64,000 bases of DNA from an uncultured Chloroflexia bacterium (lineage in GTDB: Bacteria; Chloroflexota; Limnocylindria; Limnocylindrales; CSP1-4), in the NCBI GenBank assembly GCA_963707215.1, contig CAVPPB010000003.1, forward strand, positions 992,001 through 1,056,000, given 5' to 3'. A model generated the notes under the pieces. The model made no database searches and was not told where the DNA came from. It saw only the letters and a list, made by a program, of their open reading frames with translations. This document shows positions 1 to 64,000 of the stretch, in pieces. A program made the position numbers and the translations under genes. The number at the start of each line of letters is the position of its first letter. Positions within the stretch are counted from its first letter, which is position 1.

Positions 1-509
1 ATCCGCTTCATCTCGGAGCCGGCCTTCGGCCTGCCCAACTTCGCGATCAGGCTCTGGTAGAGGCCGTTGACCTTCGGGCTGTAGACGCTGCCGTCCGGGA
101 GCGGGAACCGCGCCGTGTCGCGCGGGATGCTGACGACCGCGGTCTGCCCGGTCTCGGCAGCGATCGAGACCACCATGATGACGTCCGTCCGGTTGCCAGG
201 GTGGGATGGCCGGTAGTCGGACCCAAGCAGCAGGATCGTGAACCGGCCGTCATGACCGACGAGGACGTCGGGCTCGGACGATGGCTCGAGAGAGGGCAGT
301 GGCTCGGGCGTTCGAGACGGCCGAGGGCTCGGACTCGGGGAGGAGGCGGCCATCGGCTCGGGCGACGGCGACGGCGAGGTCGCCGGGGAGCACCCCCCGA
401 TGACGAACACCGCCAGCATGGAGGCCGCTGCGACCAGCGCGAACGGCCGAGGGCGACGCCTGAAGCTCGAGGCGCGAGGGACGGCGAGGACCCGAGGATC
501 CAGCATCAT
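1..509 (-). CDS. LCP (LytR-CpsA-Psr) family lipoprotein, truncated at window start
   Basis: Not in the ORF track. Manual minus-strand translation: MMLDPR...AVFVIGGC (lipobox-like), Pro/Ser linker, then FTILLLGSDYR...RTDVIMVVSI...VSIPRD...KVN, typical LCP motifs. Runs off the window edge. Confidence 0.85.
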   Translation of the reverse strand, partial: MMLDPRVLAVPRASSFRRRPRPFALVAAASMLAVFVIGGCSPATSPSPSPEPMAASSPSPSPRPSRTPEPLPSLEPSSEPDVLVGHDGRFTILLLGSDYRPSHPGNRTDVIMVVSIAAETGQTAVVSIPRDTARFPLPDGSVYSPKVNGLYQSLIAKLGRPKAGSEMKR

Positions 510-615
510 CGCCGGGCCATCATGGTGCGTGGGCGCACCACCTGCCATCACCCGAAGGTCCCGGTCGACCCCGTACCCCACCGGACCGCTCATGCCTTCC
601 CCGGCTCGCCCGTCG

Positions 616-2007
616 CTAGGGCGACGGGCTCGGAGCTCCCGCGGCGGGGGTCCAGTAGCGGCTGTCCTCGCCATAGAAGTCGATGGACAGCTTGACGACG
701 GCGTCCATCTTCGGGACCAGGATGTAGGTGCCGCCGGTCTGGGAGAGCGGCGGCTGGTCCGCATACTTCCTGGGCCCGAGGACGACCCGCTCGACGGTCC
801 CGTCGTTGACCTTCCTGGCCAGGTCCAGCATCTCACCGATGCGTTCGGCCGGGAAGTTGGTGCGGACCGTCTCGCCGGCGGCCGCGATGAGCGACGGGAT
901 CTGGGGGATCACCGATGGATCGGTCAGTCGCTTGCGCAACGCGAGGAGGATCTCCTGTTGCCGGCGCGCCCGGGTGAAGTCATTGTCACCAGCGCCCTTC
1001 CGGGAGCGCGCGTAGGCGAGCGCCTCTTGCCCATCCAGGTGGTGCGGACCCGCAGAAAGCCGGAACCCGACGGGTCGGCCGTCGGTCCACCCGCCGTAGC
1101 CCGGATCGTTGATGGCCTTCTGGTTGACGATGTCGATCCCGCCGACGGCATCGACCATCTGGACGAAGCCCGGCAGGTTGATGGCCGCGTAGTACGGGAC
1201 GGGGACACCCACAAGGTGGCCCAGCGCGCTCATCAGCGCAGGCAGCGGCCCCTCCGGGAACTCGTCCGGGTGGCGCTGCGCGTAGCTCATCAACGAGTTG
1301 ATCTTGCCGCGATAGATCCGCCCGTCCGGCAACTCGAAGCGGGCCAGGTCCCGTGGGATGCTGATCATCGAGGTCTCGCCCGTCTGGGGGTCGATCGAGG
1401 CGACGATCATCGTGTCGGTGAGGTTCGTGCTCCGTCCGGGCTCCGAATCGATGCCCGTGATGAGCACGGTGACCCGCTCACCGGGCGGGGGCGGCGTCCC
1501 GACCGGCGCCACCGGGAACAGGTTCGAGGGATCCGGGGTCGCGCCCGGCGCGGCGCCCGGGTCGTCACCGGTGAAGATCTTGGAGCCGGCTTCGTAGACC
1601 GACCACAGTCCCCAGGCCAGGGAACCGTGGACCAGTAGGGTCACGAGACCGAGGGCACCGAAGGTGGTGAGGGTGGAGGGTCGTCGCCAGGCCCGCCGAT
1701 CGGCGACCTGGATGGCGTCGCCCATCGACAGGATCCGCCAGGCGGCGGTGGCAAGCGCCAGGATCGTGAAGGATCCGGCGATCGCTGGCGTCAGGAAGCG
1801 CAGCGCGAACGTCTCCCAGCCGGTGACCAGCTGCCAGAGGATCAGCCCCGCTAGGGCCAGGGCCGGGATCGCGAACAGGAGGGCCCGGACGGGCCGCGAC
1901 GCGTAGGCCTGGCCGAGGCCGGGCCACAGGAACGAGAGGGCCGTGGCGACGGTCGCAGAGCGGCCGCGGCGCGGGTCCGGTGGCATCCGGCTGGGATCAG
2001 GCTGCAC
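616..2007 (-). CDS. LCP family protein with N-terminal multi-TM domain
   Basis: Motifs VLITGID, TDTMIVAS, SIPRD, KIN, ALAYARSR, DFTRARRQQ; about four N-terminal hydrophobic segments; TGnTACATT -10-like element 9 nt before the GTG. Confidence 0.92.
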   Translation of the reverse strand: MQPDPSRMPPDPRRGRSATVATALSFLWPGLGQAYASRPVRALLFAIPALALAGLILWQLVTGWETFALRFLTPAIAGSFTILALATAAWRILSMGDAIQVADRRAWRRPSTLTTFGALGLVTLLVHGSLAWGLWSVYEAGSKIFTGDDPGAAPGATPDPSNLFPVAPVGTPPPPGERVTVLITGIDSEPGRSTNLTDTMIVASIDPQTGETSMISIPRDLARFELPDGRIYRGKINSLMSYAQRHPDEFPEGPLPALMSALGHLVGVPVPYYAAINLPGFVQMVDAVGGIDIVNQKAINDPGYGGWTDGRPVGFRLSAGPHHLDGQEALAYARSRKGAGDNDFTRARRQQEILLALRKRLTDPSVIPQIPSLIAAAGETVRTNFPAERIGEMLDLARKVNDGTVERVVLGPRKYADQPPLSQTGGTYILVPKMDAVVKLSIDFYGEDSRYWTPAAGAPSPSP

Positions 2008-2188
2008 GGCGGCGCGAATGTAGCACGGGTCGGCGTAACCCTCGTTCTATCGGCGGTCGGTCCCGGGCCTTCGGGCGGGACGACCCGATCAGGCTTCCCG
2101 GGGCTCGGTGGGGCCGGGGTTCTGACGGACCCGTCGCGGCGGGTGTGACGACCAGAGCGTCACCCCGGGGCAAGCCGTGATCCCGGCC

Positions 2189-2938
2189 CTACATCATCGC
2201 CAGGCCGCCGTCCACGCCCAGGACCTGCCCCGTGATGTAGGCGGCCTCGTCGCTGGCGAGGAAGGCGACCGCGTTGGCGACCTCGTCGGGGGTGGCGAAG
2301 CGACCCAGTGGAGTGGCGCCCATGATGCCGTCCTTGACCCGGTCCGGCAGGCCGTCGGTCAGCTCGGTGGTGACGAAGCCCGGCGCGACGGCGTTGACGG
2401 TGATCCCCCGCGAGGCCACTTCACGGGCGAGCGACTTGGTGAGGCCGATGAGGCCGGCCTTGGACGCCGCGTAGTTGGCCTGGCCGGCGTTGCCCATCTG
2501 GCCGGCCACGCTGGTCATGTTCACGATCCGCCCGGAGCGCTGCTTGATCATCGGCCGGAGGACGGCCCGGGCCATGTAGAAGGCGCCGGTCAGGTTGACG
2601 TTCAGCACCTCGGCCCAGGCCTCGTCGGTCATCCGCATCGCCAGGTCGTCGCGGGTGATCCCGGCGTTGTTGACCAGGATGTCGATCCGCCCGAACGCCT
2701 TGAGGGTCTCCTCGACCGTCGCCGCACAGGACGCCGGATCGGTCACGTCGCCGCCCACGCACACGGAGCGACGCCCGATCGCCTCGACGTCGCCCTTGGT
2801 GTGGTCGTCGATCAGGCAGGCGGCCCGGTCGATGAAGGCCACGTCGGCGCCCTGGCGCGCGAGCAGCAGCGAGACGGCCCGGCCGATGCCCCGGGAGCCG
2901 CCGGTGACGATGGCCACCTTGCCGGTCAGATCGATCAT
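2189..2938 (-). CDS. fabG: 3-oxoacyl-ACP reductase
   Basis: TGGSRGIG, NNAGITRD, YAASK SDR motifs; start MIDLTGK overlaps the fabH stop (ATGA). Confidence 0.95.
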   Translation of the reverse strand: MIDLTGKVAIVTGGSRGIGRAVSLLLARQGADVAFIDRAACLIDDHTKGDVEAIGRRSVCVGGDVTDPASCAATVEETLKAFGRIDILVNNAGITRDDLAMRMTDEAWAEVLNVNLTGAFYMARAVLRPMIKQRSGRIVNMTSVAGQMGNAGQANYAASKAGLIGLTKSLAREVASRGITVNAVAPGFVTTELTDGLPDRVKDGIMGATPLGRFATPDEVANAVAFLASDEAAYITGQVLGVDGGLAMM

Positions 2939-4128
2939 GCGTGGACCTCCGTGTGAGCGTGCTCCGGCTCGCCGGGAACGACGTCGTCGAGCGGCACGTC
3001 GACCGGTCCTGGCCGGGCCAGGACCTCGGCCAGGGCCGGCGGGATGGGATCGACCGAGTCCCAGTCGACCGGCAGGCGGACCGAGATGTCCTCGGGGCGG
3101 ACCGTCGCGGCCCGGGCGCCGGCCACCGGGTCGGCGGTCCACTCGATGGCCACCGCGCCGCTGGTGAACCCGGCCCCGAAGGCGACGATGACGATGCGAT
3201 CGCCGACCTTCACCCGGCCGGAGTCGACCGCCTCGGCCAGCGCCAGCGGGACCGACGCTGCCGAGGTGTTCCCGTAGCGGTCGACGTTGACGAACATCCG
3301 CTCCATCGGCAGGTCGAGACCCTTGGCCACCGCCTCGATGATCCGGATGTTGGCCTGGTGCGGGATGAACAGGTCGATGTCGTCGGGGTGGAGGCCAGCC
3401 CGCTCGATGGCCGCGAGGGCCGTGGAGGCAAGGGTCTTCGTGGCGAAGCGGTAGGTCTCACGGCCCTCCATCCGGATGAAGTGCTCGCCCCGGGCGAGCG
3501 TCTCGGATGATGGCGGGCTCTTGGCTCCCCCCGCGGGCAGCCAGATCATGTAGGCGCCCTGGGGCTCGGTCGTCAGCTCGACGCCCAGCGCCCCGCCCGG
3601 CTCATCGCGCCCCGAGACGACCACCGCTCCGGCGCCGTCCCCGAACAGGATGCAGGTGCCCCGGTCGGTGTAGTCGAGGAAGCGGGTCAGCAGCTCGGCG
3701 CCGACGACCAGGACGTGGCGAGCCAGACCGGCCGTCACGTACGCCTGGGCCGTGGAGAAGGCGTAGACGAAGCCGGAGCAGGCGGCCGCGACGTCCATCG
3801 CGGCGGCACGCGTGTTCCCGATCGCTTCCTTCACCAGCGCCGCCGTCGACGGCATCCAGTAGTCGGGGGTCAGCGTCGCGACGAGGATGAGGTCGACGTC
3901 GTCGGGCTCGATCCCGGCGACGCGGATGGCCCGCAGGCCGGCGGTCGCGGCCATCGAGGCCGTCGTCTCGTGGGCGGCGGCGACCCGTCGTTCGCGGATC
4001 CCGGTCCGGGTGACGATCCACTCGTCGTTGGTGTCGACCATCCGCTCGAGGTCGGCATTGGTCAGGACACCGGCCGGCGCGTAGGAGCCCCAGCCGGTCA
4101 CGTGAGCGCGCATTCCAGGATCGGTCAT
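2935..4128 (-). CDS. fabH: 3-oxoacyl-ACP synthase III with C-terminal extension
   Basis: WIVTRTGIRERR, AAACSG, HQANIRII, GNTSAAS, GAG motifs. Confidence 0.95.
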   Translation of the reverse strand: MTDPGMRAHVTGWGSYAPAGVLTNADLERMVDTNDEWIVTRTGIRERRVAAAHETTASMAATAGLRAIRVAGIEPDDVDLILVATLTPDYWMPSTAALVKEAIGNTRAAAMDVAAACSGFVYAFSTAQAYVTAGLARHVLVVGAELLTRFLDYTDRGTCILFGDGAGAVVVSGRDEPGGALGVELTTEPQGAYMIWLPAGGAKSPPSSETLARGEHFIRMEGRETYRFATKTLASTALAAIERAGLHPDDIDLFIPHQANIRIIEAVAKGLDLPMERMFVNVDRYGNTSAASVPLALAEAVDSGRVKVGDRIVIVAFGAGFTSGAVAIEWTADPVAGARAATVRPEDISVRLPVDWDSVDPIPPALAEVLARPGPVDVPLDDVVPGEPEHAHTEVHA

Positions 4129-4781
4129 AGAGGCTCCACCTCGAGGAGGGGCTGCTTCGCCTTCACCAGCTGCCCGTTCTCGGCCGCCACCCGGACGACC
4201 CGGCCCGACAGGTCGGACTTGATCTCGTTGAAGAGCTTCATCGCCTCGATCAGGCCGATGACCTGGCCGGCGACGACCTCCTGGCCGACCGTGACGAACG
4301 GCGCCGAGCCCGGCGACGGGGCCGCGTACCAGATGCCGGTCAGCGGCGCCTTGACCGAGGGTCGGCCGATCGGCGCGGCATGGGCGGCCGCCTCACCGGC
4401 CGGCCCACCGCCCGTGACCGGGGGGCCACCATCCGCCGGACCTGCCGGGGCGGCACCGGGCCCACCCGCCGGCACCGTGATCGCGATGGCCTCGGCGCGC
4501 CGGAGCACCAAGCCGGTGCCGCCCGCCTCCACCTCGAGCTCGACCAGGTCGCTGCCCTCGAGAACGGCAGCCAGCCGATCGACGAGCGCGAGCAGCGACG
4601 CGTCCGTCGAGCCGCGTTTCGGGAGGGTCGCGGCGGCCGAGTCCGATACAGGATCCGGATCCGACGCGAGGGCCGGGTCCGACGCGGGGGCCGGGTCCGA
4701 CGCCGCGCCATGCGCCTGCGCCTGCGCCTGAACGCCGTCGAACGACCCGTCCGGGACTGCCTGCGGCTCATGCTCGGTCAT
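4125..4781 (-). CDS. accB: Biotin carboxyl carrier protein of acetyl-CoA carboxylase (canonical, biotinylatable)
   Basis: IEAMKLFNEI biotinylation motif; Pro/Ala/Gly linker; start overlaps the fabF stop. Confidence 0.93.
   Translation of the reverse strand: MTEHEPQAVPDGSFDGVQAQAQAHGAASDPAPASDPALASDPDPVSDSAAATLPKRGSTDASLLALVDRLAAVLEGSDLVELEVEAGGTGLVLRRAEAIAITVPAGGPGAAPAGPADGGPPVTGGGPAGEAAAHAAPIGRPSVKAPLTGIWYAAPSPGSAPFVTVGQEVVAGQVIGLIEAMKLFNEIKSDLSGRVVRVAAENGQLVKAKQPLLEVEPL
4640..4705 (-). repeat. Imperfect 18-nt coding tandem repeat (SDPAPA/SDPALA/SDPDPV/SDSAAA) in the accB N-terminus
   Basis: gtccga/atccga recurs at 18-nt spacing on the plus strand. Confidence 0.6.
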
Positions 4782-6043
4782 CCGTCCCACCTCGTGAAGA
4801 CGAGGGCGGTGTTCTGGCCACCGAAGCCGAACGAGTTCGACAGGGCGACCCGGAGGTCGCGCCTGGCGGCCGTGCCGGGCGTGAGGTCGAGCCCGGCACC
4901 AGCTTCGTCGGGATCCTCCAGGTTGATCGTCGGGGGGATCGAGCCGGTCCGCAGGGCCTTGATCGTGGCCACGGCTTCGATCGCTCCGGCCGCCCCCAGG
5001 GTGTGCCCGAGCATCGACTTGTTGGCGGTCACGGCCACTCGCCGCGCGTGCTCCTCGCCGAAGATCGTCCGGATCGCCTGGAGCTCGGCCTTGTCGCCCT
5101 CGGGCGTCGAGGTCGCGTGGGCGTTGACGTGGTCGACCGCCTCGGGCGGCAGGCCGGCCTTCTCGAGCGCCCGGCGGGCGGCCCGGACGGCTCCCGTCCC
5201 GCCCGGCGCCGGGAGGGTGATGTGCGACGCGTCGGCCGTGGCCCCGTAGCCGACGATCTCGGCGAGGGGCGTCGCGTCGCGGTCCTCGGCATGCTCCAGC
5301 GCCTCCAGGACCAGCGTCCCGGCGCCCTCCCCGATGACGAAGCCATCGCGACCACGGTCGAAGGGCCGCGACGCCCCGGTCGGGTCGTCGTTGCGGGTCG
5401 ACAGGGCCTTCATCGAGCAGAAACCGCCCATCGCGGCCTCGTGCAGCGGCGCCTCGACGCCCCCGGCGAGCATGACGTCGGCATCGCCGCGGCGGATCGT
5501 CTCCCAGGCCTCGCCGATGGCGTGACCTCCGGTGGCGCAGGCCGAGCAGGTCGCGAAGTTCGGGCCGAGGGGCCCGAAGTGGATCGCGATCTGGCCAGCC
5601 CCGACATTGAGGATGCCCATCGGGATGAAGAACGGGCTGATCCGATCAGGGCCCCGCTCCGCCATCGTCAGGACGCCGTCGAACAGGGTGGAAGTGCCGC
5701 CGAGCCCCGACCCGACGATGACCCCGGTGCGCTCCGCCAGAACGCCCTCGAGCCGCCCGGGCAGGCCCGCCTGGTCCATCGCCTCGCGGGTCGCCACCAG
5801 GGTCAGCTGGATGTAGCGATCGGTCCGCCGCATGTCCTTCGGGCCGAGCACCCCGGATGCGTCCAGGTCGCGCACCTCGGCTGCCACACGCGAGGTCAGG
5901 CGCCTCGCGTCGAACGACGCGATCGGGGCCACCCCGGACCGCCCGGCGACGAGCCCGTCCCAGGTGGCCTCGACGCCCTGGCCGAGGGCGGAGACCACGC
6001 CGAGCCCGGTCACCACGACGCGGCGCGGAGCGCTCGAGTTCAT
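4778..6043 (-). CDS. fabF: 3-oxoacyl-ACP synthase II
   Basis: RRVVVTGLG, SACATG (catalytic Cys), HATST, KSMLGHTLGAAG, NSFGFGG; start MNSS overlaps the upstream stop. Confidence 0.95.
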   Translation of the reverse strand: MNSSAPRRVVVTGLGVVSALGQGVEATWDGLVAGRSGVAPIASFDARRLTSRVAAEVRDLDASGVLGPKDMRRTDRYIQLTLVATREAMDQAGLPGRLEGVLAERTGVIVGSGLGGTSTLFDGVLTMAERGPDRISPFFIPMGILNVGAGQIAIHFGPLGPNFATCSACATGGHAIGEAWETIRRGDADVMLAGGVEAPLHEAAMGGFCSMKALSTRNDDPTGASRPFDRGRDGFVIGEGAGTLVLEALEHAEDRDATPLAEIVGYGATADASHITLPAPGGTGAVRAARRALEKAGLPPEAVDHVNAHATSTPEGDKAELQAIRTIFGEEHARRVAVTANKSMLGHTLGAAGAIEAVATIKALRTGSIPPTINLEDPDEAGAGLDLTPGTAARRDLRVALSNSFGFGGQNTALVFTRWDG

Positions 6044-6786
6044 CGGACCAGCTTCCCCGTCCTGACGGTGGCGGCCCGGTAGACGTCGCCCGCGAGACCG
6101 CGCTCGGAGATGGCGTTGGCCACCGAGAGGGCATCGAAGTCGGTCCGCCGGATCTCGGCCGTGACCTCCTCGCCATCGAGGGTGACGAGGGCCCACGAGG
6201 CTGTCGGATCGCCGTCGAAGACGAAGCCGCAGGAGCCGTCGTTGACGATCTGCTTCCAGCCGAAGTCGCGGACTTCCGGCAGGTGGGTGTGGCCGCAGCA
6301 GATGATCCGAGCATCCGTCCGGGTGATCCGCTCCAGCACCACGGTGGCGTCCAGGTCGGTGTCGAAGCCGGCCGTCTGCGATCCCGGCGACGCATGGCAG
6401 GCGAGCAGCAGGGTGTCCCCGATGCGCAGCCGGCGTTCGGCCGGCAGGCGTCGGAGCCAGGCCAGCCGCTCGTCGTCGAGCGCGTCGTGCGCCCACTCGG
6501 CGGCGGCGACGAACGACGCGGGCGGGCCCTCGGGGAACCACGGGAAGGCCGCCCCGTAGTCGGCGTCGGCCACGGCGATGTCGGTGTTGCCCTGGATGAC
6601 GAGCGCCCCGTCGGCCTCGAGCTCGCGGACGGCGTCGACAGCGCCGACCGGATCCGGCCCGTTCATGACCAGGTCGCCGGCCACGAGGATCGCGTCCGGC
6701 TTCTCCTTCTTGATCGCCTTGCGGACGGCCTCCAGGGCAACGGCGTTACCGTGGATGTCCGAGAGGACGGCGACTCGGGCACTCAC
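6040..6786 (-). CDS. Metallophosphoesterase (calcineurin-like, YfcE/MJ0936-type)
   Basis: SDIHGN, AGDLV, GNTD, HAS, GHTHLP motifs. Confidence 0.9.
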   Translation of the reverse strand: MSARVAVLSDIHGNAVALEAVRKAIKKEKPDAILVAGDLVMNGPDPVGAVDAVRELEADGALVIQGNTDIAVADADYGAAFPWFPEGPPASFVAAAEWAHDALDDERLAWLRRLPAERRLRIGDTLLLACHASPGSQTAGFDTDLDATVVLERITRTDARIICCGHTHLPEVRDFGWKQIVNDGSCGFVFDGDPTASWALVTLDGEEVTAEIRRTDFDALSVANAISERGLAGDVYRAATVRTGKLVR

Positions 6787-7280
6787 CGGAGGACGCCTTC
6801 GCCCGGGATGATGAAGCTCAGGGTGGCCTCGCAGGCGACCTCGCCGTCGACGCTGGCGACACCGCGGCCACGGCCGAAGCGGCTGCCGAGCTTCTCCATG
6901 GTCACCTCCAAGCGGAGCGTGTCGCCCGGCTGGACGACCCGCTTGAAGCGGGTCTCGTCGATGCCGGCGAAGAGACCGATGCGATCACCGAAGCCCGGCT
7001 GCTTCGCGACGTAGACGGCCATCGTCTGGGCCAGCGCCTCCACCTGGAGCACGCCCGGCATGACCGGCAGGCCAGGGAAGTGACCCTGGAAGAACCACTC
7101 GGTGGCGGTCACCCCCTTGAGGCCGACGATCCGCTTCGCCTCCGGGTCGTACTCGGTGATCCGATCGACGAGCAGGAACGGCCAGCGGTGGGGGATGAGG
7201 GCCTCGATCTCGCGGGTGCTGTGGACGAGGCCGTCGGGAGCGGGATCGGTCACGGGTGCCTCCGGATGGCTGAGCGGCAT
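6783..7280 (-). CDS. fabZ: 3-hydroxyacyl-ACP dehydratase
   Basis: IPHRWPFLLVD, FFQGHFPGLPVMPGVLQVEALAQ, FKRVVQPGD. Start uncertain (ATG 7280 or GTG ~7253). Confidence 0.93.
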   Translation of the reverse strand: MPLSHPEAPVTDPAPDGLVHSTREIEALIPHRWPFLLVDRITEYDPEAKRIVGLKGVTATEWFFQGHFPGLPVMPGVLQVEALAQTMAVYVAKQPGFGDRIGLFAGIDETRFKRVVQPGDTLRLEVTMEKLGSRFGRGRGVASVDGEVACEATLSFIIPGEGVLR

Positions 7281-7311
7281 GGGTCCGGCCGAACGGCCGG
7301 GAGGCGACACG

Positions 7312-8682
7312 TCATCCGCGCGTCGCGGCGGCGAGGAAGGCCCCGCTGCCGACCCGGTCGATGAGGTTGGTGGTGAAGCGGCCCTCAAGGAACACGTCGT
7401 GCCGGAGGAGGGCCCGGTGGAAGCCGACGTTCGTCTCGGGGCCGTCGAGGATGAGCTCGTCCAGGGCGGTCCGGCTGCGCTCGATCGCGGTCTGGCGGTC
7501 CGGGCCCCAGACGATCAGCTTGCCGAGGAGCGAGTCGTAGAACGGCGGGACCTCGTAGCCGGCGTAGAGGTGCGAGTCCATCCGGACGAACGGACCGGAC
7601 GGCGGCAGGTAGCGCTCGATCGTCCCGGCGCTGGGCCGGAAGTCGTGGGCCGGGTCCTCCGCGTTGATCCGGAGCTCGATGGCGTGGCCGGTCGGCCGGA
7701 TGTCGGCCTGGGTCAGCCCCAGCCGCTCCCCGGCGGCGATCCGGAGTTGCAGCGTGACGAGATCGATGCCGGTCCGGATCTCGGTGATCGGGTGCTCGAC
7801 CTGGATCCGGCAGTTGATCTCGATGAAGTACCAGCTCCCCTGGGCGTCCACAAGGAACTCCAGCGTGCCGACGTTTTCGTAGCCGGCGGCGACGACCGCC
7901 TGTACGGCCCGGCTGCAGAGCTCGTCGCGGACGGCCGGCGACAGCGACGGTGTGGGCGACTCCTCGAGGATCTTCTGGTGCCGCCGCTGGACCGAGCAGT
8001 CCCGCTCGCCGAGGTGGATGCCGTCGCCGAAGTTGTCGACGGCGACCTGGACCTCGACATGGCGGTTCTCGTCAAGCCACTTCTCCAGGTAGAGCGAGTC
8101 GTCGCCGAAGGCGGCCTTCGCCTCCGACCGGCAGACCTTCATGGCCGTCTCGAGCTCGCGGGGCGTGCGGACCATCCGCATCCCCTTGCCCCCGCCGCCG
8201 GCAGAAGGCTTGATCAGGACCGGGTAGCCGATCCGCTCGGCCTCCCCGAGGGCGTGCAGCTCGTCGCGGAGCATCCCGTCGGAGCCGGGGATCGTCGGCA
8301 GGCCGTGGGCGGCCAGGAGGCGGCGCGTCCCCTCCTTGGAGCCGAAGCGCTCGAGGACCTCCGGCGAGGGTCCCACGAACGTCAGGCCGTGGGCCCGGAC
8401 CGCCTCGGCGAACCCCTCGTCCTCCGACAGGAAGCCGTAGCCAGGATGGACCGCCTCGCAGCCGGTCACCAGGGCGGCCGAGATGATCGACGGCGCCGAG
8501 AGGTACGACCGCTTGGCGTCGGCCGGCCCGATGCAGATGGCCTCGTCGGCCAGGCGCACCGGGAGCGAGTCCCGGTCGGCCTCCGAGTACGCGACGACCG
8601 CCTCGATCCCGAGGGTCCGGCAGGCCCGCAGGATCCGCAGGGCGATCTCGCCGCGGTTGGCGATCAGGACCCGCCGGAACAT
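7312..8682 (-). CDS. accC: Biotin carboxylase
   Basis: VLIANRGEIA, HPGYGFLSE, GGGGKGM, RDCSVQRRHQK, EINCRIQVEH, YDSLLGKLIV. Confidence 0.96.
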   Translation of the reverse strand: MFRRVLIANRGEIALRILRACRTLGIEAVVAYSEADRDSLPVRLADEAICIGPADAKRSYLSAPSIISAALVTGCEAVHPGYGFLSEDEGFAEAVRAHGLTFVGPSPEVLERFGSKEGTRRLLAAHGLPTIPGSDGMLRDELHALGEAERIGYPVLIKPSAGGGGKGMRMVRTPRELETAMKVCRSEAKAAFGDDSLYLEKWLDENRHVEVQVAVDNFGDGIHLGERDCSVQRRHQKILEESPTPSLSPAVRDELCSRAVQAVVAAGYENVGTLEFLVDAQGSWYFIEINCRIQVEHPITEIRTGIDLVTLQLRIAAGERLGLTQADIRPTGHAIELRINAEDPAHDFRPSAGTIERYLPPSGPFVRMDSHLYAGYEVPPFYDSLLGKLIVWGPDRQTAIERSRTALDELILDGPETNVGFHRALLRHDVFLEGRFTTNLIDRVGSGAFLAAATRG

Positions 8683-9377
8683 CAGGCCCCCACCGGCGTC
8701 GTGGGTCCAGCGCCGGCCCTGCCGTGGTCGGGCCCGCCGGGGCCGACCGCCACTGGGGCCGCGGGTGCTCCCGCGTGCTCGGCGCTGTCCACCCCGTCGC
8801 GCACCGCGCGGAAGGCCAGCAGGGGCTGGCCGTACTCGACGACGTCACCGTCCTCCGCGAAGGCCGTCTCCAGGACGCCGTCACCGGGTGCCACGACCTC
8901 CTGGCCGACGCCGAGGACGTCGACCCGGCCGAGGACGTCGCCTGACCGGACCCGGGCGCCCACCCGTCGGTGCTCCTCGTCGAGGTGGAGGACCCCGACT
9001 CCCGGCGACCGGCTGACGAGGGGGGCGTGGGCGAGGGCCTCGGCCAGCGGATCAGGGACCGCCGGCCCGATCGACGTCAACCGCGGGAGGTCGTCCGTCG
9101 CATGACCCTCATGGGCGACGTGCCCGGCACCCCGGCCCAGGCGACCGACCTCGCCGCGGTGGGCGCCGCGCCCGTGGTCGCTGTGCGGCTGGGCGTCGAT
9201 CCGCCGGCGCAGGCGCAGTCGCCAGGCGCCCTCGCGGACCTCGAGCTCGCCGAGGCCGGTCGCCGCGAGCCGCTCGGCGAGAGCCGGCAGCAGGTCGTCG
9301 GCGAGGCCCTCGATCGCGTCGTGGTCGGCACGGCGGGTCTCCGGGGAGCGGTCGTCGAGGGGGTGGCGGTCGGTCAT
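8682..9377 (-). CDS. BCCP-like protein lacking the biotinylated lysine (BADC-like paralog)
   Basis: BCCP-type N-terminus (LGELEVREG), His-rich linker and biotinyl/lipoyl-like domain (SPGVG...VRSGDVLGRVDVLGVGQEVVAPGDG...DGDVVEYGQPL). DVLGV replaces EAMKM, and the 231-aa protein has no Lys. Confidence 0.85.
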   Translation of the reverse strand: MTDRHPLDDRSPETRRADHDAIEGLADDLLPALAERLAATGLGELEVREGAWRLRLRRRIDAQPHSDHGRGAHRGEVGRLGRGAGHVAHEGHATDDLPRLTSIGPAVPDPLAEALAHAPLVSRSPGVGVLHLDEEHRRVGARVRSGDVLGRVDVLGVGQEVVAPGDGVLETAFAEDGDVVEYGQPLLAFRAVRDGVDSAEHAGAPAAPVAVGPGGPDHGRAGAGPTTPVGA

Positions 9378-10390
9378 CGGTCGGCCTTCGTGGTGGTCTC
9401 GGGGTCCTCACGGCGAGGGGGTCGCGGTGGCCCCATCTCGCCAAGGGTGCGACGGCCCGCGTCGATGAGGCCCTGGAGCCTGCCGGCGAGCCCGGGGCGC
9501 TCCACGACCTCGGGCGCGGCACCCGGGATCTCCTCGTATGGTCCCATGGCGCGGTAGCGAGCGTAGCGCCGCTCCAGCAGCTCGTCGATCGGGATCGCCT
9601 CGAGGGCATCGAGACGTTCGAGGAGGATGGGGCGGAGTCGCCGGGCGGTCTCGGCGGGATCGGCGTGGGCGCCCTCGTCCGGCTCCGGCACGACGTCGTC
9701 GAGGATCCCCAGCTCGAACTGGTCGAGCGCGGACATCCGCATCGCGAGCGCGGCGGTCGCCGCCTTGTCGCTGGTGCGCCAGAGGATGGACGCGCAGCCC
9801 TCCGGGCTGATGACCGAGTAGACGGCGTTCTCCAGGCCGATGACGACGTCCCCGACGGCGATCGCCAGAGCTCCGCCGGAGCCGCCCTCGCCGGTGATGA
9901 CGACGACGATCGGCGTCCGAAGTCGGGTCATCAGCCCGATCGAACGGGCGATCGCCTCGGCGACCCCACGCTCCTCCGCCGCCGGACCCGGGAAGGCGCC
10001 GGGGGTGTCGACGATCGAGATGACCGGCAGCCGGAAGCGCTCAGCCAGCTCCATCGCCCGCATCGCCTTGCGATAGCCCTCGGGGTGGGGCATGCCGAAG
10101 TTACGCCGGATGTTCTCCTCGGTCTCGGCCCCCTTCTGGTGGCCGATGACCACGACCCGTCGGCCGTCGATGCGGGCAAGGCCAGCGACGATCGCGGCGT
10201 CGTCGCCGTAGAGCCGGTCGCCGTGGAGCTCGACGAACTCATCGGCGAAGGTATCGACGAGCTCCAGCGTCCGGGGGCGCCGGAGGTTCCGAGCGAGCTG
10301 GACCCGGGCCCAGACCGACGCCTCGGCGTCTGCAGGCACGTCGGGTGGGGGCGGGCTCGGGCGATCGCGGCCGAGCAGCCGGTCAACCAC
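9374..10390 (-). CDS. accA: Acetyl-CoA carboxylase carboxyltransferase alpha subunit
   Basis: WARVQLAR, ELHGDR, GHQKG, RNFGMPHPEGYRKA, DTPGA, GEGGSGGA, YSVISPEG. Confidence 0.95.
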   Translation of the reverse strand: MVDRLLGRDRPSPPPPDVPADAEASVWARVQLARNLRRPRTLELVDTFADEFVELHGDRLYGDDAAIVAGLARIDGRRVVVIGHQKGAETEENIRRNFGMPHPEGYRKAMRAMELAERFRLPVISIVDTPGAFPGPAAEERGVAEAIARSIGLMTRLRTPIVVVITGEGGSGGALAIAVGDVVIGLENAVYSVISPEGCASILWRTSDKAATAALAMRMSALDQFELGILDDVVPEPDEGAHADPAETARRLRPILLERLDALEAIPIDELLERRYARYRAMGPYEEIPGAAPEVVERPGLAGRLQGLIDAGRRTLGEMGPPRPPRREDPETTTKADR

Positions 10391-11525
10391 GGTCGGCCTC
10401 CCCCTCCCCGGTCGCGCCGGACTCGGAGGTCGGAGCGGAACCGGCGGTCACGGTGGATCCAGGGAGGGCGACGGGTCCCGGCCCTGGACCGGATCCGTCG
10501 TCCAGGGTGCCGGGCGAGATCGCCGCTCCGGGCGGATCGCCGGACGGCGCCCCACTGGGCGGGACCGTCGGCGGCGAAGATCGGGCCGCCACTGGCTCCT
10601 CGGGCAGGACCCGATCGACGAGGCCGCCCAGTCTCGAGAACGGTCGGAAGACCCGCTCGGCGGCCCCGATGGCATCGCGCTCGGCGACCCGCGGATCGGG
10701 CGGGACCAGGAAGCGAAGCAGCGTCCCCAGCTCGCCGCGCATCTCGTTGCGGGCGACGACCCGGTCCACGAAGCCGTGCTGGAACAGGAACTCCGCCCGC
10801 TGGAAGCCCGCCGGCAGCTCCGTCGCGATGGTCCCGGCGGCGACCCGGGCGCCGGCGAACCCGATCAGGGCGTTCGGCTCGGCCAGGTTGACGTCGCCGA
10901 GGGCTGCGTACGAGGCGAACACCCCGCCGGTCGTCGGGTCGGTCATGACGGACAGGTAGGGCACGGCCGCGGCCCGCAGCCGCTCGAGGGCGGCGACGGT
11001 CTTGGCAAGCTGCATTAGGGCGAACGTCCCCTCCTGCATCCGGGCGCCGCCGGAGGCAGAGACGACGATCAGCGGGGTCCGCTCGGCCAGGGCCGCCTCG
11101 GCCGCCCTGGTGACCTTCTCGCCCACGACCGCGCCCATGGAACCGCCCATGAAGCCGAAGTCCATGACGCAGATCGCTACGCGCTGGCCGTCGATGCGCC
11201 CGAAGCCCCAGACCGCGGCGTCGCGAAGGCCGGTGGCGACCTGGGCCGCGGCAAGCCTGTCCGGGTATGGCTTCTGGTCCACGAAGCCGAGTGGATCCAC
11301 CGACACTAGCCCGGCGTCGCGCTCATCCCAGCTGCCTGGGTCGAGCACGAGGTCGAGTCGGGCAGCCGCGCTCAGGCGGAAGTGATGGCCACAGTTCGGG
11401 CAGACCCGACCCTGCTTCTCGAGCTGCTTGTTGAAGAGCAGCTCCTCGCAGGAAGGGCACTTGGTCCACAGGTCGGCCGGGTACGACTCCTTGCGCGATC
11501 GGAAGGACGGCAGGCGGATCGGCAT
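10383..11525 (-). CDS. accD: Acetyl-CoA carboxylase carboxyltransferase beta subunit
   Basis: LWTKCPSC...VCPNC zinc finger, FMGGSMG, SGGARMQEG, PTTGGV, IGFAG, FQRAEFL; long low-complexity C-terminal tail. Confidence 0.95.
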   Translation of the reverse strand: MPIRLPSFRSRKESYPADLWTKCPSCEELLFNKQLEKQGRVCPNCGHHFRLSAAARLDLVLDPGSWDERDAGLVSVDPLGFVDQKPYPDRLAAAQVATGLRDAAVWGFGRIDGQRVAICVMDFGFMGGSMGAVVGEKVTRAAEAALAERTPLIVVSASGGARMQEGTFALMQLAKTVAALERLRAAAVPYLSVMTDPTTGGVFASYAALGDVNLAEPNALIGFAGARVAAGTIATELPAGFQRAEFLFQHGFVDRVVARNEMRGELGTLLRFLVPPDPRVAERDAIGAAERVFRPFSRLGGLVDRVLPEEPVAARSSPPTVPPSGAPSGDPPGAAISPGTLDDGSGPGPGPVALPGSTVTAGSAPTSESGATGEGEADRG

Positions 11526-12019
11526 CAGGGAAGCCCCCCGGGGCCGCCGGGCCGGAGGGTGCCGGCGAGGCGAGCGGCCGCAGCCAGCGGGTCGCCGGCA
11601 GGCCGGCTCAGGCGCCAGGCGACGAAGGCCGCCCCGGCGATCGAGAGCGCGGCTGACGCCACGGCGCCCCCGACCAGCAGTGGTCGCGACACACCGGGCT
11701 CGCGGTGTGCCTCGACGTCGAGGGACGGGTCGGCGGGATCGAGGCCAGGGTCGATCGGGAACGGCAGCGGGATCGTCAGGCCCTCGGCGCCGGAGGCGGA
11801 GCGGACTCGCATCGACGCCGCGACCTCGGCCAGGCGGCGGGCAAGGCGGTCCTCGAAGCGGAAGGACGGGTGGACCCGGACGAGCTCACTGCCCAGTCGT
11901 CCGGCCGCGGCCGCGACGACCGGATCCGGGGCGACGGCCGCCGATCCGGCCAGGAGCGACTCCAGGTAGCGGTCGGTCTGGATCGCCTCCATGTCGAGGC
12001 GGTCGCGCGCGTCGGTCAT
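11525..12019 (-). CDS. Hypothetical single-TM protein, putative anti-sigma factor
   Basis: Coupled directly after the ECF sigma gene; N-terminal segment with PSFRFEDRLARRL followed by one hydrophobic helix (LLVGGAVASAALSIAGAAFVAW). Confidence 0.6.
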   Translation of the reverse strand: MTDARDRLDMEAIQTDRYLESLLAGSAAVAPDPVVAAAAGRLGSELVRVHPSFRFEDRLARRLAEVAASMRVRSASGAEGLTIPLPFPIDPGLDPADPSLDVEAHREPGVSRPLLVGGAVASAALSIAGAAFVAWRLSRPAGDPLAAAARLAGTLRPGGPGGLP

Positions 12020-12642
12020 CGGCCGTCGATCCCGAGATCCCGGGCGACGCTGCGGAGGGCCCGGTGGATGAGGACCCGGACGGCTCCCTCGGAGCGGCCG
12101 AGGACCCCGGCGATCTCCGCCGTCGACATCTCCTCGACGAACCGGAGCGTCAGCGCCCGCCGGCGGTCGGCGGGCAGCCGATGGACGGCCGCCCAGGCCT
12201 CGCTCGCCTCGGCGCGCCGCTCCACGCGGGCGGCCGGGTCACCGTTCGCGGCGATGGTTGCGGCAGCCTCCAACGGAGCCTGGGGGCGACGGCGGGCCTC
12301 GCGTCGCCGGTTGGAGATGACGTTCCGGGCGATCCGGAACAGCCAGACTCGGAAGGTGCTGGCGCCGTCTCCCTCCTCGGGCCGGGCGCGCTCGTCAAAG
12401 CGCGGCAGGGCCACCAGCGCCTGGAGGAACGTCCGCTCGGTGGCGTCCTCGGCGTCGTGATGGTCGCGGAGCTCGTAGAAGGCGAAGCTGTACACCTGGG
12501 CGACGTACTTCCGGTACAGGGCGTCGAATCGTTCGGGGTCCCTCCGGGCCGCCTCCACGAGCGGACGGTCCGCGTCGAGGTGGACGACCCGGCCGCCGCG
12601 CGACTGGCGGGCCCCTACCCTTCCCAACACCGGTCGGGGCAT
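12016..12642 (-). CDS. ECF sigma-70 factor
   Basis: Region 2 (FDALYRKY...DAEDATERTFLQA...WLFRIARN) and region 4 (LPADRRRALTLRF...STAEIAGVLGRSEGAVRVLIHRA). Start may be later. Confidence 0.93.
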   Translation of the reverse strand: MPRPVLGRVGARQSRGGRVVHLDADRPLVEAARRDPERFDALYRKYVAQVYSFAFYELRDHHDAEDATERTFLQALVALPRFDERARPEEGDGASTFRVWLFRIARNVISNRRREARRRPQAPLEAAATIAANGDPAARVERRAEASEAWAAVHRLPADRRRALTLRFVEEMSTAEIAGVLGRSEGAVRVLIHRALRSVARDLGIDGR

Positions 12643-12646
12643 CTCG

Positions 12647-13546
12647 TTACACCCCCGGACCGGCGGCGGCCGGCGGCGTCGCGCCGACGACCCTGACCCG
12701 GTCGACGTCAGCCGCGAGGACGATCCGCTCGCCGCCGGGCGCCGAGTCGTCGGCGATCACGAGGCCGCCCGACCCCGGGTCCACGCCGAGGGCACGGGCG
12801 TCCTCGGTGTGCGCCTCGCCGGTCCCGCTCAGGCGCACCATCCGCCCGGTGGTCGCCTGGCGGCCGATCCAGTCGTCCATCGCGAAACGACCCAAGCGCA
12901 GCGCCTCGACCCGCGGCTCGAGACGGGCGAGGAAGCCGTCCAGCAGCAGGGTCGGATCCACCGGGCGACCACCGGAGGCGACGCGAAGGCTCGTCATGCT
13001 GGGCGCCAGCTCGGGCGGGAAGGCGTCCTCCGGCCAGTCGGCGTTCAACCCGATCCCGACGACGGCCCGCGGGTCCTGCGTCCCGAGGCCGTCGGTCTCC
13101 CCAAGGACCCCGCCGAGCTTGCGCAGCTCGATCGGCCCGGCCAGGAGGGCGCGTGCGGCCTGCGGGTCCATCTCGGCGACCAGCGGAGCGCCGGGCCCGG
13201 AAGTCTCGACGACGAGGTCGTTCGGCCACTTGAGCCGGATCGCGCCGTCGGGCAGACCGGCGGCGTCCTCGGACGCGTCGGCCATCGCGAGCGCGACGAC
13301 GGCCGCCAGCCTCCAGGCCCGGGCCGGCTCCAGGTACTTCGGCCGGAAGCCGACCGACAGCAGGAGCCCGGCCCCGACCGGCGCCGTCCAGCGGCGGCCG
13401 GCCCGGCCACGCCCGGCCGTCTGCTCGTCGGCGACAGCCAGGCAGACCTCGTCGGTGCCGTCGGCAAGCCAGGCCCGGACGACGTCGTTCGTGGAGCCGA
13501 CGGCGTCGAAGCGCTGGCTGCGGGCCAGGAACGGCCGGCCGCTCAG
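12647..13546 (-). CDS. birA: Biotin-protein ligase (no N-terminal HTH), probable CTG start
   Basis: The frame continues upstream of the track's ATG with GSTND, ADEQTAGRGRAGRRW, then KWPND, KLGGVL, GIGLN. The best start is a CTG overlapping the lysC stop, preceded by GGAGG. Confidence 0.9.
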   Translation of the reverse strand: MSGRPFLARSQRFDAVGSTNDVVRAWLADGTDEVCLAVADEQTAGRGRAGRRWTAPVGAGLLLSVGFRPKYLEPARAWRLAAVVALAMADASEDAAGLPDGAIRLKWPNDLVVETSGPGAPLVAEMDPQAARALLAGPIELRKLGGVLGETDGLGTQDPRAVVGIGLNADWPEDAFPPELAPSMTSLRVASGGRPVDPTLLLDGFLARLEPRVEALRLGRFAMDDWIGRQATTGRMVRLSGTGEAHTEDARALGVDPGSGGLVIADDSAPGGERIVLAADVDRVRVVGATPPAAAGPGV

Positions 13547-14820
13547 CCGATCCCCTCCGCCATCGCCTCGGCCACCTCGGCCGGCTCGGGTCGCTCGAGC
13601 TCGAAGGCGGCATGGAGCGCCCGAACCGCGGTCTCGACCTGGTCCTCGGCGATCATGCAGGTGATCCGGATCTCCGAGGTGGAGATCATCTCGATGTTGA
13701 CCCCGGCCGCGGCCAGGGTCCGGAACATCCGGGCCGCGTACCCGGGGGCGTTGTGGATGCCGGCCCCGACGATCGAGACCTTGGCGACCGAAGAGTCGGT
13801 CGTCAACTCGCGGAATCCGAGGTCGCGGACGATCGGCTCGAGCACCCGCTTCGCCGCCGCCAGGTCGACGGCCGGGATGGTGAACGACAGGTCGGTCGCG
13901 CCGTGGTGGCCGACGTTCTGGACGATCATGTCGACGTTGATGCCGGCGTCGGCGAGCGGCTCGAAGACGGCCGCTGCGACGCCCGGTCGATCGGGCACTT
14001 CGACGAGGGTCGCCTTGGCCACGTTGCGATCGTGGGCGATCCCGCGGACCTTGTTCCGCTGCTCCACGAGCGGGTCCTCCTTGATCAGCGTTCCGGGTAC
14101 GTCCTCGAACGAGGACAGGACCTCGATGACGACAGCGTTGACCCAGCCGAGCTCGACCGCTCGGACCTGCATGACCTGCGCCCCCTGGTGGGCCAGCTCG
14201 AGCATCTCCTCGTAGCCCACGACGGGCAGCTGGCGGGCGTCGGGGACGATCCGCGGGTCGGCGGTGTAGATGCCCAGGACGTCGGTGAAGATGCGGCAGC
14301 GGTCGGCACCGAGCGCCGCGGCCAGGGCCACCGCGGTCGTGTCCGAGCCGCCCCGGCCGAGGGTCGTCGTCTCCGCGAGCCCTGCCGCCTGGGAGCTCAG
14401 GCCCTGGAAGCCGGCCACGATGACGACCTTGCCGCCGGCCAGCTCGGCGTGGACCCGGGCCGGATCGATCCCGGCGATGCGGGCCCTGCCGTACGTGCCG
14501 TCGGTGGTGATCCCGGCCTGGGCCCCCGTCAGCGAGATGGCCGGACAGCCGAGGGCCTGGAGGGCCATCGAGACGAGGGTCGCGCTCTGATGCTCACCGG
14601 TCGCCAGGAGCATGTCGAGCTCGCGCGCGTCGGGCTCGTCGGTGACGGCCGCGGCCAGGGCCAGCAGCTCGTCCGTCGTGTCGCCCATCGCGGAGACGAC
14701 CACGACCAGGTCGGCGCCGGCCTCGCGGTCGGCGGCGATCCGGGTGGCGACCCGACGGATCCGTTCGGCGCTGCCGACCGAGGACCCGCCGAACTTCTGG
14801 ACGATGAGGGGGGCTGCCAT
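13543..14820 (-). CDS. lysC: Aspartate kinase
   Basis: VQKFGGSSV, VVVVSAMG, TTLGRGGSDTTA, DPRIV, two ACT domains (KVSIVGAG, EMISTSEIRI). Confidence 0.96.
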   Translation of the reverse strand: MAAPLIVQKFGGSSVGSAERIRRVATRIAADREAGADLVVVVSAMGDTTDELLALAAAVTDEPDARELDMLLATGEHQSATLVSMALQALGCPAISLTGAQAGITTDGTYGRARIAGIDPARVHAELAGGKVVIVAGFQGLSSQAAGLAETTTLGRGGSDTTAVALAAALGADRCRIFTDVLGIYTADPRIVPDARQLPVVGYEEMLELAHQGAQVMQVRAVELGWVNAVVIEVLSSFEDVPGTLIKEDPLVEQRNKVRGIAHDRNVAKATLVEVPDRPGVAAAVFEPLADAGINVDMIVQNVGHHGATDLSFTIPAVDLAAAKRVLEPIVRDLGFRELTTDSSVAKVSIVGAGIHNAPGYAARMFRTLAAAGVNIEMISTSEIRITCMIAEDQVETAVRALHAAFELERPEPAEVAEAMAEGIG

Positions 14821-15058
14821 CACCGCGTATCGTACCCGGCCGTTGGCCGATGGCCGCCGCGGCGTGTCGGGCGGTAGCATCCGGGCCACGGCACGACCGA
14901 GGCCGAGGGGGCCGGCAGGCTCGGCGCCACGCGCGTGATGATCTCGACCAAGGGCACCAGCCTGGCCGCCATCGGCCTGTACCAGCGGCTCGGCCTACCC
15001 TGACGACCCGGATCGTGCCGTACGCTGCGCCCGTGTATTGACCCGGAGGACCCGCCTC

Positions 15059-15832
15059 ATGTGCTTCGACGCCGACGCCCACCCGCCCATCGCCCCGATC
15101 GCCGGCGGCGCCCTCGACAGTGGCCACCTTGAGCTCACCGCCGACGACGGGAACCGCTTCGCCGTGTACCGCGCCCGGGCCGCCAGCCCGTCGGGTGCGG
15201 GGATGATCGTCCTGCCTGATGTCCGCGGCCTGTTCGGCTACTACGAGGAGCTGGCCCTGCGATTCGCCGAGCACGGCATCGACGCCGTCGCCATCGACTA
15301 CTTCGGGCGCACGGCCGGGGTCGGCGAGCGCGATGCGGCCTTCGACTACATGCCCCACGTCGAGCGCACGACGTACGCGGGGCTGGCGGCCGACGTCCGC
15401 GCGGCCGCGGCCTACCTGCGCTCGCCCGACGGCGGCCGCGTGGGGTCGCTGTTCTCGATCGGCTTCTGCTTCGGCGGCCGCCTGTCCTTCCTGGCCTCGA
15501 CGCTGGGCCTCGAGCTGGCCGGCGTCGTCGGCTTCTACGGCTGGCCGGTCGGAACCTCGCGCAACGACACTCCGGCCCCGGCCGACGTGGCCAGCGCCTG
15601 CGCCTGCCCGGTGCTCGCCATCTTCGGCGGGGCGGACCGGGGGATCCCGCCCGAGGCCGTGACGACGTTCCGGACGGCGCTCACCGAGGCCGGCGTGACC
15701 AAGCGGATCGTCACCTACGAGGACGCCCCGCACTCCTTCTTCGACCGCAAGCAGGAGGAGTACGTCGCCGAATCGGCAGCCGCCTGGGAGGAGGTCCTCG
15801 CCTTCGTCCGGACGAACACGGCGGCCGGGTAG
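15059..15832 (+). CDS. Dienelactone hydrolase family protein
   Basis: GFCFGG nucleophile motif, GGAD, APHSFF; GGAGG upstream of the ATG. Confidence 0.9.
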   Translation: MCFDADAHPPIAPIAGGALDSGHLELTADDGNRFAVYRARAASPSGAGMIVLPDVRGLFGYYEELALRFAEHGIDAVAIDYFGRTAGVGERDAAFDYMPHVERTTYAGLAADVRAAAAYLRSPDGGRVGSLFSIGFCFGGRLSFLASTLGLELAGVVGFYGWPVGTSRNDTPAPADVASACACPVLAIFGGADRGIPPEAVTTFRTALTEAGVTKRIVTYEDAPHSFFDRKQEEYVAESAAAWEEVLAFVRTNTAAG

Positions 15833-15901
15833 GCGCGCTCGCCTCGCGGGCCCACTGGGGTCACGAGCTCGGTCGCGGGCCGGGCCATCCGGCGCCCTCC
15901 C

Positions 15902-16087
15902 TTAGCGCTTGGCCAGGAACCAGGCCAGGCCGACGAGGAGCAGGAAGCCGCCGACGAGGATGATCGGCAGCGGGGCGACGTCGTTGAGGACCGACCAGAC
16001 ACCCTGGACCGCATCCTGGGCAGCCCGGACGACGCCCTCGACCAGGCCCGAGATGGAACGCCCGACGTCCCCCACCACATCGCCCAT
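15902..16087 (-). CDS. Small (61 aa) membrane protein
   Basis: Amphipathic N-terminus, C-terminal TM and basic tail; -10 TAGACT lies 7 nt before the ATG. Confidence 0.7.
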   Translation of the reverse strand: MGDVVGDVGRSISGLVEGVVRAAQDAVQGVWSVLNDVAPLPIILVGGFLLLVGLAWFLAKR

Positions 16088-16201
16088 GGGCGAAAGTCTA
16101 GTCCCGGCGCCAAGCGGATCCCCCGCCTCGGGGAGCGCCCCCCGGGACCCCGAAGCGGCGATCCTGGACGGCAGGCCGGCCGGCGACGAGAACGTCAGCG
16201 G

Positions 16202-17191
16202 TCACGCGCCCTCGGTAACGGTCGCCCCGGCATTGCGCGGCGGGATGATCTCGACCCGACCGGCCAGGTCGGCGTCACCCGCGGCGGCCAGGAAGGCGGC
16301 CTCGATCCGGGTCATCGCCGCGACCGAGTCAGCGAAGGCGATGACGCTCGAGCCGCTGCCCGAGAGGCAGGCCCCGATGGCCCCGGCGCCGCGGGCGCCA
16401 TCGACGAGGGCGGGGAGCTCCGGGTAGACCTTCGCTCGGTACGGCTCGTGGAGTCGGTCCCGGGTCAGCCAGCCGAGCAGGTCGGTGCGGCCGCGAGCCA
16501 GCCCCGCCACGCCGATGGCGACCCGCCCGACGTTGCCGACCGCGTCGACCCGGGGCACGCGATCCGGCAGGATGCCTCGCATCTCACTCGTGGAGAGGCG
16601 GCGCTCGGGGATGAAGATGACGGTCCGCAGCTCGCGCGGCACGTCGAAGCGGATCGCCTCGAGCACGTCCCCGTCGGTCGCCACGACGACGAAGCCGCCC
16701 ATCAAGGCGGCCGCGGCGTTGTCGGGATGGCCCTCGATGTCGACCGCGAGGCGGAGCAGCTCGGGCTGGTCCAGCGGCCCGCCGAGAAGGGCGTTGCCGG
16801 CGACCAGGCCGCCGACCGTCGCCGCAGCCGACGATCCGAGGCCACGGGCCAGCGGGATGCGGTTGCGCATCCGGATCCGCCAGCCGGCCTGATCGGGGAC
16901 GTCACCTCGGGCCGCCCGGAGGGCCGCCTCGAGTCCCTGGACGAAGCGGTTGCCCCGGTCGGCGACGAGCTCCCCCTCCCCATCACCCTCGACGACGAGC
17001 TCGACGCCGTCGGCGCCCCAGCCGAGGACCTCGAGGTCGATCCGATCCGTCAGATCCAGGGCGACGGCGAGGCAGTCGTAGCCGGCGCCCAGGTTGGCGC
17101 TCGAGGCCGGCACCTCCACGGTGACCCGGCGACCATCGAACTCGGCCAGCCAGGTCGTCGTCGGCCGCTCGCCCTTCGGTCCTCCGCTCAT
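16202..17191 (-). CDS. thrB: Homoserine kinase
   Basis: [43 protein letters not shown]. Confidence 0.95.
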
Positions 17192-18286
17192 CGGTCCCTC
17201 CAGCCGAGCGCCCCCATGACGCCGTCGAGCGAGGCGGGCGCCTCGATGAGCCGGGCGGCCTGGGCCTCGGCGGTCGTCGGATCCTTGAGGCCGGCGCCCG
17301 TCAGGACGCAGACCACGACCGCTTCCGGATCGAGCTCACCGGCCGTCGCGACCTTCCGCAGGCCGGCGACGCTGGCTGCCGACGACGGCTCGCAGAAGAT
17401 GCCCTCTAGCCGGGCGAGGTCCCGGTAGGCGGCCAGGATCTCCTCGTCGGTGACCGCGTCGATCCGGCCGCCGGACTCGTCGCGGGCCGCCTCGGCCGCC
17501 GCCCAGGACGCCGGATTGCCGATCCGGATGGCGGTCGCAACGGTCTCGGGATGCTCGACCCGATGGCCGAGGACGATGGGCGCCGCCCCGGTCGCCTGGA
17601 AGCCCCACATCCGCGGCAGCGTGTCGATCCGGCCGGCCCGTAGGTAGTCGCGGAAGCCCGCCCAGTAGGCGGTGATGTTGCCGGCATTGCCGACCGGGAT
17701 GGCGAGCACGTCAGGTGCCCGACCCAGGTCGTCGCAGACCTCGAACGCAGCGGTCTTCTGGCCCTCGATCCGGTGGGGGTTGACCGAGTTCACCAGGGTG
17801 ATCGGGATGCTCGTCCTGGTCCGCCAGCTCGCGCACGATGCGAAGGGCCTGGTCGAAGTTGCCGTCGACGGCGACGACCCGCGCCCCGGCCACGAGGGCC
17901 TGGACGAGCTTGCCGAGGGCGATCTTGCCGCTGGGCAGGACGACGACGACCTCCATCCCGGCGCGGGCGCCGTAGGCGGCGGCCGAGGCCGAGGTGTTGC
18001 CGGTCGAGGCGCACACGATGGCCCGAGCGCCGGCCTCGAGCGCCTTGCTGACGGCCACGACCATGCCCCGGTCCTTGAACGAGCCGGTCGGGTTCATGCC
18101 CTCGACCTTGACGTAGAGCCGCCGCAGGCCCAGCTCGGCGGCCAGCCGCGGGACCGGCACGAGCGGTGTAGAGCCCTCGCCGAGGCTCACGACCGGGGTC
18201 GCCTCCCCGATGGGCAGGAAGCTCCGGTAGCGCTCGGTCAGGCGAGGCCGCTCGGCTTCGCCGTGCGTCGCGGCGTCAGTCGTCAC
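17188..18286 (-). CDS. thrC: Threonine synthase (apparent 1-nt frameshift ~17800)
   Basis: N-part [23 protein letters not shown]; C-part [20 protein letters not shown] in another frame. Confidence 0.92.
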
Positions 18287-19567
18287 AGGGGTAGAGCGTG
18301 ACGTCGATGTCGGACGGCAGGATCGCGGCGAAGGCGGCCCGGGCCTCCTCGAGGGTCACGTGCTCGGTCCGGATGGCGGTGCCAGCCTCGAAGTCGACAG
18401 CGGCGGCCTCGTCGAGGGCGTCCGGCAGGTCGGTCCGGGCCAGGTCGATGGCCGGGATGAAGGCGTACCAGTGGCGAGCGCCCGCCAGGCCGTCGCCGGC
18501 GGTGGCATGGTCGCCAGGCCCGTTGGCTGCCGGCGCCAGGCCCGCCCAGGTGCTCCCCGCCCCGCGGGCCACCGCGACGACGTCGGCGAGGACCGCGCTG
18601 CTCGTCTCCGGGCCGCCGGCGCCGGGACCGGCGATCCCGATGTTCCCGATCGGGATCGCCCTCGACCTCGACCCGGTTGGTGACCCCGGCGGTCCAGCCG
18701 AACGGGCTGTTCGGCGGGTACGCAGGTCGGGACGACCGATGCGGCGATGCCGTCGCCCTCGAGGCGGGCGGCCGAGGCGATCAGGCGCATCGAGTACCCA
18801 AGGGACTCGGCCCCCTCGATCTCCTGGTCGGTGACCCCGGTGATGCCGGGAGCGCCCTCGCCCCGCACGCGTCGGCGGGCAGCGGACGATCGATGCCGGG
18901 TCGAGCCACTCGCCGAAGGCCAGGCGGGCCAGGATGACCAGCTTGTTGACCGCGTCGTCGCCCTCGACGTCGCCGGACGGATCAGCCTCCGCGTAGCCCA
19001 GCGCCTGCGCTTCCTCGAGGGCGCCGGCGTAGGGGCGACCGTCCTCGGCCATCAGGGTCAGGATGTAGTTGGTCGTGCCGTTGACGATCCCGCGGACCCG
19101 GCGGATCTCATTGGCCGCGAGGTCGGTGGCCAGGGGCGCCAGGATCGGGATGCCGCCGCCGACCGCGGCCTCGAAGCGCAGCGCGGTGCCGGTCCGCCGG
19201 GCGATGCGCCTCCAGCTCGGCTCCGTGGTGGGCGATGACGTGCTTGTTGGCCGTCACGACGGGCTTGCCGGCGCCGAGGGCGGCGGCGATGAGCGTGTGG
19301 GCCGGCTCGTCGCCGCCCATCAGCTCCACGACGACGTCGGTCTCGTCGGAGGCGACGAGGTGGGCCGGGGCGTCGGTCAGGAGCACCGCGGGAAGGCCCC
19401 GCTCGATCGCGTGCGGGATGGACCGGACGGCGATGCCCGGTCACCGCCAGCTGCCCCGACCCGGCGGCGCGCAGGCGGCCGCCCCGCTCCAGCAGGCCCC
19501 GGACGACCTCGCGGCCGACGGTGCCGGCCCCCAGCACGGCGAGCCTCAGTGGACGGTCGGTGGGCAT
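18276..19567 (-). CDS. hom: Homoserine dehydrogenase (several apparent frameshifts)
   Basis: VLGAGTVG, VVELMGG, VVTANK, FEAAVGGGIP, GYAEADPSGDVEG, GPGAGGPETSSAV distributed over several frames. Confidence 0.9.
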
Positions 19568-19635
19568 GGCTGGAATGGTAGCCGAGGCCGACCCTGCTCC
19601 GGTGGCCGCCGACCGGTCGACTACACTGCCGGGCC
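19568..19635. promoter_or_regulatory. Back-to-back promoters, probably leaderless, for hom (-) and trpS (+)
   Basis: TACCAT (minus, 19575-19580) 7 nt before the hom ATG; TACACT (19622-19627) 8 nt before the trpS ATG; no SD for either. Confidence 0.6.
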
Positions 19636-20657
19636 ATGACGACCAGCAGCGAGCCGGCGGCCGGCCGGCGGCGGGACTCTGCCGACACGGCCACGGATCT
19701 TCAGTGGCATCCAGCCCTCCGGCGTCGTCCACCTGGGCAACGACCTGGGGGCCATCCGCAACTACGTCCGCCTCCAGGACGAGTACGAGGCGATCTACTG
19801 CATCGTCGACTACCACGCCCTGACCAGCACCCACGACGCCGACGTGCTGCGGGCCCGTACCCGCGAGATGGCCGCCTCGCTGCTGGCCCTGGGCCTTGAC
19901 CCGGAACGCTGCTCGCTCTTCGTCCAGAGCCATCGACCCGAGGTCACCGAGCTCATGTGGCTGTTCGCCACGGTCACGCCGGTGAGCTGGCTCCAGCGGA
20001 CACCGACGTACAAGGAGAAGCGCGCGGCCCAGCCCGACGACGTCAACGACGGACTGCTGACCTACCCGGTCCTGCAGGCCGCCGACATCGTCATCTACAA
20101 GGCGTCGCTCGTGCCCGTGGGACGCGACCAGGCCGCTCACCTGGAGCTGTCGCGCGAGATCGTCCGGGCCTTCAACCACCGCTACGGCGACGACCTTCCC
20201 GGAGCCCCAGGCCGTCTACACCGAGGCGCCGGTCGTGCTCGGCACGGACGGCGTGCGCAAGATGAGCAAGTCGGTCGGCAACACGATCGAGATCCTGGCG
20301 GAGCCCGACGTCATCCGCCGCCAGGTCATGTCGATGGTCACCGACACCCAGCGGATCAAGCGGACCGACCCGGGTCGGCCGGAGGTCTGCAACGTCTGCC
20401 AGCTGCACCGATCCTTCGGGGACGACTACGAGGAGATCTGGGAGGGCGAGCGGACAGCCAGGACGGGCTGCGTGGAGACCAAGAAGCTGCTGGCCGAGCG
20501 GATCGTCGCCCGCTACGCGGAGGCCCGTCAGCGCTATGCCGAGTTGATGGCCGAGCCGGCCCGCATCGACGAGATCCTCGCGGCCGGCGCCGAGCGGGTC
20601 CGGCCGATCGCCGGGGCGACGATGGACGAGGTCCGCGAACGGATGGGGCTCCGCTAG
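19636..20657 (+). CDS. trpS: Tryptophanyl-tRNA synthetase (apparent frameshifts ~19670 and ~20190)
   Basis: IFSGIQPSG..HLGN, YPVLQAADI, VPVGRDQ, KMSKS. Confidence 0.93.
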
Positions 20658-20706
20658 GCTCCGGCGCTACCATGGCCTCGTCGGGAGCCGAGCCAGGGAG
20701 GACGGC

Positions 20707-22005
20707 GTGGAACGCGAGCAGCCGGTGACGGGTCTCGGGCTGACCGAGCGCCAGCGGGGCTGGCTCGACGTGCTGCTCATCCTGGCCACCATCATCGCCT
20801 TCTTCATCGCGACCGGCCTGGTGGCGAGCGCCCTCTACGCGTTCGGCGACGTCATCCTGATCTTCTTCCTGGCATGGCTCATCGCCTTCATGATCGCCCC
20901 GCTGGCCCGGGGACTGGGCCGCCTGCTGCCCTGGCTGGACCAGCGGGTCGCAGTGGTGCTCGTCTACATCGTCCTGCTGCTCTTCCTCATCGGTGCGGTC
21001 TTCTTCATCGCGGAGACCCTGGTGAACTCCATCAACGAGTTCATCGCGAGACTGCCGACCATCGAGCAGGATCTGGCTGCGCTCCTCCTGCCGATCCAGG
21101 AGTGGCTCGACCGACTCGGCCTCGGTGTCAACGTCCAGGTCCAGCTCGACGCCATCGTGGCGGCGATCCGATCGGGCGCGATCGACCTCCTCGGCCCGCT
21201 CCAGCAGCTGGCCGTCGCCGGGATCGGCGTCGTCGGGAACCTCCTCTTCGTCGTCATCCTCTCCGTCTACATCGCGGTGGACCGCGACCGGATCACCTCC
21301 TTCCTCCTGCGACTCGTCCCGCCCCGCTTCGGCGAGGAGGCCGACGTCGTCATCCGCAGCACGAACCGCTCGTTCGGCGGATTCATCCGGGGCCAGATCA
21401 TCCTGGGCCTCACCTACGGGTCGGTCGCCTTCCTTACCTCGGTCGTGCTTCGGCCTCGAGTTCGGCATCCTGACCGCACTGGCGGCCGGGGTCCTCATGG
21501 CCATCCCGTTCTTCGGGCCGTTCGTGGCCTGGGCGCCGCCGGTCCTGGTCGCCATCGCCCTCGACCAGGGCGACGATCATCCCGACCCTCGTCGTCATGG
21601 GTGCCGGCTGGTTCGTGGTCATGAACATCGTCCAGCCGCGGGTCATGGCCGGGACCATCGGCATCCACCCGATCGTGGTCCTCGCGTCGGTCATCATCGG
21701 AGCCAAGATCGCCGGCATCGCCGGGGCGATCTTCGGGATCCCGATCGCCGCCATCGCCTCCTCGCTCTTCCTCCACTTCTCTCGGCCGGAGCCGCGGCGG
21801 CACGGTCACCGAGCGCGCCGCTCGACGGGTCGAGGACCGGGAGGGTCGACCCGTCCGGGTGCCGCGCGAGCCGATGGCCGGCCTGGACCAGGACATCGCC
21901 GAGGCCGAGCGACCGGATCGGGCGGCGCCGGATGCCGATGACGCTGCATCCACCCCGACAGCCGCGCGACCCATCCCGACGACCGACGCGCCCAGCCCCC
22001 CGTGA
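20707..22005 (+). CDS. AI-2E family transporter (apparent frameshifts)
   Basis: Multi-TM protein; FIRGQ, IPFFGP, VQPRVMAGTIGIHP, GIAGAIFGIP motifs across frames. Confidence 0.85.
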
Positions 22006-22056
22006 GCGAGACGGGAGCGCGGAGCCGAGGCCGCAGGCGGCGACACCGCCCCGGAC

Positions 22057-23066
22057 ATGACCAGGGAGCGGGCCCGGTCCGAGCGGCGCGACCTCGACAA
22101 GGAGCGTGGCGAGCCGGTCGCCGGGGCCGCCGAGCGGACCTCGCGGGCCCGGCCACGGATCGCCCGGCCCCTGCCGGAGTGGCGGACCCGGCCGCGCATC
22201 CTGGTGACCAACGACGACGGCATCGAGTCCCGCGGCCTGCTCGCGCTCAAGCAGGCGCTCGAGCCGATCGGCGACGTCACCGTCGTCGCACCGGACACCA
22301 ACCAGAGCGCGGTCGGCCACCAGAAGACCCTGATGCGCCCGCTGCGGGTCCGCGAACGGACGCTCGCCGACGGCTCGGCGGGCTGGTCGGTGGACGGCTC
22401 GCCGACCGACGCCGTCAGCCTGGCCTTCCTGGGCTTCTTCGACGAAGGCTTGGGACCTGGTCGCCGCGGGCATCAACTACGGCGCCAACCTGGGTGACGA
22501 CATCACCTATTCCGGGACGGTGAGCGCGGCCATGGAGGCGGCCATCAACGGCTGCCCGTCGTTCGCGATCTCGCAGGAGTACTACGAGCATCCCGACTTC
22601 TCCCTCGCGGCTCGGGCCGCAGCGATCGTCGCGCCGCAACATCCTCGAGCACGGCCTGGGCGAGGGCGAGTTGCTCAACGTCAACGTGCCCGCCTGCACG
22701 GTGGCGCGAGCGTGCGAGGGCATCGAGGTCACCCGCCTCGGCAAGCGCGTCTACCAGGACGAGCTCGTCCAGCGGCTCGACCCTCGGGGGATCCCCTACT
22801 ACTGGATCGGTGGCCCACCGCCGTCGGGACTGGCGATCGAGGGCACCGACTTCCACGCCGTCGTCAACCGACGGATCGCCGTCACACCGATCCACCTCGA
22901 CCTGACCGGTGTGGAGCTGCTGCAGCGCCTGGGCGGATGGGATTGGTCACCCGCGGCGCAGACCCAGCCGAGCGCCCCGGCAGCCGAGCCCCCGGGTCCC
23001 GAGGCCCGAGCTGAGGCAGAGCATGACCGCGACCTCTCCGACGAGCTCCGCCGGGAGCGTCGCTAG
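22057..23066 (+). CDS. surE: 5'/3'-nucleotidase SurE (apparent frameshifts)
   Basis: [54 protein letters not shown]. Confidence 0.92.
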
Positions 23067-23071
23067 GCCGG

Positions 23072-23230
23072 TCGCCTGCCCTGGTCGGCAGCGGTTCCGG
23101 CACCGGGAGGTCTCACCCCCTGGTACCTCACTCCGGAGTCACGTCTGGGCATAGGCGCGTGGCCCGCGGGCCGCCGCCGCCCCACCAGCCGTTGATGCGG
23201 GTATGCCCAGAGTCGACCAGAGGCAGCGGC
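23072..23230. ncRNA. Candidate structured RNA or palindromic element (unassigned)
   Basis: Nested inverted repeats: ctgcc-ctggtcggc / gtcgaccag-a-ggcag, tctgggcata (23144-23153) / tatgcccaga (23202-23211), plus internal hairpins. Confidence 0.4.
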
Positions 23231-23239
23231 GCCAAGCCG

Positions 23240-23284
23240 GCCCGGCCCGAAGCCGCCCGGCCCGATGCCGCCCGGCCCGAAGCG
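23240..23284. repeat. 3 x 15-bp tandem repeat gcccggcccga(a/t)gc(c/g)
   Basis: Read directly from the sequence; abuts the oxidoreductase stop codon. Confidence 0.85.
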
Positions 23285-24906
23285 TCAGCGGCGCTTCCCC
23301 AGGTCCGCGATGATCTCGCGGGCTGCGTTGCGGCCGGGCCAACCGGTGACCCCACCGCCCGGATGAGCCCCGGAGCCCGCCAGGTAGAGGCCCGCGATGG
23401 GCATCCGGTATCGAGCGTGGCCGAGCAGCGGCCGCCAGGCGTAGAACAGGTCCAGCGACGGCTCGCCGTGGAGCGGATGCCCGCCGGTCAGGCCCCAAGT
23501 CGCGCTCCAGGTCGAGCGGGGTGATGCACCTGCCGCGCCGTGACCAGCCCGCCGATGCCGGGCGCCACCGACTCGAGCGTGCGAAGGGCGAGGTCGCCGA
23601 GCCCCTCGCGACGCCGTCCCAGTCGCCCTCCCGGAGCGCGAACGGGCGCGTACTGGAGGACGATGCTCATGACGTGGCGCCGGCGGCGGCGCCCGCGACG
23701 AGCGACGGATCGACGAGCGACGGGATGGTCGCCTCGACGACCGGCTCCTCCGAGATGCGCCCGTACTTGGAGGCGTCGAAGGCACGCTCCATCGCATCGA
23801 TCCCGGGGGCGACGACGATCCGGCCCCGGAGGAGCCGCTCGTCTCCCGGCGCCGCGGGGAAGCGTCGGCAGGCCGGCCAGGGCCAGGTTGACCTTGGCCA
23901 CGACACCGGGCATCCGGATGTTGCCGGCTCGCCAGCGGAGCGACGGGCCGAGGGCGACCGGGTCGACCAGGCCCGTCAGGAGGCGGCGCGGATCGAGACC
24001 CGGACACGACGGCGCGGGCGCCGATCTCCTCGCCCGGAGGCAGAGCGCGACGCCGGTGACTCGACCGTCGGTCGTGGTGATCGGCGACGACCTCCGCGCG
24101 CGGTCCGGATCTCGCCGCCCGCCGCGCGGACGGCCGCAGCCAGCGCCTCGCCAGCGCGCCCGGGCCGCCGCGCGCGATGACCGTCTCGCCGGCCGCGCCG
24201 CCATCGTTGCCGGCGGCCTGCATCAGCAGGTGAGCGGTCGAGCCGGCCGACCACGGCCCCATCGCGGCGTAGCGGACGCCGCGCCAGGCGATCGCGGCCC
24301 GGATCGCGTCGGTCTCGAACGCTTCGGCGACGAAGTCGGCGACGGCCATCGGCAGGACCCGCAGGATCGTCCGGGCGTCGTCCGGTCCCGAGGCCGCGGA
24401 ACCGGCGTCCGATCCGCAGGCCGGCCAGGGCGTCGCCCAGGCCGGGGCGCTTCACGTCGGGCGGCGTCGACCCCATGAGCTCGGCCATGAAGCCGCCGAG
24501 CGCCCGGACCCGCCGGTCGAACTCCGGCTAGGCGGCCGCGTCCCGCATCGAGCGGTCACGCAGGCCCTCGGCGGTGCGCGACCGCGTCGCCCCGGAGCAC
24601 GACCGCGCGTCCGTCGGACGGACGGCGCGAACACCGGCACGTCCGGCGCCACGAGCGACAGGCGCCGCTGGGCAGGCAGTCGAGGTCGCGTACGACCGCC
24701 GGCCGGATCGCGCCCGACGGTCTGGGCCAGCGTCGGCACCCGGAAGCCAGGCGCCAGCTCGCTCGTGCCGCCGCACCGCCGACGGCGGCCGCCGCTCGAG
24801 CACGAGCGTCCGCAGGCCCGCCTTGGCGAGGTAGGCCGCGGCGACGAGCCCGTTGTGGCCGCCGCCGACGACGATCGCGTCGTAGGTCGTGGTCGGCGGT
24901 CGTCAT
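23285..24906 (-). CDS. Phytoene-desaturase-like (PYROXD2-type) FAD oxidoreductase, second copy (many apparent frameshifts)
   Basis: [74 protein letters not shown]. Confidence 0.85.
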
Positions 24907-24907
24907 C

Positions 24908-26536
24908 TCAGGCCACCTTCCGTCCGCGGCTGCGAAGCACCTCGAGAGCCGCGAGCCGACCGTTCGCGCCCATGATGCCGCCGCCCGGGTGGGTCGAGCT
25001 GCCGCACAACCAGAGGTCGCGGATCGGTGTCCGGAAGCGCGCGTAGCCCGGCACCGGCCGGTTGAAGAAGAGCTGCTCGAGGCTCAGCTCGCCCGCGAAG
25101 ATGTTGCCCTCGGTCAGGCCCGTCGTCCGCTCGATGTCGAGCGGCGTCATGACCTGGCGGCCGACGATGATGTCGCGGATGACCAGGGGCGAATTCGGCG
25201 ATCCGGTCGACCACGGTGTCGCCGAACGCCTCGCGGTTGTCGTCCCAGCTGCCCAGCTCCGGCGCCAGGTGTACGGCGCGTACTGGACGAAGCAGCTGAT
25301 GACGTGCTTGCCCGGCGGTGCCATCGACGGGTCGACCAGGGTCGGGATGATCATGTCGACGTACGGCCGGCGGCTCCAGCGCCCGTACTTGGCGTCGTCG
25401 TAGGCCCGCTCCATGTCGTCGGTGCTGGGGCTGAAGCTGATCGCCCCGCGAAGGTGCTCGCCCTCGCCGGGCAGGCAGGTGAACTCGGGCAGGCGATCGA
25501 CGGCCAGGTTGACCTTGCCCGACGATGCCCCGGAACTTGAAGCGGCGGACCTCGTCCTCGAAGTCCGGGTCCAGCGGCCCCGGGCTCGAGCAGGTCCAGG
25601 AAGGTGCGCCGGATGTCGGTCGAGGCGAGCACGACCGAGGCCGGGATCTCCTCGCCCGACTCGAGGCCGACGCCGGTCGCCCGGCCGTCGCGCACGGTGA
25701 TCCGCTCGACCCGGGCGCCTCCGTGCGGATCTCGGCGCCCTGGGCGACGGCGGCGTCGCCGATCGCGTTCGCTGATCCCACCGGTGCCGCCCTTAGGGAT
25801 GCCCCAGGCGCGGAAGGCGCCGTCGATCTCGCCCATGTAGTGATGGAGCAGGACGTACGCCGTGCCCGGCGAGCGGATACCCAGGAAGGTGCCGATGATC
25901 CCGGACGCGGACATCGTGGCCTTGAGCGGGTCCGTCTCGAACCACTGGTCGAGGAAGTCGGCGGCGCTCATCGTCATCAGCTGCACGAAGACCGCCTGCT
26001 GGCGCTCGGGGAGGCGCTGGAAGTCGCGGAGCAGCGCGCCGAGCGGCCGGAAGCTCGCGCGGGTCGCGGCCGGCCGGATCGGTGGGACGATGCCCAGGAT
26101 CGGCTTGATGAAGCGAGCCATCTCGACCATGAGCTGGCCGTATTCCTCGTACGCCTCGGCATCGGAGAGCGACCAGCGGCGCAGCTCGCGGATCGTCCGG
26201 CCGTGGTCGTTGACGCGCCAGACGTAGTCGCCGCCGCCGCCCTCGGGGCCCTCGCCCGGGCGCAGCGGCGTCAGGGTCCCGTCGAGCGGGAGGATGTCGA
26301 GCCCGTGGCTTGCGGCAGCTCGAGCTCGCGGATGACTCCGGACGGAGCAGCGACACGACGTAGCTCATCTGGCAGAACCGGAAGCCCGGGACGACCTCGA
26401 CGGTGGATGCAGCCCCGCCGAGATAGGGGTTCTTCTCCAGGACGAGCGTCCGCAGCCCGGCCTGGGCCAGGTACGCGGCGCTGATGAGCCCGTTGTGGCC
26501 CCCGCCGATGATCACCGCGTCGTAGCGCTCGGGCAC
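24908..26536 (-). CDS. Phytoene-desaturase-like (PYROXD2-type) FAD oxidoreductase, first copy (many apparent frameshifts)
   Basis: YDAVIIGGGHNGL, SYVVSLLRP, TAYVLLHHYMGEIDG, MERAYDDAKYG, EGNIFAGEL, CGSSTHPGGGIMGANG; GGAGG before the GTG. Confidence 0.88.
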
Positions 26537-26597
26537 GCGATCCTCCCAGCTCGGTCCTTGGGTCCCGGCCCCGGGGCGCCCGGTCGGCACGGTCCGC

Positions 26598-26629
26598 TAT
26601 CCAGCGTGGATACGGTCTATGCAGTCTAG
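26598..26629 (-). promoter_or_regulatory. Palindromic operator-like site TATCCA-gcg-TGGATA plus an extra TATGCA half-site next to a -10 (TAGACT) of the oxidoreductase operon
   Basis: Perfect 6-3-6 inverted repeat at 26598-26612, AT-rich in a very GC-rich background. Confidence 0.55.
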
Positions 26630-26750
26630 TGGAGGCCGGCGGCCGTCGCGAGCCGGGCTCGCCCGACGGGTCGCGAGGGCCCGAGGCAGCGGACACGACG
26701 ACGCCGCCTCGCCGGCCGAAGCCAACGAGGCGGCGAGACGGGAACGGCGA

Positions 26751-27302
26751 TCAGCTGGCGACGGTCTCGAAGGAGGCGTCGACGGCATCGGCCGCGACCG
26801 GCCCATCGAAGTCCAGGACAAGGACACGGTCGAAGCCGATCGCGTCGGAGTCCGGGGGCGGCGCCGGCTGGACGAAGTCGAGTCGGTAGCCATCGCCCTC
26901 GACTGACACGGCGAGCTCGATGACGGTGTCGACCGGCAGGCCGACCCAGGTCACCCGGAGCGTGTCGGCATCGACATTGACGATCTCGACGTCGCCCCAG
27001 CGGACGGACATCCCATCACCAGCTCGACCTGACTCGGCACCGACCAGCGAGTCGGGCTCGTCGTCGATGACGACCGATACGTCGTGGCCGGTCGCGATGT
27101 CGAGGTCGACCCGGAAGTCGCCGTCCGGGGCCGGACTCGGCGCGACGCTCGGTAGCGGCGTGGCCGGGACCGAGGGTGTCGGTCCGCCGGGCACATCCGG
27201 CGACGGGGCACCGGCCACGGCCGAGCAGGCGGCGAGCACGGCGCCGAGCGCGAGGGCGGCCATGGACAGGCTGGCGGAACGGGAGATCGAACGACGGTCC
27301 AT
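26751..27302 (-). CDS. Hypothetical lipoprotein
   Basis: Signal peptide ending VLAAC, Pro/Ser linker, acidic beta-rich domain. Confidence 0.75.
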   Translation of the reverse strand: MDRRSISRSASLSMAALALGAVLAACSAVAGAPSPDVPGGPTPSVPATPLPSVAPSPAPDGDFRVDLDIATGHDVSVVIDDEPDSLVGAESGRAGDGMSVRWGDVEIVNVDADTLRVTWVGLPVDTVIELAVSVEGDGYRLDFVQPAPPPDSDAIGFDRVLVLDFDGPVAADAVDASFETVAS

Positions 27303-27464
27303 ACCGAGGTCCCCTTCGATGGGCGGCTTCAGCGCCGCTGCTGCGTGGCACGTCCGCGCCACTGCTGCCAAGACGTCGGAGAGAGCCACCGCGTTCGTGG
27401 ACGAATGACGACATCGGGGCGGGACATCCGCCCGGTGCCCGACCGTCCCGACGCCCGGGTCGGC

Positions 27465-27494
27465 CATCCAGCCTGCATAGGGCTCATGCATACT
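27465..27494 (+). promoter_or_regulatory. Second operator-like site CATCCA-gcc-TGCATA plus TGCATA overlapping a -10 (CATACT) upstream of the GcvT-like gene
   Basis: 12/15 identity to the 26598-26612 palindrome. Confidence 0.5.
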
Positions 27495-27538
27495 GGAGGT
27501 GCCGGCCGGCGCCGCCGGCGTCCGCACAGGAGGAGCCC

Positions 27539-28744
27539 GTGAGCGTCGGCACCCCGCTGCATCCCCGGACCTCGCCGCTCAACCGGAAGCTGCAGTGGCG
27601 CGAGTGGGCCGGCTACTACGCCTCGTCCGTCTACGCCGATGCCCATGACATCGAGTACAACGCGATCCGCGAGGCGGCCGCCCTCATCGACGTCAGCCCG
27701 CTCTACAAGTACCGGCTCTCCGGACCCGACGCGGAGCGGCTCGTCGACCGGGTCATCACCCGGGATACGACCCGGATGGCCGTGGGCCAGGTCTACTACA
27801 CGCCCTGGTGCGACGAGCACGGCAAGGTCATCGACGACGGGACCGTCCACCGCCTCTCCGAGACCGACTTCCGCTGGACGGCCGCGGACCCGCAGTACCG
27901 CTGGCTCAGCCAGAACGCAGCCGGGCTCGACGTCGAGATCGAGGACGAGACAGAGCGGACCGCGGGGATCGCCCTCCAGGGGCCACTCTCGAGGGCCGTG
28001 CTCGAGAGCGCGACGCGCGACGACTTCGGTGACCTGCGCTACTTCCGCCGCCGCGAGGCTCGGCTCCGGTTGGGTCGGAAGTCGATCGCCGTCGATGTCT
28101 CCCGGACCGGCTACACCGGCGACCTGGGCTACGAGCTCTGGGTCGCGGCCGACCGGGCGGTCGATGCTTGGGACGCCCTGATGGAGGCCGGACGGGCGTT
28201 CGGCGTGCGACCGGCCGGGATGCTGGCCCTCGACGTCACCCGGCTCGAGGCCGGGCTCATCCTCCTCGAGGTCGACTACACCTCGGCCCGCCACGCCATG
28301 AACCCCGAGCAGAACTACTCGCCCGCGGAGGTCGGCCTCGGCCGGCTCGTGAGCTTCGACAAGGGCGACTACGTGGGTCGCCGGGCGCTCGAGGCCGAGC
28401 AGGTCGCCGGCGGGCCGCCGCGGCGGCTCGTGGGGCTCGTCCTGGACTGGTACGGGATCGAGGGCCTCTTCTCGGCCCGGGGCCTGCCGCCCGGGATCTC
28501 GCCGGCCGTCGACCGCTCGCCGGTGCCCGTCTACGCCGAGGGGCGGGGCCAGGTCGGCAAGGTCACCAGCCACGGCTGGAGCCCGATCCTCAAGCAGATG
28601 CTGGCGCTCGCGTCCGTGCCACCGTCGTACAGCCGTCCTGGTTCGAGCCTCCAGGTCGAATGGACCGTCGAGGGTCGGCGGGGTCGGGTGAAGGCGACGG
28701 TCGTGGACCTGCCGTTCCTCGACCTCGAGCGCCGGCGCGCCTGA
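27539..28744 (+). CDS. Aminomethyltransferase family (GcvT-like) THF-binding protein
   Basis: EYNAIREAAALIDVSPLYK, GKVIDDGTV, ALQGP, SRTGYTGDLGYEL, RLEAG; AGGAGG before the GTG; no gcvP/gcvH nearby. Confidence 0.9.
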   Translation: MSVGTPLHPRTSPLNRKLQWREWAGYYASSVYADAHDIEYNAIREAAALIDVSPLYKYRLSGPDAERLVDRVITRDTTRMAVGQVYYTPWCDEHGKVIDDGTVHRLSETDFRWTAADPQYRWLSQNAAGLDVEIEDETERTAGIALQGPLSRAVLESATRDDFGDLRYFRRREARLRLGRKSIAVDVSRTGYTGDLGYELWVAADRAVDAWDALMEAGRAFGVRPAGMLALDVTRLEAGLILLEVDYTSARHAMNPEQNYSPAEVGLGRLVSFDKGDYVGRRALEAEQVAGGPPRRLVGLVLDWYGIEGLFSARGLPPGISPAVDRSPVPVYAEGRGQVGKVTSHGWSPILKQMLALASVPPSYSRPGSSLQVEWTVEGRRGRVKATVVDLPFLDLERRRA

Positions 28745-28760
28745 CCGCGCCCGATCCACG

Positions 28761-29390
28761 ATGGCCTCCGAGCTGGCCGACGCCGAGTACTGGCGGGCCT
28801 ACTACGAAGTCACCGTCGACCGGCCCGCGTGGCGGACCGTGGAGACGGCCATCGAGCGCTTCGCGGCCGAGGACGGTCCCGACGGGCCGACGTCCCCGCG
28901 CGACGCCGTCGACCTGGGCTCGGGAGCCGGCCGCGATGCGAGGCGGCTGCTGGCAGCCGGCTGGCGGGTCCTCGCGATCGACCGCGAGCCGGTCGCCATC
29001 GAGGTCCTGCGATCGGCGACCCCCGAGGCGGACCGACCGCGGCTGGAGACGGTCGTGGCCGACCTGGCGACCGTCGCGATCCCGGCCTGCGACCTCGTCA
29101 ACGCCAGCGTCAGCCTCCCGTTCCTCGACGAGGCCGCCTTCTGGGCGACCTGGGGCCGTGCCATGGCCGCCATCCGGCCGGGCGGTCGGCTGGCCGCGAT
29201 GATCTTCGGCGATCGCGACGAGTCGGCCGGCGACGGCTCGATGACCTGTCCGTCCCCGGATGCGATCCGTGCATCCCTGGACGGTTGGGGCATCGAGGAC
29301 TGGACCGAGCGCGAGGAGGACAGCGAGACCGCGCTCGGCGAACCCCACCACTTCCACATCATCGAGTTCGTGGCCAGGCGGCCGACCTGA
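28761..29390 (+). CDS. Class I SAM-dependent methyltransferase
   Basis: AVDLGSGAGRD, VLAID, CDLVNASVSLPF, RPGGRL. Confidence 0.85.
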   Translation: MASELADAEYWRAYYEVTVDRPAWRTVETAIERFAAEDGPDGPTSPRDAVDLGSGAGRDARRLLAAGWRVLAIDREPVAIEVLRSATPEADRPRLETVVADLATVAIPACDLVNASVSLPFLDEAAFWATWGRAMAAIRPGGRLAAMIFGDRDESAGDGSMTCPSPDAIRASLDGWGIEDWTEREEDSETALGEPHHFHIIEFVARRPT

Positions 29391-29406
29391 CGGCGGAGGA
29401 CGCGAC

Positions 29407-30788
29407 ATGACCGAGGACCGCACCGCATCGCTCGACGCGCTGGTGGCCGAGCGCCTGCCGATCTGGACCGCCGAGCTCGTCCAGTTCTGCCGCTTCAGCT
29501 CCGAGGAGGACGACCGCGACGCCCTGCTCGGCGCCGCCGACTGGACGGCCGAGCGGCTGCGAGCGCTCGGCGCCGAGGTCGAGGTCCTGGAGCTCGACGG
29601 CGCCCCGCCACTGGTCGTGGGCGAGATCGGCGACGGGCCGGTGCTGAGCTGCGTCCAGCACTACGACGTCCAGCCGGCCGCCCCGCTCGACCTGTGGACG
29701 ACGCCGCCCTATGAGCCCGACGTCCGCGACGGCCGGCTCTTCGCACGCGGCGCGACCGACAACAAGGGCGAGCTGCTGCCGCGGATCTGGGCCGCGAGGC
29801 GTACCTCGAGGCGGTCGGTCCCCTGCCCTGCCGGATCCGCTTCCTCGTCGAGGGCGAGGAGGAGTCGGGCTCGGGCCACCTCGATGCCCTGCTGGACCTG
29901 CGGCCGCACCTGCGCAGGGCGGACGGCGCGCTCATCGAGGGTGGTGGGCTCGACCTGGACGGGCGGCCCTACGTCATCGGTGGCGGGCGGGGCATGGTCA
30001 GCCTCGAGCTCGTCGCCGCGGACGATCGCCCACGATGCCCACTCGAGCCTGGCGATGGTGCTGCCGAACGCGGCGGTGCGGATGACCCAGGCGCTGGCGA
30101 CCATGTGGGACGCCGACGGCCTGCCGGCGATCGAGGGCCTCGACGCGGGCGCCCTGGAGCCCACCGAGGCCGCAGCTGGCGCTCGTCGACGCGACCCCGG
30201 TCTCGACGCTCGAGGACCTCCGCCGCGAGTTCGAGGTCGCGCGGTTCCTCGGCGGGCGCGACGGGATCGAGGCGCTCCGGGCGATGACCTTCGAGACGAC
30301 GCTCAACGTCCAGGGCCTCTGGTCCGGCTACACGGGCCCGGGCGACAACACGATCGTGCCGGCCGAGGCCCACGCCCGGATCGACATCCGGTTGGTGCCG
30401 GACCAGGAGCCCGACGTCGTGGAGGCCGCGGTCCGTGCGCCACCTCGACCGACACGGCTTCGCGGACGTCGAGGTCGCCGACCTCGATCGACGGTTCGCT
30501 ACCGGGCCTACTGGACGCCGCCCGACCATCCGATCCTGGATGCGGCCGCCCTCGTCTCCGAGACGGTCGACCGGCCAGCCGGCCATCCGGGCGTCGCGAT
30601 GTCGGGCACCGTGCCGATGTGGCAGGTCTGCGGCCGCGACGACGTGCCCGCAGACGAGCCTCGGCGCCGGCCGTGACGACTGCCGGGCCCACGCTCCCGA
30701 CGAGAACATCCGCCTCGAGGACCTGGCGACGGCCACCCGCATCACGGCTCGCTTCCTCGACGTGTTCGCGGCCCTGCCTCGAGACTGA
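29407..30788 (+). CDS. M20/M25/M40 family metallohydrolase (several apparent frameshifts)
   Basis: HYDVQP, LFARGATDNKG, EGEEESGS, DAHS, AHAPDENI across frames. Confidence 0.85.
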
Positions 30789-30817
30789 GGGCGCGAGGGG
30801 GCGGCGATCGCGGCCCG

Positions 30818-31186
30818 TCAGTCGGTCGTGGTGCCCTGGTGGAAGCGCATCCGCCAGCGGTCGTCACGGCGGACCCAGATCGAAGACCGATGCGCCCGAC
30901 TCCCGGTGCCGTCCGCCCAGGTCGTCGTGGTGACGTAAGTGACGAGGGCCACGTCCTCTGCCAGCCGGTCCAGCGCGAAGCCGTCCAGCTCGGTCTGCCA
31001 GTCCGCCGGTCCGGCCAGCAGGTCCGCGACCGACCGGGCATCCCAACGGCTCCCACTCGCGCCGAACTCGAGGAACACGCCGTCGATCAGGCCCATGAGG
31101 CCACCCTCGAGACCGGTCGGGTCGCGCCGCGCGAGGGCGATCTCGTACCGATGCAGCTCGTCGAGAAGCGCCGCGTCGTCGCTCAC
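30818..31186 (-). CDS. DUF4440 / NTF2-like protein
   Basis: FLEFGASG and RSSIWVR...WRMRFHQGT; the GTG overlaps the upstream stop. Confidence 0.82.
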   Translation of the reverse strand: MSDDAALLDELHRYEIALARRDPTGLEGGLMGLIDGVFLEFGASGSRWDARSVADLLAGPADWQTELDGFALDRLAEDVALVTYVTTTTWADGTGSRAHRSSIWVRRDDRWRMRFHQGTTTD

Positions 31187-32301
31187 GACGGGCGGTCCAG
31201 GAACGCCTCGAGGCGGGCGAGCGCCTCGGGCAGGTCGGTCCGGCCGAGACCGATCCTGAAGTGGTCGCCTCCGAAGCCGAAGGCCGAGGCCGGCAGGAGC
31301 AGCACGCCCTCGGTCTCGACGAGCTCGGCGGCGAAGCGGTCGATGGAGCCGCCACGGAGCAGCCGCGGGAAGCCGACCGAGCCCGCCCGCGGGCGGACCC
31401 AGGCGAACGTGTCGGCGCGCTCGGCGAAGAGCCGGCCGATCCGCTCGAGGTTCTCGGCCACGAGCGCGCGCGAACGGGCGAGGACCGTGTCGCGGGCTCG
31501 CAGCCCGGCCACGGCCAGGATCTCCGACGGCGCCGCCGAGCAGATGGTCGTGTAGTCCTTGAGGGCGGCACAGCGCTCCAGCAGCGCCCGGTCCTTCGAG
31601 GCCAGCCAGCCGATCCGCAGCCCTGCCATGGCGAACGACTTGGACATCACCCCGATCGAGATGCCGTTCGACGCGACGTCCACGCCGGCCGGGAGCCGGT
31701 CGGCGTCCTCGTGCTCGAGGAAGCGATAGACCTCGTCGGCGACGAGGATGATCCCGGCCTCGTCGCAGAGCGCGGCCAGCTCGGCCCACTCCTCGCGGCT
31801 CGGCAGCATCCCCGTCGGGTTGTGCGGCGCGTTGACCACGACGGCCTTCGTGTTCGGGTGGATGGAGCGCCGCAGCCGTTCCACGTCCAGCGCCCAGCCG
31901 TCCTCCTCGCGGAGAGCGTGGAGGCCGACCGTCGCCCCGGCCGCCCGGGCTACCTCGTAGAGCGACTGGTAGCCGGGCCAGGTGACCAGGACGTGATCGC
32001 CCGGCCCCACGGCCACGCTGAGCAGGCAGAAGATCGCCTCCTCGGCGCCGGCGAAGACGAGGACGTCGTCCGGCTCGACCGTCTCGTAGAGCCCGGCGAT
32101 CTCGCCTCGGAGCAGCGGATGGCCGATGGATTCGGTGTAGCCGAGGCGCAGCCCCTCCCACAGCTCCCTTGTCTCGTCGTCCATGAGCCCGACCAGCTCG
32201 GCCATCGACCAGCCCTCCACGTCCGAGGCGCAGAGGACGTGCCGGACGGCGAACTCCCAGCGGGCGAAGTAGCGCTCCAGCGCGAAATCGGTTATCCGCA
32301 T
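31183..32301 (-). CDS. PLP-dependent aminotransferase class I/II
   Basis: FALERYFARWEF, NAPHNPTG, ADEVY, MSKSFAMAGLRIGW, FRIGLG. Confidence 0.9.
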   Translation of the reverse strand: MRITDFALERYFARWEFAVRHVLCASDVEGWSMAELVGLMDDETRELWEGLRLGYTESIGHPLLRGEIAGLYETVEPDDVLVFAGAEEAIFCLLSVAVGPGDHVLVTWPGYQSLYEVARAAGATVGLHALREEDGWALDVERLRRSIHPNTKAVVVNAPHNPTGMLPSREEWAELAALCDEAGIILVADEVYRFLEHEDADRLPAGVDVASNGISIGVMSKSFAMAGLRIGWLASKDRALLERCAALKDYTTICSAAPSEILAVAGLRARDTVLARSRALVAENLERIGRLFAERADTFAWVRPRAGSVGFPRLLRGGSIDRFAAELVETEGVLLLPASAFGFGGDHFRIGLGRTDLPEALARLEAFLDRPS

Positions 32302-32532
32302 GCGGGCATGGTGCCACGCGCGCCAAGACCGGCGGGGCCGGCATCCGCGGCCTGCGATCGGTCCGGCAGCAGCCTGCGGCCGGGCCGCCCGAACCTTCCG
32401 TTCGGGTCGCGGGCACCGTGGTGGTCGGGCCGTTCCTCCCTCGACCTCGAGCCTCTCTGGGCCCACCCTCATCCGGTGCGCAGTGCGCCCGGTTCGGTCG
32501 CTCGGCGACTGCCCCGCGCGCCGGAGGCGAGC

Positions 32533-33528
32533 ATGACGAAGGTGATCGAGGCCACCGGCCTCACCAAGTGGTACGGCAAGCGCCGAGGCATCCTCGACGT
32601 CGACTTCCACGTCGTCGAGGGCGAGGTCTTCGGGTTCCTGGGGCCCAACGGCGCGGGCAAGACGACGACGATCCGGCTGCTGCTTGGACTGCTCCAGCCG
32701 AGCTCGGGTGGCTCGACGCTGTTCGGGGTCGATGCCTGGACCGACGCGCCCGAGGCCCACCGCAAGGTCTCGTATCTCGGCAGCGACCCGGGCTATCTCG
32801 GCGAGCTCTCGGCCGGGTCCCAGCTCGACTACCTGGCGACCCTGCGGGGCGTCCCGAAGGGCAGCTGGAAGCCTATCGCAGAGCGGCTCGAGCTCGACCC
32901 CTCGGTGCCGGTGAAGAAGCTGTCCCGCGGCAACCGCCAGAAGATCGGGGTGGTCCAGGCCTTCATGGGCCACGAGCCGCTCATCGTCCTCGACGAGCCC
33001 ACCAGCGGCCTGGACCCGCTGATGCAGCGGATCTTCCTGGCCCTCCTGGCCGAGGCCCGGGCCGACGGCCGGACGATCTTCCTCTCGTCGCACAACCTGC
33101 CCGAGGTCGAGCGCAGCTGCGACCGGGTCGGCATCATCCGCGAGGGCCGGCTGATCGAGATCTCGACGGTCCAGGCGCTGCTGTCCGAGCACTGGCGCTC
33201 GGTCAACCTTGTCCTCGGCGAGATGCCGCCGCCCGGGACGTTCGACCTGCCCGGCGTCCAGGTGGCCAGCGCCTCGGCCCGCGACGTCCACCTCATGGTC
33301 CAGGGCGACGTGAACCCGCTCCTGCGGGTGCTCGCCCGGCTGGCCGTGCGCGACATCTCGATCACGACTCCCGAGATCGAGGACATCTTCCTGCGCTACT
33401 ACGACGGGACCGAAGCGACGCCGTTCGGCGACCACCCGGGTACCCTGCCGGCCGATGGGGGCGCGAGCGGAGGCGTCGAGCCGACCGCCGAGCCCGCCGA
33501 CCGCGTCCCCGAGGAGGCCGTCCGATGA
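32533..33528 (+). CDS. ABC exporter ATP-binding protein
   Basis: GPNGAGKTT, LSRGNRQK, VLDEPTSGLDP, SSH; GGAGG before the ATG. Confidence 0.92.
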   Translation: MTKVIEATGLTKWYGKRRGILDVDFHVVEGEVFGFLGPNGAGKTTTIRLLLGLLQPSSGGSTLFGVDAWTDAPEAHRKVSYLGSDPGYLGELSAGSQLDYLATLRGVPKGSWKPIAERLELDPSVPVKKLSRGNRQKIGVVQAFMGHEPLIVLDEPTSGLDPLMQRIFLALLAEARADGRTIFLSSHNLPEVERSCDRVGIIREGRLIEISTVQALLSEHWRSVNLVLGEMPPPGTFDLPGVQVASASARDVHLMVQGDVNPLLRVLARLAVRDISITTPEIEDIFLRYYDGTEATPFGDHPGTLPADGGASGGVEPTAEPADRVPEEAVR

Positions 33529-34328
33529 CGCTCGCCACCTTCCGCCTCGAGCTCCGCCGCGACAGGATGCTGACGTTCTGGCTCGGCGTCATCGCCTTCG
33601 CCTACGCCGGCACGATGGCGGCGTTCTACCCGCTGATGAAGGACAACACCGCCCTCATCGACGAGTACCTCGACCTCATGCCCGAGGAGTTCCTCGTCGC
33701 CTTCGGGATGACGGGCAGCCTGGCCGACCCGGGCATCTTCTTCACGACCTACGTCGGGAGCTACGTCTGGCCGATCGTCGCCGCCCTGGCCGGGATCCTG
33801 CTGGCGACCCGACCGGTCGCCGCCGACAGCGACCGGGGCTTCCTCGATCTGCCGCTCTCGACACCGATGCCGCGGGTCCGCTACCTCTCGGTCTCGATCG
33901 TCGGGCAGGTGCTCGTCATGGTCGCGCTGGCGGTCGCGATGATGATCGGGGTCGTCGTCGTCGGGGTCATCGTGGATGCCGGGCTCGACGGCGGCCGGAT
34001 GCTCCTCGTCGTGCCATCGGCCGTCGTCTTCGGCTGCGCCATCGCCGGGATCGCGACCCTGCTGTCCGTGGTGACGCTGTCCCGGGGCATCGCCGGCGGG
34101 CTGACCGCGGGGATCGTCATCGGGATGTACCTGCTCAACGTCGTCGCCCAGCTCCAGCCCGACCTCGAGTGGCTCGCTCAGCTGTCGCTGTTCCACTACT
34201 TCGACACGACGGCGATCATCGACGAGGGGGTCATCCCCTGGGTCGACATCACGGTCCACTCGGTCGTCGCAGTGGTGACCTGGGCGCTGGCGCTGGCGCT
34301 CTTCCGGCGGCGAGACCTCGCCGCGTAG
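33525..34328 (+). CDS. ABC-2 type permease
   Basis: About six TM segments, DRGFLDLPLSTP, C-terminal FRRRDL. Confidence 0.88.
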   Translation: MTLATFRLELRRDRMLTFWLGVIAFAYAGTMAAFYPLMKDNTALIDEYLDLMPEEFLVAFGMTGSLADPGIFFTTYVGSYVWPIVAALAGILLATRPVAADSDRGFLDLPLSTPMPRVRYLSVSIVGQVLVMVALAVAMMIGVVVVGVIVDAGLDGGRMLLVVPSAVVFGCAIAGIATLLSVVTLSRGIAGGLTAGIVIGMYLLNVVAQLQPDLEWLAQLSLFHYFDTTAIIDEGVIPWVDITVHSVVAVVTWALALALFRRRDLAA

Positions 34329-34615
34329 ACGACAGCGGCCCGGATCGTCGACGGCGGCGCCCGGCGACGAGGCGACGGTGCCGATGGTCGCGGCCCGCAC
34401 GGTCGAGGCGGTGGCGGACCTGGCCGAGGCCGCCTGGGCTGAGGGGCGCCCGTCATGTCCCGAGGGCGAGACCTCCTTGACGATCCCGGTCGTCCGCGTC
34501 GGGGCATCGGGACGGACGGCTCTCGACGAGTGCACGTGGCCGACGTAGTCTCGGCCCGGGCCGGGCACCCGCGTATCCCCGGGCGCCTCCCTCCTCCGAC
34601 AAGGGAAGGAGACCG

Positions 34616-35074
34616 GTGGTGAGACTGTACGGGCACAGGGAGACCGCCCCCCGCAGCACCGCCGAGGGTCGTCCGAGGCCCTATGTCCGTCCGGGTGCAT
34701 TCCTGAGCAAGGTCCTGAACCCGATCACGGTCGCCCTCGGCCGGAAGACCGTCCTCCTCGTGCGGGGGCGAAGGAGCGGGAAGGTCCTCAAGGTGCCGAT
34801 GGACCCGCCGTTCGAGTGGAACGGGGTCCGCTACTTCGTGTCGCCCCGCGGCGAGACGCACTGGGCACGGAACCTGCGTGCGGCCGGCGAGGCGGACCTG
34901 CGCACTGGTCGCGGTCTCGAGCATGTGCGGGTGGTCGAGCTCCAGGGCGCGGAGCGCGACGCGGTCGTGAAGACCTACGCGTCCACGATCACCTGCAACT
35001 GCCGGAGCTCCATGGAGCTGCTGCCCGACCCAGCCGACCACCCGGTCTTCCGGATCGAGCCGACAGCCACCTGA
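34616..35074 (+). CDS. Deazaflavin (F420)-dependent nitroreductase family protein
   Basis: LLVRGRRSGK, VSPRGETHWARNLRAAG, HPVFRI. Confidence 0.8.
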   Translation: MVRLYGHRETAPRSTAEGRPRPYVRPGAFLSKVLNPITVALGRKTVLLVRGRRSGKVLKVPMDPPFEWNGVRYFVSPRGETHWARNLRAAGEADLRTGRGLEHVRVVELQGAERDAVVKTYASTITCNCRSSMELLPDPADHPVFRIEPTAT

Positions 35075-35076
35075 TC

Positions 35077-35880
35077 CTAGTCCCCGCCCAGGCCCGCCAG
35101 TGCCGGGTCGATCCCGAAGACCTCCCGGAGTCTCCGCGACGAGAGGACGTCGGCCGGCGGCCCGTCTGCGACGACCGCTCCTCCGTCCAGCAGCACGACC
35201 CGGGGGAAGAAGCGGGCCGCCAGGTGGAGGTCGTGGATGACGGTGATCACGGTCGTGCCGTCACGCTCGTTGAGGTCGGCCAGGAGCTCCATCGCCTCGA
35301 CCCGGTGGCGGAGGTCCAGGTGGACGGTCGGCTCGTCGAGCAGCAGCACCGGCGCCTGCTGGGCGACCGCCATGGCGATCAGGACGAGCTGGCGCTCGCC
35401 GAGCGAGAGCTCCCGGGCGTCCCGTCCCACCAGGCCCACGACGCCGACCCGCTCGATGGCCGCCGCGACGGCGATCCGGTCCGCCGGCCGCGGACCGCGG
35501 AAGGGATCCTCGTGCGGGAGCCGACCCAGGGCCACGACGTCCTCGACGCTCGCCGAGAACGGCAGGGTCGCCAGCTGGGGGACGACGGCCAGGCGGCGGG
35601 CGATCTCCCGCCGCTCCAGGGCGACGATCGGGTCGCCCCCGAGTCGGGCCGCTCCGGACCTCGGGGCCAGGGTGCCGGCGATGACCCGGAGGAGCGTCGA
35701 CTTGCCGGCGCCGTTCGGGCCGACCAGGGCGAGGCGCTCGCCGGCCGACACCGCCAGGTCGACGCCCGCGATGACCTCGCGGGCCCGGTAGGCCACCCGG
35801 ACAGCGGCCAGCTCGACGGCAAGCTCGGCCGCCGGCGGAGCGATGGCCGGTGCCGCGCCCGGCCGCGGCTCGGCGATCAC
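35077..35880 (-). CDS. btuD: Cobalamin ABC transporter ATP-binding protein
   Basis: GPNGAGKST, LSLGERQ, LLLDEPTVHLD, IHDLHLA; lies in a cobalamin-riboswitch operon. Confidence 0.85.
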   Translation of the reverse strand: MIAEPRPGAAPAIAPPAAELAVELAAVRVAYRAREVIAGVDLAVSAGERLALVGPNGAGKSTLLRVIAGTLAPRSGAARLGGDPIVALERREIARRLAVVPQLATLPFSASVEDVVALGRLPHEDPFRGPRPADRIAVAAAIERVGVVGLVGRDARELSLGERQLVLIAMAVAQQAPVLLLDEPTVHLDLRHRVEAMELLADLNERDGTTVITVIHDLHLAARFFPRVVLLDGGAVVADGPPADVLSSRRLREVFGIDPALAGLGGD

Positions 35881-36959
35881 AGCTCGTACCCCGTCCGGGC
35901 CCGCCGCAGGAGGACCAGGAAGAACGGGGCCCCGATGACCGCGGTCACGACCCCGACCGGGATCTCGCCGAGGACCCGGGCCACCAGGTCCGCGTAGACC
36001 ATCAGGGCGGCGCCGATGAGCGCCGAGAGCGGCAGGACGAGGCGGGCGTTCGGCCCGACGACCAGACGGACGACGTGCGGCACGACGAGCCCGACGAAGC
36101 CGATCAGCCCCGACACGGCGACAGCCGCCGCGGTCACCAGCGCAGCGAGAGCCAGCAGGATGACCCGCTCCCGCCCCACGTCGACACCGAGGTGGGCGGC
36201 CGGCTCCTCGCCGAGCAGCAGCCCGTTGAGCGTCCGCGCCCGGAGCAGGATCAGGACCGTCCCGACCAGGATCAGCGGCGCGGCGGCCGCCAGCCGGGTC
36301 CACGAGCTGGCGTCGAAGCCGCCGAGGAGGTAGCTGAAGATCTGGCGCAGGCCGGCTCCGCTCAGGTACATCGCCATGGCCAGCCCCGCCGCCAGGAGCG
36401 AGCCGACGGCGTAGCCGGTCAGGAGGAGCCCGGTCAGGGGTGCCAGGGAGCTGGTCCGGGCAAGGGTGTAGACGGTCCAGACGGCCGCCAGCGCCCCGAC
36501 GAAGGCGAGCCCGTGGAGGAGCCCGAACTCGAGGACGAAGATCCGGACCGGCAGGAGGACCGCGATCGCCGCCCCGAGCGCAGCGCCCGACGCGGTGCCC
36601 AGGACGTACGGGTCGGCCAGCGGGTTCCGGAGCAGGCCCTGGAAGGTGGCCCCGGCGACGGCGAGGCCCAGACCGACGACCATCGCGGTGAGGACCCGCG
36701 GCAGGCGGAGCTCCATGACGATCGTCTCGGTCGCTTCCGTCCAGGCGACACCGAGGTCGAGACCGAGCATACGCTGGACGAGGATGGCGACGGTCTCGCC
36801 GGGCGCCACGGCGACCGACCCGACGGCCACCCCCAGGACGAGGGCGAGGAGCAGTGCCGCGATCCCGCCGGCGGCGAGGGCGGCAGGGCGCGAGCGGAGC
36901 CATGCCAGCCGGCCGGGCTGGAGCCCGGCCGCCAGGACGACCTCGCTGCGCGCCGCCAT
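35877..36959 (-). CDS. btuC: Cobalamin ABC transporter permease (FecCD family)
   Basis: LRLPR, FQGLLRNPLADPYVLG, GLIGFVGLVVPH, EIPVGV, GAPFF. Confidence 0.88.
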   Translation of the reverse strand: MAARSEVVLAAGLQPGRLAWLRSRPAALAAGGIAALLLALVLGVAVGSVAVAPGETVAILVQRMLGLDLGVAWTEATETIVMELRLPRVLTAMVVGLGLAVAGATFQGLLRNPLADPYVLGTASGAALGAAIAVLLPVRIFVLEFGLLHGLAFVGALAAVWTVYTLARTSSLAPLTGLLLTGYAVGSLLAAGLAMAMYLSGAGLRQIFSYLLGGFDASSWTRLAAAAPLILVGTVLILLRARTLNGLLLGEEPAAHLGVDVGRERVILLALAALVTAAAVAVSGLIGFVGLVVPHVVRLVVGPNARLVLPLSALIGAALMVYADLVARVLGEIPVGVVTAVIGAPFFLVLLRRARTGYEL

Positions 36960-36961
36960 GG

Positions 36962-38005
36962 TCAGCGGACCGCCGTCACGGCTGCCGAGGCGATCTCAGG
37001 GTGGATCGCCAGGGCCAGCGCCCGGAGGCCCTCGGTCAGGCGAGGACCGGGCCGGGTGACGATGACGTCGTCGACGGGCCGGACCGCACCGGTCTTGACG
37101 GCTGTCATGACGTCCCAGCCCGGCCTCGCCGCCACCTGGTCGGCCGTGACCCCGTAGGCGGCATCGCCGAGCAGGATGACCTCGGGATCCTCGTCCACGA
37201 GGCGCTCGATCGGGATCTCGAAGACGGTCGGGCTGCCCGTGGTGATGGGATCGCCGCCGGCGAGCACGATCATCTCCTCGAGGAACGAGTCGTCAGCCGG
37301 GCCGTAGATGGCGCTCGTCGCGTCGAGCTCGTAGAAGACCCGCGGGGCCTCGAGGCCCTCCACCGACCGCTCGACCGCCTCGATGTCGGCGCGCATCCCG
37401 GCAGTGAGCTCGGCCGCTGCCACGGGGAGACCCACGGCACGCCCGATAAGCTCGATGTCGGTCAGGACGGTCTCGACGTCGGGTGCGTAGACGACGAGGA
37501 CCGGGATGCCGAGCGTCCTGAGTCGGGCAAGGGCCTCGGGGTCGTTGAAGAAGTTCCCGCCGGCGATGACGAGGTCGGCCTCCAGGCCGACGATCCCCTC
37601 GACGTCGACCGAGGTGAAGCTGGCCACGTCGGGCAGGTCGACCGCCTCGGGCGGGTAGTCGTCGAAGTCGGTCGTCGCGACGACCCGGTCGCCGGCGCCG
37701 ATGGCGAACAGGATCTCGGTCGTGGCCGGGGTCAGCGAGACGATGCGCTGCGGCTCGGCCGCCAGCTCGACCGTGTTGCCCTCGTCGTCGACCAGGCTGA
37801 CCGGGAAGGCCGGCGAGGGCGACGGCTCGACGCTGGGGGCCGTCGAGGGGAGCGGCGAGGCCTCGCTCGACGGGGTGGGCGTCGCCGCCGTGCCGCTGCA
37901 GGCGGCAAGGACGAGGGCGCCCGCGATGGCCATCCCGGCCAGCGGGATCGCTGCGGCGCGCCGGATGGCGCGCAGCCGCGGTGAAGGATCGAAGGGGGTG
38001 TCCAC
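36962..38005 (-). CDS. btuF: Cobalamin-binding lipoprotein
   Basis: LAAC lipobox, PQRIVSLTPATTEILFAIGAG, DYPPEA, RPGPRL. Confidence 0.88.
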   Translation of the reverse strand: MDTPFDPSPRLRAIRRAAAIPLAGMAIAGALVLAACSGTAATPTPSSEASPLPSTAPSVEPSPSPAFPVSLVDDEGNTVELAAEPQRIVSLTPATTEILFAIGAGDRVVATTDFDDYPPEAVDLPDVASFTSVDVEGIVGLEADLVIAGGNFFNDPEALARLRTLGIPVLVVYAPDVETVLTDIELIGRAVGLPVAAAELTAGMRADIEAVERSVEGLEAPRVFYELDATSAIYGPADDSFLEEMIVLAGGDPITTGSPTVFEIPIERLVDEDPEVILLGDAAYGVTADQVAARPGWDVMTAVKTGAVRPVDDVIVTRPGPRLTEGLRALALAIHPEIASAAVTAVR

Positions 38006-38139
38006 GGATACCTCGGGCGATGCATGGGGGTGCCCGCCGGCTCATCCGGGGGATCGACGCCGGCGCTCGATCGCGTGGACGCCTCAGCCGGTCGGTCGCA
38101 TCGCTTGCCTGCCCCTCTCTCTCGAAGGTTCGAGCAACG

Positions 38140-38250
38140 TCCGCGGGGCCGGCGACCGGACTTCCGCTCGTCTCTGACGGGCGGTCACCGTAGCGGGACT
38201 GTGCCGGACTTGCACCGGCTTCGCGACCCTGCGGCGCCTGTTCGATTGAC
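38140..38250 (-). ncRNA. Cobalamin riboswitch (compact variant)
   Basis: Minus strand GAAGCCGGTGCAAGTCCGGCACAGTCCCGCTACGGTGA ... GAAGTCCGGTCGCC matches the P4/P5 and B12-box pattern; -10 TACGCT at 38257-38262; upstream of btuFCD. Confidence 0.85.
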
Positions 38251-38409
38251 CGGGCGAGCGTACCACGCGCCCCTCGCGGCCGGAGGGTCGGACGGCCCAC
38301 CGGAGGGGGCCGAAGGACCGGGTACGCGGCCGATAAGGACCCCCGAGCACCATCGCCGCCTCGCCCTCCTCCCGCCCGATCCCCATCCCGCCGGAGGAGG
38401 TCCAGTCAG

Positions 38410-39534
38410 ATGTCGTCGAGAGGCGTGGTGCTCCCAGGGCCGATGCTGCTGTTGGCGCTGATCCTGCTGATCGCCGCCGCCGGGGTGCTGCTGGCCGGCC
38501 TGTCGGTCACCCGCAGCCGGGCGCTCACCGCCGAGCCGTCCGGCCCCGGCGTCGACCGGATCGCGTGCGGGCCCGGCGGGCCGGCCACCGACGGCGTCCG
38601 CTGGTGGAGGTCGGTCCCGGTCGTCACCGCGCTGGGCGGGCTCGATGGCTGGGCGCTCCGGCTGGGAGCGCAGGGAGAAGCCGTCTCGACGCTCCGACTG
38701 CCGGCCGAGAGCACCGTCGACGGGCCGGTCCGTGGCGTCGTGGCCGTCGCCGCCGATGACGGCCTGGCCTCGACCGTCCGGCTCGTCGACCGGATGCGCT
38801 GCGGGCGGTCGGTGGTCCGGCTCGACGAGGTGGTCCGGGCGATCGCCCTCGACCCGCAGGCCGCCCGGCTGGCGGTGCATCTCGTCGATCGGACGACCCG
38901 GGCGGACCTGGGCGTCAGGGTCGTCGACGCCGACTCCTGGGCGACGCTGGCCCGAATCGCGCCACCGCCTTCGACCGAGCTGGCCGGGGCCGGCGTCGGG
39001 CGGACCTGGCGGACGCTCCTGCAGTGGGATCGGTCCGGCGAGCGACTGGTCGTCCAGTCATGCGGGCCGCGCGGCTGCCTGACCCGGATCGTCACCGCCG
39101 CCGACGGTCGGGTGGTGGGCGGGGTCGCGTCGACCGCCGACGTCGTGGACCTCGACAGCGATCGCCTCGTGGCCTGGGGGCGCTGCTCGGCGGTCCCCTG
39201 TCCCCTGCTCGCGGTCGACATCGGGACCGGTCGGACGACCGTCCTCGAGTCCGACGCGGTCGCGGCGCGATCAGTCGGTCCGGGCATGGTCGCGGTCGAG
39301 ACCGCCGGCGGGCCGGGCCGCATCCGGGTCCACGACCGTGGGTCCAGAACGGTGACCGACCGCACGCCTGACGACCGCCGCTCCACGTCCCTGCTCCCGG
39401 GTCCCGCCCGGAGCGACGCCGGCGTCGAGCTGCCAGCCGGCTGGATCCCGCTCGTCGCTGCCGGGTCGGATCCCGGCCTCGCCCTCCGCATCGCCGACGG
39501 CTCGCTGGCCCGCCTCGAGGAGGTGACCCAGTGA
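38410..39534 (+). CDS. Hypothetical membrane-anchored/secreted protein (beta-rich, paired Cys)
   Basis: GGAGGAGG SD, N-terminal hydrophobic helix, SCGPRGC and RCSAVPCP motifs. Confidence 0.72.
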   Translation: MSSRGVVLPGPMLLLALILLIAAAGVLLAGLSVTRSRALTAEPSGPGVDRIACGPGGPATDGVRWWRSVPVVTALGGLDGWALRLGAQGEAVSTLRLPAESTVDGPVRGVVAVAADDGLASTVRLVDRMRCGRSVVRLDEVVRAIALDPQAARLAVHLVDRTTRADLGVRVVDADSWATLARIAPPPSTELAGAGVGRTWRTLLQWDRSGERLVVQSCGPRGCLTRIVTAADGRVVGGVASTADVVDLDSDRLVAWGRCSAVPCPLLAVDIGTGRTTVLESDAVAARSVGPGMVAVETAGGPGRIRVHDRGSRTVTDRTPDDRRSTSLLPGPARSDAGVELPAGWIPLVAAGSDPGLALRIADGSLARLEEVTQ

Positions 39535-40601
39535 CCCGCGATCGCAGCCGGCCGCGCCTGGTGCCGCCGGCCCGCAGCCGACGACTCACCGGCTTGGTCG
39601 CCGTGCTCTGCCTGTCGATGATCCCCACCGGCACCATAGAGGCCCATGCCCCGGACCCCATCGTCGGCGGCAAGCTCTGGGCCCAGGACCAGGACGTCGG
39701 CTATGCCTGGCGATCGGGGCAGGTCCCGGATCCGTGGCTGGCCACGGCCATCAACGCCGCGGCCGGCGTGTCGAACGCCACGCGGGCGTCACGCGCCGCG
39801 CGCTTCACCTACCGGGCCGGCTCGGCCAGCCTGATCGCCTACGGCGAGCCGACCGGTTGCAGCGCGGCCGGCATCGCCTGCTTCGACCGCAGTGGCGCCC
39901 CGACGTCGTTCCGGATGTGGTTCCGGCGGCACGGGACGTGGTTCGACTGGGGCCAGCTGCGCTGGTGCGAGGCGCCCGGTGGCAGCGCCGATGGCTGCTT
40001 CGAGGCCCAGACCATCGCCCTCGACGAGCTGGGCCATGTGGAGGTCCTGGGTCATCACGCGAACTACGCGGACGACCGCGACTACCTCGACGCGGTGGTC
40101 CAGACCCTGTCCCGGGCGAAGCCGCGCGTCGGCTGGTCGTCACGCTCGTACGGCCGCTGCGACCAGGCCCGCCTCCAGCTCGAGTACGACATGGCGACCT
40201 GGTCGGCGCGGTACTCGACCTGCCTCGACCTGGCGGCCGCCGCGACGCTCGCCGCCAGCCGGACCAGCATCACGCTGGGCGATGCGGTATCGCTCACGGC
40301 GACCCTCAAGGTCGCGACGACATCGAGCTACCGGAAGCTGTCCGGCAACCCGGTCTCGGGCCGGACAGTGCAGCTCCAACGCCGCCCGGTCGGCTCGACG
40401 AGCTGGACGACGATCGTGACGATGGCCGGCGGCTCGTCCGCGGGGACCTACGTCGCCTCGGTGACCCCGAGCGCGACGGCCGACTGGCGGGTCGTAGCCA
40501 CGCCGTCCGGCGAGGGGCTCCGCTCGGCCACCTCGGCGACGATCCGGGTGGCGGTCAGCTCCTGCAGCGGAAGCCCGTGCCCCCAGCGGGCCGACCCATG
40601 A
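39531..40601 (+). CDS. Secreted metzincin-like protein with variant zinc motif and C-terminal Ig-like domain
   Basis: Signal peptide (..TIEA/HAP), IALDELGHVEVLGHH, Thr/Ser-rich beta C-terminal domain. Confidence 0.7.
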   Translation: MTRDRSRPRLVPPARSRRLTGLVAVLCLSMIPTGTIEAHAPDPIVGGKLWAQDQDVGYAWRSGQVPDPWLATAINAAAGVSNATRASRAARFTYRAGSASLIAYGEPTGCSAAGIACFDRSGAPTSFRMWFRRHGTWFDWGQLRWCEAPGGSADGCFEAQTIALDELGHVEVLGHHANYADDRDYLDAVVQTLSRAKPRVGWSSRSYGRCDQARLQLEYDMATWSARYSTCLDLAAAATLAASRTSITLGDAVSLTATLKVATTSSYRKLSGNPVSGRTVQLQRRPVGSTSWTTIVTMAGGSSAGTYVASVTPSATADWRVVATPSGEGLRSATSATIRVAVSSCSGSPCPQRADP

Positions 40602-41188
40602 GGACCGAGCATCGCGGCGTTCCGCGCGTCGCGATCGTCGTGACGGCCGCCATCCTGGCCGCAGCGCTGGCCGCCATCCTGGCCGCCGGCTGCTCGACGA
40701 CCAGGGATCGGACAGGTCCCCCGGCGGGGCGGACGCCGATCCCGACCGGCGCCTCGCCGACGGCGACGCCGACCGCCGTCGATCCGTCACCGGTCGAGCC
40801 GCCGCCGGCTTGGCTCGTCCTGCCCGACGGCCAGCGAGTGTCGGGCAAGCTCGGCAGCTGGACCCTCGACGGTGCCGGCAGCGAGGCGCCGTGGTTGCCG
40901 GCCTCTGCCCTCGCCACGATCTCGGTCCAGCCGGGCACGGCCGTCGTGATCGAGCCAGGCGGCGGCCTTGGGATCGGGGCCTGGAGGGCCGACCTGGCCA
41001 CGGCTGTCGACCCGACCGGCGCCGAGGCCCGCTGGCTGGCGGGCCGCGAGACCGACGAGCCGCCACTCGGGCAGATCGAGCTGCCGCCGCTGCCGGCGGG
41101 ATCATGGGTCGTCCGGGCGACCCTCGGCCTGGCCGGCGGGCGCGGCGATGCTGCCTACTCGTGGGCGGTCGAGGTTGCCGGCGGCTAA
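40598..41188 (+). CDS. Hypothetical lipoprotein
   Basis: LAAGC lipobox, Pro/Thr linker; ATGA overlap with the upstream gene. Confidence 0.75.
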   Translation: MRTEHRGVPRVAIVVTAAILAAALAAILAAGCSTTRDRTGPPAGRTPIPTGASPTATPTAVDPSPVEPPPAWLVLPDGQRVSGKLGSWTLDGAGSEAPWLPASALATISVQPGTAVVIEPGGGLGIGAWRADLATAVDPTGAEARWLAGRETDEPPLGQIELPPLPAGSWVVRATLGLAGGRGDAAYSWAVEVAGG

Positions 41189-41219
41189 GCCGCCGGCACG
41201 GACCGGGTCGGCCGGGGCG

Positions 41220-41495
41220 TCAGGCCTCGACGGGCTCGGCCGCGCTGAAGATCGACACCTGGGCCTCCTCGGGCAGCATGATGCCGAGGATCTTCTGGAG
41301 AGCGAGAAGGTGGACGCAGGCGCCCCAACTCTCGAAGTAGTGGCACGTGCAATGCCAGCGACCGGCGTCGAGACCGACGTGATGGGTGTCGTTGTCGCCG
41401 CGGAACGTCACGGATAGACGATCGATGGTGATCCGATCGAGTTCCCGAGCGTAGCAATTCGCCTTCTCGACCTTGCCGATCAGGGAGCTGTGCAT
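41220..41495 (-). CDS. Small SWIM-type zinc-finger protein
   Basis: MHSSLIGKVEKA...WHCTCHYFESWGACVH (CxC-x8-CxH); GGAGG SD. Confidence 0.8.
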   Translation of the reverse strand: MHSSLIGKVEKANCYARELDRITIDRLSVTFRGDNDTHHVGLDAGRWHCTCHYFESWGACVHLLALQKILGIMLPEEAQVSIFSAAEPVEA

Positions 41496-41646
41496 CGCGG
41501 GTAGACCTCCGTCGCCCGAGGGCGTCCAGGGGGCGACCGTCCGACTGCGCTCCACAAGGGCCGGTGATGGCCGCCGCTCCCAGAGACTACACCCGTCAGG
41601 TGCCCGACGATACCCCGGACGGACGCCGTGCCGGTGGGGTCGCGGG

Positions 41647-42030
41647 CTACGGGACGGAGGTCCCCTGGCGACCGTAGTCGTCCTCGAGCCGGACCACGTC
41701 GTCGAGCTCGGGAGTGGAGACCTCCATGAGCTCGGTCGTCTCGATCGCCTCGTAGCGGTGGATCCGCCCGGTGGCCACCCGCCGATGCTCGCCGGGGCCG
41801 ATCTCGCTGACCGCGACGACGCCGTCGTCGCCCTCGAGGTACAGCCGCAGCAGGCCCGACAGGACGTAGATCAATTCGTCCTTGACCAGGTGCTTCTGGA
41901 GCGAGAGCCGCTGGCCGGCGTCGATATGGAGGAGCTTGCCGACGTAGTGGTCGGTCTCGGCCCAGATGGACTCGAAGCCCCAGGGCTTGGCGACGCGTCG
42001 GCCGCCGGCGTCGACCGGACCGGCGCTCAT
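41647..42030 (-). CDS. Cupin, stand-alone type II mannose-6-phosphate isomerase-like domain
   Basis: KPWGFE, GQRLSLQKH..KDE, EVSTPELDDVVRLEDDYGR. Confidence 0.85.
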   Translation of the reverse strand: MSAGPVDAGGRRVAKPWGFESIWAETDHYVGKLLHIDAGQRLSLQKHLVKDELIYVLSGLLRLYLEGDDGVVAVSEIGPGEHRRVATGRIHRYEAIETTELMEVSTPELDDVVRLEDDYGRQGTSVP

Positions 42031-43508
42031 CGCCCGCGGACCAGCCGCTCACCGGCAGCGATGAGCGCGTCGCGGGTCTCGGGCGAGGTGGCCTCCGTGT
42101 AGACCCGGACCAACGGCTCGGTGCCGCTCGACCGCACCAGCAGCCAGGAGCCGTCGCCGACGAAGAACTTGTAGCCGTCGTTGGTCTCGAGCGGCAACGT
42201 CCGGACGACGTCCTGGCCATCGAGGGTCTCGGGCGCGTGCTCACGGAGGTCGACCAGGAGGCGCTGCTTGACGGCTGCGTACTCCGATCGATCGAAGTGG
42301 ACGTCGATGCGCCGGTAGAACGAGGGCCCGGCGATCTCGTGGAAATGCTCGATGGCCCGCGACGCGGGCCATCGGCCGGCGGCGCGCTCCTTGAGGAACA
42401 GGTCCAGGAGCAGCAGGTCGGCGTAGATGCCGTCCCGCTCGGGCAGGTGCATCCCGAACCCGTAGCCGCCCGACTCCTCGGCGCCCATCATCGCCCCGGT
42501 CTCGAGCATCCGGGGACCGATGAACTTGAAGCCGACCGAGGTTTCGTGGACGTCGATGCCGTAGCGCTCACCCAGCCGCGGCGCCATCGACGTGTTGTTG
42601 ACGCTCTCGACGACCGGCTGGCGGAGGCTCCGATGCTCGGCCAGGTAGTACATCAGCAGGCCGGTGACCTGGAGCTGGTGGATGAAGGTGCCCTGCTCGT
42701 CGGCCGCTCCTGCCCGGTCGGCGTCGCCGTCGAGGAACAGGCCCAGGTCGTAGTCGCCGGCCTCCAGCATCCCCAGGGCCTCGTCGAGCCAGGGCCGGAT
42801 CGGCTCCGGGTTGATGCCGCCGAAGTACGGGTTGCGCTCCCGGTGGATCTCGGTCACCTGGATCCGCCCCCCGGAGAGGAGCCGCGGGATCCAGCCGGCG
42901 CCGGAGCCGTACATCGGGTCGACGAGGACCTTGACGTCGGCGTCCCGGAGCGCGTCGAGGTCGAGCGTCCGGCGGACGAACCGCTCGTACCCGGCGAAGG
43001 GGTCGAAGCGCTCGATCAGGCCGGCCGCCTCTCCCTCGGCGAACGGACGCCGGTCGATCGCCCGGCCGGCGTTCTCGGCGATGGCGCCCTCGATGACGGC
43101 CAGGATCTCCGGGCCGGCCGCCGACCCGGTCGGGGCCTTGACCTTGAAGCCATTGTCCGTCCACGGGTTGTGGCTGGCCGTGATGACGATGCCGGCCGCC
43201 GCGCCTCGCTCTACGACCTCGTAGGACGACATCTGGGTCGGCACGGCCTCGACCGCGAAGACGACCGGGATGTCATGAGCCGTCACGACCTCGGCGGCGG
43301 CCATGGCGAAGTGCTCCGAGGCGAACCGACGGTCGTAGGCGATGACGACGCCGCGGCTCGCGGCACCCTGCTCCGTCACCAGCCGGGCCACGCCGTCGGC
43401 GCAGCGCCGGACGCTTTCGAAGGTGAACTCATCGGCGATGCGGGCCCGCCAGCCGTCGGTGCCGAAGACGATCCTCGTCGGCTCGGGACGTTCGGAGATG
43501 ATGCTCAC
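42027..43508 (-). CDS. Phosphoglucomutase/phosphomannomutase family protein
   Basis: FGTDGWR, ITASHNP, DGDADR, GAEESGG, RSSGTEP. Confidence 0.93.
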   Translation of the reverse strand: MSIISERPEPTRIVFGTDGWRARIADEFTFESVRRCADGVARLVTEQGAASRGVVIAYDRRFASEHFAMAAAEVVTAHDIPVVFAVEAVPTQMSSYEVVERGAAAGIVITASHNPWTDNGFKVKAPTGSAAGPEILAVIEGAIAENAGRAIDRRPFAEGEAAGLIERFDPFAGYERFVRRTLDLDALRDADVKVLVDPMYGSGAGWIPRLLSGGRIQVTEIHRERNPYFGGINPEPIRPWLDEALGMLEAGDYDLGLFLDGDADRAGAADEQGTFIHQLQVTGLLMYYLAEHRSLRQPVVESVNNTSMAPRLGERYGIDVHETSVGFKFIGPRMLETGAMMGAEESGGYGFGMHLPERDGIYADLLLLDLFLKERAAGRWPASRAIEHFHEIAGPSFYRRIDVHFDRSEYAAVKQRLLVDLREHAPETLDGQDVVRTLPLETNDGYKFFVGDGSWLLVRSSGTEPLVRVYTEATSPETRDALIAAGERLVRGR

Positions 43509-44635
43509 GCGGTGGCCTCCCTGGGGCTGCAGCGGTCGAGGAGCGACTCCACGAGCGGGCGGTCGGACCGGGCACCGGAGAGCAGGGCCACCGGGCCGTC
43601 GGGGTCGAGGATACCGTCCCGTGGCCCGACCCCGATCCCGAGCCGGTCGCCCGCGCGGAAGACGACCAGGTCGTCCGGCCCGACCGTCGCCGACTCGCCC
43701 GGCTGGACGACCCGCCCGCTGCCAGTCGCCCCGACCGCCGCGAGCAAGGCCGCCCAGCCCCCGAGGTCGCTCCAGCCGACGTCCATCGCCGCGCTGACGA
43801 CCCGCCCGTCAGCGGCGGCAGGTTCCATCACCGCGAAGTCGATCGACGTGGCCCGGACCGAATCGTAGACGTCGGCCAGGCGGTCCTCCGCAAGACCCCT
43901 GCGGATCGGCCCGATCACGTCCGGGGCGAACGTCTCCAGGGCATCCACGATCGCGCGGCGCCGCCACAGGAACATGCCCGCGTTCCAGGCGGTCCCGGGC
44001 TCCTCGAGCAGGACCACGGCGCGCTCGGCCGTGGGCTTCTCCTCGAAGCGAAGCAGCGGGCTGGCGGCCAGCCGTTGAGCCGACGCCACGGCCATGGCCT
44101 CCATCCGCGCCGGGTCGGGGACGAGGTAGCCATACTCGGTAGCCGGTCGGTCCGGCCGGATCCCCAGGGTGACCAGCGGCGATCCTATGCCGAACGCACC
44201 GCGGGCGAGCCGGGCGGCAGCTGCCAGCGTGCGCCGGAACCCGAGCTCATCGCCGATGACATGGTCGGCCGGCAGGACGACCATGACGTCGTCCGGGTCG
44301 CCGGAGCGGACGAGGGCAGCCAGGGCGATCGCCGGGGCCGTGTTCCGCCCGACCGGCTCCTCGATGACCGCCACGTCGGGTAGCTGGGACCGGACCAGTG
44401 GTACGTACCGCTCGGCGACGACGATGGCCACCCTGGAAGGATCCTCGACGCACGGATCCGGACCGTCCGTCAGCCGGAGGACGGTCCGCTGGAGCAGCGT
44501 CGGCGCCCTGCCGTCGGGACCGGGCTCCAGGAGCGGCAGGAACGGCTTGGGTCGCGCGGGCGTGCTGAGGGGGTGGAGCCGCGTGCCGCCGCCCCCCGCG
44601 AGGATCACGACATCGATCGGCTGCTGGGTGTCCAT
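43505..44635 (-). CDS. manC: Mannose-1-phosphate guanylyltransferase
   Basis: VILAGGGGTRLHPLS..PKPF, EPVGRNTAPA, LPADH, FEEKP, WNAGMF, SIDFAVME, GWSDLG. Confidence 0.9.
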   Translation of the reverse strand: MDTQQPIDVVILAGGGGTRLHPLSTPARPKPFLPLLEPGPDGRAPTLLQRTVLRLTDGPDPCVEDPSRVAIVVAERYVPLVRSQLPDVAVIEEPVGRNTAPAIALAALVRSGDPDDVMVVLPADHVIGDELGFRRTLAAAARLARGAFGIGSPLVTLGIRPDRPATEYGYLVPDPARMEAMAVASAQRLAASPLLRFEEKPTAERAVVLLEEPGTAWNAGMFLWRRRAIVDALETFAPDVIGPIRRGLAEDRLADVYDSVRATSIDFAVMEPAAADGRVVSAAMDVGWSDLGGWAALLAAVGATGSGRVVQPGESATVGPDDLVVFRAGDRLGIGVGPRDGILDPDGPVALLSGARSDRPLVESLLDRCSPREATA

Positions 44636-44705
44636 CGAGACGGCGATTCTACGCGCCGCGGGGGTGCTGCCCGCCCGAGCCGGCGCGCGAACCGGTGCTT
44701 CCGCG

Positions 44706-44735
44706 TTGACGCGGTCCATGCCGGCCGCCTACCAT
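44706..44735 (+). promoter_or_regulatory. Sigma70-like promoter TTGACG-18 nt-TACCAT for the polyamine ABC operon
   Basis: Near-consensus -35 and -10 in the manC/potA intergenic region. Confidence 0.6.
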
Positions 44736-44790
44736 GCCGCCACCCTCCAGCCCGCTGCGGGGATGGGCCGTCGACGTCGGAAGCGCGAGG

Positions 44791-45975
44791 ATGCCGGTGT
44801 CCGCTCCTGCCACCAGCCCCGCGGGGGCCAGCGCTCCAGCTAGCCGACACGGCGCCGCGGCGGCGGCCGACGTCGAGATCGTGGGCGTGACCAAGCGCTT
44901 CGGGGCGGTCACCGCCGTCGACACCATGGACCTGAGCATCGACCGCGGCGAGTTCTACTCGTTCCTCGGGCCGTCAGGCTGCGGCAAGACGACGACCCTC
45001 CGGATGATCGCTGGCTTCGAGAAGCCGACCGCCGGTGAGATCTTCCTCGAGGGCCAGCCGATCGCCGGGGTGCCGCCGTACCGGCGGAACGTCAACACGG
45101 TCTTCCAGCACTACGCGCTCTTCCCACACATGGACGTCGCACAGAACGTCGGCTACGGCCTTCGCCAGCGAGGGGTCAAGAAGGACGAGGAGAAGCGGCG
45201 CGTCGCCGAGGCACTCGAGCTGGTCCGCCTGGCCGGCTACGGCGACCGGCGGACCTGGGAGATGTCCGGTGGCCAGCAGCAGCGGGTCGCCCTGGCCCGG
45301 GCGCTCGTCAACCATCCCACCGTCCTCCTGCTCGACGAGCCGCTCGGCGCGCTCGACCGCAAGCTCCGCCACGAGATGCAGATCGAATTGAAGGCCCTCC
45401 AGCGCGAGGTCGGGATCACGTTCGTCTACGTGACCCACGACCAGGAGGAGGCGCTGACCATGAGCGACGTCATCGTCGTCATGCGCGATGGGCGCATCCA
45501 GCAGCAGGGCTCGCCTGAAGAGCTCTACCAGCGGCCGGTGAACCGGTTCGTGGCCGGGTTCATGGGCTCCTCCAACTTCTTCGAGGCCAAGGTCGTCGAC
45601 CAGGACCGGGCGGGCGGGACCGCCAGGGTCGAGACGGCCAGCGGCGTGAGGATGGTCGGCACCGTGACCGACCGCGATGCGCTGCTGAAGGCCGGGGACC
45701 CGGTCACCGTTGCAGTCAGGCCGGAGCGGTTCCGGCTCGAGCCCGGGGACACGACCGGCGAGACCGAGGACGCCTGGACGACGATCCCCGGCCGGGTCGC
45801 CCAGGGCACCTACCTGGGTGACCAGACTGAGTACCGGGTCGCCACCGACGCCGTCGGCGAGCTGGTCATCCGCCGCCAGAACGAGACAGCGGACGAGCAC
45901 CTCCGGGGTTTCGGCCCCGGCGAACCGGTCGTGATGTCCTGGCATCGCGACGCCAATCTCGTCCTGGCCACCTGA
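44791..45975 (+). CDS. potA: Polyamine ABC transporter ATP-binding protein
   Basis: GPSGCGKTT, NTVFQHYALFPH, MSGGQQQR, LLLDEP, TOBE-like tail. Start approximate. Confidence 0.9.
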   Translation: MPVSAPATSPAGASAPASRHGAAAAADVEIVGVTKRFGAVTAVDTMDLSIDRGEFYSFLGPSGCGKTTTLRMIAGFEKPTAGEIFLEGQPIAGVPPYRRNVNTVFQHYALFPHMDVAQNVGYGLRQRGVKKDEEKRRVAEALELVRLAGYGDRRTWEMSGGQQQRVALARALVNHPTVLLLDEPLGALDRKLRHEMQIELKALQREVGITFVYVTHDQEEALTMSDVIVVMRDGRIQQQGSPEELYQRPVNRFVAGFMGSSNFFEAKVVDQDRAGGTARVETASGVRMVGTVTDRDALLKAGDPVTVAVRPERFRLEPGDTTGETEDAWTTIPGRVAQGTYLGDQTEYRVATDAVGELVIRRQNETADEHLRGFGPGEPVVMSWHRDANLVLAT

Positions 45976-46032
45976 GGCCGGGACCGAGGACCGAGGTCGC
46001 CGGGCAGCGTCCCGGCCGAGGAGGAGAGACTC

Positions 46033-47163
46033 GTGGACGATCTGAACAGGCTCCTTGCGAAGCCGGTCAATCGGCGATCGTTCCTGGCGGCCGCCGGCTT
46101 GACCGGAGCGGGTGTGGTCCTCGCGGCCTGCTCGTCCGACGGCGACGGCAACGGCGGGGGCGGCGGCAGCGACGTCGAGGACGCCCTCTACGTCTACAAC
46201 TGGTCGGACTACATCAACCCGGACAACATCGAGAAGTTCAAGGAAGAGTTCGGGGTCAACGAATTCATCTACGACATCTTCGCCAACAACGAGGAGCTGC
46301 TGGCCAAGCTCCAGGGTGGCGCCTCGGCCTACGACATCGCCTGCCCGACCGCCGAGTACATCCCGGCGATGCGAGAGGGCGGCTTCCTCGAGAAGCTCGA
46401 CCTGTCGCGTCTCCCGAACCTCCAAAACATCAACGAGACATTCAAGGGCCTCGCCTGGGACCCCACGGACGAGTACCAGGTGCCGAAGGACTACGGCACG
46501 ACCGGACTGCTCTACCGTTCGAAGCTGGTCAAGGAACCGTTGGACTCGTGGGCCGACTTCTTCGAGCTCGCCAAGGGGCCGTACAGCGGCAAGATCGTCG
46601 TCGTCGACTCGATGGGCGACGTCTTCGCGTTCCCGCTCAAGATGCTGGGCTACTCGCTCAACTCGGTCGACCCGGACGAGCTCGAGGAAGCGCGCAAGAT
46701 CCTGCTTGACCTGGCGCCGCACGTCGTCGCCCTCGACTCGGACCTCTACGGCGACAAGCTCGCCAGCGAGGAGGCGGCCATCGCCCTCGCCTGGACCGGC
46801 CCGCTCGTCGAACTCCGGGACAACCCGGAAACGGCCGACGCCGCCTGGGTGAACCCGTCAGAGGGGACCCTGTTCTGGCTCGACGTCTGGTGCATGCTGG
46901 CTGACGCGCCGCACCCGAATGCCTCGTATGCCTGGCTCGATTTCATCCATCGGCCGGAGATCCAGGGTGACGAGACGAACTACAACGGCTACGCGACGCC
47001 GAGCGACGCCGCCAAGGAGTTCGTCGACCCGGAGATCCTGGCCGACCCGGCGATCTTCCCGTCGGACGAGGTCATCGCGAAGCTCGAGGGCGCCGAGGAC
47101 ACCTCCGGCAACAACCAGCGGATCGAGATCTGGGAGGAGTTCAAGTCGAAGGTCGGCGGCTGA
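46033..47163 (+). CDS. potD: Polyamine-binding protein (Tat lipoprotein)
   Basis: NRRSFL twin-arginine plus LAAC, YNWSDYI, NEELLAKL, PSEGTLFWLD. Confidence 0.88.
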   Translation: MDDLNRLLAKPVNRRSFLAAAGLTGAGVVLAACSSDGDGNGGGGGSDVEDALYVYNWSDYINPDNIEKFKEEFGVNEFIYDIFANNEELLAKLQGGASAYDIACPTAEYIPAMREGGFLEKLDLSRLPNLQNINETFKGLAWDPTDEYQVPKDYGTTGLLYRSKLVKEPLDSWADFFELAKGPYSGKIVVVDSMGDVFAFPLKMLGYSLNSVDPDELEEARKILLDLAPHVVALDSDLYGDKLASEEAAIALAWTGPLVELRDNPETADAAWVNPSEGTLFWLDVWCMLADAPHPNASYAWLDFIHRPEIQGDETNYNGYATPSDAAKEFVDPEILADPAIFPSDEVIAKLEGAEDTSGNNQRIEIWEEFKSKVGG

Positions 47164-47191
47164 CCCGGATCCAGCCGATCACCCACCGACG

Positions 47192-48105
47192 ATGACGACG
47201 CTCACCGAGGCGGCACCGGCCGCCCAGGCGCCACCGGAGCCGAAGGAGCCCGGTCGCTGGAAGGGCGGGCTGCTGACGTTCCTGCTCATCCTGCCGGCCA
47301 GCTTCTGGTACTTCGTCCTGCTGCTGGTGCCGCTGGCGATCGTCGTCGTCTTCAGCTTCGGGACCCGGGCTCCGAACGGCGGCTACGCCCCGGACTTCAC
47401 CTTCAAGAACTACGCCGACGCGATCCAGAACCCGGATCCGTTCTTCCTGAGCCTCCGCCTCGCCTTCATGGGCACGCTGCTCTGCCTCTTTGTCGGGCTT
47501 CCGTTCGCCTATTTCCTGGCGACGCGCGCCGGCAATCGGAAGGGCCTGCTCATCCTGCTCATCGTCATCCCCTTCTGGACGAGCTTCCTCATCCGGACGT
47601 ACGCATGGCTGACGATCCTGGGCCCGAATTCCTTGCTGACTGGATCGGCTCCGTCACCGGCATCGAGGATTTCCGCATCCTCGGCTCCGAGGCTGCCGTC
47701 CTGGTCGGGATCGTCTACGGCTACCTGCCGCTGATGGTCTTCCCCTTGTTCGTCTCGCTCGAGCGGATGGACCGCAGCCTCGTCGAGGCCTCCAAGGACC
47801 TCGGGGCCGGGCGCTGGGCGACGTTCCGCCAGATCACCTTCCCGATCGCCCTGCCGGGGATCATCACCGGGTCGATCCTCGTGTTCATCCCGCTCATGGG
47901 CGAGTACGTCATCCCGGCGATCCTGGGCTACGGCCGCGTCTACCTCGTCGGTAATGCCCTGGTGACCAAATTCCTCGACGCCCGGAACTGGCCAGCCGGT
48001 GCGGCCCAGGCCGTCGGGCTGATCCTCATCATGTTCGTGACGATCACGTTCTACATGTGGTCGCTGAACCGCGGTCGCAAGACTCGCCAGATGAACGTCC
48101 TGTGA
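47192..48105 (+). CDS. potB: Polyamine ABC permease (apparent frameshift ~47630)
   Basis: IPFWTSFLIRTYAW; YLPLMVFP, SLVEASKDLGA, RNWP in the second frame. Confidence 0.87.
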
Positions 48106-49049
48106 GCGCGCCCGCCATCCCAGCCAAGACCTCCGTCGCCGACGCCGGACGGAGCAGCAGCCGGGGCAGCCGCTTCGATGTCGACCGGCTCGTGAACCTC
48201 GGCTTCCGCGGCCAGGCGAGCCTCGTCTACCTGTTCCTCTACCTGCCGATCCTCGTCGTCGTCATCTTCAGCTTCAACGCCAACTCGCTGGCGACGGTCT
48301 GGACCGAATTCGACCTGAAGTGGTACGAGGTGGCGCTCAGTGACCCGGTCGTCCACCGGGCCCTTCAGAACAGCTTCATCGTCGCCATCTTCACCGCGAC
48401 CATCGCGACGACGGTCGGGACCATGGCGGCGCTCGGCCTGCAGCGGGTCCCGCGGGGCGTCCGGGCCCTCTACGACGGGCTGACCTACGTCTCGATCATC
48501 ATCCCGGAAGTCGTCATCGCCCTGGCGACGCTCGTCTTCTTCGCCCAGTCGTTCGACCTGCTCAACCCGATCCTCGGGGCGGCCGGGATCAAGCTGAACT
48601 TCGGGCACCCGACGATCATCGCGGCCCATGTCCTCTGGAACCTCAGCCTGGTCCTGCTCCTCGTCCGGGCACGGCTCGCGGGCATGGACCGGACGCAGGT
48701 CGAGGCCAGCTTCGACCTGTACGCGACCCCATGGCGGACCTTCCGCCAGGTGACGCTGCCGGCTCTGCTCCCGGCGATCGTGGCCGGGTTCCTGCTCGCG
48801 TTCACCTTCAGCTTCGATGACTACGTCATCACGTCGTTCGTGTCAGGGCCCGGGTCGTCCACGCTGCCGCTGTTCATCTTCGGCCAGATCAAGCGCGGGG
48901 TGACGCCGGAGACGAATGCGGTCGCCACGATGATCCTGGCGTTCACGATCGGCATCCTGCTCCTGGGCCAGGTGCTCCTGGCCTGGTCCGCCCGCCGGCG
49001 CGGCGGCTCCGGCGACTCGATGGCCGCGATCGTCGCCCAGCAGCGCTAG
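48102..49049 (+). CDS. potC: Polyamine ABC permease
   Basis: FLYLPI..FSFN, IPEVV, EASFDLYA, SFDDYVIT, TLPLFI, TPETNA. Confidence 0.9.
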   Translation: MSAPAIPAKTSVADAGRSSSRGSRFDVDRLVNLGFRGQASLVYLFLYLPILVVVIFSFNANSLATVWTEFDLKWYEVALSDPVVHRALQNSFIVAIFTATIATTVGTMAALGLQRVPRGVRALYDGLTYVSIIIPEVVIALATLVFFAQSFDLLNPILGAAGIKLNFGHPTIIAAHVLWNLSLVLLLVRARLAGMDRTQVEASFDLYATPWRTFRQVTLPALLPAIVAGFLLAFTFSFDDYVITSFVSGPGSSTLPLFIFGQIKRGVTPETNAVATMILAFTIGILLLGQVLLAWSARRRGGSGDSMAAIVAQQR

Positions 49050-49085
49050 CGGGGCGACGCGCAGGACCAGCGGAGCCCCGGGGCC

Positions 49086-50195
49086 CTACTCCGGCAGCAG
49101 TTCCGTCGAGATCAGGTCGTCGACCGTGACCGGGTTCGGGACCAGGTCGCCCTCGAGCGTGCCGAGATAGGCGATCGTGGCCGCCCATGCCGCCGGATCG
49201 ATCGCCCCCAGGCCCTCCCGATCGGTCAACGGGCTCTCCCAGGTCTCGATCGTCGCCTCGAGGACGGCCAGCTGGGCGTCGCGCTCCGGTTCGAGCTCGG
49301 GGACCGCCACCAGGGCCGCCTCGAGCCCGACCTCGGGCTCCGCGATGATGTCCTCCATCGCCCGCAGCGTCGCCGCGATGAACGCCCTGAGGGCTTCCGG
49401 TCGGTCGGCGGTGGTCGACTCGCCGACGATGAGCCCGTTGCCCGGCAGGGGTACGATGTCGTCCACCCGGAGGAGGACCGGATCGCCTCCCTCGAGCGCG
49501 AGCCGGACCGGCTCGTTGTTGACGAAGCCGGTCGCTGCGTCCACGGCGCCCTGCTGGACCCCGGCCAGTTGTCCGAAGTCCGGGTACTCGACGATGGTCG
49601 CATCGTCGGGGGCCAGGCCAGCCGAGCCCAGGATGGCCTGGAGCATGATCCAGCCGGACCCGAAGCGACCCGGGATCCCGATGCGTCGGCCCTCCAGGTC
49701 TTCGGCGCTGCGGATCCCCGAGCTCGCATCGCTGAAGATGACGTTGGGAAAGCGCGCATAGATCGTCGCCACGTAGCGGACCGGGATGCCCTGGCTGACC
49801 GCCGGGACGAGGCTCGTGCCATCGGCGAGGGCGAGATCGACCGAACCCTGGCCGACGAGGCGGATGAGGTCGGGGTCGATCTGGTTCTGGAACTCGACCT
49901 CCAGCCCGGCCTCCTCGTAGTAGCCGCGCTGGTCGGCGAGGTAGAACTGGGCGAACTGGACCGACGGGATGTAGCCGAGCCCCACGACGAGCCTGGTGGG
50001 CTCCGCCGGCGAGGCCGACGGGCTATCTGACATGCCCGGTGACGGGGACGGTGGGGTCGTCGAGGCCGTCGGGGCGGTTGCGCCGCCGCAGGCGGCAACC
50101 AGCAAGCCGACCACGGCGGCCGCGGCCAGGATGATGGATGGTCGCGATGCTCCGCGGACCGCACGTGGCGCGCCGGTTCGGGATGGATCGGTCAT
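49086..50195 (-). CDS. NMT1/THI5-like ABC substrate-binding lipoprotein, probable riboflavin-binding RibY
   Basis: LVAAC lipobox, LGYIPSVQFAQFY, IGIPGRFGS, GFVNNEP; downstream of an FMN riboswitch. Confidence 0.82.
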   Translation of the reverse strand: MTDPSRTGAPRAVRGASRPSIILAAAAVVGLLVAACGGATAPTASTTPPSPSPGMSDSPSASPAEPTRLVVGLGYIPSVQFAQFYLADQRGYYEEAGLEVEFQNQIDPDLIRLVGQGSVDLALADGTSLVPAVSQGIPVRYVATIYARFPNVIFSDASSGIRSAEDLEGRRIGIPGRFGSGWIMLQAILGSAGLAPDDATIVEYPDFGQLAGVQQGAVDAATGFVNNEPVRLALEGGDPVLLRVDDIVPLPGNGLIVGESTTADRPEALRAFIAATLRAMEDIIAEPEVGLEAALVAVPELEPERDAQLAVLEATIETWESPLTDREGLGAIDPAAWAATIAYLGTLEGDLVPNPVTVDDLISTELLPE

Positions 50196-50209
50196 GGGTC
50201 CTCCATGGG

Positions 50210-51004
50210 TCACGCTCGCGCGCCGACCAGGCGGCGCTCGACGAGCGTCATCAGGCCGTACAGGACGACGCCGAGCAAGGCGATCGTCAGAAGGGTGGCG
50301 AAGAGGAGTGGCGTGTCGAAGCTGCTACCGCGGGCGAGGTTGAGGAGCCAGCCGAGGCCGGCCTCTGCCCCGGCCCACTCGCCGATGACGGCACCGACGA
50401 CGGCCAGGGTGACCCCGACCCGCATCCCGCCGAGGATGGAGGGCAGGGCCGCCGGTACCTCGATGACGGTGAACAGCTGGCGTCGGGTGGCCCGGAGGCT
50501 GCGGCCGAGCTCGATGAGCCGCCGATCGACGCCGCGCAGGCCGACGGTCGTCGAGACCGCGACCGGGAAGAAGACGATGAGGGCGCAGATGACGACCTTG
50601 GAGACGAGGCCCGTCCCGAACCACAGGGCGAGGAGCGGAGCGAGGGCCAGGATCGGGGTCGACTGGGCCGCCACGAGGTACGGCGAGAACACCAGGCTGA
50701 TCCGCTCGGAGCGCGCCAATGCGCCACCGATGAACAGCCCGGCCCCGGCGCCGACGGCGAACCCGAGGAGCACCTCCACGAGGGTGGTCACCGTGTGCTC
50801 GACCAGGGTGCCATCGAGCCAGGCGGATCCGAAGCGCTCGAGGACCGCCAGCGGTCCCGGGAGGATGAACTCCGGGTAGGCGCCGACCCAGACGACGAGC
50901 TGCCAGGTCAGCAGGAAGCCGGCGAGACCGAGCAGGATCGCCCCGACCGCTCGCAGCCGATGGGTCGCGGTCTTCCGGTCGATGGTCCCGGCGCGAGCCA
51001 TCAC
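50210..51004 (-). CDS. ABC permease (SsuC/TauC-like), probable RibX
   Basis: LPGP, QSTPILALAPL, FFPV, PAALPSILGG, GAVIGEW, GLG. Confidence 0.82.
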   Translation of the reverse strand: MMARAGTIDRKTATHRLRAVGAILLGLAGFLLTWQLVVWVGAYPEFILPGPLAVLERFGSAWLDGTLVEHTVTTLVEVLLGFAVGAGAGLFIGGALARSERISLVFSPYLVAAQSTPILALAPLLALWFGTGLVSKVVICALIVFFPVAVSTTVGLRGVDRRLIELGRSLRATRRQLFTVIEVPAALPSILGGMRVGVTLAVVGAVIGEWAGAEAGLGWLLNLARGSSFDTPLLFATLLTIALLGVVLYGLMTLVERRLVGARA

Positions 51005-51903
51005 GGTCCTTCCTGGTCGGCGGGATGCCCCGACGGGGCGATCGCCTCGTCGGTGGTCAGCTCGGACGGTCGGTCGCCCTCCTCGCCGGAGAAGCCCAGG
51101 TGATGACGGATCTCGATGGCCGCGCCGGCGATGGCCGGGTCCTCGAGATCACCAGCCCGGCGGGGACGGCCGAGCGGGCTGGCGACCTCGGCGATGATCC
51201 GCCCGGGCCTGGGCGACATCACCAGGACTCGATCGGCGAGGAACAGGGCCTCCCGGATGCTGTGGGTCACCATGACGATCGTCGTCGCGGTCCGTGCCCA
51301 GAGCTTCAGGAGCTCGACGTTGAACCGCTCGCGGGTCAGCGCATCGAGCGCCGAGAAGGGCTCGTCGAGCAGGAGGACCTCGGGCTCCAGGGCCAGCGCA
51401 CGGGCGATGGCGGCACGCTGGCGCATGCCCCCGGACAGCTCATGGGGGCGCAGCGTGGCCGCTCGCTCGAGCCCGACCCTGGTCAGCAGCTCGGCCGCCC
51501 TGGCCCGACCCTCCGCGCGGGTGACGCCGGCCAGCTCGAGTGGCAGGGCGACGTTGTCGAGCGTGTCGCGCCAGGGCAGCAGCCTGGCTTCCTGGAAGAC
51601 GAAACCGGCACCGGCGTCCGGGCCGTCAACGCGGTGGCTGCCGAGCTCGACGATCCCGGCCTCGGGAGCCAGTAGGCCGCCGGCGACGCGCAGCATCGTG
51701 CTCTTGCCGCAGCCGTTCGGCCCGATGAGGGCGACGACCTCGCGATGCGCGATCGACAGGTCGACGCCGTCGAGGGCGACCAGGCGATCGGGCCCGGACC
51801 CGAAGGCCACGCGAACGCCGTCCAGTCGCAGCGCCGGACCACTCGTGACCCCGCCTGGAGCCTGGTCCGCTGGAGCGGCTGACCCGCTGGTGATCGTCGA
51901 CAT
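51001..51903 (-). CDS. ABC ATP-binding protein (SsuB/TauB-like) of the riboflavin importer
   Basis: GPNGCGKST, VFQEARLLPW, LSGGMRQR, LLDEPFSALD, VTHSIREA. Confidence 0.88.
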   Translation of the reverse strand: MSTITSGSAAPADQAPGGVTSGPALRLDGVRVAFGSGPDRLVALDGVDLSIAHREVVALIGPNGCGKSTMLRVAGGLLAPEAGIVELGSHRVDGPDAGAGFVFQEARLLPWRDTLDNVALPLELAGVTRAEGRARAAELLTRVGLERAATLRPHELSGGMRQRAAIARALALEPEVLLLDEPFSALDALTRERFNVELLKLWARTATTIVMVTHSIREALFLADRVLVMSPRPGRIIAEVASPLGRPRRAGDLEDPAIAGAAIEIRHHLGFSGEEGDRPSELTTDEAIAPSGHPADQEGP

Positions 51904-51975
51904 CCCGTGCTCGAACCTCTCGAGGCTCCGGGGAACGACCGACGGCGGGCCGCCGCGCACACGCGCGAAACGACC

Positions 51976-52147
51976 CGGCCCTCTTCCATCCGGACTGTCA
52001 CCGTCGGCTCCGGTCGGACCGACGCAGGCGTCGGCCCCTCGGATCTGCTGCACCCGGCTGACGCCGGGCCGCTCGTGGGCTCGTCCCGTCCGCAAGCGGA
52101 CCGGGACCCTACCACCGGTCGGGAATCGCACCCTGCCCCGAAGGCCG
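51976..52147 (-). ncRNA. FMN riboswitch (RFN element)
   Basis: Minus strand CTTCGGGGCAGGGTGCGATTCCCGACCGGTGGTA...CCCACGAGC...GCAGATCCG...CCGGAGCCGACGGTGACAGTCCGGATGGAAGAGG; a TACCAT -10 lies just upstream. Confidence 0.93.
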
Positions 52148-52210
52148 ACGGCATGGTAGCACGGGGGCCTCGCCTCTCGGCAGGCAGCGTTCCGGCAGGG
52201 CCCGGGCCGC

Positions 52211-53431
<1,221 letters not shown>

Positions 53432-53652
53432 GGGGCCCTCCTGCGGACCGCCGGAGCGTAGCACGGGGCACGCCCGCTGGCGGCAGCCGGCCGGAGCCCG
53501 ACGGCGATGGGGCCATGCCACGCCGGTACCTTCGGTCGGCTGACCGCACCGGACCGCTCCCCGAGCATCGCCGAGGTGGCAGACGCCACAACGTCCGTCA
53601 TCCCCAGGCCGCCGCCGATGCGGTGGCGATCGGACCCGAGGTGCACTCGACG

Positions 53653-55567
53653 ATGCCCAGGACACCCGACGCTGCGTTCGCGCGCCGTGCGATCGCAGCC
53701 GTCGCCCTCGCGGTCCTGGTGGGATCGCCCCTCGCCCTCTCCCTGCCCGAGGTTGGGCGAGCGGCAGCGAGCCTCACGATCGCACCCATCACCTGGGACG
53801 TGATCGGCCTCGATTCGAACAAGCCGGGTACCGAGGGTCCGGACACCTATCCGGTGGGAGCCCGGGTCTGCAACAGCGGGGACTCGGCCGCCTCGAACGT
53901 CACGGCCACCTTCACCTGGGACAGCGCCAACCCCGACATCGTGCTGGAGCCCGGAAGCTCGTCGACGATCTCGGTCCCGACGCTGGCCACCGGGTCCTGC
54001 GCGGACGCGTACTTCAACGTCCGGGTGAACCGGGAGAAGACGGTCATCGATACCGCCCGCGGATACCACATCACGGCGGCCGCCGATGGCGGTGTCGGTC
54101 CTGTCTCGACGCCGGCCGGGCGGCAGCTCTACGTCCAGGGCCTGGTCTCCCAGGCGCGGAACACTGTGGTCTCCATCACCGGCCCAGGTGGCACCCCGGC
54201 GCCGACCACCGTCGTCGTGGGCCAGCAGTACACCTACGTGCTCACCTCGGAGACCGCGCCGGGCGGCTACGAGCAGTTCGAGACCTTCCTGGACTTCCCC
54301 AACGTGATCTTCCGGATCGTCTCGGTGGACGCCGCCTACCAGACGCCGGCCGGCCACTCGACCGACACGCTCTACACGGATGCCTGTGGATGGCAGCCCG
54401 ACCCCGCGCTCACCGACTACCTCGAGTGTGTCGGCCCGGACAAAGTCGCCGGTGGCAAGGCCGGCGACATGGTCGTGACGACCTACGTGGTCGAGATCCT
54501 TTCGACCGGGGTCTCGACGGTGGGCGCGCTCATCTACGACATGTCCGGCGCCAGCTACCACTACAACGCCGACTTCGGCGAGACGATCCTGTCGATCACC
54601 GCGGTCGACCCTGAGCCCTCCCCGAGCCCATCGCCCGAGCCCAGCCCGAGCCCGTCGCCCGAGCCCAGCCCGAGCCCGAGTCCATCGCCGTCGCCCAGCC
54701 CGTCGCCCGAGCCCGAGCCCGTCGCCCGAGCCCAGCCCGAGCCCGAGCCCTCGCCGAGCCCCGAGCCGAGCCCGAGCCCGACCCCGTCGCCGAGCCCGAG
54801 CCCGTCGCCCATCCCGAGCCCGAGTCCATCGCCGTCGCCCAGCCCGTCGCCCGAGCCCGAGCCCGTCGCCCGAGCCCAGCCCGAGCCCGAGTCCGTCGCC
54901 CGAGCCCAGCCCGTCGCCCGCGCCCAGCCCGAGCCCGTCGCCGAGCCCAGCCCGAGCCCGAGTCCATCGCCGTCGCCAAGCCCCGAGCCCGAGTCCCTCG
55001 CCGAGCCCGAGCCCATCGCCGTCGCCGACTCCGAGCCCGTCGCCCGAGCCCAGCCCGTCGCCCGAGCCCAGCCCGAGCCCGAGCCCGGATCCCTCGCCGA
55101 GCCCATCGCCGAGCCCGAGCCCCAGTCCGTCACCATCGCCGGACCCGAGTCCGAGCCCGTCGCCAGACCCGAGCCCGAGCCCGTCGCCAGACCCGAGCCC
55201 GTCGCCGAGCCCGAGCCCGGATCCCTCGCCGAGTCCGAGCCCCTCGCCGTCCCCGAGCCCGTCGCCGAGTCCGAGTCCGAGCCCGAGCCCGGATCCCAGC
55301 CCTGAGCCGAGTCCGTCGCCGAGTCCGAGCCCAAGCCCGAGCCCGTCCGGTGGCCTGGGCGGGGTCGGCTCCGGGAACGGCGGCGTGGACGGTAGCAACG
55401 GCGAGAACGAGAGTGGCGGCAACCAGCTCCCCGACACGGCCACCCTGCCAGGCCAGCTCGGAGCGTCCTCACCGGCATCGGTCATGGTGGCCCTGGCGAT
55501 CGCCGCCATGGCCGGCTGGTTCCTCGTCGGCCGTTCCAGCGTCCGGACGCGCCCACGGAGCCGCTGA
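53653..55567 (+). CDS. Secreted surface protein with Pro/Ser/Glu stalk and LPDTA sortase-type signal (frame broken inside the repeats)
   Basis: Signal peptide, ~300-aa beta-rich Cys-containing domain, PSPEPSPS repeats; C-terminus in another frame: QLPDTA + hydrophobic helix + RTRPRSR. Confidence 0.8.
54610..55348 (+). repeat. Degenerate tandem repeats (ccgagc/ccgtcg/cccgag units) encoding a Pro-Ser-Glu stalk
   Basis: Read directly from the sequence; ~740 bp of low-complexity repeats. Confidence 0.92.
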
Positions 55568-55614
55568 GCCGAGAGCCACCTCGCCTCCCGGACCCTCGTG
55601 CTAGGGTCCGACCG

Positions 55615-56854
55615 ATGAGCGACGCCTCGGGACCACCACCCTCGACGGCATCCCCTCGATCCCGATCCACTCGACGATGCCGATCCGCTGGCGGGCTTTG
55701 GCCGGCGCTTCGTCGTCGAGGACCCGGACCTGATCTACCTCGATGGCAACTCGCTGGGCCGGTTGCCACGCCGGACCGTCGTCCGCCTGGGGCAGGTCAT
55801 CGAGCGGGAGTGGGGACGCGAGCTCATCCGCGGCTGGGACCACTGGATGGACCTGCCGACGAGGGTCGGTGACCGGATCGCCGGGTCGGTCCTCGGCGCC
55901 CGTCCGGGCGAGGTGCTCGTTGGCGACTCGACGACGGTGAGCCTGTATCGACTCCTCGTTGCCGCTCTCGATCTCCGCCCTGACCGGCGGGCCGTCGTCG
56001 CGGCCCGGGGGGACTTCCCGACCGATCGCTACGTCGTTGCGGAGGTCGCGGCATCACGCGGACTCGAGATCCGTTGGCTGGAGCCGGACCCGGTGGACGG
56101 GCCGTCCGTCGGGGATGTCGAGGCCGCCCTCGACGAGGACGTCGCGGTCGTCGTCCTGAGCCACGTCCACTATCGGTCAGCCGCCATCGCCGACCTGGCA
56201 GGGATCACCGCGGCCGCCCGGAAGGTGGGGGCGCTGGCCCTGTGGGACCTGAGCCACGCCGCCGGTGCGGTGCCGGTCGAGCTCACGGCAGCAGAGGCCG
56301 ACCTCGCGGTCGGCTGCACCTACAAGTACCTCAACGGCGGCCCCGGCGCCCCAGCCTTCCTGTACGTTCGAAGGGAGCTCCAGGACGCGCTCCGGGCACC
56401 CATCCACGGCTGGATAGCGGCACGTGACGTCTTCGCCATGGCGCCCCAGTGGGAGCGTGCTCGTGGGATCGCTGGGTTCGCAGCCGGGACGCCGCCCATC
56501 CTGGGCCTGGTCGCCGTCGACGAGGGCGTCGCCGTCGTCGAGGAGGCCGGCCTGGTGGCGATCCGTGCGAAAGGCATCGCGCTGACCGAGTACGCCATCG
56601 GACTCCACGATGCCTGGCTCGCACCGCTGGGCGCGCGGCTTGGCAGCCCGCGCGACCCGGCCCGGCGCGGCGCCCACGTCGCCCTCGGGCACCCCGACGC
56701 GCAGCGCCTGACCGCGGCCCTGGCCGACCGGCAGGTGATCGTGGACTACCGCAGGCCCGACACCATCCGGCTGGGTCTGTCGCCCCTGACGACCAGCTTC
56801 CGTGACGTACGGCAGGCCGCGCTCCGGCTTCGCGACCTGATGGCGGCCGGCTAG
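55615..56854 (+). CDS. kynU: Kynureninase (apparent frameshift near the 5' end)
   Basis: DPL..., IYLDGNSLG, DSTTV, FPTDRY, WDLSHAAG, GCTYKYLNGGPG. The ATG at 55615 after TAGGGT is out of frame with the body. Confidence 0.88.
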
Positions 56855-58809
56855 CCGCGGACGAGCTCGACCGGAGGGATCGGGTCGGCTGGCTGGAAAC
56901 CGAGGACCTGCCCGAGGAACGACAGCTCGGCCTCGAACGCGCGCCGGATGCTCGCGGCCTGGCGGAACCCGTGGTCCTCTCCCGGGAACAGGATGTAGGC
57001 GTGGGGGATGCCGTTCGCCCGGAGCGCGCCGACGATCCGCTCGGCCTCGCTCGGCGGGACGACCCGGTCCTCCTCCCCCTGCAGGACCAGGACCGGGGCC
57101 CGGATCCCCTCGGCATGGAGGCTTGGTGAGCGAGCTTCGTAGCGCTCGCGTGCCTCCGGCCAGGGCCCCACGAGTCCATAGACGTAGCGCGACTCGAACT
57201 TGTGGGTGTCCTCGACGAAGCCGCGGAGGTCACCGATCCCGAAGTAGCTGATGCCGCCGGCGAAGATGTGCCGGAACGCCAGGGCAGCGAGCGTCGTGAA
57301 GCCCGAGGCGCTGCCGCCACGGACGACCATGCGAGCCCCATCGACGCGGCCCTGGTCGGCCAGCCAGCGTGCGCCGGCGACGCAGTCGTCGACGTCGACG
57401 ATCCCCCACCCGCCCTCGAGCCGCTCGCGGTAGCTCCGGCCATAGCCGGTCGACCCGCCGTAGTCGACGTCGAGGACGGCGATGCCGCGTGAGGTGAAGG
57501 CCTGGGTCGTCAGCGAGAGCGCGGTGTTGGCCGCCGAGGTCGGGCCGCCGTGGCTGGTCACGACGATCGGCGGCAGCTCGGCGTCGGGGGCCCGGAACCG
57601 GGGGTTGTGGGGCAGGTACAGGATGCCCCGCGCGGTCCGGCCGCCGTCGGTCGGGAACTCGACGGGCTGGCCGACCGAGATGTCCGCCGGGTCGAGGGCG
57701 TGGCTGCCGCCTCGCCGGATGACCTCGACGACCCCGGACGCGAGGTCGATGGCCACGATGGCGAGGCCCGATGTCGGCGAGGCGGCGACCGCGATCGCCC
57801 GGTCGCCCTGGACGTCGATCGAACCGATCTCCGTGAACGCGGTCGCAACCTCGGTCAGGGCGCCGGGCTCGGGCCCCACGAGGTAGAGGCGGTCGCGGCT
57901 GTCGCGACGGCCGACCGCAGCGACGCGACCGTCCGACAGCGGCGCGAACGTGTGCTCGCCGAAGGTCCATTCCGGGTAGGCGAACTCCACCTCGACCGAC
58001 GTCATCGCCGTGACCAGTCCGTCGCACCAGCGGCTGAGCTGGGCCCACTCGCCGGGTTCGGCGACGAACCAGAGCGAGCCGTCGGGCATCCAGCGGGGCT
58101 GGCCGACCCAGGTGGAGGCGTCACCAGCGAGTCGCTCGGCGCCCTCGATAGAGCCGTCACCAGCGAGACGGCCGACCCACAGCTCGGTGCCGTCCCAGGG
58201 CATGTTCGGGTGGTCCCACTGGAGCCACGCGACCTGCGAGCCATCGGGCGAGATGCGCGGCGCCGCGTAGAAGTCCCGGCCCTCGGCGAGCACCGTCACG
58301 GAGCCATCGGCAAGGTCGACGGCGACGAGCGCGTTCTCCCACTCGCCGTGCCGCTGGGCCGTTGCCGGCTCGTGGTCCTCTCGGATCGCCAGCAGCCGGC
58401 CCCGAGGCTCGTCCGGCTCGAGATCGGCGTACCGCCAGGCCCGCTGCGGCGTCAGCGGCGCCCACGCGCCGTCGGCACCGAGCCGGAGGAGTCGTCCGGT
58501 CGCGAAATCGGAGATGACGGCGAGGTCGCCACGGACCAGGAACGGCGCCCCGCCGTACTCGTGGACCCGGCTGCGGACGTTGACGTCCGGCGGGCTCACG
58601 TCGGACGTCGAGCGGTCCGGCGAGCGACGGACGACGACCTGGCGGCCGCCCTCGGCCGGGCGGCCCTCCAGCCAGACGAGGTCGTCGCCATCCACCATGA
58701 CCTCGATGAGCCGGACGGCGCCCTCGGTCAGCCAGTCGACGGGGAACGGCGCCTGCCAGCTCCCGTAGGGGGCGACGATCGGCTCGGATCCCCCGGCAGC
58801 ATCGGCCAT
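56851..58809 (-). CDS. S9 family (prolyl oligopeptidase/acylaminoacyl peptidase-like) peptidase
   Basis: APYGSW, SRVHEYGG, HPNMPWDG, HGGPT, GGSASG, QGEEDRVVP, EDHGF. Confidence 0.93.
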   Translation of the reverse strand: MADAAGGSEPIVAPYGSWQAPFPVDWLTEGAVRLIEVMVDGDDLVWLEGRPAEGGRQVVVRRSPDRSTSDVSPPDVNVRSRVHEYGGAPFLVRGDLAVISDFATGRLLRLGADGAWAPLTPQRAWRYADLEPDEPRGRLLAIREDHEPATAQRHGEWENALVAVDLADGSVTVLAEGRDFYAAPRISPDGSQVAWLQWDHPNMPWDGTELWVGRLAGDGSIEGAERLAGDASTWVGQPRWMPDGSLWFVAEPGEWAQLSRWCDGLVTAMTSVEVEFAYPEWTFGEHTFAPLSDGRVAAVGRRDSRDRLYLVGPEPGALTEVATAFTEIGSIDVQGDRAIAVAASPTSGLAIVAIDLASGVVEVIRRGGSHALDPADISVGQPVEFPTDGGRTARGILYLPHNPRFRAPDAELPPIVVTSHGGPTSAANTALSLTTQAFTSRGIAVLDVDYGGSTGYGRSYRERLEGGWGIVDVDDCVAGARWLADQGRVDGARMVVRGGSASGFTTLAALAFRHIFAGGISYFGIGDLRGFVEDTHKFESRYVYGLVGPWPEARERYEARSPSLHAEGIRAPVLVLQGEEDRVVPPSEAERIVGALRANGIPHAYILFPGEDHGFRQAASIRRAFEAELSFLGQVLGFQPADPIPPVELVRG

Positions 58810-58813
58810 CGGC

Positions 58814-60085
58814 CTACGTCCCGTGCCGCCAGGAGGCGACGTACTCGGCCTGCTCGGGGGTCATCGGCTCGAGCTCGATGCCGAGCGCGGCCAGCTTGAG
58901 ACGGGCGACCTCGCGGTCGATCGCCTCGGGGACGACATAGACCCGCTGTTCCAGCTCGCCGTGATGGGCCACGACCCACTCGGCCGAGAGGGCCTGGTTG
59001 GCGAAGCTCATGTCCATGACCGCGGCCGGATGGCCCTCGGCCGCACCGAGATTGACGAGGCGACCCTCGGCGATCAGGTGGATCGTCTTGCCGCCCACCT
59101 CGAAGGCCTGGACGTTCTCGCGCACCTCCGCGATGTTGCCCTCCGCCATCGACCGGAGGGCCGGCAGGTCGAGCTCGGCGTCGAAGTGCCCGCTGTTGGC
59201 CATGATGGCCCCATGGCGCATCGCCTCGAAGTGCTCGCGCCGGAAGACGTTGATGTTGCCCGTAGCGGTGATGAAGAGCTCTCCCCACGGAGCGGCCTCG
59301 GTGGCGGTCATGACCTGGTAGCCGTCCATGAGCGCCTCGAGCGCCGGGACCGGGTCGACCTCCACCACGGCGACGTGGGCCCCCATCCCGGCCATCCGGC
59401 TGGCGATCCCGCGGCCGACCCAGCCGTAGCCGGCGACCACGACGTTGCGGCCGGCGATGAGGATGTTGGTCGCCCGCAGGATCCCGTCGAGGGTGCTCTG
59501 GCCCGTCCCGTAGCGGTTGTCGAAGAGGTGCTTCGTCATCGCCTCGTTGACGGCGATGACCGGGAACCGGAGCGCCCCGTCGGCAGCCATGGCCCGCAGC
59601 CGGATGACTCCGGTCGTCGTCTCCTCGGTCCCGGCCATGACCTCGCCGACCTGGTCCGGCCGTTGGCTGTGGAGGAGCGAGACCAGGTCGCAGCCGTCGT
59701 CCATCGTCACGACCGGGTGGGCGTCGGCGACGGCGTCGAGGTGCGCGTAGTAGGTGTCGCGGTCTTCGCCCCGCCGGGCGTAGACGGGGATGCCGTAGCT
59801 GGCGACCAGCGCCGCCGCGACGTCGTCCTGGGTCGACAACGGGTTGGAGGCGGCGAGGCTGACCTGGGCACCGCCGGCAGCCAGGGTCCGGGCCAGGTTG
59901 GCGGTCTCGGTCGTGACATGGAGACAGGCGCCGATGCGGATGCCGTCGAGCGGGCGCTCCCGCTCGAAGCGCTCCCGGATCGCCCGCAGCACGGGCATCT
60001 CCCGCTCGGCCCACTCGATCCGGCGGACCCCCGCGTCGGCCAGGCCCAGGTCGGTGACGTCATGGGGCGGCAGGCTGGTGCTCAT
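58814..60085 (-). CDS. ahcY: Adenosylhomocysteinase
   Basis: [54 protein letters not shown]. Confidence 0.97.
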
Positions 60086-60951
60086 CGATCGGGCTCCCTT
60101 GGTGACAGGAACAGGCGACGGATCGGGGCGGTCAGGGCAGCCAGCGGCGAGCCGATCCGATGGACGAGGCGCTCCTCGAAGCGCGTGTGCTCGCGATAGC
60201 CGAGCCGCCGATAGGCATTGACGGCCGGGGGGTTGTCCGCACGGACGTTGAGGACGACCTGATCACAGGTGCGCAGAAGCTCCTGGGTCACCGCGGCCGT
60301 TGTCGCCTTCGCATAGCCCTTGCCCCGGAACTCCGCGGCGGTCAACACGTTGCCGACGACCGCCAGCCGGGCATCCTGGCTGACGACATGGGTCCCAGCC
60401 GCGGCGACCAGTCGTCCCCGGACGCGGATCCCGCAGTAGACACCCTCGGTGATCGCCGCAGCAGGCAGCCAGGAGGCGAAGCCGAGCTGGTACAGGCGGT
60501 TCAGGTCGCCGCTGTCGGTCGCGGTCAGCCGCTGCACCTCGGCCGGGAACGGTACGAACCGGTCGGCATCGACCCACATCCGGATCATGGCTCCGCCCGG
60601 GTCCACGCGGTAGGCCGTCTCGATCGCCTCCAGGGCCTCGGTCCGGACGGCCACGTATGCGGCCCGTGGGCGGACGACGTCACGCAGGATGGCGGCGATC
60701 CCCTCGTTCGAGCCCATCACGAACATCGGCTGCGGCGTCACGCCGGCGTACTCGAGGGCGACGGCGACCGGTCGATCGCCGTCGAGCGCGGCGGCCCAAC
60801 GGGTCCGCCGGAACTCCCTGTCGTCGAGATCGCAGATGGCATACGCGGCGAAGAGGCGGTCCTGCTCGAGGAACGCCCGGAGCATCCCCCGGTCCGTCGT
60901 GGTCCGGGTGACCAGCCGGCCGGCAGCCGTGGCCGCGGTGGTGACCATCAA
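60082..60951 (-). CDS. GNAT family N-acetyltransferase (two-domain)
   Basis: [35 protein letters not shown]. Confidence 0.88.
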
Positions 60952-62369
60952 GCGCCCGCCCGGGGGACGCCAGGGGCGTCGTCGGCCACCTGCTCGGCCA
61001 CGGTCCGATCGGCCACGAACGCGGCGTGGGCCGGCGGGTGGGCACGACGCTCGCGGTTGCGGGCGAACGCCTCGGCGATCTCGCGGTCGAAGGGCGGCCG
61101 AAGGACGCCCTCGTCGGTGACGATCCCGGTGATGAGGTCGTGGGGAGTCACGTCGAAGGCCGGGTTGAAGGCCTCGCTGCCGGCCGGGGCGATCGACTGG
61201 CCGGCCAGCCGGGTCACCTCGGTCGCCGGACGCTCCTCGATCGGGATCGTCGATCCGTCGGGCAGCATCCGGTCGAACGACGTCAGCGGGGCGCAGACGT
61301 AGAAGGGCACGCCGTGGCGCGCCGCCAGCACGGCCAGCGGGTAGGTCCCGACCTTGTTGGCCGTGTCTCCGTTGGCCGCGATCCGGTCGGCCCCCACGAG
61401 GACGACGTCGACACGGCCAGCCGACAGCAACGAAGCCGCAGCGACATCGGGCAGCACGGCGTGGGGGACCCCTGCCTGCCCGAGCTCCCAGGCAGTCAGT
61501 CGGGCCCCCTGGAGCACGGGTCGGGTCTCGTCCACCCAGACGTGGACCGGGCGCTCGTCGTGGTGGAGGACCTGGACGATGCCGAGGGCCGTCCCGAACT
61601 GGCCGCAGGCGAGCGGCCCGGTATTGCAGTGGGTAAGGATCCGGAGCGGCCGGTCACCGGGATCAGGCATGGCATCGGCGCCGAAGCGGGCAAGCCGGCC
61701 ATGGTCGTCGGTCGCCTCGAAGACGATCGCCTCGGCCTCCGCTCGCAACGCATCGGCGACGGCCTGGCCATCCTCGTTGAGGTCGCCGACGGCATCGAGG
61801 CGAGCCAGCATCCGGTCGACGGCCCACTGCAGGTTGACCGCGGTCGGCCGGCTCCGCGCGAGCCCGGCCGCAGCCCCGCGGATCGACGCCCGGCGGGCGT
61901 ACGGACGGGTGGCCCGCAGCCGGTTGGCGGACAGCGCAAGGGCGATCGCGGCGACCTGACCGATGGCCGGAGCCCCGCGGACCGCGAGCTCCCGGATCGC
62001 CTGGACCGCATCCGAGGCGGACCGGATGTCGAGGTCCACGAGCTCGCCGGGCAGGCGTCGCTGATCGACGACATGGAGGACATCGCCGTCCCAGCGGAAG
62101 GCCGTCCGGAAGCCCATCGCCCCGATGCCGACCTTCGAGGGCACCGACATCCCCAGGCGGGCCGGTGCACCGTCCGGGTCCATGATGACCGCGGCAGCCT
62201 CGGCGGTCGTTCGCTGGATGGCCCCGGCGGCTCCGGCGACGGTCGCGGCGGTCTGGATCAGGTCCCCGGCGAGCTGGCGGAAGAACCGCCGTCGACCGAG
62301 GTCCGCCCCTTCGGTGTCGTCGGGCGTCGGACCCGGCGGGGACGCGTCGGGGAGTTCGCCGGGAGGCAA
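60948..62369 (-). CDS. mtnA: S-methyl-5-thioribose-1-phosphate isomerase with N-terminal extension
   Basis: DQRRLP, VRGAPAIG, RPTAVNL, THCNTGPLA, DETRPVLQGARLT, GADRIAANGDTANKVGT, NPAFDVTP. TTG start uncertain. Confidence 0.92.
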   Translation of the reverse strand: MPPGELPDASPPGPTPDDTEGADLGRRRFFRQLAGDLIQTAATVAGAAGAIQRTTAEAAAVIMDPDGAPARLGMSVPSKVGIGAMGFRTAFRWDGDVLHVVDQRRLPGELVDLDIRSASDAVQAIRELAVRGAPAIGQVAAIALALSANRLRATRPYARRASIRGAAAGLARSRPTAVNLQWAVDRMLARLDAVGDLNEDGQAVADALRAEAEAIVFEATDDHGRLARFGADAMPDPGDRPLRILTHCNTGPLACGQFGTALGIVQVLHHDERPVHVWVDETRPVLQGARLTAWELGQAGVPHAVLPDVAAASLLSAGRVDVVLVGADRIAANGDTANKVGTYPLAVLAARHGVPFYVCAPLTSFDRMLPDGSTIPIEERPATEVTRLAGQSIAPAGSEAFNPAFDVTPHDLITGIVTDEGVLRPPFDREIAEAFARNRERRAHPPAHAAFVADRTVAEQVADDAPGVPRAGA

Positions 62370-62378
62370 TGGACGACC

Positions 62379-62900
62379 CTAGTAGCGGATCACGCTCGTG
62401 ACCCGACGGTCGGACAGGCGTTCGCGACCCTTCAGGAAGTCGAGCTCGACGAGGAAGCTGAGACCGACGATCTCGCCCTGGAGCCGTTCGACGAGCTCGA
62501 TGGTCCCGCGGACGGTGCCGCCCGTGGCGAGGAGGTCGTCGACGATCAGGACCCGTTGGCCGGGCTGGATCGCATCGCGGTGGATCTCGAGCGTGTTGGA
62601 GCCGTATTCGAGGGCGTACTCGACCGACAGGACCTCGGCCGGCAGCTTGCCGAGCTTGCGGACCGGGACCAGGGCGGCCTCCAATGCGTAGGCCATCGGA
62701 GCGCTGAAGATGAAGCCCCTGGACTCCATACCAACGACGGCATCGATCTGCTCGTCCCGGTACGGCTCCAGCATCAGCTCGACGGCCTCCCTGAACGCCC
62801 CGGCGTCCTTGAGGAGCGTCGTGATGTCGTAGAAGAGGATGCCCGGCTTCGGGAAGTCGGGGATCTCGCGGATCTTGGCGCGCAGGTCCTCGGCGGACAT
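62379..62900 (-). CDS. apt: Adenine phosphoribosyltransferase
   Basis: IPDFPKPGILFYDIT, ESRGFI, RKLGKLP, YALEYG, VDDLLATGGT. Confidence 0.96.
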   Translation of the reverse strand: MSAEDLRAKIREIPDFPKPGILFYDITTLLKDAGAFREAVELMLEPYRDEQIDAVVGMESRGFIFSAPMAYALEAALVPVRKLGKLPAEVLSVEYALEYGSNTLEIHRDAIQPGQRVLIVDDLLATGGTVRGTIELVERLQGEIVGLSFLVELDFLKGRERLSDRRVTSVIRY

Positions 62901-63069
62901 GGCTGGCAGCTGCCTCCGGTGGTCCGTGGGCGGCGCCGGGACGGCGCCCAGGTCGGCTCGATTGGGCCTCGCCAGTCTACCCCAGCCCACGCCCGGTCCG
63001 ACCGCGCCGCGACCGACTGCTCCAAGGCTCCGTCCCAGGCGTCGTCGGTGGGCACTATCCTGTCGAGCC

Positions 63070-64000
63070 ATGGTCGATCGTCCGCTCCGGATCGCCGCCG
63101 CCCAGGCCCATCCGGCCTGGGGTCGCCCGGACGAGACCGCCCGCCGGGCGACGGAGTGGATCGCCCGGGCAGCCGCCGACGACGTCGGGCTGCTCGCCTT
63201 TGGCGAGACCTTCCTCGGCGGCTACCCGTTCTGGCTCTCGCTGACCGACGGTTCCCGCTTCGAGGACCCCGAGCAGAAGCGGGCCTACGCCTACTACCTG
63301 GATGCCGCCGTCGAGCTCGACGGACCCGAGGTCGGCGAGGTGGTCGAGGCTTCGCGGGACCACGGGCTCTTCACCTACATCGGCATCGCCGAGCGCGGCC
63401 CGGGACCGGCCCGGGGCACGGTCTTCTGCACCCTCGTCGCGATCGATCCGGAGCGCGGCGTGGTGAGCGCCCACCGCAAGCTCCAGCCGACCTACGAGGA
63501 GCGCCTCGCCTGGGGCCAGGGAGACGGCCATGGCCTGCGCGTCCACGCCCTGCCCGGCGGGCCGCGGGTCGGCGGACTCAACTGCTGGGAGAACTGGATG
63601 CCCCTGGCCCGGACGGCCATGTACGCCGGAGGGGAGGACATCCATGTCGCAGCCTGGCCGGGAGCGGTCCGGTTGACGGAGCCCTCGACCCGCTTCATCG
63701 CCGTGGAGGGCCGGGTCTACTGCCTGGCCGCCAGCGTCCTCCTGTCGATCGACGACATCGCGGCCGACTTCCCGCTACTCGAGGCCTGCCGGGAGGCGGC
63801 CGGCCGGGGCGGCGTCCTCTACGACGGCGGCTCCGCCGTGGCCGGGCCCGACGGGGCGTGGATCGTCGAGCCCGTCGCCCGGGAGGAACGGCTCGTGGTC
63901 GCCGAAGTCGACCCGGCGCGGGTACGCGAGGAGCGCCAGAACTTCGATCCGACCGGCCACTACAGCCGGCCGGACGTCCTGGAGCTGCGGGTCGATCGCC
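63070..64000 (+). CDS. Nitrilase (carbon-nitrogen hydrolase), truncated at window end
   Basis: Not in the ORF track. Manual translation: IAAAQ, FGETFLGGYP, HRKLQPTYEER, GGLNCWENWMPL (E-K-C triad), FDPTGHYSRPDV. Confidence 0.92.
   Translation, partial: MVDRPLRIAAAQAHPAWGRPDETARRATEWIARAAADDVGLLAFGETFLGGYPFWLSLTDGSRFEDPEQKRAYAYYLDAAVELDGPEVGEVVEASRDHGLFTYIGIAERGPGPARGTVFCTLVAIDPERGVVSAHRKLQPTYEERLAWGQGDGHGLRVHALPGGPRVGGLNCWENWMPLARTAMYAGGEDIHVAAWPGAVRLTEPSTRFIAVEGRVYCLAASVLLSIDDIAADFPLLEACREAAGRGGVLYDGGSAVAGPDGAWIVEPVAREERLVVAEVDPARVREERQNFDPTGHYSRPDVLELRVDR

Follow-up and report, generated by a model that had tools for sequence, protein, structure and literature searches.

A lysine-free biotin carboxyl carrier protein paralog embedded in the acetyl-CoA carboxylase operon of Limnocylindria as a candidate non-catalytic subunit

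The heteromeric acetyl-CoA carboxylase (ACC) of bacteria is customarily presented as the product of four genes (accABCD), and in accBC operons accB, which encodes the biotin carboxyl carrier protein (BCCP, or AccB), is located directly upstream of accC. The closest described counterparts of the protein examined here are the plant BADC proteins, which lack the AMKL motif, are reported to bind both biotin carboxylase and BCCP, and are debated as being either inhibitors or the 'glue' of the biotin carboxylase-BCCP complex (PMC11926652). BADC's contact surface on BCCP is described in the same source as the thumb (PMC11926652). [quoted passage not shown] Furthermore, the small, non-catalytic epsilon subunits of actinobacterial acyl-CoA carboxylases (AccE/PccE) are cited as 'glue' for assembly of the holoenzyme (PMC11926652).

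The general case, in which a heteromeric ACC is accompanied by a 'dead' BCCP paralog, is already known. A full-text search of the literature (main texts) returned no description of a bacterial Lys-less BCCP paralog, BADC-type proteins being found for plants and algae only. The new element reported here is a dead BCCP that is bacterial, embedded in an operon and present across a class, with relatives throughout the phylum.

The DNA analysed (designated here as the window) is a stretch of 64,000 nucleotides from an uncultured member of the Limnocylindria (phylum Chloroflexota). Its minus strand carries ten packed genes in the order accD, accA, X, accC, fabZ, a metallophosphoesterase gene, fabF, accB, fabH and fabG, in which X designates the Lys-less AccB paralog (Table 1). 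The sequence-only reading of the window had described a Lys-free BCCP paralog fitted tightly between accA and accC and accompanied by a normal accB, and each of these points was confirmed: X contains no Lys among its 231 residues, the operon accB encodes an IEAMKL motif, and the stop codon of accA overlaps the start codon of X (ATGA), as does the stop codon of X the start codon of accC (TGATG). No 'frameshifted region', as mentioned in that reading, could be located, each of the ten operon genes having an intact reading frame. Stop/start overlaps were observed at eight of the nine junctions of the operon. The codon overlaps show that translation of X is coupled to that of accA and accC, and through this coupling X would be produced in step with AccA and AccC.

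Table 1. Features of the acc operon, its surroundings and the Lys-less paralog X (positions are those of the window)
Feature	Position	Strand	Basis or remark
X, Lys-less AccB/BCCP paralog	8682..9377	-	ATG start, 231 aa; ORF and homology to AccB
N-terminal domain of X (residues 11-58), homologous to AccB alpha/beta/beta motif	9204..9347	-	two helices and a beta-hairpin
Disordered linker of X (residues 62-103), His/Arg/Gly-rich	9069..9194	-	pLDDT <50
Biotinyl-fold barrel of X (residues 110-191), without Lys and thumb	8805..9050	-	pLDDT ~97
Gly156 codon of X, biotinyl-Lys position	8910..8912	-	aligned to K of E. coli EAMKM
accA, carboxyltransferase alpha	9374..10390	-	Pfam ACCA, 1.2e-114
accC, biotin carboxylase	7312..8682	-	Pfam CPSase_L_D2, Biotin_carb_N, Biotin_carb_C
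accD, carboxyltransferase beta with zinc ribbon	10383..11525	-	Pfam Carboxyl_trans, Zn_ribbon_ACC
accB, canonical (IEAMKL), flanked by fabF and fabH	4125..4781/4790	-	TIGR00531
birA-like biotin protein ligase, intact	12647..13560 (5' end approximate)	-	GRGRAGRRW and KWPNDL in one open frame

The operon accB matched the BCCP equivalog TIGR00531 at 3e-29 with 102.5 bits (cut-off 115.2), over model positions 7-155 of 156. The two motifs of the nearby biotin protein ligase, GRGRAGRRW and KWPNDL, are presumably of the birA type. In a whole-genome scan, the adjoining AccC was shown to be the sole stand-alone biotin carboxylase of the genome, the other one being fused to a biotinyl domain of its own. 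A scan of positions 1500-14000 for promoters and terminators returned no site of either kind, the GC content of 72% rendering such a scan uninformative.

Given that the nine operon neighbours of X average 1.9% Lys, the probability of a 231-residue protein without any Lys was calculated to be ~0.012. Biotin_lipoyl (PF00364), the profile that the sequence-only reading had proposed to search with, matches X, and this match is borderline: residues 138-187 scored 22.1 bits, which is exactly the gathering cut-off (22.1), and 24.4 bits were obtained in the whole-genome scan. Against TIGR00531, X reached 21.8 bits, below the cut-off of 115.2. A profile built from 33 members of the X family matched full-length E. 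coli AccB (4HR7_B, residues 26-176) at an E value of 1.6e-23, with both the N-terminal and the biotinyl domain covered, which bears out the BCCP N-terminal signature and the biotinyl-domain pattern recognised in that reading. The DVLGV noted earlier at the biotinyl-Lys site was likewise located correctly, as in the profile alignment VDVLGV of X is aligned with EAMKM of E. coli, placing L-G opposite M-K and thus Gly opposite the acceptor Lys. The thumb is deleted in X, corresponding to a gap of five to six residues relative to both the operon accB and E. coli AccB.

An AlphaFold2 model of X, generated from a 33-row alignment (mean pLDDT 76), was shown to consist of two folded modules connected by a linker. 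The N-terminal domain (pLDDT ~90) encompasses helices at residues 12-28 and 30-40 and strands at residues 44-49 and 52-57, and residues L33, L37, L42, E44, E46, V47 and R57 of this domain are nearly invariant in a 31-sequence alignment. The best Foldseek matches of X in the PDB are biotinyl domains of BCCPs, i.e. those of Pyrococcus, E. coli (1BDO/4HR7) and Arabidopsis BCCP1, with TM-target values of 0.80-0.86. The linker varies in length and sequence across the family; its His-rich character, to which attention had been drawn earlier, holds for X itself (6 His within residues 61-110, 13 overall) but is shared by its closest relatives only. X is, accordingly, an AccB paralog that has kept both folded modules and lacks the acceptor Lys and the thumb. 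On its sequence, X cannot accept biotin. Attachment of biotin or lipoate to another Lys was considered and ruled out, as this copy has no Lys; furthermore, in the 31-sequence alignment of the X family, no other column with a conserved Lys was seen among those that are nearly invariant.

The residue at the biotinyl-Lys column was subsequently tabulated for 253 family proteins (111 from a sequence search and 142 new cluster representatives from an exhaustive profile search) and was found to be Gly in 249, Arg in one and Met in one, with two sequences gapped and none carrying Lys. Among the 111 sequence-search proteins, 110 display the hairpin without Lys, the exception (P0109) resembling a frame-fused prediction. 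LG was read in all 30 complete copies from relatives (loci L001-L032, comprising the window's own locus and 31 from relatives); one incomplete copy is truncated where its contig ends, and another (L031) is split over two frames. An MK motif in orthologs, which according to the sequence-only reading would have signified local decay of the window's copy, was thus not encountered. Matches were obtained in 39 of 41 related genomes, the remaining two being assemblies of 580 and 410 contigs that are 92% and 66% complete, respectively. All 16 genomes of a genus with genome sizes of 1.0-1.4 Mb contain a match, and ten copies from this genus are among those reading LG. The canonical accB was detected at E<=1e-32 in 39 of the 41 relatives, with only weak matches in the other two.

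Conservation of the operon, the second check proposed earlier, was also observed: the order accD-accA-X-accC is present in 11/11 loci and in three of three class members that are more distant. Among 301 genomes sampled from the phylum, strong profile matches (E 5.5e-26 or better) were obtained in all 33 genomes of the window's class. In a collection of species-representative genomes, 282 stretches encode a relative of X; the 80 of these that were retained bear titles of Chloroflexota, mostly Candidatus Limnocylindrales, with some looser labels and one labelled Patescibacteria. Comparison of X with a same-genus ortholog (NG86, one genome pair) returned a dN/dS of 0.18 overall, 0.12 for the N-terminal domain and 0.14 for the barrel, and X is under purifying selection. 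Relative to loci L003-L012, X exhibits 42-47% identity, compared with 59-77% for AccA and 73-85% for AccC, and X thus evolves faster than the catalytic subunits.

To place X among its more distant relatives, the best profile match was inspected in each of 27 genomes from other Chloroflexota classes, chosen non-randomly from the top of the E-value list. Of these matches, 18 lack the Lys, which is replaced by G, N, A, R, M or Q, and nine are ordinary EAMK AccBs. In a Ktedonobacteria-type subfamily, Asn occupies the Lys site in 119 of 120 proteins, and some Lys-less homologs of other classes retain an insert of thumb length. As the residue replacing Lys differs among classes, this position is not under one shared constraint. 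In both genomes compared (L142 and L143), a canonical IEAMKV AccB with N-terminal domain is encoded beside the Lys-less homolog. In the source records, Lys-less proteins, for example those of Thermogemmatispora and Dictyobacter, are named 'acetyl-CoA carboxylase biotin carboxyl carrier protein'.

The genomic setting of these homologs differs from that of X. None of 20 other-class loci has an acc gene within ~1.6 kb of the homolog; the Lys-less homolog is instead immediately preceded by efp in 8/8 loci and followed by xseA in six of eight, and an M24 peptidase gene precedes efp in 4/4 loci, which defines the context pepP-efp-X-xseA. Because the Lys-less homologs of other classes are found at efp-X-xseA, linkage to acc genes is specific to the window's class. 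In the genome to which the window belongs, efp adjoins xseA, with no family match between them at E<=10. This ruled out a further copy at that genome's efp locus, and its lone Lys-less copy is X in the acc operon.

A maximum-likelihood tree (LG+G4, 60 sequences, 124 columns) was calculated for MK AccBs and bacterial Lys-less paralogs. All 22 MK AccBs fall in one clan, at only 60% ultrafast bootstrap (UFboot), and the Limnocylindria accB is placed with the MK AccBs from two further Chloroflexota (UFboot 99) and not with X. Recent duplication of the operon accB was therefore rejected as the source of X, that accB being placed elsewhere at UFboot 99. Two lines of evidence show that the duplication is older than the class: accB groups with MK AccBs of other Chloroflexota rather than with X, and Lys-less paralogs are also present in other Chloroflexota classes. 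A single origin of all Lys-less forms is possible. Since X groups with Chloroflexota Lys-less paralogs in this tree, we infer that X and plant BADC probably arose independently.

Because both the AccB N-terminal domain and the barrel fold have been kept, the best reading of X is that of a BADC-like, non-catalytic ACC subunit that would co-assemble with AccB and AccC. The BADC-like role suggested in the sequence-only reading is supported in part. That reading did not include the wider distribution of the family, which extends across the phylum and in other classes lies outside acc operons. In the mechanism proposed here, the AccB-type N-terminal alpha/beta/beta motif of X would co-oligomerise with the N-termini of true AccB and/or bind AccC, the Lys-less, thumb-less barrel might take the docking site of BCCP on biotin carboxylase, and X could then serve as a scaffold in a five-component ACC, as in the 'glue' model for plant BADC. 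We only infer the physical binding of X and the direction of its effect on ACC activity. The specific proposal of a five-component ACC, in which X is the non-catalytic scaffold or assembly subunit by analogy with BADC 'glue', is assigned a probability of roughly 0.4. A wider and more tentative proposal is that many Chloroflexota may carry an ancient, selectively maintained 'dead' BCCP that forms mixed N-terminal oligomers with AccB and docks on biotin carboxylase, as an independently arisen counterpart of BADC.

The same structural features of X would also suit an attenuator that acts on ACC by competition, in line with the BADC inhibitor model cited in PMC11926652: X would replace AccB in the BCCP oligomer or on biotin carboxylase, leaving fewer productive biotin sites, and a signal (PII, for instance) or its His-rich linker might tune it. 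As accB is a separate gene, four genes downstream, the ratio of X to AccB could vary. However, a regulatory site was not identified, only close relatives have the His-rich linker, and coupling to accA and accC together with retention in ~1.1-Mb genomes is more in keeping with a constitutive component than with a regulator. The attenuator is regarded as unlikely, and the scaffold is favoured over it since a structural component is well matched by obligate, stoichiometric co-expression and by retention in streamlined genomes. Between scaffold and inhibitor, the decision turns solely on the co-expression argument, obligate stoichiometric coupling being an odd design for an inhibitor.

Several observations run counter to the preferred reading. 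The thumb, reported as the BCCP surface touched by BADC (PMC11926652), is missing from X itself, which speaks against the BADC-like reading. Against a role as ACC subunit stand the location of the Lys-less homologs of other classes away from acc genes, the faster evolution of X compared with the catalytic subunits and the variation among classes in the residue that replaces Lys.

The location of these homologs could also point to a role unrelated to ACC catalysis, whether as a transcriptional autoregulator acting through the N-terminal domain, for which the negative regulation of expression reported for the E. coli AccB N-terminus offers a precedent (PMC11160672), or in a function tied to the efp locus, given the recurrent efp and xseA neighbours and the distance from acc genes outside the class. 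Within the window's class, however, the gene was either retained in the acc operon or relocated to it, with overlapping codons, and the barrel is as constrained as the N-terminal domain, which a purely N-domain function would leave unexplained. Linkage of efp and accB is common in bacteria, and the efp locus may therefore simply represent the ancestral accB site. A role outside ACC is, on balance, held to be improbable, and more so than attenuation. Finally, a functionless X, i.e. a decaying accB duplicate or pseudogene or an assembly or annotation artefact, as might be read from a Pfam score only at the cut-off and the split copy at L031, is barely credible and already contradicted by the intact frame, the LG fixed across the 253-protein family, the dN/dS of 0.18, class-wide conservation, the Lys-less homologs in other classes and the confidently predicted AlphaFold2 domains.

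If X is indeed a bacterial counterpart of BADC, it would provide an independent and simpler system in which to settle whether a dead carrier domain assembles or inhibits ACC, a role that, according to the literature cited above, is still disputed for BADC in plastid ACC. For this purpose, it is of relevance that X is hard-wired between accA and accC and that homologs exist in cultured Ktedonobacteria. The label 'biotin carboxyl carrier protein' on proteins that are unable to carry biotin, moreover, constitutes a systematic mis-annotation that can mislead metabolic reconstructions.

Compared with known systems, X resembles the actinobacterial epsilon subunits in its proposed role, these also being small, non-catalytic subunits that are said to glue the holoenzyme. 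AccE and PccE belong to carboxylases with a fused alpha subunit and, to our knowledge, are not homologs of BCCP. With accBC operons, X shares its position immediately upstream of accC. With AccB of the E. coli type, it has in common the N-terminal alpha/beta/beta motif, a flexible linker and a C-terminal barrel, but differs in lacking the acceptor Lys and the thumb, in possessing an extra N-terminal helix (residues 12-28) and in coexisting with a true AccB encoded elsewhere in the same operon. The Lys-less proteins of other Chloroflexota are, like X, two-domain AccB homologs without acceptor Lys and are placed on the same side of the tree, away from the MK AccBs (with weak support), whereas they carry other substitutes for Lys (Asn, A, R, M or Q) and reside in the pepP-efp-X-xseA context. 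Finally, X is similar to plant BADC1-3 in that it is a BCCP homolog without biotinylation motif that exists beside a true BCCP and a heteromeric ACC. In contrast to BADC1-3, X is a bacterial protein with its gene in an operon, between accA and accC, has Lys replaced by a fixed Gly, and has its thumb deleted.

Lys-less BCCP-like genes were also identified in other Chloroflexota classes, at loci L154, L155, L158, L161, L162, L164 and L166-L172, with further examples at L113, L116, L117, L121 and L122. The position of the biotinyl-Lys is occupied by varied residues (N, A, R, M, Q or G) in these genes, most of which lie in a pepP-efp-X-xseA context, where X denotes the Lys-less gene, rather than with acc genes. 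The Ktedonobacteria-type proteins (P0254-P0373, including those of Thermogemmatispora and Dictyobacter) are named 'acetyl-CoA carboxylase biotin carboxyl carrier protein' in their source records. As 119 of these 120 proteins carry Asn at the biotinyl-Lys position, this naming probably represents a systematic mis-annotation.

Within the window, the ten genes of the acc/fab cluster, which include the Lys-less paralog X, are tightly arranged, with stop/start codon overlaps (ATGA, GTGA or TGATG) at eight of the nine junctions. No terminator-like sites were found across the cluster in a scan of window positions 1500-14000, which is uninformative at 72% GC. The metallophosphoesterase gene, an unusual member for a fatty-acid synthesis operon, is flanked by fabZ and fabF with codon overlaps at both ends. 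Upstream of accD, the birA-like gene is intact and contains the GRGRAGRRW and KWPNDL motifs; at its 5' end it seems to overlap the gene that lies next upstream, at the latter's 3' end. The C-terminal ~90 residues of AccD were observed to form a long, low-complexity tail beyond the carboxyltransferase domain.

Features of the acc/fab region and its upstream flank
Feature	Window position	Strand	Remarks
acc/fab cluster	2189-11525	-	accD-accA-X-accC-fabZ-metallophosphoesterase-fabF-accB-fabH-fabG
Calcineurin-like metallophosphoesterase	6040-6786	-	Metallophos_2, 2.6e-20
X linker	9069-9194	-	residues 62-103; His-rich (6 His in residues 61-110)
AccD tail	10383-10700	-	Pro/Gly/Ser/Ala-rich
Three features 5' of accD	11525-13560	-	two open frames, birA-like gene
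Open frame	11525-12019	-	function unassigned
Second open frame	12016-12642	-	
birA-like gene	approx. 12647-13560	-	5' end approximate

The His-rich linker of X is found only in its closest relatives (P0002-P0008), more distant family members having Arg/Gly/Ala/Ser-rich linkers of very different lengths. In a single-contig relative (L031; G022:C1:727900-729300), the X ortholog is broken over two reading frames, owing to a genuine frameshift or to an indel introduced in the assembly. The junction between X and accC also differs within the class: the two genes overlap by 1 bp in the window, whereas in members of its other family (L118-L120) they are separated by a gap of roughly 430-870 bp, based on stop-to-stop ORF coordinates.
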